DNA of 64,000 nt from Utricularia gibba. Its lineage: Eukaryota; Plantae; Magnoliophyta. Position 1 is the first letter of the stretch. Each line of letters starts with the position of its first letter. The position numbers and the translations under genes are program-made. The notes under the pieces were generated by a model, which saw only the letters and a program-made list of their open reading frames with translations, had not been told where the DNA came from and did no database searches. Location of the stretch: assembly GCA_002189035.1 (NCBI GenBank), contig NEEC01000010.1:2914001-2978000 (forward strand), read 5' to 3'. Shown here piece after piece: positions 1 through 64,000 of this stretch.

Positions 1-589
1 CACGAGTGCATGTTCTCAATCAAAGTTTGTGGGGCATTTGCTTCGGTTGAGTCGAGTTGGGAGGGAGATGGAGACGAAGGACCACACAAAGGAGAGGAGA
101 GTAGTTGATGCCTTTATGCTCCAAACAAACCAAAGGAAGCGATGCTCTTCTCCACCTCCTCTGCTACATTCCCACTTCACTTTTGCTTCTTTTCTCTTCA
201 TCTTCTTTACTTTTTTCGCCACCCCAGATGCGGATCATATGATCTGTCTCCATGACCTTCACCTTCCTTTTATAAATTTCCAAAAAAAATATTAAAAATA
301 CTTGCATAGTGGGCCGGGCTTTGAAATGGGTTTGGAAATAGTCATATTCCAGTTCTGGGCTTCAGGAGCCCAAAACGTTTTAAATTACGATTTTGCCACT
401 CACAACAAAAATTTAAAAAAAAAAGGAGCTGACTTTCGAGTGAGAGAAAATGGTCGCTGCAGCCGTTGGTGGTCTCACTTGGACTCCCGTGACTCGCTTT
501 CTTCTTCCCGAGTTTCTGGCTTCGAGATTCTTTGCGTCTTTTCGTCCCCGGAATACCGTCGCGGTGGAGGAGGAATAGCCACCAGAGTC

Positions 590-3500
590 ATGTTCTCGTC
601 GTCTCCGCGAACTGTGTCGGAAGGAGGGAAGATTACAGCTCCCTACGGTTCATGGAAGTCGCCCATCACCGCGGATGTTGCGGCTGTTGCAGATAGGCGC
701 CTCGGGGGCTTTGCTTCTGACGCTTTAGGTCGCCTGTATATTGCTGAGCCTCGTCCTGCGGAATCTGGGTATTCATATATAATTATCTTGTCTGCAATCC
801 AAGTGGTGATGATGATACGGCTTGTTTCTGTTGGTTGGGTTGTTGTTTGCAGAACATTTCATTTTTCAGTTGTTTTGGATGCGATAGGCATGCACTTTTT
901 CTGAAACGATGTATGGGTAAGAGATATGCTTTTTATTTACTTGATTGAAACATGTGGATGAATCAGGAGAATGGCGCTTATTAGGCGAGATGAAAGTGAG
1001 AAGGATGGCCAGATTGACATTACGCCCAAGGATTTTGCTGTCAGGACAACGGCTCAGGAATACGGTGGTGGGGCATTTAGCATTTTTGGCGAATCAGTTG
1101 TATTCTCAAATTACAAGGACCAGAGACTATACAGGATCTGCACTTCATCTAGTGGTGTGTGTGTTTTTTTTTTTTTTTTTTTTGCTGTAGTATCGTGAAT
1201 CTTAAAGTCTTTTGGCCATTCGCTTTTTGTTTGAAATTTTTGAATTAGTTCATGACTTAGAGGTTGCAGTTATTCTTGTCGTATTATTTTTCTGTACTGC
1301 AAAGTTATCTATTACTGATAGCTGCAGGTTCAACTCCTAAGCCATTAACACCGGATTATGGTGGGCCAGTTGTGTCTTACGCTGATGGTGTCTTTGATGC
1401 TCGGTTTAACCGATACCTGACTGTCATGGAAGGTGGATTATCATTTCTAGTATCGGTGATAAAAATATTCCCGCATCCTCATTTTTCATTCACGTTTCCT
1501 CATTTCTTTTTAACAGATCGTCGTGGAGATGCTATTAATTCAATCACAACTATTGTTTCAATTGATCTTTCTAGCAACAATGTGGAAGGTGCATATTCAG
1601 CATGTGGAAGCTTTTCTCTTTATGTTGGTGGCTGCGTATGACTATACATTGCCAAGAATGGGAATTAACGAGTTATTAGTTGATTTATTATCACGTTTTT
1701 TTTCTTATCTAAAAAAATCAGAACCAAGAAAATTAGTTGAAGGCAATGATTTCTATGCTTTTCCCCGGGTTGATCCAAAGGGAGAACGAATAGCCTGGAT
1801 TGAATGGGGACATCCCAATATGCCATGGGACCGATCTGAACTTTGGGTTGGCTACATATCTGAGAAAGGGTATAATATAAGATCTTTTCATTATTTTAGT
1901 ACAAGAAGCTTTTTCTTCTCTCCAACTACTTAATTCCTAGCTTAGATATTTTTTTCCTAGGGAAAATTCATTCTGAATGATGTATGAGGATATGACTTCC
2001 TTGATTGATACTTGCTTAAATTTTTGTTGATTGTCTCTGCTAAAAAGTTTATGTTACTTTGAATTTGAATGGAAACGCTGGTCAGGTATACAAGCGAAAC
2101 TGTTTATCTGAATACTGCATTTCAGGGAGATTATTGATCGAGTTTGCGTTGCTGGCGGTGATCCTTTGATTATAGAATCACCAACTGAACCGAAATGGTC
2201 ATCTGAAGGTATTAGCACCATACTGTTGCTTCACCTAGTAAACTTACTGTGGTAGTTGCGTTTCTTGTGTGACCAAGTTGATAAGAAGGCCGACTTTTTG
2301 TGCAGCTCCTAAAATAGGCTTATTGAAGCTGTTCCATTTTATGTATTGCAGGAGAACTTTTCTTTATTACTGACAGAGACACTGGTTTTTGGAACATCTA
2401 TCGATGGGTAAAAATTGCTGTTGCGCGTTTTAACTATTTATCATTATCAAATTGTGATTACCTGGGTAAACAGTCATATTTGCAGCTGTTTTCCATAATA
2501 AGTCAATTTTTCTACAGCATGAAAACCCATAATTCGAAGATATTTGACTGCGACTCGTTCACATTACTTTTCTCAGGTTGAGTCCACAAATGAAATACTA
2601 CATGTTTATTCTCTAAATGCTGAGTTCACGAAACCTTTGTGGGTTTTTGGATTGAGCTCCTTTGATTTTGTTTCCGGTCGGATGAACTTAATTGCTTGCA
2701 GCTACAGGTTGGCTATGTTCATAATGATACCTACTGATATTAGATTCCATTTTTCTTAAAAGAAAGAATGATTTTTTTGGAGACATCTGCAGGTTGAATG
2801 GAAGATCTCATCTTGGAGTTCTTGATGTTTTAAAGAGTGAATTGTCCTTACTTGATGTTCCATTCACAGATATTGATAACATAGTAAGTATCATAGTAGC
2901 ATTTTCTTGATATCAAGAAAATATGGATCGTGCCAATGGTGCCCTATCTCTGCAGTCATGCGGGCTTGATTGTGTATTCATTGAAGGAGCATCCCCTGCT
3001 CATCCTTCAGCAATTGCTGAGGTGCTGCTTTTATCTTGTTTAACTGACACTGAAAAAAGACCACATGTGTGATTCTAGCTTCTGCATTTTGCGGTTGTAG
3101 GTAACCTTAGATGATGAGAATTCTAAAGTTGTCGACTTCAAGATAGTCTGGTCTTCCTCTTCTATTAATCCATCATTGGTTCCATATATAAGCTCACCCG
3201 AATTGATAGAGTTCCCTACAGAAGAGCCTGGGAAATGTGCATATGCATATTTTTACCCCCAACCAACCCTCAATTTCAAGCTAGTTCTGAAGAGAAGCCT
3301 CCATTGTTGCTGAAGAGCCATGGTACCCTTTTGCTTTTTAGGCTAAGAGGATTAAAGCCACGCTTAAAATTTTTGGTGAATAACTATATCTTAACTTTGT
3401 ATTGGCACACCCTGGCTTCGCAGCAACTGGGGGGATTTGCTTTTTGTCTAACATTAACCGCATTAAATACATCTGCATCTTATTGCTTAATTGTATCCGA

Positions 3501-4848
3501 AACAGGAGGCCCTACTGCAGAGTCTCGAGGCATTTTAAATCTTTCTGTCCAGTTCTGGACAAGTCGTGGTTGGGCTTTTGTGGATGTCAACTATGGTGGA
3601 AGTACTGGTATGATGGATTTTCAACCTTTTCTGGATTTCTTTGACTTGATAAAGCTGGCTGGAAACTCACGCCTTGAGTTAAATTCAGGCTATGGTCGGG
3701 AATATCGAAACAGGCTTCTTGGTAAATGGGGAGTCGTTGATGTGAATGACTGCTGCAGTTGTGCTAAGTTTCTGGTAGTAAGAAAATGTTGTCATTCATG
3801 TCCATTTCATGTCTAAATAGAATCCCCAAGCCCAGTATCATTTCAATTGTTAGGGTATTGGAGCAGCTAGTAGATTTTGAACTTTATCCCTTAAATCTCC
3901 GGCCGCAATATCCTTTAGATTTTCCCTCTAATCCTTCCAACTTCGAAGTCAGTGATATGATTCGCTTTGACAGGCCGGTAGTGGAAAAGTTGATGGTGAA
4001 AGATTATGCATTACTGGAGGTTCTGCTGGTGGATACACAACGTTGGCTGCACTTGCATTTCGAGACATCTTCAAAGCTGGGGCTTCCTTGTATGGGGTAT
4101 GTGTTTGATAATGATCATTTCAGATGAAAATTTCCTTTTTTTTCAGGACGTAAGGATCTTGATCACGAGGAAATCTACAGGTGGCTGATTTGCATTCACT
4201 GCGGGCGGACACTCACAAATTTGAATCCCGTTATATGGACAACCTTGTTGGTAGCACTCAATTCTGACACATTCATCAGTGGCATATTCCAGACTCAGTT
4301 CTTCCCCTTCCTGAACCATTATGATTTGAATCTGATTGATTGCAGGAGATGAGACTGCATACATTGAGAGATCACCAATAAACTTCGTGGATAAATTTTC
4401 CTGCCCCATAATTTTATTTCAAGGATTAGAAGACAAGGTAGTTCAGAAACCTGAACTAGTAATTTTCCATTCACGACAGAGACGTGTATTATCAACTTTT
4501 TTTCGTGTAATCTTTTCTGGAGGTTCTTGCATTCTGAAGAGAATGTTTCATCTGCAGATAGTCCTGCCAAATCAAGCACGAAAAATCTACAAAGCACTCA
4601 AGGAAAGAGGTCTGCCTGTTGCTCTTGTGGAGTACGAGGGAGAACAACATGGTTTTCGCAAGGTGGGTTAATGAGTTCAAGGGGATGATAGCTTCATCTC
4701 ATGGTCTCCTCTCATCATTCTATCTGTGCAGGCTGAGAATATAAAGTTCACCCTGGAACAGCAGATGGTGTTCTTTGCTCGTCTAGTAGGCGGGTTCGAA
4801 GTAGCTGATGACATCACTCCCATCAAAATAGATAATCTCGACGTGTGA
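590..4848 (+). CDS. S9/prolyl-oligopeptidase family acylaminoacyl-peptidase-like alpha/beta hydrolase, multi-exon; the true start may be ATG450
   Basis: N-terminal [13 protein letters not shown]. Nucleophile motif ITGGSAGGY (exon about 3974-4096), Asp in FQGLEDK, His in EQHGFRK. GT-AG exons were traced to TGA 4846-4848. There is a -1 frameshift in the C-run 3256-3260 (YPPTNPQF restored by one extra C). Confidence 0.88.
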
Positions 4849-5815
4849 CGATCCAACTGCAGGTATACAATGAGAAGATCACGTTGTTGGAAATTGAGAA
4901 CTAGATGCATTTTCAAGGAGACATGAGGCATACTGTGAGAATAATAAAATGTCAGAGAACTCTCTACTTGCGACTTCCCTTCTCAAGAATCATTAAGATC
5001 ACCAGACTTGATCTCTTGTTCCAGAAACAGAGAAGCGATGGGGATTCCAAGTACTTCGTCTGGGTTTGGAAACAGCATTGCCAAAGTCTATAGACAGAAA
5101 CTCTTGTCCGCCATTGGCACCCCCCTCGGCTGTAACGTGGTATAATGATGACGTGTAGTTTGAGAGCATCTGTCCGGCCCCAATCCCCGGCTTCCTGGGT
5201 TTCGGACATCCAGGGGAGATGTCCAGACACGGACAAGCACAATTATAAATTTCAGAAACGAACTGACGAAGAAAGGATTGGTCTGTTTGTCGCCCCGCTC
5301 ACCCGCGGCGGACCCAGTCGGGCAAATCGGCAACAACAAAAGCATCAGAAGGAACCTGGAATGATGGGGACGTGTCATTTTGTTAGCCGATAGTGATTGC
5401 CCCTCGTTTCGATTCACCGGAGAAGAGTCTTGCATAAGCGAATCCCAGAAATCAACTAAAAAGGCGGATTCTTTACGCCAGATTTTTCACGCTTCTTTAT
5501 CGACTCACAGAATATACAAGTGAAGCGCATACCGTAGCTGTATTTCTGTATCTGAAGCTGGAGAGTAGGACCAAACAAAACGTTACCGGAATATCTCGTA
5601 TGTGCGTGGTTTTTCCCTCTGCCTGTCTCTTCCCATTTTGAGTTGTGAGTTCAGGTAGATACTTCCCGTTCTTGGCTTCAAGTGGTCAACGTATTGGGTG
5701 CTGAGTGATTTTTGTGGATTTGGGTTCTTATTTGCTGATTTCTTATGTTGGTGTTTGTGTCCAGTTTCTTGTAGTAATCTGTGGTTGTTGCTGATTAGTT
5801 AATGCAGGAGGTGCT

Positions 5816-8800
5816 ATGGGAACCAATATCCAGTCTGCTGGTCTTCTTGATGCTCTGAAAATGGAGAGCTTTCGCACTATTCTGACTCACAAGTATCCGT
5901 ATCCGCATGAGCATTCACGGCATGCTATTATTGCTGTTTTCATTGGATGCTTATTCTTCATCTCATCGGACAACATGAGTAATCTTATTCAGAAGTTAGA
6001 CAGCAATATTAAGTGGTGGTCGATGTATGCCTGTTTGCTTGGCTTCTTCTACTTTTTTTCCTCTCCATTTATCGGGAAAACAATCAAGCCGAGCTATTCC
6101 AACTTTAGTCGCTGGTGCGCCATCTTTTGTTTATTCTTAAAGTTGTTGTCAATTTTTCCACGTGCTAGAAAACAGACATTCATTATTTGAATAACTGTTA
6201 TCAGGTACATAGCTTGGATATTGCTGGCTGCATTGTATCATCTTCCGAGTTTTCAATCAATGGGGGTTGACTTGAGAATGAACCTATCCCTGTTTTTATC
6301 AATATATGTTTCATCAGTTGTGTTTCTTCTAGTCTTTCACATCTTATTCATCGGTCTATGGTACGTTGGCCTTGTTGCTCGTGTTGCTGGCAGGCGACCA
6401 GCTATTCTGACAATTCTTCAAAATTGTGCTGTAAGTCCTGAAAATGCGCCCCCCCCCTCCCTAAAAAAAGCTGACATCCTTGATTCTTATTGCCACCATC
6501 ATTTTGTGTAGGTTATAAGTATAGCATGTTGTGTATTTTATAGCCACTGTGGGAATCGTTCAAATATCAAAGACAGGACGCTGGAAAGAAAGTTCTCAGG
6601 ATGGTTCAGTCTTTTCAAAAAAGAAGAGAGAAATTCATGGCTTGCAAAATTTGTCCGCATGAACGAGTTTAAAGATCAAGTTTGTTCATCTTGGTTTGCT
6701 CCAGTTGGGTCAGCTCATGACTACCCTTTTTTATCCAAATGGGCCATTTACGGGGAAGTATGTATTCCGTATCCTGTTCGGATTATTATTATACTGCTGT
6801 GTCAAATGTGTGTGTTAAAGTATTCTGCATTGCATCTTTCAGCTTTCTTGCGGAGGTGGCAACTGTGCAGAATCTCCAGCTGAGATATCACCAATATATT
6901 CATTGTGGGCGACTTTTATTGGCCTGTATATTGCTAATTATGTTGTGAAAGATCAACTGGGTGAGTATTAACTAGATGCTTTATGGTCATCCTGAAATCA
7001 TATGATTCAGTGGGTACTTGTAAAATGAATATTCTTTTGCAGTATGGAAACTTTGTTTTGCGAAATTTATCGGCCTCCCCCAACTTTGTCCTGCTCTTTT
7101 TTTTTTCACAAGGATTCTGTGCTAATGGGCTCTACGCATTAACAGGTGGGCGCTTACTCACCCTATGTCTAGAAAAGAGTTTGAGGAGATGAAGGAAAAA
7201 CAAATGAAGCCCGAGTTTTTGGATATGGTGCCTTGGTATTCCGGGTAGCATTATCCTTCTCTTGACTCAGTATAGAAGCACATTTTCTTGATATCTTTCG
7301 AACTCGCTCATATCGTCTTCGTGATCAATTTTAGGACTTCAGCTGATTTATTCAAGACAGTTTTCGACTTACTGGTATCAGTAACTGTGTTTGTTGGTCG
7401 CTTTGACATGCGTATGATGCAGGTGACTTAACCTTATGCCTCTTTTGATGGGTTTTAATCATTCTTGGTGATAGCCAAGTCATTATAAAGTATCTGTGTA
7501 TGCCCATTGGTTTTGCGTAGTTGCTCATCTCCATGTGCATATCGTGTCTGTAGTTATATTCCATGACAAGACAGTTACCTATGGCTTCATATTTGTTATT
7601 ACTTTTTCTTAGGCGGCAATGAGCAAGGTGGATGATGCAACTAAGAGAGATGATCTTCTGTATGATCAGTTTTGTGAGCGAGATGAACTATGGTTTGACT
7701 TTATGGCTGACACTGGCGATGGTGGAAATTCTTCATATGCCGTGGCACGACTTCTTGCCCAGCCATCTATTCAGATACAAAATAATGATCCCTTGATGCG
7801 TGGTGACCTACTTCTCATTGGCGGTGATCTTGCGTAAGCTCTTTGACATCTTTTTTACCCAGAGAGTTTTATGGAATTGCTTATTTCGTGGTGATCTTTG
7901 TCTTGCTGTTTTGCAACTTTGAAATACAGCCACTATATCACTATGCTTGACTAGCTGGTGGCGCTTATTAGTTCAATTGGGTTTTTTCTTTACTCTCAGG
8001 TATCCTAATCCATCTGCTTTTACATATGAAAAGCGTCTTTTTCGTCCCTTTGAGTATGCTCTCCAGCCTCCTCTATGGTATAAAGATGAGCATGTTGCTG
8101 TTAATAAACCAGAATTGCCAACAGATGTGTTGACCCTAAAGCAGTATGATGGCCCTCAATGCTTTGCAATACCTGGAAATCATGGTAACTTTAATTATTT
8201 GGTTGCCTACTCTTCTTTGTTTAGCAATTCAGACTCGATTTTCTTTTCTGATATGCAGATTGGTTCGATGGTCTTCAGACTTTTATGCGGTATATTTGTC
8301 ACAAGAGCTGGCTTGGTGGATGGTTTATGCCCCAAAAGAAAAGTTATTTTGCCCTTCAGCTGCCGAAGGGGTGGTGGATATTTGGCCTTGACCTTGCTCT
8401 CCATGGTGACATTGATGCTTACCAATTCAAATTCTTCTCAGAATTGATAAAGGAAAAGGTAATACAATTCCCCACTCCATTACGTACTTGCTCATTGCTT
8501 GGTCACTGATTATCAATATATGAGCAGCCTTCTTTTTGTTTTCCCAGATTGGGGGGTATGATTCTGTGATCATCATGACCCATGAGCCTGCTTGGATTCT
8601 GGATTGGTACTGGGATAATGTGAGTGGGAAGAACATTTCTTACCTCATACAGGACCATTTGAAAGGGAGGTGTAAGCTTCGAATAGCCGGGGACCTGCAT
8701 CATTACATGCGGCATTCATATTCTCCATCTGACAATCCAGTGTCTGTGCAACATTTTCTCGTTAATGGGTGTGGTGGGGCATTTTTGCATCCAACACATG

Positions 8801-10284
8801 TTTTTTGTGGTTTCAATCGTGCATATGGAACAGCGTATGAATGCAAGGCTGCCTACCCCTCATTTGAGGACTCGAGCAGGGTATGCAAAAGAAACTCTCG
8901 TGTCAAGTTTTTTCCTTTTTTGATTGTGTTTGAGCCCCTCATTATTTCTTGATTCTGGTGCAGATTGCTCTGGGAAATATATTGGAGTTCAGGAAGAAAA
9001 ATTGGCAGTTCGATTTTATAGGCGGAATGATTTATTTTGCCTTGGCTTTCTCCATGTTTCCACAGGTAGTATATACGCAAGTGTCGTTTTGGAATTAACT
9101 GTAATTTAGCTCAAACCTGACTTCTAAATTTGCAACCTTTCGTCCAGTGCAAACTACAACATATTTTACTTGAAGATTCGTTTCCTGGTTTCATAAAGAG
9201 CTTTTTCAGCACAGTTTTGGATTCTTTTCTGTATGTGATTGGAAGCTCATGGGTCTCCTTGGCTGGTGCTCTTCTTCTGTTAGCTTTTGCTGTTGCTTTT
9301 GTTCCTTCAAAAGCATCTTTAAAGAAACGGGCAGTAATAGGAGTTCTCCATGTCACTGCACACCTTTCTGCTGCTCTCATTCTGTCATTGCTCCTCGAGT
9401 TGGGTATTGAAACTTGCATCAGGCATAAATTGTTGGCAACTTCAGGTGAATTTTCAACTCTCGTGCTAAACAACTTCCTTTCTCTGGATCTGATCATTCT
9501 GGTTTCAGGTTACCACACCTTGTATGAGTGGTATCGATCGGTGGAGAGCGAGCATTTCCCTGATCCCACTGGCCTACGTGCTCGAATCGAGCAGTGGACC
9601 CTCGGCATCTATCCTGCATGCATCAAGTATCTGATGTCTGCATTTGATGTTCCTGAGGTACAGGAGCTTCTCTGCTGCATAGTTACTCCAAACAAGACGA
9701 CTCCTTGAACTGATTCTGCCCATTTTCTCAGGTGATGGCCGTGAGCCGAACCAGCATCTGCAAAAACAGTATGGATTCACTCTCCCGTGGAATTGCTGTC
9801 ATGTACTACGCTTCTGTGTTTCTTTATTTCTGGGTGTTCTCCACCCCCGTCGTGTCCCTGATCTTCGGCAGCTACCTCTACATCTGCGTCAACTGGCTTC
9901 ACATCCACTTTGACGAAGCCTTTTCCTCCCTCCGCATTGCCAACTACAAGTCCTTCACTCGGTTCCACATAAACCGAAATGGTGATCTGAAAGTCTTCAC
10001 TCTCGCCGTCGACAAGGTAAGCGAAGGTAGACATCTACCTGCACTTGATGAATCCGGCGACTCCCTTATCGTTTTATGGTGTTTGCTTCACGAAGGTGCC
10101 GAAGAAATGGAAGCTGGATCCCAAATGGGAAGCTGAATCCAAGACCTCCCCCAGTCTCAGTAGCCACAAGAGGAAGTTCCCGAGCAAGTGGCGGGCGATC
10201 TTCTCCCACCACGACCCAATCAACACTGTGCGGATCGTTGATGAGTTTTCCATCCAAAGAGCAGTGAAGCCGGAGACTTCTTGA
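5816..10284 (+). CDS. Calcineurin-like metallophosphoesterase superfamily membrane protein (plant ~1000-aa type)
   Basis: Hydrophobic N-terminus (YPYPHEHSRHAIIAV). Metallophos motifs DFMADTGDGG, GGDLAYP, PGNHDWFDG, THEP, GDLHHY and GGAFLHPTH lie across about 15 GT-AG exons; stop at 10282-10284. One G is missing at about 6947 (YVVERSTG|WALTHP restored). Confidence 0.9.
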
Positions 10285-10599
10285 AGGTACCACGAATGTA
10301 CACGCCGCGCCGTCGCGATATGTAGTGGTTCAGCGAGCCACCGCAACATTTTTGGATGCCGTTTGGACTCGCCACACTGATCACTGATGCAACAGTAGCA
10401 ATACCATGTTTTGTACCGGAAGCGGCCGCCGTTCTGTTCTGATTCGAACGACGTTCGGCCGGTCGGTCGTCTTCTTCTCCGGTTGAAAATCATAAATCAT
10501 TTTATTTATGTATTCCTGTGGGAGGGGTAGTGGGGTCCAGAGTCCAGATTCCAGGGTCCGATAAAAGATTAGACATTTTTCTTCCAGCACTCCAACACA

Positions 10600-12353
10600 A
10601 TGGAGGATTCATCTGGAAAACCTTCGCCGATACCGCCGTCACTGAACCCCTTGTTGTCCCTGTCGAGTTTCGTCAACAGGGTGGGGGCTAATATCGCCGC
10701 GAGGATCGACGGAACGAGGCGCTTCGCCGCCGCCGCTTTCCCGCCGATGTCCTTACCTTTTGCCTCCATTTCTCAGCGGCAAGGAGCCCAAGCGGAAGCT
10801 TCGCCTAATTCGGCTCATATTGCGAGAAGTCTCGCTGGAACCTCGGTTTACACCGTCAGCAACATGAACAATGAGTTCGTCTTGATATCCGACCCAGATG
10901 GCGTGAAGTCCATTGGATTGCTTTGTTTTCGGAAGGAAGACGCTGAAGCGTTTCTGGCCCAGGTGAAAATTCGCAACTTTTTTCTTGTTTCATGCGGAAG
11001 TAATGCAATTTCTGTGGGTTATACAGGCAAAAGAAGACGAACAGATACATTCTAAAGATTGTTTCTTGTACTGCGTTCTAAGTAATGGCATGTCGTTGCG
11101 TGTGATGCATTGTGCTTGTTTCGCTCGGTTGACGTATTTGCCAAATCAAGAATCTGCTTTGGTGTTGTTTTAGGCGCGTTTAAGAAAAGGACTGAAAGGA
11201 GGTGCAAAAGTGGTTCCAATATCTCTTGATCAGGTTAGCCATTTTGTTGGAGGTTTGATGATTTGTGTCACGATTTGCAGGCCATACTAATTCTTTTTGG
11301 CTCTGATCCTCTGTGCTTTGCAGGTGTATATGCTGAAAGTCGAAGGAATAGCATTCCGATTCTTACCAGATCCTGTTCAAATAAGACATGCTTTGGAGGT
11401 TCTGCATAATTTTAGTTCATTATACATTAAAACATGTAGAACTTGCCTTGTTTTTCCTGAAATTTTTAGAGGTACAAGGAATGCTTGAGGGTGCTAACTT
11501 GGCTTACTCCAGTATAAAAAAAACTTACCGGTCTCTGTGTCGAATATATTTTTGATTGTAGAGTTATTTCGAGTGCGTTTTCAACAAAACTGTTTCACAT
11601 CGTCCATATTCTTCTTCTTCAGTTAAGAGCATCAGACAGTTTTACTGGTTTTGATGGTGTTCCAGTTTTTCAGGTAAAACTTTTTTTTTTTTTTTTTTTG
11701 CATATGATCGTATGCAAAGTCTCTGGTTCAATAAACAATGCTCACCTTAAGAAAGTGCTTTTTGTATGCAGTCTGACCTTCTAGTCGTTAAAAAACAGAA
11801 CAGGCAGTATTGCCCGATATATTTCCAGAAGGTGCACTTGATTTTGGCCTTTTTGATGCTATATTGAAGTAAACTCCGGCTTGCTGAAAACCTATGTTTC
11901 CTCTTTGATAACACAGGAAGATTTAGAGAGAGCATTGTCAACAGGAACCAGGCGAAGAAGCATTTCTTCTCAGTTGGTGGTAATATAATCTTGCTTCTGC
12001 AAATATAAGCTGCAACCCTGTACTCAGAATGGAGTAATTGATTGCATTTCTGGAACGGGAATCCGTCTTCTTGTTCATGTTCTCACAGGTTGGAAGTCTT
12101 GAGGACGTTCTGAAGAAGATGGAGGTAATCTCAAAAGATGAACTCACATTCATTGTGGGGTGATCTAAAATGTGTCATTTTTTCGGAATCGAACCTTCCA
12201 ACTGATCAGATGTTCAGTTACCCACATCCATTTCATTGATTATTGCATGTTTCTGAACAGATAAGCGAAGAGAATTCAGGATGGAAAGACCTGATCTTCA
12301 TTCCACCAGGAAAGAGCCATTCTCAGCACATTCAGGAAATTTCTCGTGACTGA
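10600..12353 (+). CDS. TIC22: Chloroplast import protein Tic22
   Basis: LAGTSVYTVSNMNNEFVLISD, LLCFRKEDAEAFL, VYMLKVEGIAFRFLPDPVQI, FDGVPVFQSDLLVVKK and VGSLEDVLKKME, in 8 GT-AG exons ending at TGA 12351-12353. Confidence 0.93.
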
Positions 12354-12779
12354 TGCATCCAGATTTACTGTGAGCAGCAAAATCTTGATCCTCTTCTCTC
12401 TATTCTCATTGGAGCATTGGTTTTTGGCCACCCCGACTAAAGTATCGAGCATTTAGCGCCGGAGAAGACTAGGCTCTCCGGCGACTTGCTTTTTGATATG
12501 CTTTTTTTTTTCTTGACATGAAGACATCGCTATGGAAGGTGGTTGAGTGGATATGGAAAATAAAACGTAGCCTTTACACATTCCAAAGTGAACGAAGCAA
12601 CACATGACATTGACAGTATAACCTCAGAAGTTGGTTTTGTTCAACCAACCATCCTCTTTCTTGTGCAACTTTCAATAAGAATTGTTCAGCATGTGTCTTA
12701 CCAGAAGAAGAAGCAGGTTCAGCAACAAAAACGCCATCCCTGGAGCCAAGATTTGAATGAGAATGTTATCAGACAAACC

Positions 12780-14676
12780 ATGGAGTTGAGAAGAATGATC
12801 AAATCCGCTTCAGCAAAAGCAATCATCATCAAAATCAACCTCATCTTCCTGACATTGTTCCTGGTTCCTTATGCAATCTTCCCTTTCCTCTACCGTTCCA
12901 GCTCAAACTACACCAAGCACGCTGCCTCGTTGATTGTGTGCTCATTCAGAGAGTGTCATCATGAGGTAAGGTGAGGTAACTCTTCAGCTGCAAAGAACAT
13001 ATTTTTCCTGCTGCCAACTTTGATCTCTTTCTCTTCCAGAGTGAAACTGGGATCAAGATGAAATCCATCGTAGAAGAGCCGAAAGCGGCTCCCATCAATG
13101 CACAGGAGCCAAACCTCTTGAGCCGGATGGTCATGGGAGGAATGAGAATTGGGACAGTGAACATGGAAGGGGAAGATATGTCTGAATGGAAGAGTCATCC
13201 TCACATGTTTCCAATAGCTTTTGAGAAGGTTTCTGAGTTTCTGCAATGGAAGGATGTTTTCCCAGAGTGGATAGACGAAGAAGAAGAGTTTTCCGGCCCA
13301 TCTTGCCCTGAGATTCCGATGCCAAATTGGGAGGATCATGGGCATATGGACGTGCTGGTTGCAAAACTGCCTTGCAGAAGGGATGATGGACAGGGGTGGA
13401 ACAGGGATGTTCTTAGGCTACAAGTGCACCTTGTGGCGGCGAACGCCGCCGTGAGGAGGGGGAAATGGGATAGGAAACGGCGGATGAAGGTGATCCTTTT
13501 GAGCCAATGTGAACCGATGATTGAGTTTTTCCGGTGCGATGATCTGGTGGCGAGGGAGGGGGAATGGTGGTTTTACATGGTGGAAATGGGGAGGTTACAG
13601 CAGAAAGTTGAAATGCCGGTGGGGTCTTGCAATTTGGCTCTACCTCTCTGGGAAAAAGGTATCCGTCATTCCCCTCCGACGAACACATGTTCCTTTCTCG
13701 CCGGATAATTCCAATGATGACTGTCAACCAATATAGGACTCAACAAGGTGTACGACGCATCGAAGCTCAGAGCAATGGCGGAAAGCTCCGACGGAGGAGA
13801 AGCCTACGCTACCGTTCTCCACTCATCGGAATCTTACGTCTGCGGCGCATTAGCCTTGGCGCAGAGTTTGTTGTCGACAAAGACGAGTCGCCCCCTCATC
13901 CTCCTCCTCGACAATTCGATCTCTGCGCCCAAACGCGCGGCCCTCTCTCAGGCCGGCTGGAGCCTGCGAATTATCAAACGCATCCGAAACCCTAGGGCCG
14001 AAAAGGGTACCTACAACGAATACAATTACAGCAAGCTCCGGTTATGGCAGCTCACCCAGTACCGGAAAATCATCTTCATCGACTCCGACGTCCTGATCCT
14101 ACGCAACATTGACTTCCTCTTCCAATTTCCCCAGATGTCCGCAGCCGGAAACGACGGCTCCATCTTTAATTCCGGCGTGATGGTAATCGAGCCATCTAAT
14201 TGCACTTTCCGCATGCTAATGCGTAGACGGAAGGAAATCATCTCGTATAACGGCGGGGATCAGGGCTTCCTCAACGAGATCTTCGTCTGGTGGCACCGTC
14301 TCCCCGGCGAATCAATTTCCTCAAGAATTTCTGGTCGAATTACTCCGTCGAGGCCAGCTTCAAGAACCAGCTTTTCCGATCAGATCCCCCCAAGCTATAC
14401 GCAATTCACTACCTCGGGTTGAAGCCATGGTTGTGCTACAGAGACTACGACTGCAATTGGGATGTCGCCGATCAACGCGTCTACGCTAGCGACGATGCTC
14501 ACTCCCGGTGGTGGAGGACTCACGACGCCATGGACTACAATCTCCGGAAAATGTGCCGGCTGACGGCCGATCGGAAAAACGAGCTCCAGTGGGAGAGACA
14601 TCTTGCTAGAGAAATGGCGTTTGACGAACGCCGCCATTGGAGTATAAACGTCACCGATTCCAGGAAACTCGACTGA
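12780..14676 (+). CDS. GUX2: GT8 xylan alpha-glucuronosyltransferase (GUX2/PGSIP3-like)
   Basis: Exons 12780-12965, 13040-13658 and 13737-14676. N-terminal TM anchor, EAYATVLHSSESYVCGA, DxD motif IFIDSD, NGGDQGFLN and HYLGLKPW. One C is missing at 14302-14305 (WHRLPRRINFLKNFW restored). Confidence 0.92.
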
Positions 14677-15426
14677 AAAAACTCCGGTCGTCCCCTCCAA
14701 TTTCCACCAATTATTTTATTTTACGGGCAAAAGAAGCAACATCAGTGCATTAACTATTCTTACATTAAATAAAAACCTAGTCTTGTAGCCAATGGAATTT
14801 CGCCACGTTCATTTAAAGAAGCGGATACCCGTACAGTGCGCCGGCTTTCGCTTCCGTTCACAATCGGAAGAATTTGGAATGTTATTACAAAAAAGACAAA
14901 AAAAACGACGTCTTCGTCAAAAGGGGTGTGCTCAGTTCTGCATCATCTTAATTCTTGACCGCAAAAAATTCTGATTTCTCAGAACAAAAATCCAATCTTT
15001 TTTTCTGGGTGTTCTGAACTCTCACAGGAAAAGGCTGGTTTGTTCTTGGCTGGGATTGATTCTTGGAGGGACTGAGAAAGTTTTGCAGTTTTGGGGTGAA
15101 ATTTGGTAAGCAAATCGTGGGTAGTCATTTGACTTCTGTGCCTGCTATTTTTTAGAGCTATCGTCGCTTCTGATCATCTTTCTGGTATTGAAGTAATCTG
15201 TTTTATTAGCTTTTCGCGTTTTCTTTCCCGGAAAAGGGCACGCTGGTAAGAAAGTGTAATGTTTTATATGCAAGCAATACTTTTTTTTCTGAATACCGCA
15301 GTAGAGAGATGATACGTTTATGTCATTAGGTGCCTTTCGGATTTGTGGGTTTCCTGGATTACAATTTATCTGCGAGTTTGTATGTGAATTTGTTCTCAAA
15401 GGAGGTGGCTTTTTCTCTTTGACAGA

Positions 15427-17794
15427 ATGGATGGCTCTAAGAGTACCGTAGGAACCATTGAAAACACTGGTGATGCAAAAAATGTCACTAATCAAGAATC
15501 TGATTTTTCTAAATTTGAATCAAGTGGAAGTCCAGTGGAAGCTTCTCCAGAAGGGAAACCAGCATTAGCAGAGGTAGCAGAGGGCCATGATCTTGGTGTT
15601 TCGGACAAGTCCGAACCTCTGCAAGATGAAAATGCTGCAGGATCTGTGATGGCTACCAGGATTTTGATCCCAGATGCAAAAGGTTCCATTGAGGTTCAGC
15701 AATCTCAGAAGCTTGTAGGCAGTCCAGAAAATGAGGTGGGGAGGGCACAAATCGAGACGACAGCGCCAATTGAATCTGTAAAAGCCGCTGTTTCAAAGTT
15801 TGGAGGGATAGTGGACTGGAAAGCACATCGTGTACAGGCTTTGGAGGTATTACCGTGTGTTTATTTTTTCTGCTTCTTCCTGTTGTTATTTTTTATTTCA
15901 GGATGGAGTAATGTGCAGTTTTTTGTGGATCTTGCAGAGACGGAAGTTCGTCGAACAGGAACTGGAGAAAGCTCAGGAGGAGATACCATTATTTAAGAAG
16001 CAAGCAGAGGAAGCCGAAGAGGCCAAGTTGCAGGTCTTACAAGAACTAGACAACACAAAACTACTGATAGAAGAACTGAAAGTTAATTGTGAGAGAGCAG
16101 AGAAAGAGGAGCAGCAAGTGAAGCAAGATTTTGAGCTGGCGAAGCTGAGGGTTGAAGAGATAGAGCAGGGGATTGCTGATGAAGCCAGCATTGCTGCTAA
16201 GGCACAGATTGAGGTTGCTATAGCTCGGCATGCAGCTGCAGAGTCGGATCTTGTAGCAGTAAAAGAGGAACTGGAACAGCTGAGAAAAGACTATGCTGTT
16301 TTGATGGCTGCGAGAGATGCGGCTGTGCAAGAGGCCGAGGAAGCTCTCTTGAGATCAAAAGAAGTTGAAAAATCTGTGGAGGATTTGACTCTTGAACTTA
16401 TTGCATCGAAAGAGTCATTGGAAGCCGCACAAGCAGCACATTTGGAGGCAGAGGAGCACAGAATTGGGGCGGTTATGGCAAAAGAGCAGGACATACTCAT
16501 CTTGGAGAAGGAGATGAAGCAAGTAGAGGAGGAACTTGATAAGGTAACACAGCAAATGCTTTCTTCCAAGGACTTGAAGTCGAAATTGGATACAGCAACA
16601 GCTTTGCTTCAGGATCTGAAATCTGAAATGGCAGCTTACATGGAGTCAAGGTTGAAGCAGGATCAGGGGGGAGATGAAAATGTAGTTACAAATCCAGAAA
16701 ATCGAGGTGAAATTGAAGCAGCTATTTCTGCAACCAAGGAAGAACTTGAAGCAGTGAAACTCAATGTTGAGAAAGCTACTGATGAGGTGAATATCCTGAA
16801 GGTGGCTGCTACCTCACTGATGTCTGAGCTTGAAAAAGAAAAAATGGAGCTTGCTGCTATTCAGCAGCGTGAAGGAATGGCTTCGATCACCGTTGCGTCC
16901 CTTGAATCTGAATTACAAAGGACAAGGTCCGAAATTGCACGTGTACAAATTAAGGAGAAGGAGGCAAAACTGAACATGGTTGAACTCCCTAAACAACTAC
17001 AGTTGGCAGCTCAAGAAGCTGATCAGGCAAAGGCACTTGCGCAGGTAGCTCGGGAGGAGCTTGAAAAGGCAAAGGATGATGCTGAACAAGCGAAGGCAAA
17101 AGTAAGTACAATGGAAAGTAGACTACAAGCTGCACAAAAGGAAATAGAAGCAGCAAGGGCCTCTGAGAAGCTGGCATTGGCAGCTATAAATGCATTACTG
17201 GAGAGTGAATCTGCCCAAAAAAGTGATCTCGAAGATTCATCAACTGGAATTACGCTGTCCTTGGAAGAGTATTATGCATTGAGCAAGCAAGCTCATGAGG
17301 CAGAGGAACAAGCAAGTATGCGTATCGCTGCAGCCATGGCTCAAGTCGAGGTAGCTAAGGAATCCGAGATGCGTAGTTTGAAGATACTGGAAGAAGCCAA
17401 TATGGAGATGGCTGAGAAAAAGAATGCATTGCAAGATGCGTTGGAGAAGTCTGAGACTGCCAAAGAAGGGAAGTTGGGGGCTGAGCAGGAGCTAAGAAAA
17501 TGGAGAGCTGAGCATGGACAAAGGAGAAAAGCCAGCGAATCTGTTCAAGCTGCAGGCCGGTCAGCTAAGATTGCAAGTGAGAGTTCTGAAAACATAAATA
17601 ACTCCGCGCATTTCGTCAGTGCAACTGGTTCTCCCGTAATCATCAATCAATCACTTAGTCCAAGCTCTTTTTCAAGCAATACATCTGATATTTCTGGGGT
17701 ACTTGAAACAACCAAGAAGAAGAAAAAGTCATTTTTCCCAAAGATGTTCACGTTTCTTGGAAAAAAGAAGGCGAAGGCAGCATTCAAGCCATGA
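15427..17794 (+). CDS. WEB family coiled-coil protein (DUF827, WEB1/WEL-like)
   Basis: Exons 15427-15846 and 15938-17794. [27 protein letters not shown] motif, long heptad coiled coil, [16 protein letters not shown], and C-terminal [10 protein letters not shown]. Confidence 0.92.
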
Positions 17795-18301
17795 TCAAGC
17801 AGCATCTGTTACTCTTTCTAGCAACGGCCCTTCAGCTCAGTTTCATCAGAGTGATACCTGGACTCACCAGTGCCGGTGAGTTAATTCAATATTTTGATGA
17901 GATAAAATCAAAATTTTGGAATTGAAACTGATCAAGTGAGTCTTCTGCTTATTTCTTCTGTGCTATAGATTCATGCAACTACAGGTTCTTTGTGCTGTAC
18001 AGTGTACAAGGCTTTTGTTGTCCATAGTTTGTGCTGAATACACTCAATATATGGCATTCATTGGTTTCACTTCGATATATTCCCTTGTACTATCTGCAAG
18101 TACTCTTTGGTCATGCCATTTTTTGTGAGGAAAAGAGATTTCACTGCTACGGCATGCCCATGGAGATGTAAAGCAAGAGAGATTCCGATAGTTCGAAACT
18201 AAATGCATGAAAGGTTAGACTCCACATGAAAGCTTTTACATCTTCACATACACATTCAGGGGTAAAAGATGCTTAATCCTTTCAAAGTAACATCTTGTCT
18301 G

Positions 18302-19170
18302 AAAGCTATTGAACCTGATCCAGCAGTTCCAGAGATTTGGATTGATAGAGCCAACGTGTATTGTGCTTGATTCGACAAGTCTTTCAATGTATAGGAAAGT
18401 CATATAGAGTACAAGTAGAAGAAAACTTGCATTCCTGTACCTGAGATTCCATATTCATGAGGACTACGGGTACATACGACAGTTGTGTTCCCCTTCAACT
18501 TAATGACATCCCTTGTTCACAACCATGTTAGCAAGCTTCCACCCAGAAAGACTTGAGTCACCTCATGAAACTTGAAAGCAGTCCACCCATTCATTTTCCC
18601 AATTGGTGATCTTTGTGTAAGTATCATCAATGAATGAAAAGCTTGCATCTTGGAAAAAATTATTCCTATATTTGCTGCTAGGATCAGTACAAATCCTTGT
18701 TTTTCATCTTCCATGCAGCTTCAGCAAACTATCGGCACGTGATGCCTTTAAGTTTCTAATGTTTACTTGCTGAACATCAGGATCAAGAATCATTGAAAAA
18801 TTCGGGTGTGAAAGTTGAAGATTCTGTGTGACTTTCTGATGCTGAACATATGTCTGTGGATTCATGTTCAGTCAGAAGTAGGCTGGCTATGAGAACATCA
18901 TATGTAAGTGTGATCCTCTCTTTTTGAAACGATCATTCGACTCGCCCAACTTTGAGATTTCGAGTAGCCGTAATGTTTCTGGGCATAACCAGTGAAGCTA
19001 ATAATGTACATGGATCTGATGAAGATTTAAGAGCATGGAAGCTTGCATTATTCAAGTATGCAGTACCATTTTACTGCTCTACTTCTCATTGTTTTACATT
19101 CTTGTCTAGAACAGTTAGTTAATAGAAAAAAAATACTCAAACAAGATATCCCATTAACTTTAAGGGTGCA
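18302..19170 (+). pseudogene. Possible decayed multi-exon gene relic of unidentified family
   Basis: Successive AG/GT-bounded segments (ending 18469; 18532-18616; 18781-18903; about 18930-19054) translate to protein-like stretches broken by stops, e.g. KAIEPDPAVPEIWIDRANVYCA* and GSDEDLRAWKLALFK. Confidence 0.3.
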
Positions 19171-19605
19171 TACATTATTTTTTCAGAAGGGAATCTTCGT
19201 TGTTATAATAGTGCTATACAGCAGAGACTGTTCCAACCAATAAAAGACACCTGGCTCTCTCCAACACCCTCATGGCCAAGCATGAATAAGTGAACTGCTT
19301 GTCTTTTGCTCTGCTTGCTTCTAAAATGTGGAACAGGTGTCCCTCCTGAGCCCACAGCCTTTCCACTATGACTCTTTTAAATACAGTTTTTTTTTTATGA
19401 TGAATCACCCTCAAAACCTTTATCAGTTCTTTCATGTTTCATTTGAAATGCCATCACCATTTACTGTAGCTGCAGTGTTTGTAAGTCATAATGTTTTTTC
19501 ACTGGTTTCGACACATTAATGGACAAGATGTCTTGTTTTTTGGTCTTTGAAAGAAGCTTCAATTATCACTGGGAGCAAACTGTTCTCCCGAGAACACTAA
19601 ATTAA

Positions 19606-21754
19606 CTAAATAAATAGATTGAGCTTTCTAGTGGATGCAGGGTCTCCTCGATATTGTTTCCAAAATCTTGCAGGAAGACCATGCCTAGGAACTGGGAATG
19701 GGCCATATTCTACTGCATTGTGGAGCTCTGTCAACTCATACCTGCGACAAGATCTTCAATCACTACCAGCACAGAATCTTGAAGCATCAAACACCGCATA
19801 AGGGTGTTACAGATTTCTTATGGATTCCAATGAAAATAATGACATTCATCATGCTACTGAACCTGAAACCGGTGACCAGGTGATGAATCAATATGAGGAG
19901 CTCTAGCTTGGCAAGTTCATTGCCGGGGCAGGCATGCAATCCGCTACCAAAAGGCATGAATGTATTTGGTTTCGGCGGTGTCTGCAAAGCAAACCAGGAA
20001 GGAACTTCAAACATGTTCTTGTATGAGGTAAACTTTGTCTTAGGATGAGGATGTTACCTCGAATCGAGACAGATCGAATTTCTGCGGTTCAGAGAAGGAT
20101 TCTGCACTGTGATGGATACTTCGGAACAAAGGCATTACTTTCCATCCCTTGGGAATCAGATATCCTGCAGCCAAGAGCACATGAGATGCTCCCATTTGCG
20201 TAGTTACATGCATCAACAAAGCAAGCACTGCAACTTTTAAAAGATCAAACCTTTGTATTCTATATCTTCTACTGCTTCCCTGTATGTGAAAGACAGAATG
20301 CTCGCCAATCTCAAGCTCTCCATGATCACCTGAAATCTGAACAGATCAGTAAGGGACTCCAGAAAGAAAATCAACTGCAGGGAAGCAAGATGATGTTTTT
20401 TCATGCATTCATTCACCTTATGAGTAAACCGCATGTTTCTAGTCTGGTTCCATGTTAAGTGAGTCCTGCTTCCTTTACTCTGGCTTATGGCCTCATGTTC
20501 AGCCTACCCACAAAGATAACCAGGGGTTAGTATCACTTTCAGAAAGAGAGTATTGCTCATGTTTTTCCTTTTGCACCTTGACAGATTGAAGAATCTTGGG
20601 GTGATCATAGAGGAACTTGATCACCCATGTCATTGCACTTGCTGTAGTGTCTTTTGCTGCGAAAAGAACACCAATAACATTGTCTACTATCTCCTCTTCA
20701 CCAAGAATTTCACCGTTTGCATCTCTGAAGTTCAGCAGAGAGCTCAACAGATCATTTTCCCCAGGCATCCCCCTCCTCTCCTTCATAATCTTCTTAAGAA
20801 CTTCACTCAACTGCTTCCTTGCCTTGGACATTACACAAAACAACCTCAGAAACAAATCCAGACATAGTTTAGGAGAGAAGATGAGTACCTTAATTGCCTG
20901 GTTATACTTGGTCCCTGGCAAATTCACTGGAAAGGAATTGTATCCTCTACTCACTACTCCATAGCTCTTCTTCATTTCTTCCTTGTAATGACTCTCTAAA
21001 TGCCCGAAAACTGCCATTATTCCGACTTCAAACGAGAGCTATCATGAATTTCTCCAGATCAGCAAACGTACATTACAAAAGAATATGATCAGTCTGTGCA
21101 TGTTCAGAGGATAAGAACCTACCTCCTTCATTTCAGCGTAAGTGTTAACCACCATGCCATGAGAAATGGAATCCAATGCAGAAACTGTGAGTTCTTCAAT
21201 CCCAGAAACCATCTTTTTCAGGGACTGTGGAAGCAATGCCCCCGAGACAATCTTCCTCAGGCGCAGATGATACGAGCCCTGGTGAAAAAACAGAGCCGAT
21301 GGCCCGATCAAGTCCTCTTTACTCTTCGGATACGTCGGCTTGAAAAGATGAGCCTGCGTCACCAGAACGAACCGCGCCGCCTCTGGACTCGCCAGCATAA
21401 CACAGGCGCATCCTAAAATGTGAGTCTTGAAAATCTCCCCATACCTGAAAACCCAAAATGAAGCTCATGATACCCAAACAAACTCCGATAACCCAATCTC
21501 AATGCGCAATGCGAATCATGTGTACTACAAAAATCCCATTCCGCAAGAGCGGCGAACAACCTTCGTTCCCGAGAAGAGAAGAAGCTGTTGGGGCTCTGGG
21601 AATACAGCAGGACAGTTTCTCCTACGCACGGCAAGCCCATTGAACCAGGAGGGAGCTGAAGTTTGCATTTCTTTTGCTTCTGCGTAAGCTTCCAGAGCAG
21701 CAGAATCAGAGCAGCCGGGAAGACGAGAACAGAGCACAACAACAACTTCTCCAT
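19606..21754 (-). CDS. CYP707A: Cytochrome P450 CYP707A (ABA 8'-hydroxylase, CYP707A4-like)
   Basis: LPPGSMGLP, VMLASPEAARFVLVTQAHLFKPTYPKSKE, I-helix GVLFAAKDTTAS, ESLR, heme motif PFGSGLHACPG and C-terminal YGPFPVP; 9 exons. True ATG at 21754 (the ORF track starts at a GTG); stop at 19608-19606. Confidence 0.93.
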
Positions 21755-24700
21755 GTCTTGATGTGCAATTGCTAAGTGTTCCACAGAGACTGAGATGTCC
21801 CTGCAGATATATATACATCGAAGAGCGATCAGACAAGAACCACTGTGTCAGAAATGTGCAAAACATTTTCTTTTGGTGACACGCGTCGGCTCACCAGGCG
21901 ATTGGGATTTTCAGAAATTGTGTAGAATCATTCTTTTTGTTTCCTCCTGTCTTTTCGTAATTAATGAAAAAATAATAAAATATATGCATAATAACACATT
22001 TTTGCACATCTCAAATACATTCGGATATTTTTGATGGTCACAACCAGAAGAAAATAAGTTTCATTTTTTAAAATTTAAATAAATATGATATAAAATAATT
22101 AACTTTTTCAGAAATTAATAGAATTATGTAAATTGATGAATATAATATAATTTTTCGCATAACATTTTATTTTGAAATTTTATCGTTTTTAATAGTTATA
22201 ACTAACACTTAAAAAAATGATAACCGACATGACATTTAGCCTACTACTATATGTTTATATACTTTTTATATTAGATATCATTATTCACGTTTTATTTATA
22301 AGATATTGTGCGTTTTACATACTCAATTTTCATAATTTTATGCTATCTAGAAAAAAAATATTTTATATAAAATTAAATTGACTTTTTTCATTTAAGCACT
22401 TATATTCTTCTATTCGAAATATCATATTTAGGTTTATGATTTTATATTCTCTTGAATCTAGTTACTCAGCATCTTTGCATATTTATAAATTTATTTAATA
22501 CGTAAATTAGACTAGAATTGACAATTATCGTTTATCAAACTACATGTGCGACATTTATCGCATTATATTGTTTGAAAATGATGTGTGTTATCTTCCTAAG
22601 TGTGAGTTGGAAATTCAGGTGACAATTTTGACCTGAGAGATTCGATGATGCTGATGCAATATTTTAAATTTGGATAAAATTTTGTGTTAAAATTTCGGAT
22701 TTTGGGTTTTTCTAAATAAAATATTTTCGAAAATACTGTAACCATGTGTGGGAATAACTAGAGTATTGCTTGTATTATGATGACGTGTCGCTGTCCACCA
22801 ATCACTAATTTTTTTTGTTTTTACATTAAAAAAAAAAGAAAAGAGGTGGGGCCCAGAGGAAACGGCGGTAGTGGCATCCAGCTCACACTCCACTGATCGG
22901 CCCAATCCATCTTGGGCCCACCTTGCCCTCGTACAAGAACACCACACGGATCTTTACCATGGTCGGGTCGGGTCGGGAGATTCCCGCTGTGCACGTGTCT
23001 CATTACACAACAACAGTATTGTGGGTTGAAGAGATTTGGTGAGATCAGATTATGATAATAGGACACGCGTGTCTCGTCACGGGGGCGTAGGAACGTGCGC
23101 CGACTCGTGTATCGACACCTGGACGGGCTCCCTGGCTTCCTTCTGTCGTCCCCGCCAGCCCCACCCCAACTAACCCAACACCCTCTTGTTTTGTTTCTTA
23201 TTGGACCCCTCAGTCACTCACCGTTGCTTCCTCACCGGAAGTCATTCGAGTTTTGGTTCTGAATCCCCATTTCAGGAAGAGAAGACCATCTGATCCCAGC
23301 CTTCGCGAAACCCACAGAAGAGCACAAGACCCACACAAAATGGAGCCTTAGTATAATGAATTGGCACCCCGCACGCCCACGACGGAGGCGCGGCGGCGCA
23401 GGTCTCACAGCGTCGGGTCTCAGAAGTTCGCGGCGGATTCCACAGTGCCGAATCCAGTAGTTTGCGAGAACGCAGATGGGAGCAAGTCGCAAGAGCAACG
23501 CCAGATCATTCTTAATAACATAACTCAGAGTAGGCTCCGTTTTCTTTGGGCCTACAAAGGGCCACAGGCCCATGTTACAAGGCCCACTCTGAGCCCCACG
23601 TGTTCCTTTTTCCTCGTACTAAGGAATCTATCCATGTATTCATAACATAAGGTTTTATAAACATAATAATATGCTAAACACATCTTAAAAATTAAAGATA
23701 ATATTTAATTTTAATTATTTAGAAGATTTATATTTTTAAAAAAGAAATTAGAAAGGGGGTACTTGTAGGGCATGTGTGAATAGTCTAATATACCCTGAGT
23801 GCTTGACTTAGGGTTAAAGGCAAAAAGGAAAAGAAATTTGGATTGGAAATGATTGGCTTCGCCTTTTTCATTTTTTGAAAAACACGAGAAAAGGCGAAAC
23901 CTTTAAAAGCCTTCTTCCAAACCCTACTGCCACCGCACGACTCCCATCCATCCCCATGCACTTGCAAGCTTGTGCTGCTGCTGGTGCTGTGTGTGTGAAC
24001 TTCCCTTTTTCCCTTTGCTGCCTTTCCCATCTTCCCAAAATCTTTGCTGTTAACCACTTATATTCCCTTCTTAAAGCATCTTTTTCTCCCCACTCCCCCG
24101 CCTTTCCAAAACAACAAGCCCCGTCTCCCCATCTCAGTTTACACACCAGATGATAAGCTGCTGCTGCTACTGCTGCTGCAGTTTGCTCTTTCTGGTGTGT
24201 CTGTGTTGTGTTGTTCCAGAGTGATCCAGAGCAAGTTTTGAAGGGGGCAGTGTGTGTGTGTGTTTGTGGGGTGGGAATATTGGAATCATATATCTCGTCA
24301 AGGAAAAGGGGTTAGCGAAAAAAGATGGGAGAGTTAGTCAAACTTTTCATTCATGACTCTGGGGCTCTGTCCTGCTACCGGACACGGAAACAAGCAAAAG
24401 TTAGATGGGAATTTCAGCAAAAAGTTAGTTGGTTCCAAGTGAATCATTCAGGATCGTTCGTTCCTTCGTTCGTTCTACTCAGCACATACTTTCAAAATAC
24501 TGGTGTGATGGATGGGGCTGGTATCCATCTTTACGTGGGGGTCGGTTTCCTTGCCCGTGAGTGTCGAACATCCCGTGTCCGACGCGGTGTAGCCCTTTTT
24601 CTCTCTTCATCTGGTTCATTTAAAGCAACCCACAGCTGCCCCAAGTCAAGTCTCCTCTCAGACACAGCAATGAACAACAGTTGTCGTGGAAGAAGATGAT

Positions 24701-25390
24701 TGTAAAAGGGAATGAGTGTCTTGTTAAAGTCGGAGAAAAGGCAAAGTTTTTCAAGTCTTTTGAAGAAGAATGGAAGCCTTGATGCATCTTTTCCCACATG
24801 TGCTCCACTTTCACTCGGAAGTTTTGCAATTCTCTTGTATCCCCAGCCATACAACGCGCATCTAGGGCTTCTTTCTGTTTGACTGAGGAAAAGGGAAAAT
24901 ACACGTAAAAAATTGAGCACACTCAGAACCTGAAGTGTACGTATAGTGCATTAAGTGTCAATGCAGATAAAGAAGGAGAGAGCCATAGAAAATACAACCA
25001 AGTTTCTGTACGTTTTGTTGCTGCAAACAACAGTACCTTCCTGCGACCTCTTCTTCCCTTTCCCCCAAGTGCACAAACAGATACTCTCTTCTCCCTGTCT
25101 AATGCATGCATTAATTAATGCTTCAGATACAGAAAACACATGAAGAATGGAGTTTTCAACAATGGGCAGAGTTTCAAATTTGAATCTTTGAGATGGGAGT
25201 GCGCTAATGCTAATGCTAATGCAGGGTTTGATGTTTAGTAATGGAAGTTTATGAAGAAGGAGGAAGAAAACTAAGAGATTGATACAGAGACAAAAGGGAA
25301 ACATCATCCTTCTAGAGTAATGATTTGGGCACAGTTCGAACTCAGAAACACTAGGTACCCAGCAAAAAAGTTGCTAAGGTGACATTAAAT

Positions 25391-26356
25391 TCAACCCAGA
25401 TCATCGTTTTCAGTTCCTGCAACTGTGGGATGCGACCGCTTCTTGGGGAGAAGGGGCACTCCGAAGAGCTTAGTCCTGTTGTGCGGTTCCTCGGGTTCCT
25501 GAAGTTCTTCAACGATCTTCACTGTGGGTGCCTGAGGATTTCGGAATGGCGCCTGAAAACAGAGCTTTGTCTGCGGTGGCAGCGGGTGGAACGGAGAGAA
25601 ACCGTAGGATTCCGTTGCAGAGACCGGTTTCACGTGGTTCTGGACGAAGTAGATAATCTCGTTGTAGAGCTTCTTCATATGGGCTAACTCAGACATCAGC
25701 ATGTCATTGTTTCTTCTCAGTCTCTCGTTGTCCTCCGACAGCGCCGTCAACGATCTTCCCGCGGAGAAAGGCGGTGGCGAATCGGCCCAGTTTCTGATTG
25801 GCTCGTTGGAATCTGATGGGGAGATACTGATACGCGGAGCAACAGGGTAGTAAGAAAAAATGTTCTGTCCCGCGGGGATGCTCTCCTGCGCCGGCGCCGT
25901 CTTTCTCCGGTGAATCTCACACAGCATTTGCTTCTCCCCTCTCCGGAAAAACTCATTCGCAAACTCCCATCTATCCGGAACAATCTTCCTGAATCCCTAA
26001 ACCCCAAAATCAAAAAACAAAAGAAAACCATATCACAAACCCACGAACCATAAAAGCAAAACCCATTCTCCAAAAACAGAGCAAGATTCAGAGTGTTCAT
26101 TTACATAGGTATTCAGCTGTCGCACGAAGCTTGAGAAGTTGTTGTGCTTGAAATAGTTGGGTAGTACGTCTCTCGAGAACTCCGGCGGCCGCCATACGAT
26201 GAAGGTGGCACCGTCATCGCCCCAGGAAACGACGGCGTCCGTGGCAGGGTCGTCCACGAGGTGATAAGTTTTGGTGAGGAAAGGGGCGGGGACGGATTTC
26301 TGGGATTCCAGAGACAGGAACAGTCCGTCCAAATTGTCGAGAATCAAAGCAGCCAT
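25391..26356 (-). CDS. HSFB4: Heat stress transcription factor class B4 (HsfB4/SCHIZORIZA-like)
   Basis: Exons 26356-26105 and 25996-25391 with the conserved HSF intron (NTY|GFRK). [12 protein letters not shown]...[35 protein letters not shown], and repressor motif KLFGV. Confidence 0.93.
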
Positions 26357-27262
26357 GGCGGTGGTTCCGGCCGAGAGGAACTGGAGAACTCTGCGGTCTA
26401 TGCAACTGCTGGCACTGCGAAAAAACGACGGACTTTCAGTGGAGTTGAAGCAATTAGTTAGCAGATACTTCCAGGAATGCTATAAATAAGCATCCACATC
26501 AACCTAAATGATCACAATTGCATCCCAATATGGATATACTGCTACTTCATACCGTACGGAATTCATAATTTCATAAAAAAAATATTTATTATATATCCAC
26601 ATTTTGAAGTCAATAGGCTGATTGAATGGAAGCTGAGCACTTTATCATGAGCTACCAAAAGACTTTAGCAAAATCCCTTTCTCATTCTGCCACGTGCTGC
26701 ATCTGTGCCATGGTGGCTCATTTCTTCAACTGCAGGTTGCCAAATGTCTTTGCAGGGTGAGTTGATGATCTGTTGCCATGCCTTGAGTTTTGATTTCCAG
26801 GAAAACTTACTCATCTGCACTAATAGTGGAACTTGGTGAGGGTGTTCTAAAGCATCAGCCATTTTCTCTGCTCTCTGTAATGGTGTCTGGTTCTATGAAA
26901 ATGAACCATGGGGATGCTGTCTGTGATCATTGATCATGCTGCATTGAGTTCAGATGGAATCAAGCCTCCTCTGATGGTGGATGATGGCGGGGAGGCAAAA
27001 GGGAGTATCAGATCCTCATGGAGGAGGAAGGCCACAGTACTTGAGAGGGATTATCAGAGGCCTTAAGTGGAGTGTCGGAGACTGTTGAAGGAATTAGTAG
27101 AGCAAAACATGGAAAAAAAATGGTGCAATTTTCTTCTGCTATAGAACCAGTAACTAAACTTGTTCACAGGAAATCCGATACAGAAACATCAAACGCTAGT
27201 GTGGCTTGCCGTCATTCATGAAAATGAACAGAAAATGAGATATGAAATCAGCAGAGGAAGAG

Positions 27263-28372
27263 CTAACCACCGCGAGCTTCGCGTCTCGTGGCATCATGAA
27301 GCAGTTCAACATCCACTCCCTCTGGTGGCAGCTGGACGTACCTCACAACCGAGCCTCTGATGAAGCAGTTCCGGACCGAAAGCTGCAATACCACTGATAG
27401 TTAGCACTAGCATGGTGAATAAACACAACACATGCCAAGCTTGATCTACCAGAAGCTGAAGTGAATTACTCATGAGGAAAACACACTAAAATCTATTCAT
27501 ATCAAGCGAACAATTTCACAGGGTGACTGGTGCAGTGTCCCCCTCAGCCAAACAGTTAGCTAAGATCCTGGTGTCAGTCACATAGCGGTTCTTCTTGCTA
27601 TGCACTGTTTTATGTTTCAGTGGTAACATGCCTTCGATGTACTTATTTAATCAGATAAGCACAGAAATCCAAAGGGAGTGAGAGATGCAATGAAGTAACG
27701 AACAGACAAAAAGATGAAACTTGAACCAGAGGATGCCAAGTGTCCTCAAGATGGCAATACACGAATCAACAATCAGGCAAACAAACAAATGACGCTTAAC
27801 ATTCGAATAAGTACACTGCCGCAAGTTTATCACAACAAGACATCCGATTCAAACAAGGCCTTTCATGTTAGAAGGAAATCTCTTTCTGTTTGTGGAACCG
27901 TTTTCCAGGTTTATTGCAGGCAAAATCTGATTTTCAGGACCCATGTTAGGGTTACCTTAAAGCATTGCAGTTTTCAAAACAACGTTTCAATAGGAGGATG
28001 TCAAAAATAGGCAAAAAGATGAGACCTATAATTCCAGGAAGCCAGAAATGCCGCCCAATTCGCAATGAGTTCAAAAATCGCACATGGAACGAAAAACTGA
28101 AACCTAGTCGGAGTACCGAGGAATTACCATGTGGGGATACCTGTCTTGATCAACAACCCTAGTATTCTCTAGCTTAATGTTGAGATACTGATCAACAGAA
28201 TGAAGAGTTCCCCTGATAGCCAAATCGTTCTTCAATTCCACAGTCACCTCTCTGCCCACCAAATCTTTAAAATACGAAAAGAACAACTGCAACGCAAAGC
28301 ACGTAAAACCCTTTAACCAATCAGCAGCAGCAGACGAAGAGAAATCACAGCAAGGATAAGAAACCAAACCAT
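27263..28372 (-). CDS. LSM2: Sm-like protein LSM2 (93 aa)
   Basis: join(28372-28370 ATG-only exon, 28286-28128, 27382-27263) gives MLFFSYFKDLVGREVTVELKNDL...LSVRNCFIRGSVVRYVQLPPEGVDVELLHDATRREARGG. Confidence 0.96.
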
Positions 28373-28637
28373 TTCCGCACTTCGAACGGAAATCAGCAGT
28401 AGCGCGCGCGCAATCGAACTGCTACCACTACAGCAAGGGTTTCTTCCACCACGATAAACCCACAGCAAAATAAAAATAAAAAAACATATATATATATAAT
28501 TATATTGACATTTAAAATAAAAAATTCTTTTATTTATTTCCAATCTATTTACAAAGAAATAATCAAATAATTTCCGATCCCGACAAAAAGGCGCCTTGAT
28601 TACGAGCTAATCATCCCGTAATCATATAATTAGTGAA

Positions 28638-30244
28638 TTAATCACTGTGATTACGAGTCTTCGCCATCTTGTACAAATTTGCATTGGATCCTTTCAGTCG
28701 CTTCGCTCTCTCCTCTGAGAGTAATTTTGCAAACCTACAGCAGCACTTGTGCACAGTTAATATGTGCAAATTGCCGTCTCAACTTTCACTAATGGAGATG
28801 CTGATTACCCGGCAAGAGCTTCTTCGTTTGTGCCGTGATCTTCAGCCGGTTCAGACACATTGGTCTTCATGTTCATCACAGAAACTGGCTTTTTCAGTAG
28901 ATTTTTCCCAATGTCTACCAACTTTTTCAGATTTGAAGGGGTTGCAAGGTCAACAGATGCCTCCCCACCTCTTAGATTGTCCTCCTGCGATTCAAGATTC
29001 ATGCTATGTTAAGCTGTTCTTCAGTAACTTGTTTTGTTATGGGGTTTCAAGCTCTGGAGAAGGGACTCACTTGAATTCGGAGATAATTTTGCTGCGAATG
29101 AAAGGCCTCGAAGACTACAGACATATGAAGATCAACAAGGTCTGCACTTGCTTGACTGAAGACATCGAAGATGGGGAGCAGCCATTTTAGAACACCCCAT
29201 TTCGATGCTTTCTCTGCGCTCAAATGTTTTGCTTGTTTCGCAGAGCCTGTGCCGATGGAGATCACGAGGAATCTGGTCATCTCCATAGGCTTGACAGGGA
29301 AGAAATCTGGATTTGATTCCAACAGCTGCTTCATCACTTGGTTGATTGCTATCAAGGCCTAAAGGAAAAGGATGTTCAGAATGAGCTTCTGATGAAGATG
29401 GCGGCAATACCCATCGACTTACCGGATTATTTGCAGCGACCCCGCCATCGATGAGATGGAAGTGATGCAGGTTGCCACCATGATCTTGAGTTTTGAAGTA
29501 ATGCGCCGGTAGGAATGTTGGTGCTGCAGATGTGGCTATGCATATGTCTGCTAAGTGGGCATCAACACTGGGATCTCTTTTCACCTGCAATATTTTAGCA
29601 TATAAATCCCTAACAACAGTTCGTCGAGAAATCCAGAAACCGAACCTCAAAGGAGGAGAAGATCGTTGGCTGCAACGTTTGGATATCAAATGTCGGAATC
29701 ACGACATTAGTTACAGTCTCGTGAAGCCGAGTATTGCCAAGAATTTCCCTCACGATTTTGTGAAGGTACTTTCCATCGTACTTGGGACCAAGTAATGACT
29801 TGAGGAAGCCGAAACATCTACATGAAGTCAAGCATACAATAAGTAGCTTACAGAAAACGAACAGGGGACATTGATTATATATACTCACCCTTGCTGAGGA
29901 AAGATCTTGGGGCAATGCTGAAGATAAAAGGGCATGATATCCTTCGCAGCATAGAGAGGGCGGTTGTTCTCATCAGGGGCAGTCAGCATCGCCGCAATCA
30001 GACCGCCGGTGCTTGTCCCCGATATCACGTCGAAGTAATCCGCTAGCCTCGCATCCTTCCCGTCAAGCTCCTGGGAACAACCGGTTAGTTCGTATCTTCT
30101 TACAACACTAAGTAGTATGTCTTTTGGTACCTGAAGTTGGTGTTCGAGGAATTCGAGGATCGTCGCCGGAATGATGCCGCGAATGCCACCTCCGTCGATG
30201 CTCAGAATCGTGACGAGTCTTGTCTTTGAGGCACTGCTTACCAT
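28638..30244 (-). CDS. Patatin-like phospholipase A (pPLAII group)
   Basis: [10 protein letters not shown], catalytic [13 protein letters not shown], catalytic [14 protein letters not shown] and YLRIQ; 7 exons; TAA at 28640-28638. Confidence 0.93.
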
Positions 30245-30863
30245 AAGTTTGATGATCGGAAGTTCGCTTATCGGGCTTTTAGGATCGTTCGCTGTTGCAT
30301 GAGGCGGCGGAGCTGCGTGTTATATAGATTCTAGATTTCCTTGCTATTCGTTCTAAAGTTTCCTTATTTCTGTCGTCTGCAGTTTCCATTCTTGAGTTTT
30401 GGATAAGCTTAGTGACGCATTAACCGTACGAGCGTCCTTGTTAGAAACGTCTTCCTGGTAATGATCAAGTTTCGATTACATGGATAATGCAAGAAACAAC
30501 AAAGCTTTCCCTTTTTAGAGGATCCCCAGGCCTGTTTTGGAATCCTGAATCTTGTTTTACAATGAAACAGAAGTGAATGTGGATTTTTGATCCTGTGGGG
30601 GCAAAACAAAGTGGTCCGGTTAGCCGATAAATGCAGAAGATGTCTTGAAACGCGGCGAAGAATCTCCAGGTCCACTCCGCCATTGTCGTCATCTGGGCTA
30701 CTCTTCTAACCTCAATTATGCGCATGGTCCACCATGTCTGATTCGTTAGAGATTGGACCATCTTCTTTCAGTATGGAAAAATTTCCGTATTACAGAGAAG
30801 AATTCAACTGTGTGGTTTCCTTACAATGGGCAAAACAGAGTAAAATTTTGTGGGTTTCTCTGC

Positions 30864-32789
30864 TTACTGCTCTTCAAATGTATCGTCTTCCTGTCTCGTC
30901 GTCTGCCCGCTGCTATGGCTGCGCTCTGCGTTCGGCCTTCTACCTCCTCGGCGCTCCTGCAATTGTGTGATGGAAAGAATGGTGATGCAATGTAGCTGGA
31001 GTTGGAAGAAGAAGGACGAGCATAGAGAGAGATTCACTTCACGGAAAGGATAGTCATCGGCTTCCAGCATGTGTACGACGTGCCCCATTTTGGGGCGTTT
31101 TTGAGCGTTCGGATCGACGCATCGGAGGGCGACTAAAAGGGTGCGCTTAAGTGATCTCGACGAAGGCTTCTCCGGTAGGTTGGGGTCGAGGACTCCCTCG
31201 GAGTTCCGGCTGGACACCATTGTTTTAAGCCAGTCCACCAGGTTCACCTGCCATGGTTCGATCAGTTGAATCTAGTTCAGATTCTGCTATTTGAAGGGCA
31301 AAGGCCACATACCTCCCCGGAGGGACGGCCGTAATCCACCGGATTCCTGCCGGAAATGATCTCCATTATAAGAATTCCGAAACTATACACATCGCTCCTT
31401 TCGTTTAACATGCCAGTACTGGCGTATTCCGGCGCAACGTAGCTAACACAAGACAGCATAAACACATTCCCTTTCTCAGTGTTCAGACAAAATAAAGACT
31501 GAATTTTGTAGCTGAAATCAGCAAAGCTTGTTACCCAAAAGTTCCCATAACTCGTGTGGTGATGTAACTCCTTTCCGAGCCAATCAGCTTCGCCAGTCCG
31601 AAGTCGGATACCTTGGCATTCCAGTTTCTGTCCACTAGAATGTTGCTGGATTTGATATCACGATGAACAACTTTCGGTTCAAGACATTCATGGAGATAAG
31701 TTAACCTGAAAAGTTCCATCCAACTCATTAATGGCAAATCACATAAATGAAATCCAAAGGCATGGTTTACTTCACTCTACCCCTTCGCAGTTCCAAGAAT
31801 GATGTTCATCCGAATCTCCCAAGTGAGAGGACTATGAGTGCCTACATCCCCATGAAGCCATTGCTCTAAGTTCCCATTGTTCACATACTCGTAAACAAGC
31901 ATTCTGACAAGCAAAAAGATGAAAAATCTGAGGAGAATTCAAGTGAAAAGTGAGTATTTTGATGCTTGATGCCCGAATCTCACCTGTGGGCTCCTTCAGC
32001 ACAGTATCCAAGTAATCTAACCAAATTCTTGTGACGAACACGCCCTATAGCTTCAACTTCCACCTTGAACTCTCGTTCAGCCTGACCCCTGATCAGAAAG
32101 CACCAACATTTGGAAGAAGAATGAGCATTAAACTGATGGATCAATTGAGAAGAATGTAAATCAGATTACCTGTTGTTAAGCAAATTCTTGACAGCAACAC
32201 TGGTGTTATCTTTCATTATCCCTCTGTAAACAATCCCATATCCACCTTCACCAATCACATTCTGATCGTCAAAGCCGTTGGTTGCTTCTTCAAGCTCACG
32301 GAGAGTGTACCAATGGCCCCATCCCAAATGGGAAACCTCCGGCCCAGCCATTGCCATCCCCGGATCACCCCCTGAACGAGACTCGCCACTCACATGAGCC
32401 GAACCGGAACCCGACCCAGAACGAATGGGCTCCGGGTAGGTTATCCTATGCCCTTTCCCGATCTCAATGTGGATTCTGTGGTCGGCCGGATCTTGCTCCG
32501 GGAGTTGGTCGCAAACAGACGGCGGAAGGAGCAGAGTCTCCGGTTTCCTCGTAGGGATCTCGAGGATTTCCCTAGAGACATTTGGGATAGCAGAGGCTTT
32601 TCGAGTCAATGAAAGAGAGGTCTTCTGATTCTTTCTTGAGGTGAACCAGAGGGAAATGAGGAAGAGAAACAAGACAATACCGGCACCCACTCCGATTCCA
32701 AGAACAACCCACAACCGCAACCCAAAAATAGAGGTCCTCCTGGAGAGCTCATCGTTGAGAAGCCCCGTTTTATCATTATCAGGAGGCAT
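30864..32789 (-). CDS. Receptor-like Ser/Thr kinase with N-terminal TM and no ectodomain (At1g01540/At4g34500-like)
   Basis: [45 protein letters not shown] and APE, all read on the minus strand in 7 exons; TAA at 30866-30864. Confidence 0.93.
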
Positions 32790-33290
32790 GATTCTCCCTC
32801 CCTCCCTCCTCCTCCTCCTCCTCTTTCACTCAACTCAACTCTCTCCCCGGCATACAACACTCCAGAGCGCGCACGCAGTTAGAAAAAGAGTTGACATGTA
32901 AACAGAAGCAAAGCATCAAGACAGCAGCATGAAACTTTCACACCATCACCCGGTGGCCCCCTTGATCCAAGCTGTAGCGATGGGACCTTGCACACAGCAC
33001 ATTTCTCCCCCAACTGCTCTTACTTCCCTCACAAAATCTCCATCTTTCCTCCTCCCTTTTTCTCCCCAACTCCACCCAAAACCCAATCAATCCATTGCGA
33101 GCCGTCCAATTCCAACTGCGGAAGGTTTTACTTCCTTAACACAGAAACTACATTTTCTGGCCAATAGAATGCCGAAACGTGGAAATTCTCAACTCAACGA
33201 ATGGGACCCACCCACCAACATCGTCGGCTTCCTTTTATGACATCGTAGTCCCAGTCCCCGATCTCCATTTAATGGCACCCGTCGGTGATG

Positions 33291-33332
33291 TGGTTAACTA
33301 TGGTTAACTGCGGTGGTTAACTATGGTTAACA
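33291..33332. repeat. Short tandem repeat with four TGGTTAAC copies
   Basis: tggttaacta tggttaactg cgg tggttaacta tggttaac: a 23-bp unit duplicated, each unit holding two copies of the motif. Confidence 0.85.
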
Positions 33333-33868
33333 CGATTAATCTTGATCGTCCAATTGATTTTTTTAAATATTAAATAATTCAAACCATTCGAATATCGGTA
33401 ATTGAATATATAAAGTTGCAATATATTTCATAATTTAAAGAACAATAGATAATTATTTATTTATTCAATATCTCAAAATAATTATATAATATATGAAGTA
33501 TTTAAATTATTTAAATTATTTTTAACACACAAAATATTTACTGATAATTAGCTAATGATAAAGCCCAAAACCGCATGGGCCTCCTATCACAAATAGCCCA
33601 GGATAATTATGTGGGGCCCAGGGGTAGGTTTTATATTCGTTTCTATGCCTCGACAAACCGGAGGGAGGAAAATGTAATTACTGAATTTGTCCCCCTACTG
33701 CAGTGACTGCAATAAGAGGAAGCTGAGGGGCCAAAAATATAATAAACCAAAGTCGGGTTCCCGAAATAATTTAAAGTACATTAGTTCAAAAAAAAAAAGA
33801 AAAAATCGAAGAATGAGCGCCGGGAATTCTCCAGCTGTCCAGCAAGTCCCTCCCCTGCACTTGTCGTT

Positions 33869-36258
33869 TTATGTTTTGAGGCCTGTCGTTTTGCAAATGG
33901 GGCATACATTCTTGTGCATGAGCCACTGCTTGATACACCCTGTGTGGAAGTCGTGGCCACAGTCCAGTTCTCCGACGTCTTCTCCGGCGACATAATCCTC
34001 CTGCATCGGACATCATTGAGTATCAGGAGGTAAAGACTGCGTACATGTATTGGTATCATAGTTCGATGCAGGGAAGAAAGGAGGGTTTCTTACTCTACAA
34101 ATGCAGCAGGGCTCTTGCTCTGCCTCGTGGACTAAATTTATGATCTCTACGTATTTTCGATTCTTGAGGTGTTTGGCTATGGCTTCTTCGCTCAGTCCGG
34201 TGCACACGTTTCCGATACGCTCCTCGAGGGCCAACAGTTCCTGAGGGGAAGCGAGGGTTTCGTCAGAATCTGAGAGAATTTAGTTGAGATCGATCAATTT
34301 ACCTCATATGACATGTTGTCAACATCCATTCGCATGTCGCGATGTCGATCATGAAGATCAGCCATGCCCAGAAGGACCGACTGATCGAGGATCATCATAT
34401 CCTAAGACAAATGCGGGGGGAAAGGAAACACAGTGGAAAAGTAAGAAACTAAGCTTTTCCATGCAGGAGAAAGGAAGGAACGATGAAATGAACCTCGAAT
34501 CTCAAGCTCTCTCCTCGTCGCATGAGGTTGAGAACATGGCGAATCTGCAAGATGGAATTGAAGGGAAGTAAATGTGAGACGATGAGACAGAGTTGCAAAC
34601 TGAGGCATAGAATAGAATAGGAGGATCGGTTACCTCAGACACTATGCTTCTTCTTCCTTCGACAGTGGGGGTAAATGTTCTCATAGGCAAAGGCACGCCA
34701 AGAACACCGCTGCTGAGATGCCTCTCCAACCGTGCTGCTGCTGAGCTCGAGGCACGGCGGCCAGGACGATCAGGTACAGATGGCATGGGTGCTACGCCTT
34801 GAGGAGCAGAGGAGTTGGCTTGCAATGCATGATTGCTGCTACTGCTCGCAGCTCGGGTTCCAGCACCAGCTGAATACAACATTGATCTTCTCAAATCAGA
34901 TAGTCTATGGTGATTTCGGGAACCACTGCGAAGTGACAAACCAGAGGATGAAACTGGTGAAGCTGCACTAGGGCCAGCCCTGGAAGTTGATCCAAGATTG
35001 CCTCCAAGGTGGAGATTTCCGCTGGCTGCTGAGCTCCAGCCAACTGTTTGCTCAGAGAAATTCTGTATCCCATCAGCAGGAAGAAACATGGGATGCAGCA
35101 TAGGTCTGGGGCATTTCTTGATGCAATTTCCGTTTGCACATCAGCATTTCTACCTCCTGAACCAGAGGAGCTGCTGACCGTCCTCCTGCTCGCTACTGCT
35201 GCTGCCCACCTTGATTGCTGATTGCCAAGCGATGGAGAAGGATGCAAAACGGACTGCCCATGATGGCTCCCATTTCCCAATCTGGGAGCCTGACCCATAT
35301 CAAACAAACAGTTTTGAAGAGCTAATCTGGAAGAATGTTCTGAGGACGATTCCATATTTCTGGTGCCAACCCCTGTTAAAAACTGATTGTCAGTTCCATG
35401 ATCTTGCAGAAGAAAATGATTGACGTTGAGGTTTAAGTTCCTCCTTGAGCTTTCTGCGCGTTCTGATGCAGTAAAAAATGAGGAATTGGCAGGAACAGCT
35501 CCTCCAATCCTAATCCTTGAATCTGCGTTTTCAGCCTCATTGCTCAAGATAACTCCATCACTTCCAGTTGGAAGTGGAAAACCGATGTCACTCTCAGTAA
35601 CCGGAGGAAACTGCCATTGACTTCTTTCGGTCCTTTTAGAGTAATCAGAGCGTCTGGAGGAATGATCCACACTACCTTCACTTGATTTCCTTTTATGCGG
35701 CATGCGCTGCGAATCCAATGAACAGCCAGAGATCAAGTTAGGAAGATCAGAAGGTCTATGGCCAAGATCAGATGACACCATCGTTCTTGATGCAACAGGA
35801 TTCTCCTCAACATCTTCAACTCCAGCACTCGTATTAAGATCCTGTGTAAGGGCTTCAGAGCTAGAAGCCTGCAAAAACAAGAATCCATTCCTCTGACTGC
35901 TACCTGAACTCAAGTCAGAAACATCTAGCAGAGGAACTCTAGACAGCTCAGTGTGCTGCTCTTGCTCTTGATATCTCCTCTCTGAGCAAGAATTTCTCCA
36001 CCCAATCTCCAGCTTTCCTTCATCTGAGACACCTGAATATCGTGCAGCTGCGGAGCTTGATTCACCTAAGCACCACTCGGCAGTTCTTCCACCATGTGTA
36101 ACCGGTGGCCCCCAGTAATCCGATTTCCGGTTTTGCGGAGGAGCTTGCAAACTCTCCCATGGCATTTGACACTCCATTGCTGCATCGTTCGGCATTGAAC
36201 CATTCTCTGGGTGAAGGTTCTTGGCCAAGGTGTCAACCAGGCCCTTTTGTTTTTGCAT
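33869..36258 (-). CDS. RING-H2 E3 ubiquitin ligase (MBR1/2, RHG1a-like)
   Basis: C-terminal DRHRDMRMDVDNMSYEELLALEERIG followed by CCIC...CGHDFHTGC...WL...CPIC. Long low-complexity N-terminus with a -1 frameshift near 35103-35112 (offset between the two ORFs is 1157 nt). Confidence 0.9.
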
Positions 36259-37933
36259 TTGGGCACCTGCGAGTACCTCATGTGTAAGTGAAAAGAAGAA
36301 TAGAAATCAGAATCAGCACTTTTTTGATCCCAGACAGATGCTAAAGCATCAAGTCCGAAGGCATATTTTGGCCATTCCCTCTCAGAAAACTACCTAAACA
36401 TGAAAGCAGCTTGGAACTGAATAAAAACCTCAAGAAAAAATGGAACTTTTTCAAAATTTTATCAACTCAGACTGCAACACACATCCCACAAACACGTAAT
36501 GACAATCTAACTCTTCCCTTTCAAAATCAGACTTCACCCACCCAAAAAAAACGTCGAGCTCGAATACAGCACACCACACAGAATCTATCGAGGAATCACA
36601 AACACCAACCCAGTTTTCTGATTTACTTTTTGGGGAAAACCCCACAGGAGAAAGATCATCGAAAGGCGAAAACTTGAACACAAAAAACAGAGAAACACGA
36701 AGGTCGCCTGCGAAATCTAATATCGTTAACGAATTAGATCCGGGGTAAAGAACAGCTGATACACGCTTAGATCTACAGCCAAACAGAAACACACCCACAA
36801 TCCTTCCCAGCAAAAAAAACACAAATCCCGCACAGTGAAACCAGAAAAACAAAAGATTCAAAATTTCAAAGGATGATCAGAAACAGGTAGCCACACAAGA
36901 ACCCACCTCTCTTTTCCTCCGTCAAACAAGAGATAGGCAGGCGATGAAGGAAACCTAAAAGAGAAGAGAAAACCCCTCTACAATAAAGAAGATGTAGAGA
37001 GAGAAAGAGGGAAATCCAATAAAGAAATGAAAAGATGAGATGAATGAAATTGGTGGGGGGGTGGGTACATGACTATGAACACTTGGTAACCGAGACGAAT
37101 GCCGCAATAACGACAGAAAAATTTCCCCCCTTACAAATCACTACAAATTCTCTCCTTTTTTTTAAAAAAAAAAATTCCATCATCTCTTTGAAAAAACAAA
37201 AACAGACAATATTTTCAAGTATGAACGGGGGGGCCAAAAAGCAATTTCTATGAATGATAGGGTTAAAAATTAATCGTTGTCCAATTGCGGTGATAATTTT
37301 ATTAAAACCTTTATTGATATTTAAGAACATTACGTCAACTATAACTAGGAATATTTGAAAAATAAGTTAAAACATTTTCAAAATATATAATAAAAATGTG
37401 TCCATTTCGGGTCGGGTTTGGTCTGAAATCGGATTCTAAATGGAGGGTGTCCAGAGGGACAGGCCTCGAAGGCTTCGGATCACCTTTCGCTTTCGCACAC
37501 AGATTCCGACTCCGCCCAGAATTCGTTCAGAATGGGAGTTGCAGCATTTACTTATACTTTCTAATTTCAATAAATAAGTAAATTAGTTATTTATTTATTT
37601 TCTGTGGATCACCCGACCCGACCCGGGCATTCGGGTCCAAATGAAATGATTCATTCGTTCGCGTTGGGACGCGTGACCTGTACGCCGCTGACGACCCACT
37701 CCAGCACGAAACCTCCTCCGGCGGAGCCGATGCAGCTGCGGCAGACCGGAGGCGGCGAGCTCAGGTGGATCAAATTCCTCCGTGTGTGATTTCGATGATG
37801 CGCGGATGGATTAGAGGGGGGAATCGGAGGTATGGAAGAAATCGTTTGGGAACAAATAATGTGGAGCTCGCAGATTGACCACTCTCGGGGTCACCGGAAG
37901 AGAGAGCACGCGATCACGGGGGGAGAACTCAAC

Positions 37934-40900
37934 TCAGGTCGCCGACGGGGTGTCGTTGATAGACAGCGATGCGAGCTGGTGGGCAGGGCTCCTCCCGCTC
38001 CCGTCCTGCTGAACTGCCCTCAGCACGTCCATGGCCTCGGCAACCTTGGCCTTGAGTGCGTCGGGTGACTCGAGCAGGTGCAAGACCTCGGTCTGATCCA
38101 TCTCCAGGAGCATGCCCGTGACCTTTGCAGCATGCTCGTGCTCCAGCTGATCAACGAGAGGGTACAGGTTCTCACCCAGCATCTGTCCACACGCACAGGG
38201 ATTATCCAAAGGTGAGCATGGGGTTATGAAGGCTCAGTTCAAGTTGGCAATTCTTACAGTTCTCTGCTGCTCCGGAGTTGCATTTGCCAGAGCGGAGGAA
38301 AGAGCAGTGATTGGTAGAGGACGCGGAATAGTTGCATCACGGGGAAGCATTCCACCCATGTCGTACAGCATCCCTCCCGGGACACCAGCAGGCATGGAAG
38401 CGTCAGGGACATTACGGCCAGGCGGATAACCGTACATCTTCCCCCTCGGCAGCATCTGAAGAACCAGCGACATTCATTCAATTGAAAAGGAAAGAGACCA
38501 ACTAGGCAGATTAGATGAGCTTATACTTACCTGCTGCTGGATCAGGTGCATAGGTTGCTGAGACTGTTGCACTGGACCAGGCGTGCCTCTTCGACCACCC
38601 AGGCGCTGTCCCTGCTGACCGGATGGTGCCATTGGGACGAAGAAATTCGGCATGGGAGCACCACCAGGGCGGATTCCAGGAACAAGCTGCTGCTGATATC
38701 CAAATCCGGCCTACAAAAACAATGTAAACAAATATTTGGCATTCAACATCTTCTGGAACAAATTTCAACACATTTGTTGGCAAAAAATACCTGAGGAAGC
38801 AGAGTAGGATGAGCTTGGCCATAGAATAGGTGTGGGCCCATCCCAGCAGCAATGGGAGGATACAACGGCATGCGAGGACCAAGAGATGGAGGAAGGACAA
38901 CAGGTCTCATTTGAGAAAACTGGGCCTGCAATGGCAGAAACAGTTTTTTAGCATTGTAAAGGGAGCACAGAGATGACTCAGAGTAGAATCCTGCTACTGG
39001 GTAGGATCTATCACAACATTGAAGATCCGAGAATTTACCTGCAACCCAGCTCTACGATCATCCTTTCTCTGTGCCAGAGCGACGTAGAGTGGCTTGCTAC
39101 CCACAATTTTTCCATTCATTTCAGAAAGCTAAAACTCAGACCAAAAGCAGTCAACGGAGCTAGTCATCAGACATCAGAAAATGCTACAGAATGTTATAAT
39201 CAACTTACAGCTCGGGAAGCTTCTTCTGGTGTTGAGAAGGCAACAAAACCAGAACCCCTACTAATACCACCAGCATCTCGCATGAGCTGCAAAAACGGAT
39301 GACTATATGGTAAGAACATGCCATATGGAAACAGAGTCCACATACAATTTCTAAAAAGCACAGAGCTAAACCTTGCATGATGTGATTGAACCATACTCAG
39401 AAAATAATTCCTTCAATCGGTTTTCATCGATGCTATCATCTAAATTTTTTATGTATAAATTAACTCCCTGAAACCTGGTAGCAACTTCCTTGGGACCCTG
39501 CTCAAATCTACTTTTCAGTTCTTGCTCCCTCTCTGACTTCTTCAGAGCCTTACCAACATACAATTCCTTGTCACCAATTTTTTTCCCATTCAGGGCATCA
39601 ACTGCCTTGACAGCGTCATCAGCACTTTCAAAATTGACAAATCCGAAGCATTTAGACTTCCCATCTGCTTCCCTCATCACCACACAACTAGTAATGGTTC
39701 CATATTCTCCAAAAATGCTTCTCAGATCATCATCAGTGGTAGAATCAGAGAGATTTTTCACAAAAACATTAGTGAAATTGTTTTTATCTGATGCCCCATC
39801 CCTCTCTTGCTTGCGAAGGAAATGCCCAACATACACTTGCTTATCATTGATCAGCATCCCATTTAACTTATCAATCGCACTTTGTGCCGAGTCCTCATTG
39901 TCAAATTGTACAAAGCCATATCCCCTAGACTGACCATTACTGTCAGTTGCAATCTTGCATGAAAGGATGTTACCAAAGCTTGAAAAGGTGTCATTTAGTG
40001 CCTTGTTATCGATCGTTTTATCCAGATTCTACAAGAAAATCGAAGACATAAGCAATAAAGAGACTTGGAAAGGAAATCTAAGTAAGCTATACCAAAAAAG
40101 TACAGGATACAACAAAGCATGCAAAAATATTTATATATATGTATACAGTCACCTTAATAAAAATATTAGCAGTTCCACTTTTCCGCGCACTGGGATCTCT
40201 GAGAGAATACATAACTCTGATGGACTTATTATTGATCTGCGTGAAGTTCAGCACATCAATGGCTCTCGCCGCTGTAACCGGAAATACCACAGCAAAGAAG
40301 GTTAAACCAAATTCCAGGCAAAGAGATTAAACGTAAATAGCGTTTGCGGCATATGAAAAAGCAGAAGAAAACAAAGCAGACTATGGTTCTGCAGCAGCAG
40401 AATGAGGCAGGGAATGGTTTGACTGATATTAAGAAGAATAATGGACACCTGATCAGTGACCCAGTCCCAAAGGCAATATAAAGAAACAGAAACGGCATTT
40501 GTAGAAGACAAGGAGGGAAATCTCGGTCACAAGACAAGATTTTGTACATCAACACAGGATGCCAATCCATGTTCAGCAACAAGCAAATCCAAAACCCTTC
40601 TAGACTATAAAGAACGTTACAATCCGGAATATTAGTTTTCATCGTCCGAAACACAGATCGATAACTAAACCTTTCATGCAATAGGAAACCCAATGAATTC
40701 CCCTTTTAAGGATCCGACGTAAACACTACGCATAATCTATGAAAGATCGCGATATCTTCAACAGAAAAAATAGCAACTTCTTACCGTCTTGAGAATTAAT
40801 ATAGTTGACATAACCATAGCCAAGGCTGCGACGCGTACTAAAGTCGCGACAAATCCTCACGGACACAACCGGACCAATTTGTTTGAACACCTCAAAGAGC

Positions 40901-41043
40901 TGCGTGTCCGTCACACTGAAATCCAAGTCACCAACATACAATGACGTCGTTCCAAACTGCCCCGTCGCCGCCACTCCAGCGTTACCATTCTGAACAGCCG
41001 GAGTCCCCGTCACACTCTGTTGCTGCACTTGAACCTGCGCCAT
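37934..41043 (-). CDS. PABP: Cytoplasmic poly(A)-binding protein (class II, PAB2/PAB8-like)
   Basis: Four RRMs ([57 protein letters not shown]), a P/M-rich linker and the MLLE domain ([10 protein letters not shown]); 9 exons. Confidence 0.95.
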
Positions 41044-41289
41044 CCCTGCAAGAAATCTTCGAACCCTTCTTCCCCTTTTAGCCGAAACAACCAACCAATA
41101 ATCCCGATGGGGATCCAATGAGATTGAACGTCCAATAAAACAATAAACGAAACTTTTTTTTGATGATTTTTCGAGGTTAAAGATATGCAAATGCAGGATA
41201 ATCAAAGGGAAGAAGCTTTGGGTCTGCGGCAGGGCGGGGAACTGCACCGCAGCCTGAGAAGCCCTCGAATTCGCCCTCTTTATCCTAAC

Positions 41290-41453
41290 AAACCCTAGAC
41301 TCTAGAGGGTGGCGAAATCGCACCCGTCTATTCTCACGCCCAGCCAACGGCTAATGGACACACACGCGTAGTTAACAAATCCAATAATCTAATTCCACGC
41401 TTACACTAAAAATTGGGCCCTGGTCAAGGCCCAACTTTACAACCCAAGCCCAA
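41290..41453. promoter_or_regulatory. PABP promoter: telo-box plus site II elements
   Basis: AAACCCTAG at 41290-41298 and TGGGCC/GGCCCA/AGCCCA motifs at about 41414-41453. This pairing is typical of translation-machinery gene promoters in plants. Confidence 0.6.
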
Positions 41454-41532
41454 ATCTCACTCTTCTTTTTTCGAAATAGAAAATAATTATTAGGATACAT
41501 TTGAAATCAACCCCAAAATACAATTAAGGAAT

Positions 41533-41647
41533 ACGCCAAAAGTAAGAAAAACTTCATTTTTTTTTTTTTTTTTTGAACATCTCAACGTCAAAAAAAACTT
41601 CATTTTTTTTTGAACATTCCAACGCCAAAAAAATCTTCACTTTTTTT
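41533..41647. repeat. About 2.5 copies of a degenerate A/T-tract tandem repeat
   Basis: acg(c/t)caaaa..aacttcat(t)n-gaacat unit repeated with variable T-run length. Confidence 0.7.
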
Positions 41648-42138
41648 GTGCTATTGAATCAAGAATCATTCATAGAATAAGTTAAATTCGATAGAATCAC
41701 AAACCAATATCATTCAAAGAATAAACAGCGACAAGAAATGAATGCATTTGCATTTGGCAATAGAATCGATTCTTACAGCCACTGAAGTCTAAAAAAGTTC
41801 CACCAGCAAACCAGAACACAGAAACAAGCCAAGAAAAAGAAAAGAGCAGAATACAATCCCATGGTGACGTTTCTTACTTTTGTCACTCTTTTGCTGCATG
41901 AAAAAGTCACAAACAGAGTTGAGATCTTTTCATTTTCTTCTCGAAGCTAAGAGAGAGCATGTTACATCTTTGAAACCAAGAGATCCAAAATAATCCAGCT
42001 TTAAAAATCGTTAATACCAGCAAAGGTGATCATGACATATGGAAGAACAAATATGGTGGCATCCATGAGGGAGATGAAGAATTCCTAGGCTAAGATAGGA
42101 CAGATACCCAACTGGGATGGATGCCTTTCCTGCATCGA

Positions 42139-43746
42139 TCAGCTCTCTTCCGAAGCATTCCTTGTCCGGTAGGCTCCCATGCTTGCCCACCTCCGGAAGG
42201 TAAATGGCGCCAAGTTCCTCCGAGAGAAGGAGGCAAGCCTCGTCTTAAACGAAGCAGATCTCCCAGTGCTGCTTGAAGCTGTATCATTGGCTCGAGTATG
42301 AGTATTGGGAATATCAACAGCACCAATCTCCTCCCCACCAGCATTTTGCAAAGGAGCTGCCTCTCGCAATTCAGACTCTATAGTTTCCATGTTCACTGCA
42401 AGAGAACCTCGACTGGCCCTCAGCCATCTTGCACCTTCGGATGTTACGCCTCTGCATTTCTTAACCTTTACCTTAACGAGGTTGGGGCAACCAGCGCCCA
42501 GTGCCTCAATCCCATGGTCCGAAACAGGACAACTTTTGATGCAGAGTTTCTTCAGTGCAATGCATTTTTCAGCAATGCACGATATTTCTGCATCCCCCAC
42601 GGTTTCACTTCCACATAATGCTAATCTCTCAAGGTTTTGACAGTTGGTGGCTAACTTTTCCAAGCTCAAGCAAGTGAGATTTAAACCGATCAAAACCAAC
42701 TCCTGCAAATTGGGACAATGAGTAGCTACAGCAACCAATCCTTCATCGTTGATTCTATTTGTTTTCCATCCATCAACATGGAGTTTCCTCAGCAACCTAC
42801 ATTTTGATGCCACAATAGCAAGACCGTTGTTGGTGCACTCGGGTGTTTTCACTAAATGAAGAATTTCAAGGTTAACAAACTTTGAAATTGCATAAAGCCC
42901 AATATCACTAAGCTGAAGTTTGTCCAAATGAATCTCAACAAGTCCAACAAGCTTATCAGCTATAAGTTCAAAGAGCGAATCCCATTCCCCGGAACATTTA
43001 AAGAGCTTCAAACTCCTCAAGTTCTTTGCCCCAAGAATCAAAGATTTAAAGCACTGGGCGTTGTAGAGATCCTTGAGGCACACAACTCTTAAAGAGGCTG
43101 CAGCCTTACCAGGGCCAATGGCTTCAGAAGCATCATTAATGCCACGCAAACGTTTTACCGACAGTTCTTCTAACAAACCACAATTATCAAGCAAAGCATT
43201 CATGCCTTTTGCCCCAAAACTACAAGAGCCACAAGAGAATTTCCTCAAATTCCTGCAATATTCAGAAAAAACAGTCATACCATGATCGGTAATCTCCCGG
43301 CAACTACGAAGCTTCAATCTTGTGAGGTTTCTGCATTTCTGCGCGATTAGAATCAGGGCATCATCAGCAATGCTAACAGATCGGCGGTCACATTTAAGAG
43401 CAAGCTTTGTAACCGAATGAAATCGAAAAAACAGCTGGGGGACAGCGGCTGCAAGCTCCGACTTGGCGTCGAGAGAAAGGCGGTGACGGCTCTCACCCTC
43501 GACTCTGAGCCATCGCCGACAAACCAAAGATGCTCGATTTCTGTCACCTGACGAGAGCGACTGGAACACACACGACAAGCACTCGTCAGGAAGATTTAAA
43601 GTGTAATCGACCTCATATGTGGTGGGTTCATCGAAATCAGCGGTAATCTCATCTGGGTTTTGGCTACTCGGACCCGACGGCGACTGGAGAATTACGGCCG
43701 GGGACGACGAGGATCCGGATCTCGGTAATGAATAAGTCTGGCCCAT
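42139..43746 (-). CDS. F-box/LRR protein, VIER F-box (VFB)/SKIP2-like, intronless, 535 aa
   Basis: MGQ start at 43746, F-box LPDECLSCVFQSLSSGDRNRASLVCRRW, and AMN1-type LRRs (LKLRSCREITD, LRKFSCGSC, LKKLCIKSCPVSD). Confidence 0.93.
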   Translation of the reverse strand: MGQTYSLPRSGSSSSPAVILQSPSGPSSQNPDEITADFDEPTTYEVDYTLNLPDECLSCVFQSLSSGDRNRASLVCRRWLRVEGESRHRLSLDAKSELAAAVPQLFFRFHSVTKLALKCDRRSVSIADDALILIAQKCRNLTRLKLRSCREITDHGMTVFSEYCRNLRKFSCGSCSFGAKGMNALLDNCGLLEELSVKRLRGINDASEAIGPGKAAASLRVVCLKDLYNAQCFKSLILGAKNLRSLKLFKCSGEWDSLFELIADKLVGLVEIHLDKLQLSDIGLYAISKFVNLEILHLVKTPECTNNGLAIVASKCRLLRKLHVDGWKTNRINDEGLVAVATHCPNLQELVLIGLNLTCLSLEKLATNCQNLERLALCGSETVGDAEISCIAEKCIALKKLCIKSCPVSDHGIEALGAGCPNLVKVKVKKCRGVTSEGARWLRASRGSLAVNMETIESELREAAPLQNAGGEEIGAVDIPNTHTRANDTASSSTGRSASFKTRLASFSRRNLAPFTFRRWASMGAYRTRNASEES

Positions 43747-46077
43747 GTGGGCCTGCGCCGGCAGTCGTGAGGTCCGCTGCAAGTTAGGGATGGATGTTTT
43801 GCTTTTCCACCTCTGATGGAAGACGAAGAGGCATGACTTTTCCAGCTTAAACGACAACCACGGAACCGAAATGAGAATTCGCTTGGAGTTCTATTGCCAC
43901 CCGTAGCAACGCAACACCGCAACTGACTTTTCTTTGAAAAAATGCTTGTAATCATTACACCCAAATTCTGGCCTGGGTCGATTTCAGATCCAGCCGAGGA
44001 GAAAAATAAGAGTTTCGTAATGAAAACTTCATCCAAATCAGACTAGCAGCGAAATAAATAATAAGTGCAGTTGACGACAGCTTTTCCTCAAAGACCACCG
44101 ACACTCTACAAATCGGAAAAGGGCCTTCCTAACGCCGCCGCGGCCGCCAAATCTGCTCAGTCTGCCGGCGTTAACAAGATTAAGTCAAATCCCACTAGAG
44201 AAACGACCAAATTCCTCCGATCAGCCCCTAACCAAATCTCTTGCTGCAAGCACCGGTCAAGTGAAGAACGCATGCGCGTCGATACGGGTGCAGGCCCAAT
44301 GGGCCTTCATCAAGAAAGGCCTCAGGCCCATTTCTACAAATGCCATCTAAAGCACTCCTTTATCTTTTCCAAATATTAAAATTTAAACTCAATTATTTCT
44401 GCAAACAAAAAGATTAGAAAAGGATTTTGAATGATGATTAAAATAAAAATGATGATCTAATTCATTTTAATTTTAATAATTTTAATGTAAACTAATATTT
44501 TTATATAATATTTAATTAATAAAATTAGAATTACATATTATATCCCTTTGTTATTGTAATATTTAAGATATATGATATTTATAATAATACTTAAGAATAA
44601 TTTCAAAATAATGAATTAAATATTAGATAATAAAAAGAGGATGTACATCTAAATAAACCTCATCCATAATTTTTTTTAAAAAAAACTTCACAATATAAGG
44701 TTTATTCAAATATTTGAAATAAATATAATTTAATTTATAATTATTATAAATTGAATCAATGAGAAATACAAATGATTGTGTTGTTTTTTTGGTAATGATG
44801 AGTTGTGTAATTGGTTATCATCAAGCATGGGGAGGGGGACGGGAGAACCACGTTTTCAACTGTTTGTTAAAAAAATATGTATTTTAAATATTATATTTAA
44901 AATACGAATTGATAATCAAATAAAATAAATAATAAAAATGATTTGATTATTTTATATATTATCCTATTTGTTTTTTTTTCGAAATATTGATTCACCCGAT
45001 TTAATCCACGGATCAACGGTGGGTTGGTGGAGAAGTAGAGGGGGTCGCCGGGGGCATTCTCCCCGTCACCCGCCGGCAGCAGCCTCCCCTCTCCCCCCGC
45101 TCCATCATCTCTGAGCAGCTGAAGGTGACTCCACGCGTTACATACCCTGCATTTGTCACCTGAGAAGGATCTCACCTCGTGGCAAGGACAAAGCCTCGCA
45201 CCATTGAAATTCATGATTCGATTCGATGTATTGAGTGAACTTATACGTAAAATTCAAATACATAATAAGCACGTATTACAATATATTAAAACCAATCAAT
45301 TAATATTGATTCATAATTTTCTATATATATTATTATTTCAATTTCATATATAAATGTGATAGTGTATATTCTAATAATCCATACATTGTAGAAGCCTACA
45401 TAAGGTGAGGGCGCATGTACGCTACGGTGGTCCACTCCTCCGGGGGATGTTTCCACGGCGGGCGTCGCTGTGGATGAGTGCGAGAGCCAGGGGAATATTA
45501 TCAATGTTGCTAGAAATGGCTGGCACTCGTGTGGAGGGAGGAGAGTGGGCCCACGCCGCGTGGGTACGCACGTGACAACTGCTTCTCCCGCCATGGAGCC
45601 TATGGGAGCAACACACAGCTGCCGCAGCCGCGTCATCGCCATCCATCGGATCTTTTCCCTTTCCTTCTCCGGCCAGCTGTAAAAAACCGTGTGACCCCTC
45701 CCAACAACTTTAGCCTTTCAAATTTCACATTCAGGCCCCTCAGTTTTCAAAATTACAATTCCACCAATTTCAACTTATAGAAATAATTTAAAATAATATT
45801 CTATTTAGTAAATATATTTAAAATATAATTATACGGATTTTATAAACTTGTGGGCTGCTGTTTTGAACAGACACCCGCATGCTAACTTTAATTGCACTTG
45901 AACCCCCCACCGCCAGCAGTTTTTAGTTTTTTACGGAGACGGGGGATGCGCGAAAGCAATATTTAATTACTTGGGGGGTATGTGACTGGGGAGGAAAATC
46001 GGTCAACAGAAAATAGTTGTACTAAAAAGTAATAAACAAATATCCGTGGGTTTGTGCCGGTGCACCGTTGGATGAAT

Positions 46078-46190
46078 GACACGTGTCCCAATGCCAGGGG
46101 CGAGCGTAACTGCCCATGCACCCGCGGTGCTCAACCGGCTAAAGCGGTCATCCCTATCGTATCGATCTCCTCGCTTGCTCTCCTATAAAT
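46078..46190 (+). promoter_or_regulatory. MYB44-like core promoter: palindromic ABRE/G-box and TATA box
   Basis: GACACGTGTC at 46078-46087 and TATAAAT at 46184-46190, about 100 nt upstream of ATG 46290. Confidence 0.65.
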
Positions 46191-46289
46191 ATCCCTTCAA
46201 ACAGTGGCGTCGGTTGAAACTCCGCCCCCTTGAATCGAACGCGCTTTCTACGTGAGATTCGATTTCCGTTAGGTTTTGGGGTATTTGAG

Positions 46290-47168
46290 ATGGCGGCTAG
46301 AAGGGATTCTGATCGGATAAAGGGGCCGTGGAGCCCGGAGGAGGACGATCTTCTGCGGCGGTTGGTGGAGGAGCACGGGGCGAGGTGCTGGTCGGTGATC
46401 AGCAAATGCGTCCCGGGGCGTTCCGGGAAATCCTGCAGGCTCCGGTGGTGTAACCAGCTCTCGCCAGAGGTGGAGCACCGCGCCTTCACGCGGGAGGAGG
46501 ACAAGGCCATCATTCGCGCCCACGCCAAGTTTGGGAACCGGTGGGCGACCATTGCGCGCCTCCTATGTGGGCGTACGGACAACGCTGTCAAGAACCACTG
46601 GAACTCTACTTTGAAGCGCAAGCGTTTCTCAATGTCGGCAGAGGAGTTCAAGACCTTCGATCCGGAGGCTCAGGCGCCGGCGTTGAAAAGATCGGCGAGC
46701 GTGGGGCCACTCACCTCCGCGTTACCTTCGACACCCAGGTTCAACCCGGGTAGCCCGACCGCATCTGACGTCAGCGACACAGGTCATCCGACGTGCAGAC
46801 CAGTTCCTTCATCCGCCGGTGGTTCTCAATCTCCGCCGCCTGAAATCGCGGATCCGTTAACTTCCCTCTCCCTTTCACTCCCTGGAACCGAACCCAACTC
46901 AAAATCCGTACCCGACCCTAACCCAACCTCGTTTCCGCTAAAGCACCCATCAGCAGTCCAATCTGTTCCCAATCAGCTCTTTTCCTCGCCAGGGATCCCC
47001 TCTGAGAAACAGTTTTTCAGCCCGGAGTTCATGTCGGTGATGCAGGAGATGGTAAGGAAGGAAGTGAGGAGTTACATGTCGAGGATTGAGCAAACCGGCT
47101 TCTGCTTTCAGAGTGAGGCCGTTCAAAATGCGGTGATCAAGAGAATGGGAATCAGCCAGATCGATTGA
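46290..47168 (+). CDS. MYB44: R2R3-MYB subgroup 22 (MYB44/MYB73-like), intronless
   Basis: [12 protein letters not shown]...[37 protein letters not shown]-like LSLSL, and subgroup-22 motif [17 protein letters not shown]. Confidence 0.92.
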
Positions 47169-47230
47169 CGACGAACCAAAACAAGTGATGATTTCGCATC
47201 ATCATCTTCCTGTCAAAGACTCAAAGCCCG

Positions 47231-47406
47231 GGGACCAAAAGGGCCATCAGAGGATTAACTTGTGCACCGAGAAGTAGAGGCAAGTAGCTCGTTTTCTCAG
47301 TTCATGGACAAATTTTGCACCTCCTCAAAAGCAGGGACCAAAAGGGCCATCACAGAACTACCCACTGTACAGAGAAGAAGAAGTACGTTTTCTCAGTTCA
47401 TGGACA
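47231..47406. repeat. Degenerate direct duplication with about 100-bp period, 3' of MYB44
   Basis: gggaccaaaagggccatca at 47231 and 47334; gttttctcagttcatggaca at 47291 and 47387. Confidence 0.85.
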
Positions 47407-47978
47407 TGCTTTGGATCTCCTGTCATCTGTTCTGCTAAACCATAATCAATGTTAGCATGCAAAGACAGCTCCCAGTTTAACAGAATGGATGACTAGTTTA
47501 GCGTTCATCAAGATACGATCTTTGTTATTTGAATGTAAGGTTGACATGGTCCATATTTGAATTTTAACTCCTTGTGTAATGTGAAACCAGAAAGCTTCAA
47601 TCTTGACCAATGGCTAGCTTCCAACCAGAGGGGAATCAGTCTTCACCATCAATCCGTGACCTGATGATGGGCTTAAAGGTCGGTACTTTCAGCTGAACAG
47701 ATCCATCCTGATCTGCGTAATCTCCATGAAGGGATTTAAAATGTATTGGAATTTGAAAGAAGAAAGGGCCATTGCAGCTCATGCTCCTTGAAGAAGAAGA
47801 CGATATTCTTCTACTGTAAACAGCTACTGAAAACGTAGAGAAAGCAACCATTTCATGATTCACAGCTCATAACAGAAACAGAGATAAGCAGATTGAGTGA
47901 ATGATGTAATAGATTTCCGGAACAGAGGCATTGGAACTGTAGTCGGTTCGCCGTCTCCGGGTTTGATCACCAGCTAAA

Positions 47979-48425
47979 TCATTCATTCGTAACCGACGGC
48001 GCCGCCGGAGCGTGGTCTTCGGCTTGTGCCGGAATGTTCAAATCAAAAGATTTCGCGGCGGCATTCGAACCAGAATGATCTGATTTTTTGGATCTCGACT
48101 TCATCATCTCCGGCATTCTCTTGCTTATCTCCTTGGAATAAAGATGCAAGATCTCGCGCTCCTCACATTTCGCTTCCAAACCAACAGCATGAAACACCTC
48201 CTCCTCAACGCGCCTAGCGAAGCCCACCACCTCATCGTACGCAATCGCACCGTATCTCTTCGATAGCGCCGACGACGTAGACAGAGTTTCGATCAGACGG
48301 TTCCTCACGGCCTCGCGCGTCTTCCCCGTCGGAGGCCATATGCTGAAAGAATAAGGTGACCTTGTAAGCTTTAACAAGGGCTCCGGTACATCGGATCCAG
48401 GCGTCGCATACCCGCTTCCAGACAT
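47979..48425 (-). CDS. WPP domain protein (MAF1/WPP1-like), intronless
   Basis: SFSIWPPTGKTREAVRNRLIETLST..LSKRYG and LYSKEISKRM. Confidence 0.88.
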   Translation of the reverse strand: MSGSGYATPGSDVPEPLLKLTRSPYSFSIWPPTGKTREAVRNRLIETLSTSSALSKRYGAIAYDEVVGFARRVEEEVFHAVGLEAKCEEREILHLYSKEISKRMPEMMKSRSKKSDHSGSNAAAKSFDLNIPAQAEDHAPAAPSVTNE

Positions 48426-48708
48426 GGCGGATCCCGATTTTGGTAATTAGGGCTTCATTTTCAATTCAGTATTTAAGCTTCGTCCCCGGTCTACGAACTA
48501 CGAAGGCCTGTAAGATGCTGCCGAGGTGGTATATCCTCCATTAATTTCTATTCAAAAAATGCTACTGTTCTGAAATGGAAGAAGAAGCAGAGGATGCTCT
48601 TTCCAATAAGCATCGACAGATGCTTGAATCTGTACATGATCCAGGGCTAACATCGTCTCTCCGCAAGCCTGCACTCAGCCGACGGCGATGAAGAGCCCGA
48701 AGCACCAT

Positions 48709-50294
48709 TCAGTCGTCGTAAAACTGAGAAGGAACTTCTGATGGCGAAGGGATCGTTGAGACGGAGCCGAACTGTAACAGAGAAGTAGCTTCAAGGTCAG
48801 AGTAGCTCTGGGGCGATCAAAGACGATGGGAAGCTAGGAACAGACCTTGGAATGGCTGTATTTATCTCGAATAGCGGTCAGTAAGCCTCCGCTTCGGCTT
48901 GATTGCAAGTCATGTAGGATGGTGACGCATTCTTTCAGCTCTTTCGCTTTATACCCTGAATGTTGTTGCAGGGATGAACTCTGCATAATGTGAAGATTTT
49001 ACTGGTTTAGACGAAGATTGGAGAACGCAATCCATGGAATTGAAGTATGTAGCGAGTAGTACCCAAGGATGGAGATGAGGACGAAGAATGAATCGGGCAA
49101 GAAAAACGACTGATGCAGCAACTAAAGATGGCAAAAATTTCACACATTGGTAGTCTAACAAACTTAACTCTGCTAAATAACATCCCATAAACTCCAGTTC
49201 CGGATCCTCACTCTGCAGAAGAAGCAGCAACAACGCACATTACAGACTGATCAGGAACATCGCATTATCCGATGTGATAAACACAGAAGATGAGTGAAAA
49301 ATACCTCGTAGTCTTCAAGGGCAACATCGGTAACTGGTCTGCAATCAAGGCAAGAAACCAAGGTTCCTTTTTTCAGAATCAAGGCTCACAGGCAGTTAAG
49401 GTAATGCAAATCTAAGACTCTTACCGTAGAAATGTGTTCACTGTGGGGTTTCCCATTTCAAATCCAAGGGAATTGAGGATATCAGACTCCATCTTCAAAA
49501 CCTCTTCCTTGGTGTATGTGTTATCAGTTATGTAGCAGAATTCCTCGGGACTTGGAGGGCTAATCTCTTCATATTTTCTGTAACAGAAAATCCAAAAACA
49601 TGTTACCCAGAGCTTCAAAAGGGTGTTCCTTGGCCAAAAGATTGGACAGAGATGATGCAGAAGAAACTCACGAAGCAATTAGCATTGAGGAGACTCCAAG
49701 AAGTTGAAGCTTCTGTCTATTGACAACATTCCTAGACAGGAATCTGTCGATGTAATTAACACACAAATACAGTGTATCAGGTTCAAGCCTGAACTCCTCA
49801 GCGACTTCGACGAGCCAATCTATCAAAATCCCCCGCATGTTTGCAGTTACATCAATCTGAACCTTCTTTAGGTAATCCGACAATGGTCTTCTCTTAATCT
49901 CCATCTGAAAGGAAAAAAGCCAACAGTTGGAATTGGTAACAAGTTGAGATCAATGCTGAAACATGTGGGCAGAGGAAGGTGAGCGAACCTCCATCTTACG
50001 AAGATATTGATATATATCAGAACCATAGTCCACGCATATCTGAGGTTGATCAACCGCAGAAATCTTCTCCTTCGCAACGACGATTTCCTTCGAATTCACA
50101 AACCCCTTCTTCTCGGCCTTACATTTCCCCTTCCCATCATCAAGATTCGCGCTTTCGATACAACCCAGATTCTGAATCTCTCCCAGAACCACTCTGTTCC
50201 GCTTATTCATCGGAGGATTATTCAGCGCTTCCTGTCCAGCCCTTCTCTTGGCAGCCAATCGGGTGACTCTCTGGGCGTTTTCGCGACTCCCCAT
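48709..50294 (-). CDS. CYCA3: A3-type cyclin
   Basis: Destruction box RVVLGEIQN, cyclin box [41 protein letters not shown]; exons traced to TGA 48711-48709. Confidence 0.93.
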
Positions 50295-50575
50295 TTACCG
50301 GTAACAGAAAGAGGAACCGCAGGATGATAGAGCACCGGAGGCTGATGATGGGGATCCCGACCCGAGACTCGTATATAAGGAGGGTGTTAAATTCGTGTGT
50401 GCCGCCATCGTCGACGGCGGTTTGAAACTTTTGAAGGAGCGGGGGATTTTTTTTCCATGCGGTAAACAAAAACAAAACCGGAAAACGCTCGTTTGAGCGC
50501 AAAATCGGGTTGAAATTTTTCAATTTGAATTTCAATTTCATTTTGGATTTTAGGGCGGGGCCCACCGTAGCCGGC

Positions 50576-50583
50576 TTTCGCGG
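50576..50583. promoter_or_regulatory. E2F-binding site in the CYCA3/CYP81 divergent promoter
   Basis: TTTCGCGG matches the TTTSSCGS consensus, 282 nt upstream of the cyclin A3 ATG. Confidence 0.55.
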
Positions 50584-50749
50584 TCCGCGTGTACGACAAA
50601 GTTTCATCGTATCACCAAATATTGAAATAATAATTCTTTTCTTTAAAAAAAACTGTGATGAATAATATCAATTCAGCTCCTCAATTCTGGCGACCGGAGA
50701 CGGAGTAAGAACTTCGGAGCGGCAGACCAAATTTCTCAGTCCTCTTGCA

Positions 50750-52263
50750 ATGGAAATGGTCAGCGCGGTCTGCCTCCTCTCGCTTTTCTTGTTTGTCTGC
50801 GCCTCGGCTTTGGCTCCATTCTGTCGCCGGAGATTCTACGGCTATCCCCCGAGCCCACCCCTCTGTTTTCCGATCATCGGCCATCTCTATCTCTTCAAGA
50901 AACCGCTTCATCGGTCCTTGGCCGCCATCTCACAGAAACACGGCCCCGTGGTGCTGCTTCAAGCCGGATCACGCCGCGTCCTCGTCGTCTCATCACCGAC
51001 AGCGGCGGAAGAATGTTTCAAGGGAAACGACGTCGTATTCGCTAACCGTCCCAGGTTTCTTTCTGGGGAGATCCTGGGGTACGGCTGCTCGACTCTTGTT
51101 TGGGCGCCCTACGGCGAGTATTGGCGCAATCTGAGACGCATAGCTTCTCTTGAGATATTGTCTGCTTTTCGTATCCAGGCGTTTGCCGATGCGCTAGAGA
51201 CGAAGTTCGATCGCTGGTACGGCGGCTGTGTAATCGCGAAGGTGATTCTGATGGATTTGTGGTGGTTGACTTGAAATCTGCGCTGTTTGAACTCACTCTG
51301 AATATTTTGATGATGATGATTGGGGGTAAACGATATTCTGATGAGGGCGGCGACACCGCGAGCTTGGAAGAGAGGCAAAGGTTCAAGGAGATAGTCAGTG
51401 AGACTTTCGCCGTGACCGGCGCCAACAATATGGGGGATTTCTTACCATTTCTCCGGTCTATCGGGATTGACAAAACCCAGATCAGAATGGAGGTTCTCCA
51501 GAGAAAAAGAGACAGCTTGATGCAGGATCTGATCGACGAACACAAAAGATCCCCAAAACCTCGTCAAACTCTGATCTCAGTGCTCCTATTCCTTAAAGAA
51601 TCCGACGGCGACTCCTATTCCGACACATTCATCAAAGGAATGATGCAAACAATGCTCTCCGCAGGAACAGACACATCGGCCCTAACAATGGAATGGGCAA
51701 TATCTCTTCTTCTCAACAATCCCGAAACTCTCACCAAAGCCCAGAACGAAATCGCCGCCGTCACCGGAAATTCACGGCTAATCGCAGACTCGGATCTCCC
51801 CCATCTCCCATATCTCAAAGCAATCATATTAGAGACATTGCGGATGTACCCAGTAGGGCCTCTGCTCGTCCCCCATGAATCCTCAGCCGAATGCTTCGTT
51901 TCAAATCACCGGGTTCCTCGAGGAACAGTTCTTCTAGTGAACGCCTGGGCGATTCAAAACGACCCCCATTTGTGGGACGAGCCACTGAGGTTCAAACCAG
52001 AGAGATTCCTTGGCAACGACGGCGGCACACGCGAAGGCATAATGATGCTGCCGTTTGGGTACGGACGGCGAGGGTGCCCCGGCGAGAATCTGGCAATGCA
52101 CGTCGTTGGATTGACGATAGGAGCTTTGATCCAGTGCTTCGAGTGGCGCAGGGTGGCGGAAGAAATGGTGGACATGACGGAAGCCTCTGGGCTAACAATG
52201 CCTAAGCTGATTCCTCTTGTGGCCAAGTATAGGCCCAGGAAGGAGCTGGCCCAACTACTCTAA
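50750..52263 (+). CDS. CYP81: Cytochrome P450 CYP81 family (CYP81Q32/CYP81D-like), intronless, with one -1 frameshift (pseudogene or assembly error)
   Basis: PPSPP..PIIGHL, FANRP, WRNLRR, I-helix SAGTDTS, ETLR, KPERF and heme motif FGYGRRGCPG. The frame switches at about 51194; one extra base restores ..ADARRDEVRSLVRRL...VDLKS. Confidence 0.88.
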
Positions 52264-53550
52264 ACCCTAAGCCCATTAGCTCATATTATATGTATTTCAA
52301 AATAAAATTGAAAATGGGCTCATAAAAATTGTATAAATCTATGTAAATTAATATTATATTGAATAAATACGTTTAAAAAAGATAAAAAAAACAATAATAA
52401 AATTTTCTTAAAAAATATAATTGTGTAAATTATAAAGCATTTAGAATTACATTTATAAAATAAATAAATATATACAATTGCAGACGTAAATAATTATATC
52501 AAATACCAAGTGGTCGTCCTAATTAATCCCATCATTAGTGCTAACTCCCGTCCGTACGAGGGATTCATATTCCCGCGGGCCCCACTTGTGTGAACTTGAT
52601 TAAGGAGGGGTTGCAATAACGTTACAAATTGCGGTAAAGGTTCACTTTCAACGGGACAAAGAGTTGGGATACCAAACAAGGAAACATTTCCTGAATAGGA
52701 AATCGGCCTGGAGTCAGAAAGCCCAATTACTTGTTTTGGGTATTAGGTAAATATATTTTATATAATTAAAATAGTTTTTTATACATGAATTTTGCATATA
52801 TATGTTTAAAATGATATTATGTTTGATATAAATATAAATATATATATATATAATTTGAAAATTGAATTGTTTAACAAAAATCAACTAGAAGTCGAGTTTT
52901 TAAATATTCAATTCGAAATGTTTTACAATTATTTTATAAAAAATTCTTGTATTAAACTATTATTATATACGTATTTAAATAATAAAACACAAATTTTTTA
53001 TTAATGTGACAAATGTTTCGATCATAAAAATTACTATATTTGCGGTGGTGATGTTCGAATGCCCATTTTCCTAATTTGTAGGATGAGCAATTGCCTAAAA
53101 TCCGGAACGGCGCCGTTTTTCTTTGTGTCCAGACACGCCGAACCTACAATACAAAAAAAAAAGAAAATTATCATTAAATATTTGGGAAAGTGATGTTTAT
53201 GTCCAAAATCGAGGCAAAAATTCCAATTTTCAAACCTCTTCGCCATACTGCCTTCACATCATTTTTTCCATTATTTATTTTATTTTGATTGGTGAAAATT
53301 GTGTTTTAGTGTATGATGGGATAGATAATTATTTTAAAATTATGTAAATCAAATTAATGATTAAATTGGACAATTAATAAGATGTGTTTAAATAATAGTT
53401 TTAATTTTTTAAAATTATTTAAGCCAATTTGAATTAAACGTGTTTTTAAAACTTGGGATAAAAGTATTATTAAAAAAAGGAGAATTTTTTTTGGGAATAT
53501 TATTTTGGAATAATTTTAAAAGGAAGAGGCTACTGCGCTTGAGTATCGCG

Positions 53551-55815
53551 ATGGCGGATATGGAGGAGGAAGCCCTGGAAAATGCAGGGTCGATAAGCAA
53601 TCCCTTTTACACCGCTTGGCCTGATTTTTCGCCGGAAAATGCGACCACTTCGTCCAATAAACTTCGAGATTCCGATCAGGGTCTTCGGTGGGGTTTTTCT
53701 ACGCTCAAACTTTCCGACGATTTTCGATCGGACGCTTCTGCCGCCGCCGCCGCCGCCGCCCATGTTTCCTCTTATTGTCGTACGGATGAACCTTGTCCTT
53801 TGTGGTTGAGTTCTGGGGGATTTGGAACCCTTTTTCCTATCCTCAGCAACAAAGTAGCACCTGCAGCAACAGAAACTGGGCTATTGGGTCGAGTGGCGCC
53901 CACGGAACGGGGGAGGTATTGGGTTTGTGGGGAAGAAGCTCATATATTGATGATGGAGATCACTGCCCTTCACCGTTGCTGGAGTGGAATCAGGGACAAG
54001 GATGTTTAGGAGCCAATTTCGATAATTATGGCAGCTCTCTGTTGCATGGCAGAGAATTTTTGTCAGTGGCCGCCAATAGCCGGTTGCGACTTCCGTCATT
54101 TTCCCCGCAACCGAGCAATTTCTTTTTCTCTTCCGAGTGTGGCACCCAGAAACCGAACCGTTTTGATTTCAACACCATGAGAGGGAAAATAGTCCCATTG
54201 GCCAAAAATCAAGATTGGTGCATCGCGCTGTGCTCGATTTTAGAAAATGGGGTTACCATGGATGAAATCGAAGCAGTACTCCCAGAAATAGTGAACAATT
54301 TGGGTGATCTTATGGAGAACCAGTTCGGGAGTCGATTCATTAAGACCCTTTTCCAGAGGTGCAGTCGGGACCAGAAGACGAGGATCGTTAACGCCGTGAC
54401 CAGATTCCGTTCTGTGTTCCTCCACATATGCCTCAACCAACATGGGTACAAATGAGTTCAAGTTTAACATTTTTGCAGCTTAGATTCTCGTAGCAGTTGT
54501 CCTTTTGCATACATTGACACTTAGTCGGTTTACTCAGGGTTAAAGCAGTGCATAAGATCCTGGAGCTCCTGGATACACCTTTGCAAGTATCTATGATCGT
54601 GGTCGCATTGATCCCTGATGCTTGTGTGTTAGCAACTGATACGAATGGGCAGCATGTTATAGAGTACTGTGTCAAGAACTTCCATAGGAGCCACACTGCG
54701 GTAATAATCTTCTACTCTTTCTGTTTTAACAATGATCAGGGATTGTTAAGGCATTGAACTTGCAGCTCACTGAGCACGAAGGTTGATCACCTTCCATGAG
54801 TAAAGAGCGGCTTTTATTTAACAAGCTGCATATGGGTTTGTAGCAAGGAACTAGATCTGAAGCTTGTGCTTGGCTGTAGGTGTCTCAGTCTAGGAACAAG
54901 TTGGTATCAAGTGTTCTAGTTCTGATGCTTAGCCTGCTGATCGTGTTTCTGCTTATTAAAGACTACAGCTTTACGAATTTCAGGCTTCTGTTTGTTTCTG
55001 AGTTGCTCCTACATGTAGAGGATATAGCCTGAACCTCAGTTTGATGGCATAAGACATGAAGATAGAATTCGATCTCCATATGAACTTTTCATGAAGTTTG
55101 TTCTTGTCTCTGATTCACAGGATCTTATTGCGAAGTTAACATCAGAATGCTTCGAAATTGCAACCAACAGAAGTGGCTGCTGTGTGCTGCAATCCTGCAT
55201 GGAGAACTGTGATGAAACAGCAAGAGACCTCCTGATCAGAGAAATCCTTGCCAATGCACGCAGCCTGGCTGAGGATCCTTACGGGTACTGATGCATACAA
55301 CCTTTTCCTCTCCATTATTTCTGCACTGACTCCTGATTCACTCCCTTCCCAGTAACTACGTAGTTCAGTGCGTGATCGGGCTCAACATTTCGGATGCCAC
55401 AGCTGATCTCCTGAGAGCATTCAAAGGAAGCTTCACAGCACTCTCCCGCAACAAATATGCAAGCAATGTGGTGGAGGCCTTCCTCAAAGCATCAGGTGAA
55501 GCCCCTCGTGCAGAAGTCATCAGGGAGTTACTCGCGAGCCACGATGGCTCCTCCCTCCTCACCGATCCATTCGGAAACTATGTCATCCAGACAGCCCTCC
55601 AGGTATCAAAAGTAAAGAAAGACAATCTGATCACCCCCTCCATTCCATCCCTCGCTTCTGCACTATTCACAGACGCCTTGCATCGCCATCAGGGCCATGA
55701 ATGTAATGCCCTGATGACGATGATCGAACGCCACGCGCCGTCCATGCATCGGAATCTGTACGGCAAGAAGATCCTTGCTTCAGTTGAAAAGATGAAGCAG
55801 ACCAGAGCCGCCTAG
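53551..55815 (+). CDS. Pumilio/PUF RNA-binding protein (APUM7-12-like class)
   Basis: Eight Puf-like repeats from about 54180, including NRSGCCVLQ, DPYGNYVVQ, NKYASNVVE and DPFGNYVIQ, ending YGKKIL; GT-AG exons to TAG 55813-55815. The start is uncertain because of a probable frame break at 53790-54006 (alternative ATG about 54177). Confidence 0.82.
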
Positions 55816-56029
55816 TAACAGATTGGAAGATGCTCTCCCTCTTCCTCTGTCCATAGCTTGGCAGCATATGCCTCCTCACATGTATTTTTAGGTATATTTT
55901 ACTTGTAATTTAAAAAAAATATTTTTTAGAAAATTATTGCAAGGATAATGATTGAGGAGGTAATGGTCAAGAATTTTCTTCCGGAATTATTTTTTTTATT
56001 TTTCTTGGAGGAAAATTGAATTTAGTCAG

Positions 56030-56037
56030 TATAAAAG
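56030..56037 (+). promoter_or_regulatory. Candidate TATA box of the iridoid synthase
   Basis: TATAAAAG about 100 nt upstream of ATG 56132. Confidence 0.5.
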
Positions 56038-56131
56038 AGGAGCTCAGGAACCTCTTCGGACCAGATGCAGGCGACGCTTTCTTCATTCGTAGCTTGTTAG
56101 GTGCTTTCTCTCCACAATGTACACCGATACG

Positions 56132-57457
56132 ATGAGCTGGTGGTACCGCCGGTCGATCGGGGAGATCGAGCCGGCAAGTTATTGACTTGTCTTTGAATAT
56201 TTTATTAAGGTGGAAACAGAAGTTCATCTCTCATTCTCATGATCTTCTTATTCAATTGCGCAGAAAAGGTTGCAGGCGAATGGCACGGTGGCGGAGAAGC
56301 CGGAGAGCGTAGCTTTGATAATCGGCGTGACGGGAATCGCGGGAAGCGGGCTCGCGGAAACATTGTCGTACGCCGGCACTCCTGGCGGCCCGTGGAAGGT
56401 ATACGGCGTGGCGCGCCGCCCCTCCCCCGAATGGCTGGCGACTCTTCGGGTGGAGTATGTTCAGTGTGATATCGCGAATACAGAGGAAACTCAGGCGAAA
56501 CTGGCTCCGTTGACGGACGTTTCACATGTCTTCTACGTCTCGTGGACCGGATCTGAGGACTGCGAACTCAACACCCTGATGTTCCGGAACGTCCTCGACG
56601 CCGTCATCCCGAACGCCGTTAATCTGAAACACGTGGGGTTACAGACCGGAATCAAGTACTACTGGGGAAACATGGCGGAAATGGACAGCACAAATCAGCC
56701 TCACGATTGCCCGTTCTACGAAGATTTACCCAGATTGAAACAGGAAAATTTCTATTACAATCTCGAGGATTTGATCCAATCGGCGACCGCGCGGAAGAAC
56801 ATCGCGTATTCAATTCACCGCCCAGCTCTGATCTTCGGGTTCTCCCCCTGCAGCATGATGAACACGGTGAGCACTCTGTCTGTTTACGCTGCCATCTGCA
56901 AGTACGAAAACAAGCCCCTTGTGTACACCGGCACTGATGTGTCCTGGACGTGTCTGTGGGACGCCGTGGACTCCGATCTCCTCGCGGAGCACTTCATATG
57001 GGCCGCCATGGCCCCCGGCGCCAAAAATCAGGTATTCGTTCGCATCAGAATGACTACTTTCTTTCCACTAAATGTAATTCGTTTCTTTTATTCCCGCTCG
57101 CAGGCTTTCAACGTGAACAACGGCGACGTGTTCAAATGGAAGCACATGTGGAATGTCCTGGCGAAGGAGTTCGATCTGCAGGCGGTGGGCTTCGAGGGGA
57201 AAGAGCCAGTACTCTTGGAGGACCTGATGAAGGACAAGGAGCCGGTTTGGGACGCCATTGTGAAGCAGCATGATCTGGTTCCGACGAAGCTCAGGGACAT
57301 CGCCGCCTTCTGGTTGGCCGACGTGGTGTTCAGAAACAAGGAGACGCTCTGCAGCATGAACAAGAACAAGGAGTTCGGGTTTCTGGGGTTCAGAGACACC
57401 ACAAAATCCTTCGTCAATTCCATCAACAAAATGCGCGCCTTCCGGCTGATTCCCTGA
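56132..57457 (+). CDS. ISY: Iridoid synthase (PRISE family), AmISY-like, predicted C7-(R)/epi-iridoid type, 387 aa
   Basis: join(56132-56173, 56264-57031, 57104-57457) = 1164 nt. MSWWYRRSIGEIEP|KRLQANG, GVTGIAG, GPWKVYGVARR, LQTGIKYYWG, catalytic NFYY, HRPALIFGFSPCSMMN, KNQ|AFNVNNGDVFKWK and C-terminal FRLIP. Confidence 0.93.
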
Positions 57458-58721
57458 GCTGCTCCGTCACCATGCTTATCCTCGCCGTCTGCGCCAGTTT
57501 ATTTTATTGAAAAATAATTTGAAAAAACTGAAAGTTAAAAAAAAAATTGTCCAACTGCACCGTTTGATATTTTTTTTACATTACTTTTTTAAAATAAAAT
57601 ATCTAAAATAACTAGTTAGAATTATACAATTTAATAAAAAACTTATTCTATACAATTTTCTAAATTATGCATTTACATAGTTATACATTAATACTAATTT
57701 AATCTTTCAAAAAGGTTGATTTTTAACATTTATATTGATTGGTATATCATATTCTATATCCTATTGTGCCATTTGATAGGTGTTTTAGATATGATTTTAA
57801 TGTGTTTTATTTAAAATTAAAGTATGATAATAAGTTCAATAATATTCTCTAGGAAAATAAAAGTATTATACATTATGTTTAAAACCTTTTATTTATATTT
57901 AAATAATTTAAACTCAAAAATTCAAATACTTCTCCTATCATACATTTAAAATCTAAATTCTTAAATTAGTTTTTTTATTTTATATTTTAAATAAATTAAA
58001 AAAAACTTGATGACACCCACTTCTTATCATTCTCATCCCATCTCCATGTTCGGCTTCAATAAACATTTTATTATTTTAAAACACAAAATGCAATTTATTA
58101 TTATTATTTGAATGATTTTATTCCAAGGTAGAGGGGTGAATTTTTAATTAAAAAATAAAATCTCACTATTTTTAGGCCACGCGCCCCGCACCGAATATTA
58201 TATTCATATATTTTTCCCGGATGGGGTTCTTGTCAGTTGTCACCACCTGAACCTTCCAAAAATAACGATAATGTGTCCCATTTCATTATTCTTTTTGTTT
58301 TTTAATTCAAAAATTCCACACAAATAAACAATTGCTCACGCGGTTCACGCTCAAAAATAAGGTTTATTTTTTTTAAATAATTATTTAAATAGAATTAAAT
58401 TACTATTTTTCACATAAATAAATGTGAGAATGATATGTTATCCATTTGATAAATCAAATAAAATACTATTTTTATATTTTAAATATATTTGGTAGACATG
58501 TTATCTGTTTTAAATATATCTAGAAAAATATTATTATTTTATACATATGTAAAAATATATGTATATTAAATGAAATTTTTGTTTTAATTATATAAAATAT
58601 ATTAATCTAAATCCAAATAATTTAAATAATTATTAATTAAAATATTTACGTTTATTTCGTATGGCATCACTCGCACCTTTTATTTTGTTGATAAGGTATA
58701 GGGAAAAAGAACCCGATTTGT

Positions 58722-59000
58722 AGGCCCAACGGGACGTGGGCCGATCCGGCCCGATTTAGCGGGTATTGGTCCAATTATGTGCCTGTCGTCACCTGGGAGT
58801 GGGGTTGCGGCGCTGATTGGACCGGAAAGTTACTCCGGTCGTAAAATCAGCCCTTTTGGCGCGATATCCCGTTCGTCGCAACGAAACTCCATCATGTGCC
58901 GACGGTTTTTCTCTTGAATCGTTGTTCCCCAACAACATTTAGGTATCATTTGGCTTCGATCCATAGCTTAGATGCGGTGTTAGAGACTAACTAGGGTTTT
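58722..59000. promoter_or_regulatory. Promoter-like island (site II, CCAAT, telo-box) with no adjacent protein gene start
   Basis: GGCCCA/TGGGCC at about 58722-58742, ATTGG/CCAAT at about 58766-58820, and TAGGGTTT at 58992-58999. Confidence 0.5.
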
Positions 59001-59870
59001 GTCCACAATTTTTGCGTATGGGGGAATGTGCAATTTGCTGTGGAAAGTGGGCGTGGATGATCTAGGGCTTCTGTTGATCAAGCTCCTTGTTTTTACCACA
59101 GTTGAAAGAACGGTGAAGAAGAAAGACGTTAGATTTATGGGACAATCGACCGGATACGAATTAAGAGGTAGAATGCAGTTATAAATGAAACCAAATTTAA
59201 AGAATAGGGCTTTAGGTTCAATTTCTCGGACTGGAATATATTTTGCCCATTGGTAGCGTGGTTTCAACGAATGGCGGGAGCTCGATCAAATTCAAGGCAC
59301 CGTCGAAATCTTGCATCGCATGAATCTGCGTTATTGCATCCTTGAAACATTGAAATTCTCTCAATACAGTGAATGCAAGATTTGGGTAAAGAAAGCAGGA
59401 AGAAAAGTTCCTTTTTTTTTTCTTCTCAGGAGTTGGCTGAAAAATCTAGTCTAGGGAATATTTGGTCTCCTATCGGCGGAGTCCTCGTTGAATCTTGGAG
59501 CCGGCTGTTCTTCTCCAGTGGTCTTTAATTCTCTGAGTTGATTGATTCAATGGGTGGGAGGCTCTTGTTGGGTTTCTGGTTGGAACTGCTGACCGCCACT
59601 TTTCTCTGTAGCCTATCGATTTGCATTTAATTTTGTGGTTTCGTTGTTGGTTAGGAGGTAACTAGGATTCATGGTAATATACGTAAGGAGGTTGCCTTTA
59701 AAAATTGCAGAGTTTCGCGTCAACTATCAGTGATTCAAAGTAGGGAGGGAAACAGAAAAGCCCAGGGAGATTATATCAAAAAAATATTAATACTAAGTTT
59801 TTTCATCTTCCATACCAATACAGATGCTATGTGCAATGGAGTTTTCACTGCAAATCATGCATTTGTTCTG

Positions 59871-62177
59871 CTATGTCCAGCTAAATACAATGGGGCTGCT
59901 AACCACGTGCTTTTCATCTGACCATTGCAAGCTACCAAAGCTTGTTGTTCCTGCCGGCATTGAGCCAGCGCTGAACGCAACAGTGTAAGTCTTTTTCTCG
60001 TTTGGCATGCTGAAAGTAAGCTCTTCTGGCTGAACTTGTATCTTGACTGCATTTGTCTCCTGGGAAATTGCCACCTTGTAAGTTCCAGGAGTGCCAACAT
60101 TTGTCAATGTTCTTGTATATTTCAGCGCGGTCGGTGCATTATGCCCCTCTTTTTGGCTTGATGTTGTCTGGAAGGGAACTGCAAATGATGGGTAGTTTAG
60201 ATCTGCCACGCTGTAGTTCTGGTCAGGCTTGCAGGAATAGTCCTGTTTTGAGATGATCTTGATCATGGTTGAGCTGTACCCTATGGCGCATAGAAAATTG
60301 ATGTAGTCAGTGATGCTGGCATCGTACACAAGACCTGGATCAAGGGCTGAAACTGGTTGCACATGCCCTGAACCATAATCGAATGGATTTGCAGGGTGTC
60401 CGGTGGCCAGATCCTGGATTCGGTCACCATTTTTGTATCCCTTGTATGCGGTTGTCATCAGTGCTGATTTTATAGCTGCAGAGCTCCATTCTGGGTGAGC
60501 AGCTTTTATGAAAGCTGCCATTCCACTTACATGTGGGCAAGACATTGAAGTCCCAGAAAGGATGTTGAAGTCAACAAAGCGCTCATCTTCGGTTAGTCCA
60601 GTAGGTCCAACTTTTCTTGTCCATCCAGCAAGTATGTTAACTCCTGGTGCTATTATGTCAGGCTTGAGTATTCCTGGTGTGATTGGATTTGGACCCCGGG
60701 AGCTGAATGCTGCTAGAACAGGTGATGGTTGTATTCCCAATTGTGTGCCTCCTGCTGCAATTGTAGCACTCGGATTCATCTCAGAGGTGATATACCTTTT
60801 GATCTCACTTCCGGCAGCTCGGCCAACAGCGGCCGCAGGTATCAGATGTGCATCCGCAAGCAGCTCTTCTCCATAGGCATCTGTATTTGCTAGAATCATA
60901 CCGACTCCCCCTGCATTTTTCACCACCAGCCCTTTTCTTGCTCTGGGATTCAAACCTCTGTCGCATACAACGATTTTTCCCTTCACTTTTTCTGGGATTA
61001 GACTTTCTGTTGTGCATAAACGTCCATAAGAAGTGCTGCTAGCATTTCCTGCATATACTAATGGGAACAATGTGGTGCTAGGTAAAGGCTTCCCACTGAA
61101 GAGAGATACTCCGGTGAACCTCTTTCCATTTCCTAGCGTGACGTACGACGGAAATTGGCGGTCCATTGTCCCTGCTCCAACTGTCGTAATCCACGGCGCA
61201 ACATTCGACACACTCCCTTGGGAAGGCCCTTCATTTCCAGCTGAGCATGATACCAGGATTCCTTTTGATGCTGCTGCAAATGCTCCAAGTGCAATGATGT
61301 CTGAGTAGTAATCAGAGGTTGAACCTCCTAAGGATAATGAGAGTATATCCACACCATCTTCGATGGCCTTCTCCATTGCTGCAAGTATGTCGCTTGTGAG
61401 ACATCCTCCAGTCCAGCAAACTTTGTAGACGGCCACTCGTGCACCCCTCGCCATCCCTCGTGCAGTACCCTGACCAAAACCGAAGAGACTTGCTCCAGCA
61501 ACAGCTGATCCTGCTGCCGTGCTGGAGGTATGTGTTCCATGGCCATCGTCGTCTCTAGGTGACTTTGCTTCTGTTGTTTCATCGATTGATCCAAATGCTG
61601 CTTCATATCCTTGTGAAAAAGATCTTGCTCCAATCAGTTTCCTATTGCAGCTTGTTGAATTAAAGCCGTCACTCAGCTCACACACACCCTTCCATTTTGC
61701 AGGTACCGGACCTAGTCCCTGGTCATTAAAACTGCTGGATTCCGGCCAAACGCCGGTGTCCAGCAGTCCGATGATAACATCACTGGATATGGAAGATGCC
61801 GGTAGAGAGGGTGGATCATCGACGAGTCCAAGAAACTCCGGGGATCTCGTCGTGTGCAAATCATACCTCACATCTTCTTGGATCAGTAAGACTCCAGGAT
61901 GGTTCACCAGCAACCCAGCTTCTTCCTCGGCTAACTTCACCGAGTAACCTTGAACCACGCTTTTATATATGTAGAGCAAGTTAGCAGAGTCAGATACTGA
62001 CTTGAAAGACTCAGCATACCAGTCAAGGTGATTGCTGAAAGTTTGTGGCATTTGTGAGTTATCCATGTGAACTATGAACACCTTATCCTTGGACCGGATT
62101 CCTTCTTGCGGATCAGCAAGTGCTTGAAACAAGAACAGCAGAAACACATGTGGGAAGATGGATTTACAGATCTCCAT
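59871..62177 (-). CDS. SBT1: Subtilisin-like serine protease (SBT1.7/ARA12-like), intronless, 768 aa
   Basis: Signal peptide, I9 prodomain ending LHTTRSPEFLG, catalytic triad LDTGVWPE / HGTHTSST / SGTSMSCPH, PA domain KGKIVVCDRG and C-terminal Fn-III-like VSSPIVFSW. Confidence 0.96.
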   Translation of the reverse strand: MEICKSIFPHVFLLFLFQALADPQEGIRSKDKVFIVHMDNSQMPQTFSNHLDWYAESFKSVSDSANLLYIYKSVVQGYSVKLAEEEAGLLVNHPGVLLIQEDVRYDLHTTRSPEFLGLVDDPPSLPASSISSDVIIGLLDTGVWPESSSFNDQGLGPVPAKWKGVCELSDGFNSTSCNRKLIGARSFSQGYEAAFGSIDETTEAKSPRDDDGHGTHTSSTAAGSAVAGASLFGFGQGTARGMARGARVAVYKVCWTGGCLTSDILAAMEKAIEDGVDILSLSLGGSTSDYYSDIIALGAFAAASKGILVSCSAGNEGPSQGSVSNVAPWITTVGAGTMDRQFPSYVTLGNGKRFTGVSLFSGKPLPSTTLFPLVYAGNASSTSYGRLCTTESLIPEKVKGKIVVCDRGLNPRARKGLVVKNAGGVGMILANTDAYGEELLADAHLIPAAAVGRAAGSEIKRYITSEMNPSATIAAGGTQLGIQPSPVLAAFSSRGPNPITPGILKPDIIAPGVNILAGWTRKVGPTGLTEDERFVDFNILSGTSMSCPHVSGMAAFIKAAHPEWSSAAIKSALMTTAYKGYKNGDRIQDLATGHPANPFDYGSGHVQPVSALDPGLVYDASITDYINFLCAIGYSSTMIKIISKQDYSCKPDQNYSVADLNYPSFAVPFQTTSSQKEGHNAPTALKYTRTLTNVGTPGTYKVAISQETNAVKIQVQPEELTFSMPNEKKTYTVAFSAGSMPAGTTSFGSLQWSDEKHVVSSPIVFSWT

Positions 62178-63653
62178 CTCAACAACAACACAGAGCAGCC
62201 AATGCTTCTTGTTCTCAGCAAAGGCCAGTGCTTCAGGAAGTTGTAAGCAGCGGTTTTGTTGTTTGGGGATTATAATTGCGCCTCATTTTCATTACAATGA
62301 AGTGGGTACGGGTCCACTTCTTGTTGAAGGATTGTAAAAGATGACAGCTGCTCGGATTCAATAATTCATGTCTAATCACTTGATGCAAATCGAGATGAAT
62401 GGCGCATCTCATTTAGCTTCGAACCCGCTTTATGACTCACCTCTGTGCTCATCTTTTTCTTCCTTAGGATCCATCACCAAGTCTAGGATACGAGGAGATG
62501 ACGAGGAGCAAGATCCTACAGTACAGGATGAAAGGGTACTGTTGGAGTGCTAGATGTGGCATGAAAATCTAAATCCAGACCTGTACAATTCTGTGCTGAA
62601 ATTGGTTGCCTACCCTTCTGCATCCAGACTGTCCAAAGATGCTCCTTGTCCATGGGGAAGTCTTGTCCTTCCAACCAGGACATTTAAACATGTAACTGAC
62701 TTATTCATCTCTGATGTGAGTTTGTTTTGGAAGGGAGGCGAACTGTAAATGGGATGAAAAGGCGGCAGCACATGGAGCGATCAGTGGACCAGTAGCCATT
62801 TATTGGGGACAAGAACTCTAGATTTGTTCTCAGCCGTTGGTTTGCAAAAATGGCATCCTGCTTCAGATCTCATTTGCCGTGGAAGTGCTTCATCCATCAA
62901 GCTTATGGTGGAAATGAAGATCAAGTACTGCAAGATTCTCAGATTCGAGGCTATGGACGACATTGTCTTATATTTTCAACGTAGAGCCCAGCCCCATCTG
63001 TGTTTTCCGGCGGGGACCGGTGGCATAGTCTACTCACGTCCGGTGCATGAACGGATCCGTCGGCCGACAATATTGCATGTGCGCAAATGGGCTACTACTA
63101 ATGCTTACTATTTTCTTGATATCATGTTCCAATTGAAATTTGAATGGTTGTCTGGACGTCATTTAAGACTCCCCCTCTCTCTAAAGAGCCGTTGGTTGAG
63201 TTGCAGGTAGCTCCTTCTGGACTGCGGCTCCAAGCGAGCGGGCTTTGCAACAGCGACCTGGGGGTGATGCCATCACGTCCAGCTCCCAGAGCGAACCGGA
63301 ATGGCGCCACCGTCGCATAGGCGCGAACTGCCAAGGTACAAGCGAAGCTCCTCCCAAGACTGATTCCTACTATATCACTGGTTTTGGCGACAAGGTGACG
63401 GCGGCGCTCCTGCGGGGCGAGCCACATTTGAGGAAAACAACCGCCGGGGTCAAGAAGCATCCTTCCTGTTGCTGCTGTGGGATTGCCGGTTGAAGAAAGA
63501 ATGGAGATGGTTGCAGTTACAAATGGGATTCAAGTTTTGTGGGCGGTGCAGAGATAGCTGCATGTTCTTCTGTATAACTACCATAGGTCAGAACTGTTAA
63601 GTTCTACATATTTGGAGGAATACAGGAAAGTGGATCACAGTCAGAACACTTGT

Positions 63654-64000
63654 TCATTTGGAACCCACCGGAATCTTCTTCACAACAACGGCGACCGCCA
63701 TTCCAAAAAATCCAATCGCCACCGTGGCTAGCCACTGGAACAGCGTGAGCGGATGTGTGTTGGCAAATGTTCCCAGATACTCCACGATCACGAACTGGAA
63801 GAGGATGGTGCAGGCCAAGACGCCCATGAATACATAGTTGACAAGCATTCCTTTGAAGACATTCAACTTCTCCATCTCCCTGGAGCTGATCTCATTGAAA
63901 ACCTGCATCCACAGCAACTGTTGCCATCTGTTTTGTGACAGAGGTTTGTTTCTCTTGTGAAAGGTCTTACCTGGCAGAAGACGAAGGCGTTGAATATAAT
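63654..64000 (-). CDS. ACA: Autoinhibited Ca2+-ATPase (P2B, ACA2/ACA7-like), last two exons; the gene continues beyond the window
   Basis: Exons 64000-63971 (IIFNAFVFCQ) and 63902-63654 (VFNEISSREMEKLNVFKG...FLGTFANT-type TM9/10...KKIPV). Confidence 0.92.
   Translation of the reverse strand, partial: YIQRLRLLPGKTFHKRNKPLSQNRWQQLLWMQVFNEISSREMEKLNVFKGMLVNYVFMGVLACTILFQFVIVEYLGTFANTHPLTLFQWLATVAIGFFGMAVAVVVKKIPVGSK

What the first reader, a model, noticed from the sequence alone, without database searches (positions are those of the whole stretch)
56132..57457. Iridoid synthase with the residues linked to inverted (7R) stereocontrol
Seen: an intact PRISE gene with ISY-type LQTGIK, the stretch SWTCLWDAVDSD (Trp codon 56957-56959) and AAFWLADVVFRNKET (Leu codon 57314-57316). 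Established, recalled from memory: Catharanthus CrISY has Ala246 (CYADAVDA) and Phe342 (AFWFADIAF) and gives 7S products, while snapdragon AmISY has Trp and Leu there and gives 7R (epi) products, the entry to aucubin/catalpol/antirrhinoside-type iridoids. The stretch YYWGNMAEMDSTNQPH.CPFYE.LPRLKQENFYYNLED also matches my recollection of AmISY. Inference: this is an epi-iridoid synthase, probably from a lineage where the enzyme is uncharacterised.
Basis: partly seen in the sequence, partly recalled or inferred. Interest (0 to 1): 0.72.

Follow-up and report, generated by a model that had tools for sequence, protein, structure and literature searches.

The report
Bladderwort-type epi-iridoid synthase gene
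This is an intact plant gene for iridoid synthase, most likely of the mirror-image (7R) type first described in snapdragon; it is a new member of a known enzyme group, not a new kind of enzyme.

Summary
A three-exon PRISE gene lies at 56117-57457 (+). By alignment to the solved Catharanthus enzyme, its Trp (56957-56959) and Leu (57314-57316) fall at CrISY positions 246 and 342. All seven pocket positions tabulated by Kries et al. 2017 carry the snapdragon AmISY residues (W149, W246, L342, V345, V346, N349, T352). It also shares 29 of 31 residues that separate the signature-bearing Lamiales proteins from other ISY-clade proteins. A likelihood tree places it inside a 100/100-supported core-Lamiales ISY clade, away from progesterone 5-beta-reductases. 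dN is low and dS is saturated, so the protein is under purifying selection. The genome is probably a bladderwort (Lentibulariaceae); the scan's notes name Utricularia gibba. No ISY from that family has been assayed. Kries et al. predicted that epi-ISYs could be recognised by exactly this signature, so this is a new member of a known kind. Two oddities affect the gene model: intron 1 has a GC donor, and the 72-base in-frame intron 2 is absent from all five relatives examined, so it was probably gained.

The parts
56031..56038 (+). TATA-like box (TATAAAAG) about 80 bases upstream of the start codon
   Evidence: Read directly from the sequence. Its function is not tested.
56117..56173 (+). Exon 1, 19 codons (MYTDTMSWWYRRSIGEIEP).
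   Evidence: An in-frame TAG lies at 56090-56092. The same N-terminus occurs in the Paulownia, Centranthera, Phlomoides and Digitalis P5bR2 proteins. tblastn of exon 1 hits the orthologous loci.
56174..56263 (+). Intron 1, 90 bases, with a GC-AG boundary (GCAAGT ... GCGCAG)
   Evidence: No in-phase GT donor exists before the stop at 56183. The position matches the intron of Paulownia (donor CAC|GTAGGT) and of the Logan contig (CAG|GTACGT). Composition is 33% GC and 40% T. No RNA evidence.
56264..57031 (+). Exon 2, 256 codons. It holds the Rossmann motif GVTGIAGSG (from 56324), K146 (56654-56656), W149 (56663-56665), Y178 (56753-56755) and W246 (56957-56959).
   Evidence: Translation; Pfam PRISE PF22917, 6e-13; alignment to CrISY chains; codon coordinates.
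57032..57103 (+). Intron 2, 72 bases, GT...AG, in frame with no stop, specific to this lineage
   Evidence: It is a clean 72-base insertion at CAG|G relative to Paulownia and the Logan contig. It is absent from Phlomoides and Striga, and from this site in Andrographis. It is 39% GC and 40% T, and GC3 is 10/24 against 0.756 in the exons (binomial P = 4e-4). Splicing is not shown.
57104..57457 (+). Exon 3, 117 codons plus TGA. It holds L342 (57314-57316), V345 (57323-57325), V346 (57326-57328), N349 (57335-57337) and T352 (57344-57346).
   Evidence: Translation; Pfam PRISE; alignment to CrISY; coordinates; AmISY residues from Kries Table S1.

Best explanation
The gene encodes the ISY-clade PRISE enzyme of a Lamiales plant, probably a bladderwort of the Lentibulariaceae. 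It belongs with the AmISY-type (epi) iridoid synthases.

Mechanism, from established knowledge of the family: the short-chain reductase binds NADPH in its Rossmann fold. With Lys146 and Tyr178 it delivers a hydride to C7 of 8-oxogeranial in a 1,4-reduction, releasing 8-oxocitronellyl enol.

Inferred step: because the substrate pocket is the AmISY one (W149, W246, L342, V345, V346, N349, T352), the hydride should arrive on the opposite face to CrISY and give the 7R enol. A separate iridoid cyclase (ICYC) then closes this to 7R-cis-cis nepetalactol, the entry to 8-epi-deoxyloganic acid and aucubin/catalpol-type iridoids.

Shown here: gene structure, family and clade membership, pocket identity and purifying selection. 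Inferred: 8-oxogeranial turnover, 7R selectivity, expression and correct splicing.
For: - Pfam PRISE domain on both large exons.
- The best solved relatives are six CrISY sequences (507-511 bits), against 409-428 bits for progesterone 5-beta-reductases.
- K146, Y178 and the GxxGxxG motif are present.
- All seven pocket positions of Kries Table S1 equal AmISY. The paper predicts that epi-ISYs can be recognised by W149/W246/L342/V345/V346.
- Among the 120 best database relatives, the full five-residue signature occurs only in six core-Lamiales proteins: Paulownia, Centranthera, Phlomoides, Striga, Andrographis and one unnamed Logan contig. Near-complete versions occur in Penstemon, Sesamum and a Phlomoides paralogue.
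- The window shares 29 of 31 residues that are fixed in that group and absent from 15 other ISY-clade proteins.
- The tree places it in a 100/100 core-Lamiales ISY clade, beside Gentianales and Olea ISYs and separate from the P5bR1 clade.
- dN is 0.07-0.16 with dS saturated, on a long terminal branch (0.17 against 0.026 for Paulownia), yet the pocket is unchanged.
- Colinas et al. 2025 show that ISY sets C7 and that ICYC cyclises either enantiomer.
- Aucubin is listed for Utricularia australis in a review that cites Damtoft 1985.
- A scan note reports an ICYC-G8H gene pair elsewhere in this genome (not tested by me).
Against: - No assay exists, and the signature is correlative. CrISY carrying these residues reached only 1-17% R product, so unseen second-shell residues matter.
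- None of the signature-bearing proteins I used as the 'epi' group has been assayed, and AmISY itself could not be aligned.
The model needs a rare GC donor and the removal of a 72-base segment that relatives lack.
- All PRISE enzymes reduce many enones in vitro, so the role in the plant is not proven.
- Whether this particular species accumulates iridoids was not established.
Confidence: 0.75

Rival explanations
1. It is a working iridoid synthase, but it is not 7R-selective. It gives 7S or mixed products despite the AmISY-like pocket.
For: The pocket residues do not suffice for inversion: the best CrISY graft gave 17% R. AmISY itself gives only 61% R from citral. This lineage evolves fast (terminal branch 0.17), so second-shell positions may differ. 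Two of the 31 clade-diagnostic positions do differ (V185I, T263M).
Against: 7 of 7 pocket positions and 29 of 31 diagnostic positions are kept despite fast evolution. The two differences are conservative. The family's reported iridoid, aucubin, is of the epi series.
Confidence: 0.1
2. The gene is decaying or silent. The 72-base segment is not removed and so adds 24 residues inside the fold, or the GC donor of intron 1 fails, or the gene is not transcribed.
For: The 72-base segment is absent from all five relatives examined. Intron 1 lacks a GT donor. No transcript could be examined. The neighbouring P450 shows an apparent frame shift, so gene decay or assembly indels occur nearby.
Against: All three exons are open, with no frame shift. 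Omega is far below 1. The insert has exact GT...AG ends at a CAG|G site and intron-like composition, with GC3 10/24 against 0.756 (P = 4e-4). GCAAGT is the usual form of GC donors (my own knowledge), and it sits exactly where relatives have their GT donor.
Confidence: 0.08
3. It is a general enone reductase, like the stress-induced P5bR2 enzymes, and its role in the plant is unrelated to iridoids.
For: Digitalis 'progesterone 5-beta-reductase 2' lies in the same core-Lamiales clade. PRISE enzymes are widely promiscuous (family knowledge; also the theme of PMC10792066 listed).
Against: Digitalis P5bR2 has lost most of the signature (W V F V A), while the window keeps all of it. A scan note reports cyclase and G8H genes in the same genome. 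Relatives in the family make aucubin.
Confidence: 0.07

Closest known systems
AmISY, the epi-iridoid synthase of Antirrhinum majus (Kries et al. 2017, PMC5582856)
   Same: The residues are identical at all seven tabulated pocket positions (149, 246, 342, 345, 346, 349, 352). It falls in the same core-Lamiales ISY clade, judged through Penstemon as the Plantaginaceae stand-in. The predicted reaction is the same: NADPH-dependent 1,4-reduction of 8-oxogeranial to the R-enol.
   Different: It comes from a different family (probably Lentibulariaceae) and has not been assayed. It has a longer branch. Its gene carries a GC-AG first intron and an extra 72-base intron. No direct alignment to AmISY was possible because the sequence was not in any database reached.
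CrISY, the Catharanthus roseus iridoid synthase (PDB 5COA, 5DF1 and others)
   Same: It is the best solved relative (about 510 bits). It has the same fold family, the same catalytic Lys146/Tyr178 and NADPH motif, and the same substrate class.
   Different: Identity is about 58% as listed, with the read-through segment counted in the query. All seven pocket positions differ (F A F I A S L in CrISY). The loop after residue 149 is one residue longer (GNMAEMDSTNQPH against GIFE-EGSKVVPH). CrISY is strictly 7S.
Unassayed core-Lamiales ISY orthologues (Paulownia fortunei Pfo_021947, Centranthera grandiflora ISY, Phlomoides rotata, Striga hermonthica, Andrographis paniculata)
   Same: Identity is 83% to Paulownia over 372 aligned columns. 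They carry the same full signature, the same N-terminus and the same first-intron position.
   Different: None of them has the 72-base second intron. Paulownia and the Logan contig use a GT donor in intron 1. In Paulownia a P5bR-type PRISE gene lies 3 kb upstream; the window has none.
Progesterone 5-beta-reductases (Digitalis P5bR1, PDB 2V6G; Arabidopsis VEP1, 6EL3; 5MLH/5MLR)
   Same: They share the PRISE superfamily, fold and catalytic pair.
   Different: They form a separate clade in the tree, score about 100 bits lower and have different pocket residues.

Membership tests
PRISE (progesterone 5-beta-reductase / iridoid synthase-like enone reductases, SDR superfamily) | PRISE-like Rossmann-fold domain (Pfam PF22917) | tested here: met
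   Exon 2 scores 6.3e-13 (49 bits; cut-off 27). Exon 3 scores 4.9e-05 (23 bits), which is below the cut-off on its own because it is only the C-terminal third.
PRISE (progesterone 5-beta-reductase / iridoid synthase-like enone reductases, SDR superfamily) | NADPH-binding GxxGxxG motif and the catalytic Lys146/Tyr178 pair | tested here: met
   GVTGIAGSG starts at 56324. K146 is at 56654-56656 and Y178 at 56753-56755. All are aligned to CrISY.
Asterid iridoid synthase clade (CrISY/OeISY type) | Phylogenetic placement inside the ISY clade and outside the P5bR1 clade | tested here: met
   IQ-TREE, 41 proteins. The ISY clade is supported at 100/99 and the core-Lamiales subclade holding the window at 100/100. 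P5bR1 sequences lie elsewhere.
Epi-iridoid synthase (AmISY type, 7R) | Published signature residues W149, W246, L342, V345, V346 (plus N349 and T352 of Table S1) | tested here: met
   The window reads W W L V V N T, 7 of 7.
Epi-iridoid synthase (AmISY type, 7R) | Shares the residues that separate signature-bearing Lamiales ISYs from other ISY-clade proteins | tested here: met
   29 of 31 diagnostic columns agree. The exceptions are V185I and T263M. The reference group was defined by the signature, not by assay.
Epi-iridoid synthase (AmISY type, 7R) | Direct orthology to, or alignment with, AmISY itself | tested here: inconclusive
   AmISY did not appear among 1530 hits. Its accession field in the paper reads 'Am.18679'. 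Only its tabulated residues and the Penstemon stand-in were available.
Epi-iridoid synthase (AmISY type, 7R) | Reduction of 8-oxogeranial to the 7R enol (R-citronellal from geranial) | not testable with these tools
   This needs recombinant enzyme and chiral GC-MS.
Epi-iridoid synthase (AmISY type, 7R) | Expressed and correctly spliced in a plant that makes epi-iridoids | not testable with these tools
The only support is from the literature (aucubin in Utricularia australis) and from a scan note of ICYC-G8H in the same genome.

The most novel reading that the evidence does not exclude
The 72-base in-frame GT...AG segment (57032-57103) is a spliceosomal intron gained recently, at a CAG|G proto-splice site, in a lineage best known for shedding DNA and shrinking introns. 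Together with the T-to-C change that turned the conserved intron-1 donor into GC, this would make the gene a clean, datable case of intron gain in a minimal plant genome. Separately, the fast-evolving but pocket-perfect protein, set beside its relatives, narrows the search for the still unknown second-shell determinants of 7R selectivity to about 31 positions.
Probability: 0.6. Interest if true: 0.4.

Novelty: new member of a known kind. Interest (0 to 1): 0.3.

Why it matters
Iridoids split into two mutually exclusive stereochemical series, and ISY sets that choice at C7. In the papers searched here, only one 7R enzyme (AmISY) has been assayed, and its selectivity could not be transplanted into CrISY.

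This gene comes from a third, fast-evolving family and still keeps the whole pocket. That supports the published recognition rule. It also offers a divergent natural sequence for finding which other residues are truly required.

It further indicates that a plant with a very small genome has kept the entry step of the aucubin/catalpol route. None of this would surprise a specialist: Lentibulariaceae are reported to contain such iridoids, and the signature was proposed for exactly this kind of identification.

Tried and rejected
Expression and both splice junctions remain unverified.
- AmISY sequence: it did not appear in the word search. 5MLH/5MLR turned out to be labelled progesterone 5-beta-reductases scoring about 409 bits, not AmISY. 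Kries et al. used a homology model, not a crystal structure.
- Searches used exon 2 and exon 3 by reference, or the read-through reference window:56264-57454 (its 24 extra residues fall in gap columns that the tree trimmed). Nothing was searched or folded with the joined 392-aa protein.
- Other donors for intron 1: the only GT donors before the stop at 56183 are out of phase. One alternative (56151|GT joined to 56269) would delete the conserved SIG...KR stretch. Rejected.
- Source of the 72-base insert: blastn-short found no other copy and no flanking duplication in the window. The rest of the genome was not available to me.
- Second PRISE copy in the window: none found by tblastn.
- Neighbouring P450 as an iridoid-cluster partner: it is CYP81Q32-like, not CYP76 or CYP72. 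The same CYP81-PRISE neighbourhood appears in Paulownia, and, judging by locus tags, in Tetracentron and Jatropha. It is therefore old synteny rather than a pathway cluster. Rejected.
- Structure prediction, the big representative search and the third word search: not run. Family and clade were already clear, and a model would not settle stereochemistry.

Full report
**What is there.** The window holds one PRISE gene on the + strand.
- Exon 1 runs from 56117 to 56173, intron 1 from 56174 to 56263, and exon 2 from 56264 to 57031 (256 codons).
- Intron 2 runs from 57032 to 57103, and exon 3 from 57104 to 57457 (117 codons and TGA).
An ATG five codons upstream (56117) follows an in-frame TAG at 56090. 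It gives the N-terminus MYTDTMSWWY, which the Paulownia, Centranthera, Phlomoides and Digitalis P5bR2 proteins also have. The product is therefore probably 392 aa, not 387.
- A TATAAAAG box lies at 56031-56038.

Exons were searched apart by reference, or the read-through reference window:56264-57454 was used, which is possible because intron 2 is in frame.

**Check of the observation.**
- In the phmmer alignment to CrISY crystal chains, chain number plus 23 gives CrISY numbering. TCLW aligns to NCYA, so W falls at 246. FWLADVVF aligns to FWFADIAF, so L falls at 342.
- Kries et al. 2017 confirm the recalled biochemistry.
- Their Table S1 lists seven pocket positions, and AmISY reads W149, W246, L342, V345, V346, N349, T352. 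The window has the same residue at all seven.
- The paper states that epi-synthases should be recognisable by W149, W246, L342, V345 and V346.

**Family and clade.**
- Pfam finds the PRISE domain on both large exons.
- The best solved relatives are CrISY entries at 507-511 bits. Progesterone 5-beta-reductases score 409-428 bits.
- The word search found 1530 relatives. The best are from core Lamiales: Paulownia fortunei (78% with the read-through segment counted, 83% over aligned columns), then Centranthera ISY, Phlomoides, Striga, Andrographis and Penstemon. The CrISY and OeISY sequences are at 58%. No identical protein is in the database.
- In a 41-protein IQ-TREE analysis the window lies in a 100/100 clade of core-Lamiales ISY-type proteins. 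That clade sits next to the Gentianales and Olea ISYs within a 100/99 ISY clade, far from the P5bR1 group.

**How specific the signature is.**
- Among the 120 best relatives, the complete W-W-L-V-V set occurs only in six core-Lamiales proteins and the window.
- Penstemon (W W L V I), Sesamum (W W M I V) and a Phlomoides paralogue (W M L V V) come close.
- Digitalis P5bR2 (W V F V A), Primulina, Castilleja and Buddleja members of the same clade have lost it.
- I listed the columns where at least six of seven signature-bearing proteins agree on a residue that none of 15 other ISY-clade proteins has. There are 31 such columns, and the window agrees at 29.
- These columns include a one-residue insertion and several changes in the loop after residue 149, and Y245L next to W246.
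- The reference group was defined by sequence, not by assay.

**Selection.** Against Paulownia, Phlomoides and the Logan contig, dN is 0.07-0.16 while dS is above 2.6 or too saturated to compute. The terminal branch is long (0.17 against 0.026 for Paulownia), yet the pocket is untouched. This is what a maintained enzyme looks like.

**Gene-model oddities.**
- *Intron 1.* It sits exactly where Paulownia and a Logan genomic contig have their intron. Those use GT donors (CAC|GTAGGT and CAG|GTACGT), while the window has CCG|GCAAGT, a GC-AG intron. No in-phase GT donor exists before the stop at 56183.
- *Intron 2, position.* It is a clean 72-base insertion between CAG and G relative to Paulownia and the Logan contig. 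It is also absent from Phlomoides, from Striga and from the P5bR-type paralogue of Paulownia. Andrographis is uninterrupted at this site and instead has a break of about 860 bases some 30 codons further on.
- *Intron 2, composition.* The segment begins GT and ends AG. It is 39% GC and 40% T, like intron 1, against 54-61% GC in the exons. In the reading frame its GC3 is 10/24 against 0.756 in the exons (P = 4e-4).
- *Reading.* It is most likely an intron gained in this lineage. An unspliced 24-residue insertion cannot be excluded without RNA.

**Organism and context.**
- The window is gene-dense, with very short introns.
- Genes seen, in order: GT8, WEMBL, F-box/LRR, R2R3-MYB, a P450, a Pumilio-repeat gene directly upstream of ISY, and a subtilase downstream on the other strand.
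- The P450 is CYP81Q32-like. Its highest identity (68%) is to Genlisea aurea, a member of the Lentibulariaceae.
- Earlier notes of this scan name the genome as the bladderwort Utricularia gibba. One note reports an iridoid cyclase-G8H gene pair on another piece of the same genome. I could not test either note beyond the Genlisea hit.
- A review lists aucubin for Utricularia australis, citing Damtoft 1985.
- In Scrophularia nodosa, ISY, G8O and ICYC are clustered. Here ISY has no pathway neighbour within the window.

[quoted passage not shown] With AmISY the product is 7R-cis-cis nepetalactol. The window's enzyme is expected to act like AmISY.

The main caveat is that the signature marks the epi type without explaining it. 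CrISY with A246W/F342L gave 1% R product. Adding I345V/A346V gave 17%. AmISY gives 89% from geranial.

**Verdict.** This is the predicted outcome of a published recognition rule applied to one more Lamiales family, so it is a new member of a known kind and of modest interest. The GC donor and the probable intron gain are the less expected details.

Noticed in passing
window 57032-57103: A 72-base in-frame GT...AG segment is absent from the orthologues of Paulownia, Phlomoides and Striga, from a Logan contig, and from this site in Andrographis. Its composition is intron-like. It is probably a lineage-specific intron gain at a CAG|G site.
   Followed up: partly
window 56174-56263: The first intron has a GC donor (GCAAGT) at the exact position where Paulownia and the Logan contig have GT donors.
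   Followed up: partly
window 50750-52263: A CYP81Q32-like P450 lies 4 kb upstream of ISY, with best identity (68%) to Genlisea aurea. The two halves of the protein match in different frames, with only 5 bases for 2 residues near 51190-51196. This is either an assembly indel or a frame-shifted pseudogene. The rest of the coding region is uninterrupted.
   Followed up: partly
window 50750-57457; Paulownia contig CM033119.1: The CYP81Q32-like and PRISE genes appear linked in distant plants. Locus tags on the same contigs are Paulownia Pfo_021957/Pfo_021947, Tetracentron HHK36_002674/002684/002686 and Jatropha JCGZ_16064/16056. This suggests old conserved synteny rather than an iridoid cluster. 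It is inferred from tags and contig lengths only.
   Followed up: no
L001:5438-6831 and L001:10001-11424: Paulownia has a P5bR-type PRISE gene 3 kb upstream of its ISY-type gene, as a tandem pair of the two clades. The window has a Pumilio-repeat gene there instead.
   Followed up: no
L004:8772-9985: The Andrographis orthologue is interrupted by about 860 bases after roughly codon 30 of the region matching window exon 3. This is a different site from the window's intron 2. It may be an intron or an insertion.
   Followed up: no
L002:327-1594, L003:48-1315: Logan contigs from runs SRR30420915 and SRR30416193 come from an unnamed plant. They carry a full-signature ISY with an 89-base first intron of similar size, and with an acceptor (CGCGCAG|AAAAAG) like the window's. 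In the tree this protein groups with the window and Andrographis.
   Followed up: no
window 46230-47168: An R2R3-MYB gene lies 9 kb upstream of ISY, on the same strand. No link to the pathway was examined.
   Followed up: no
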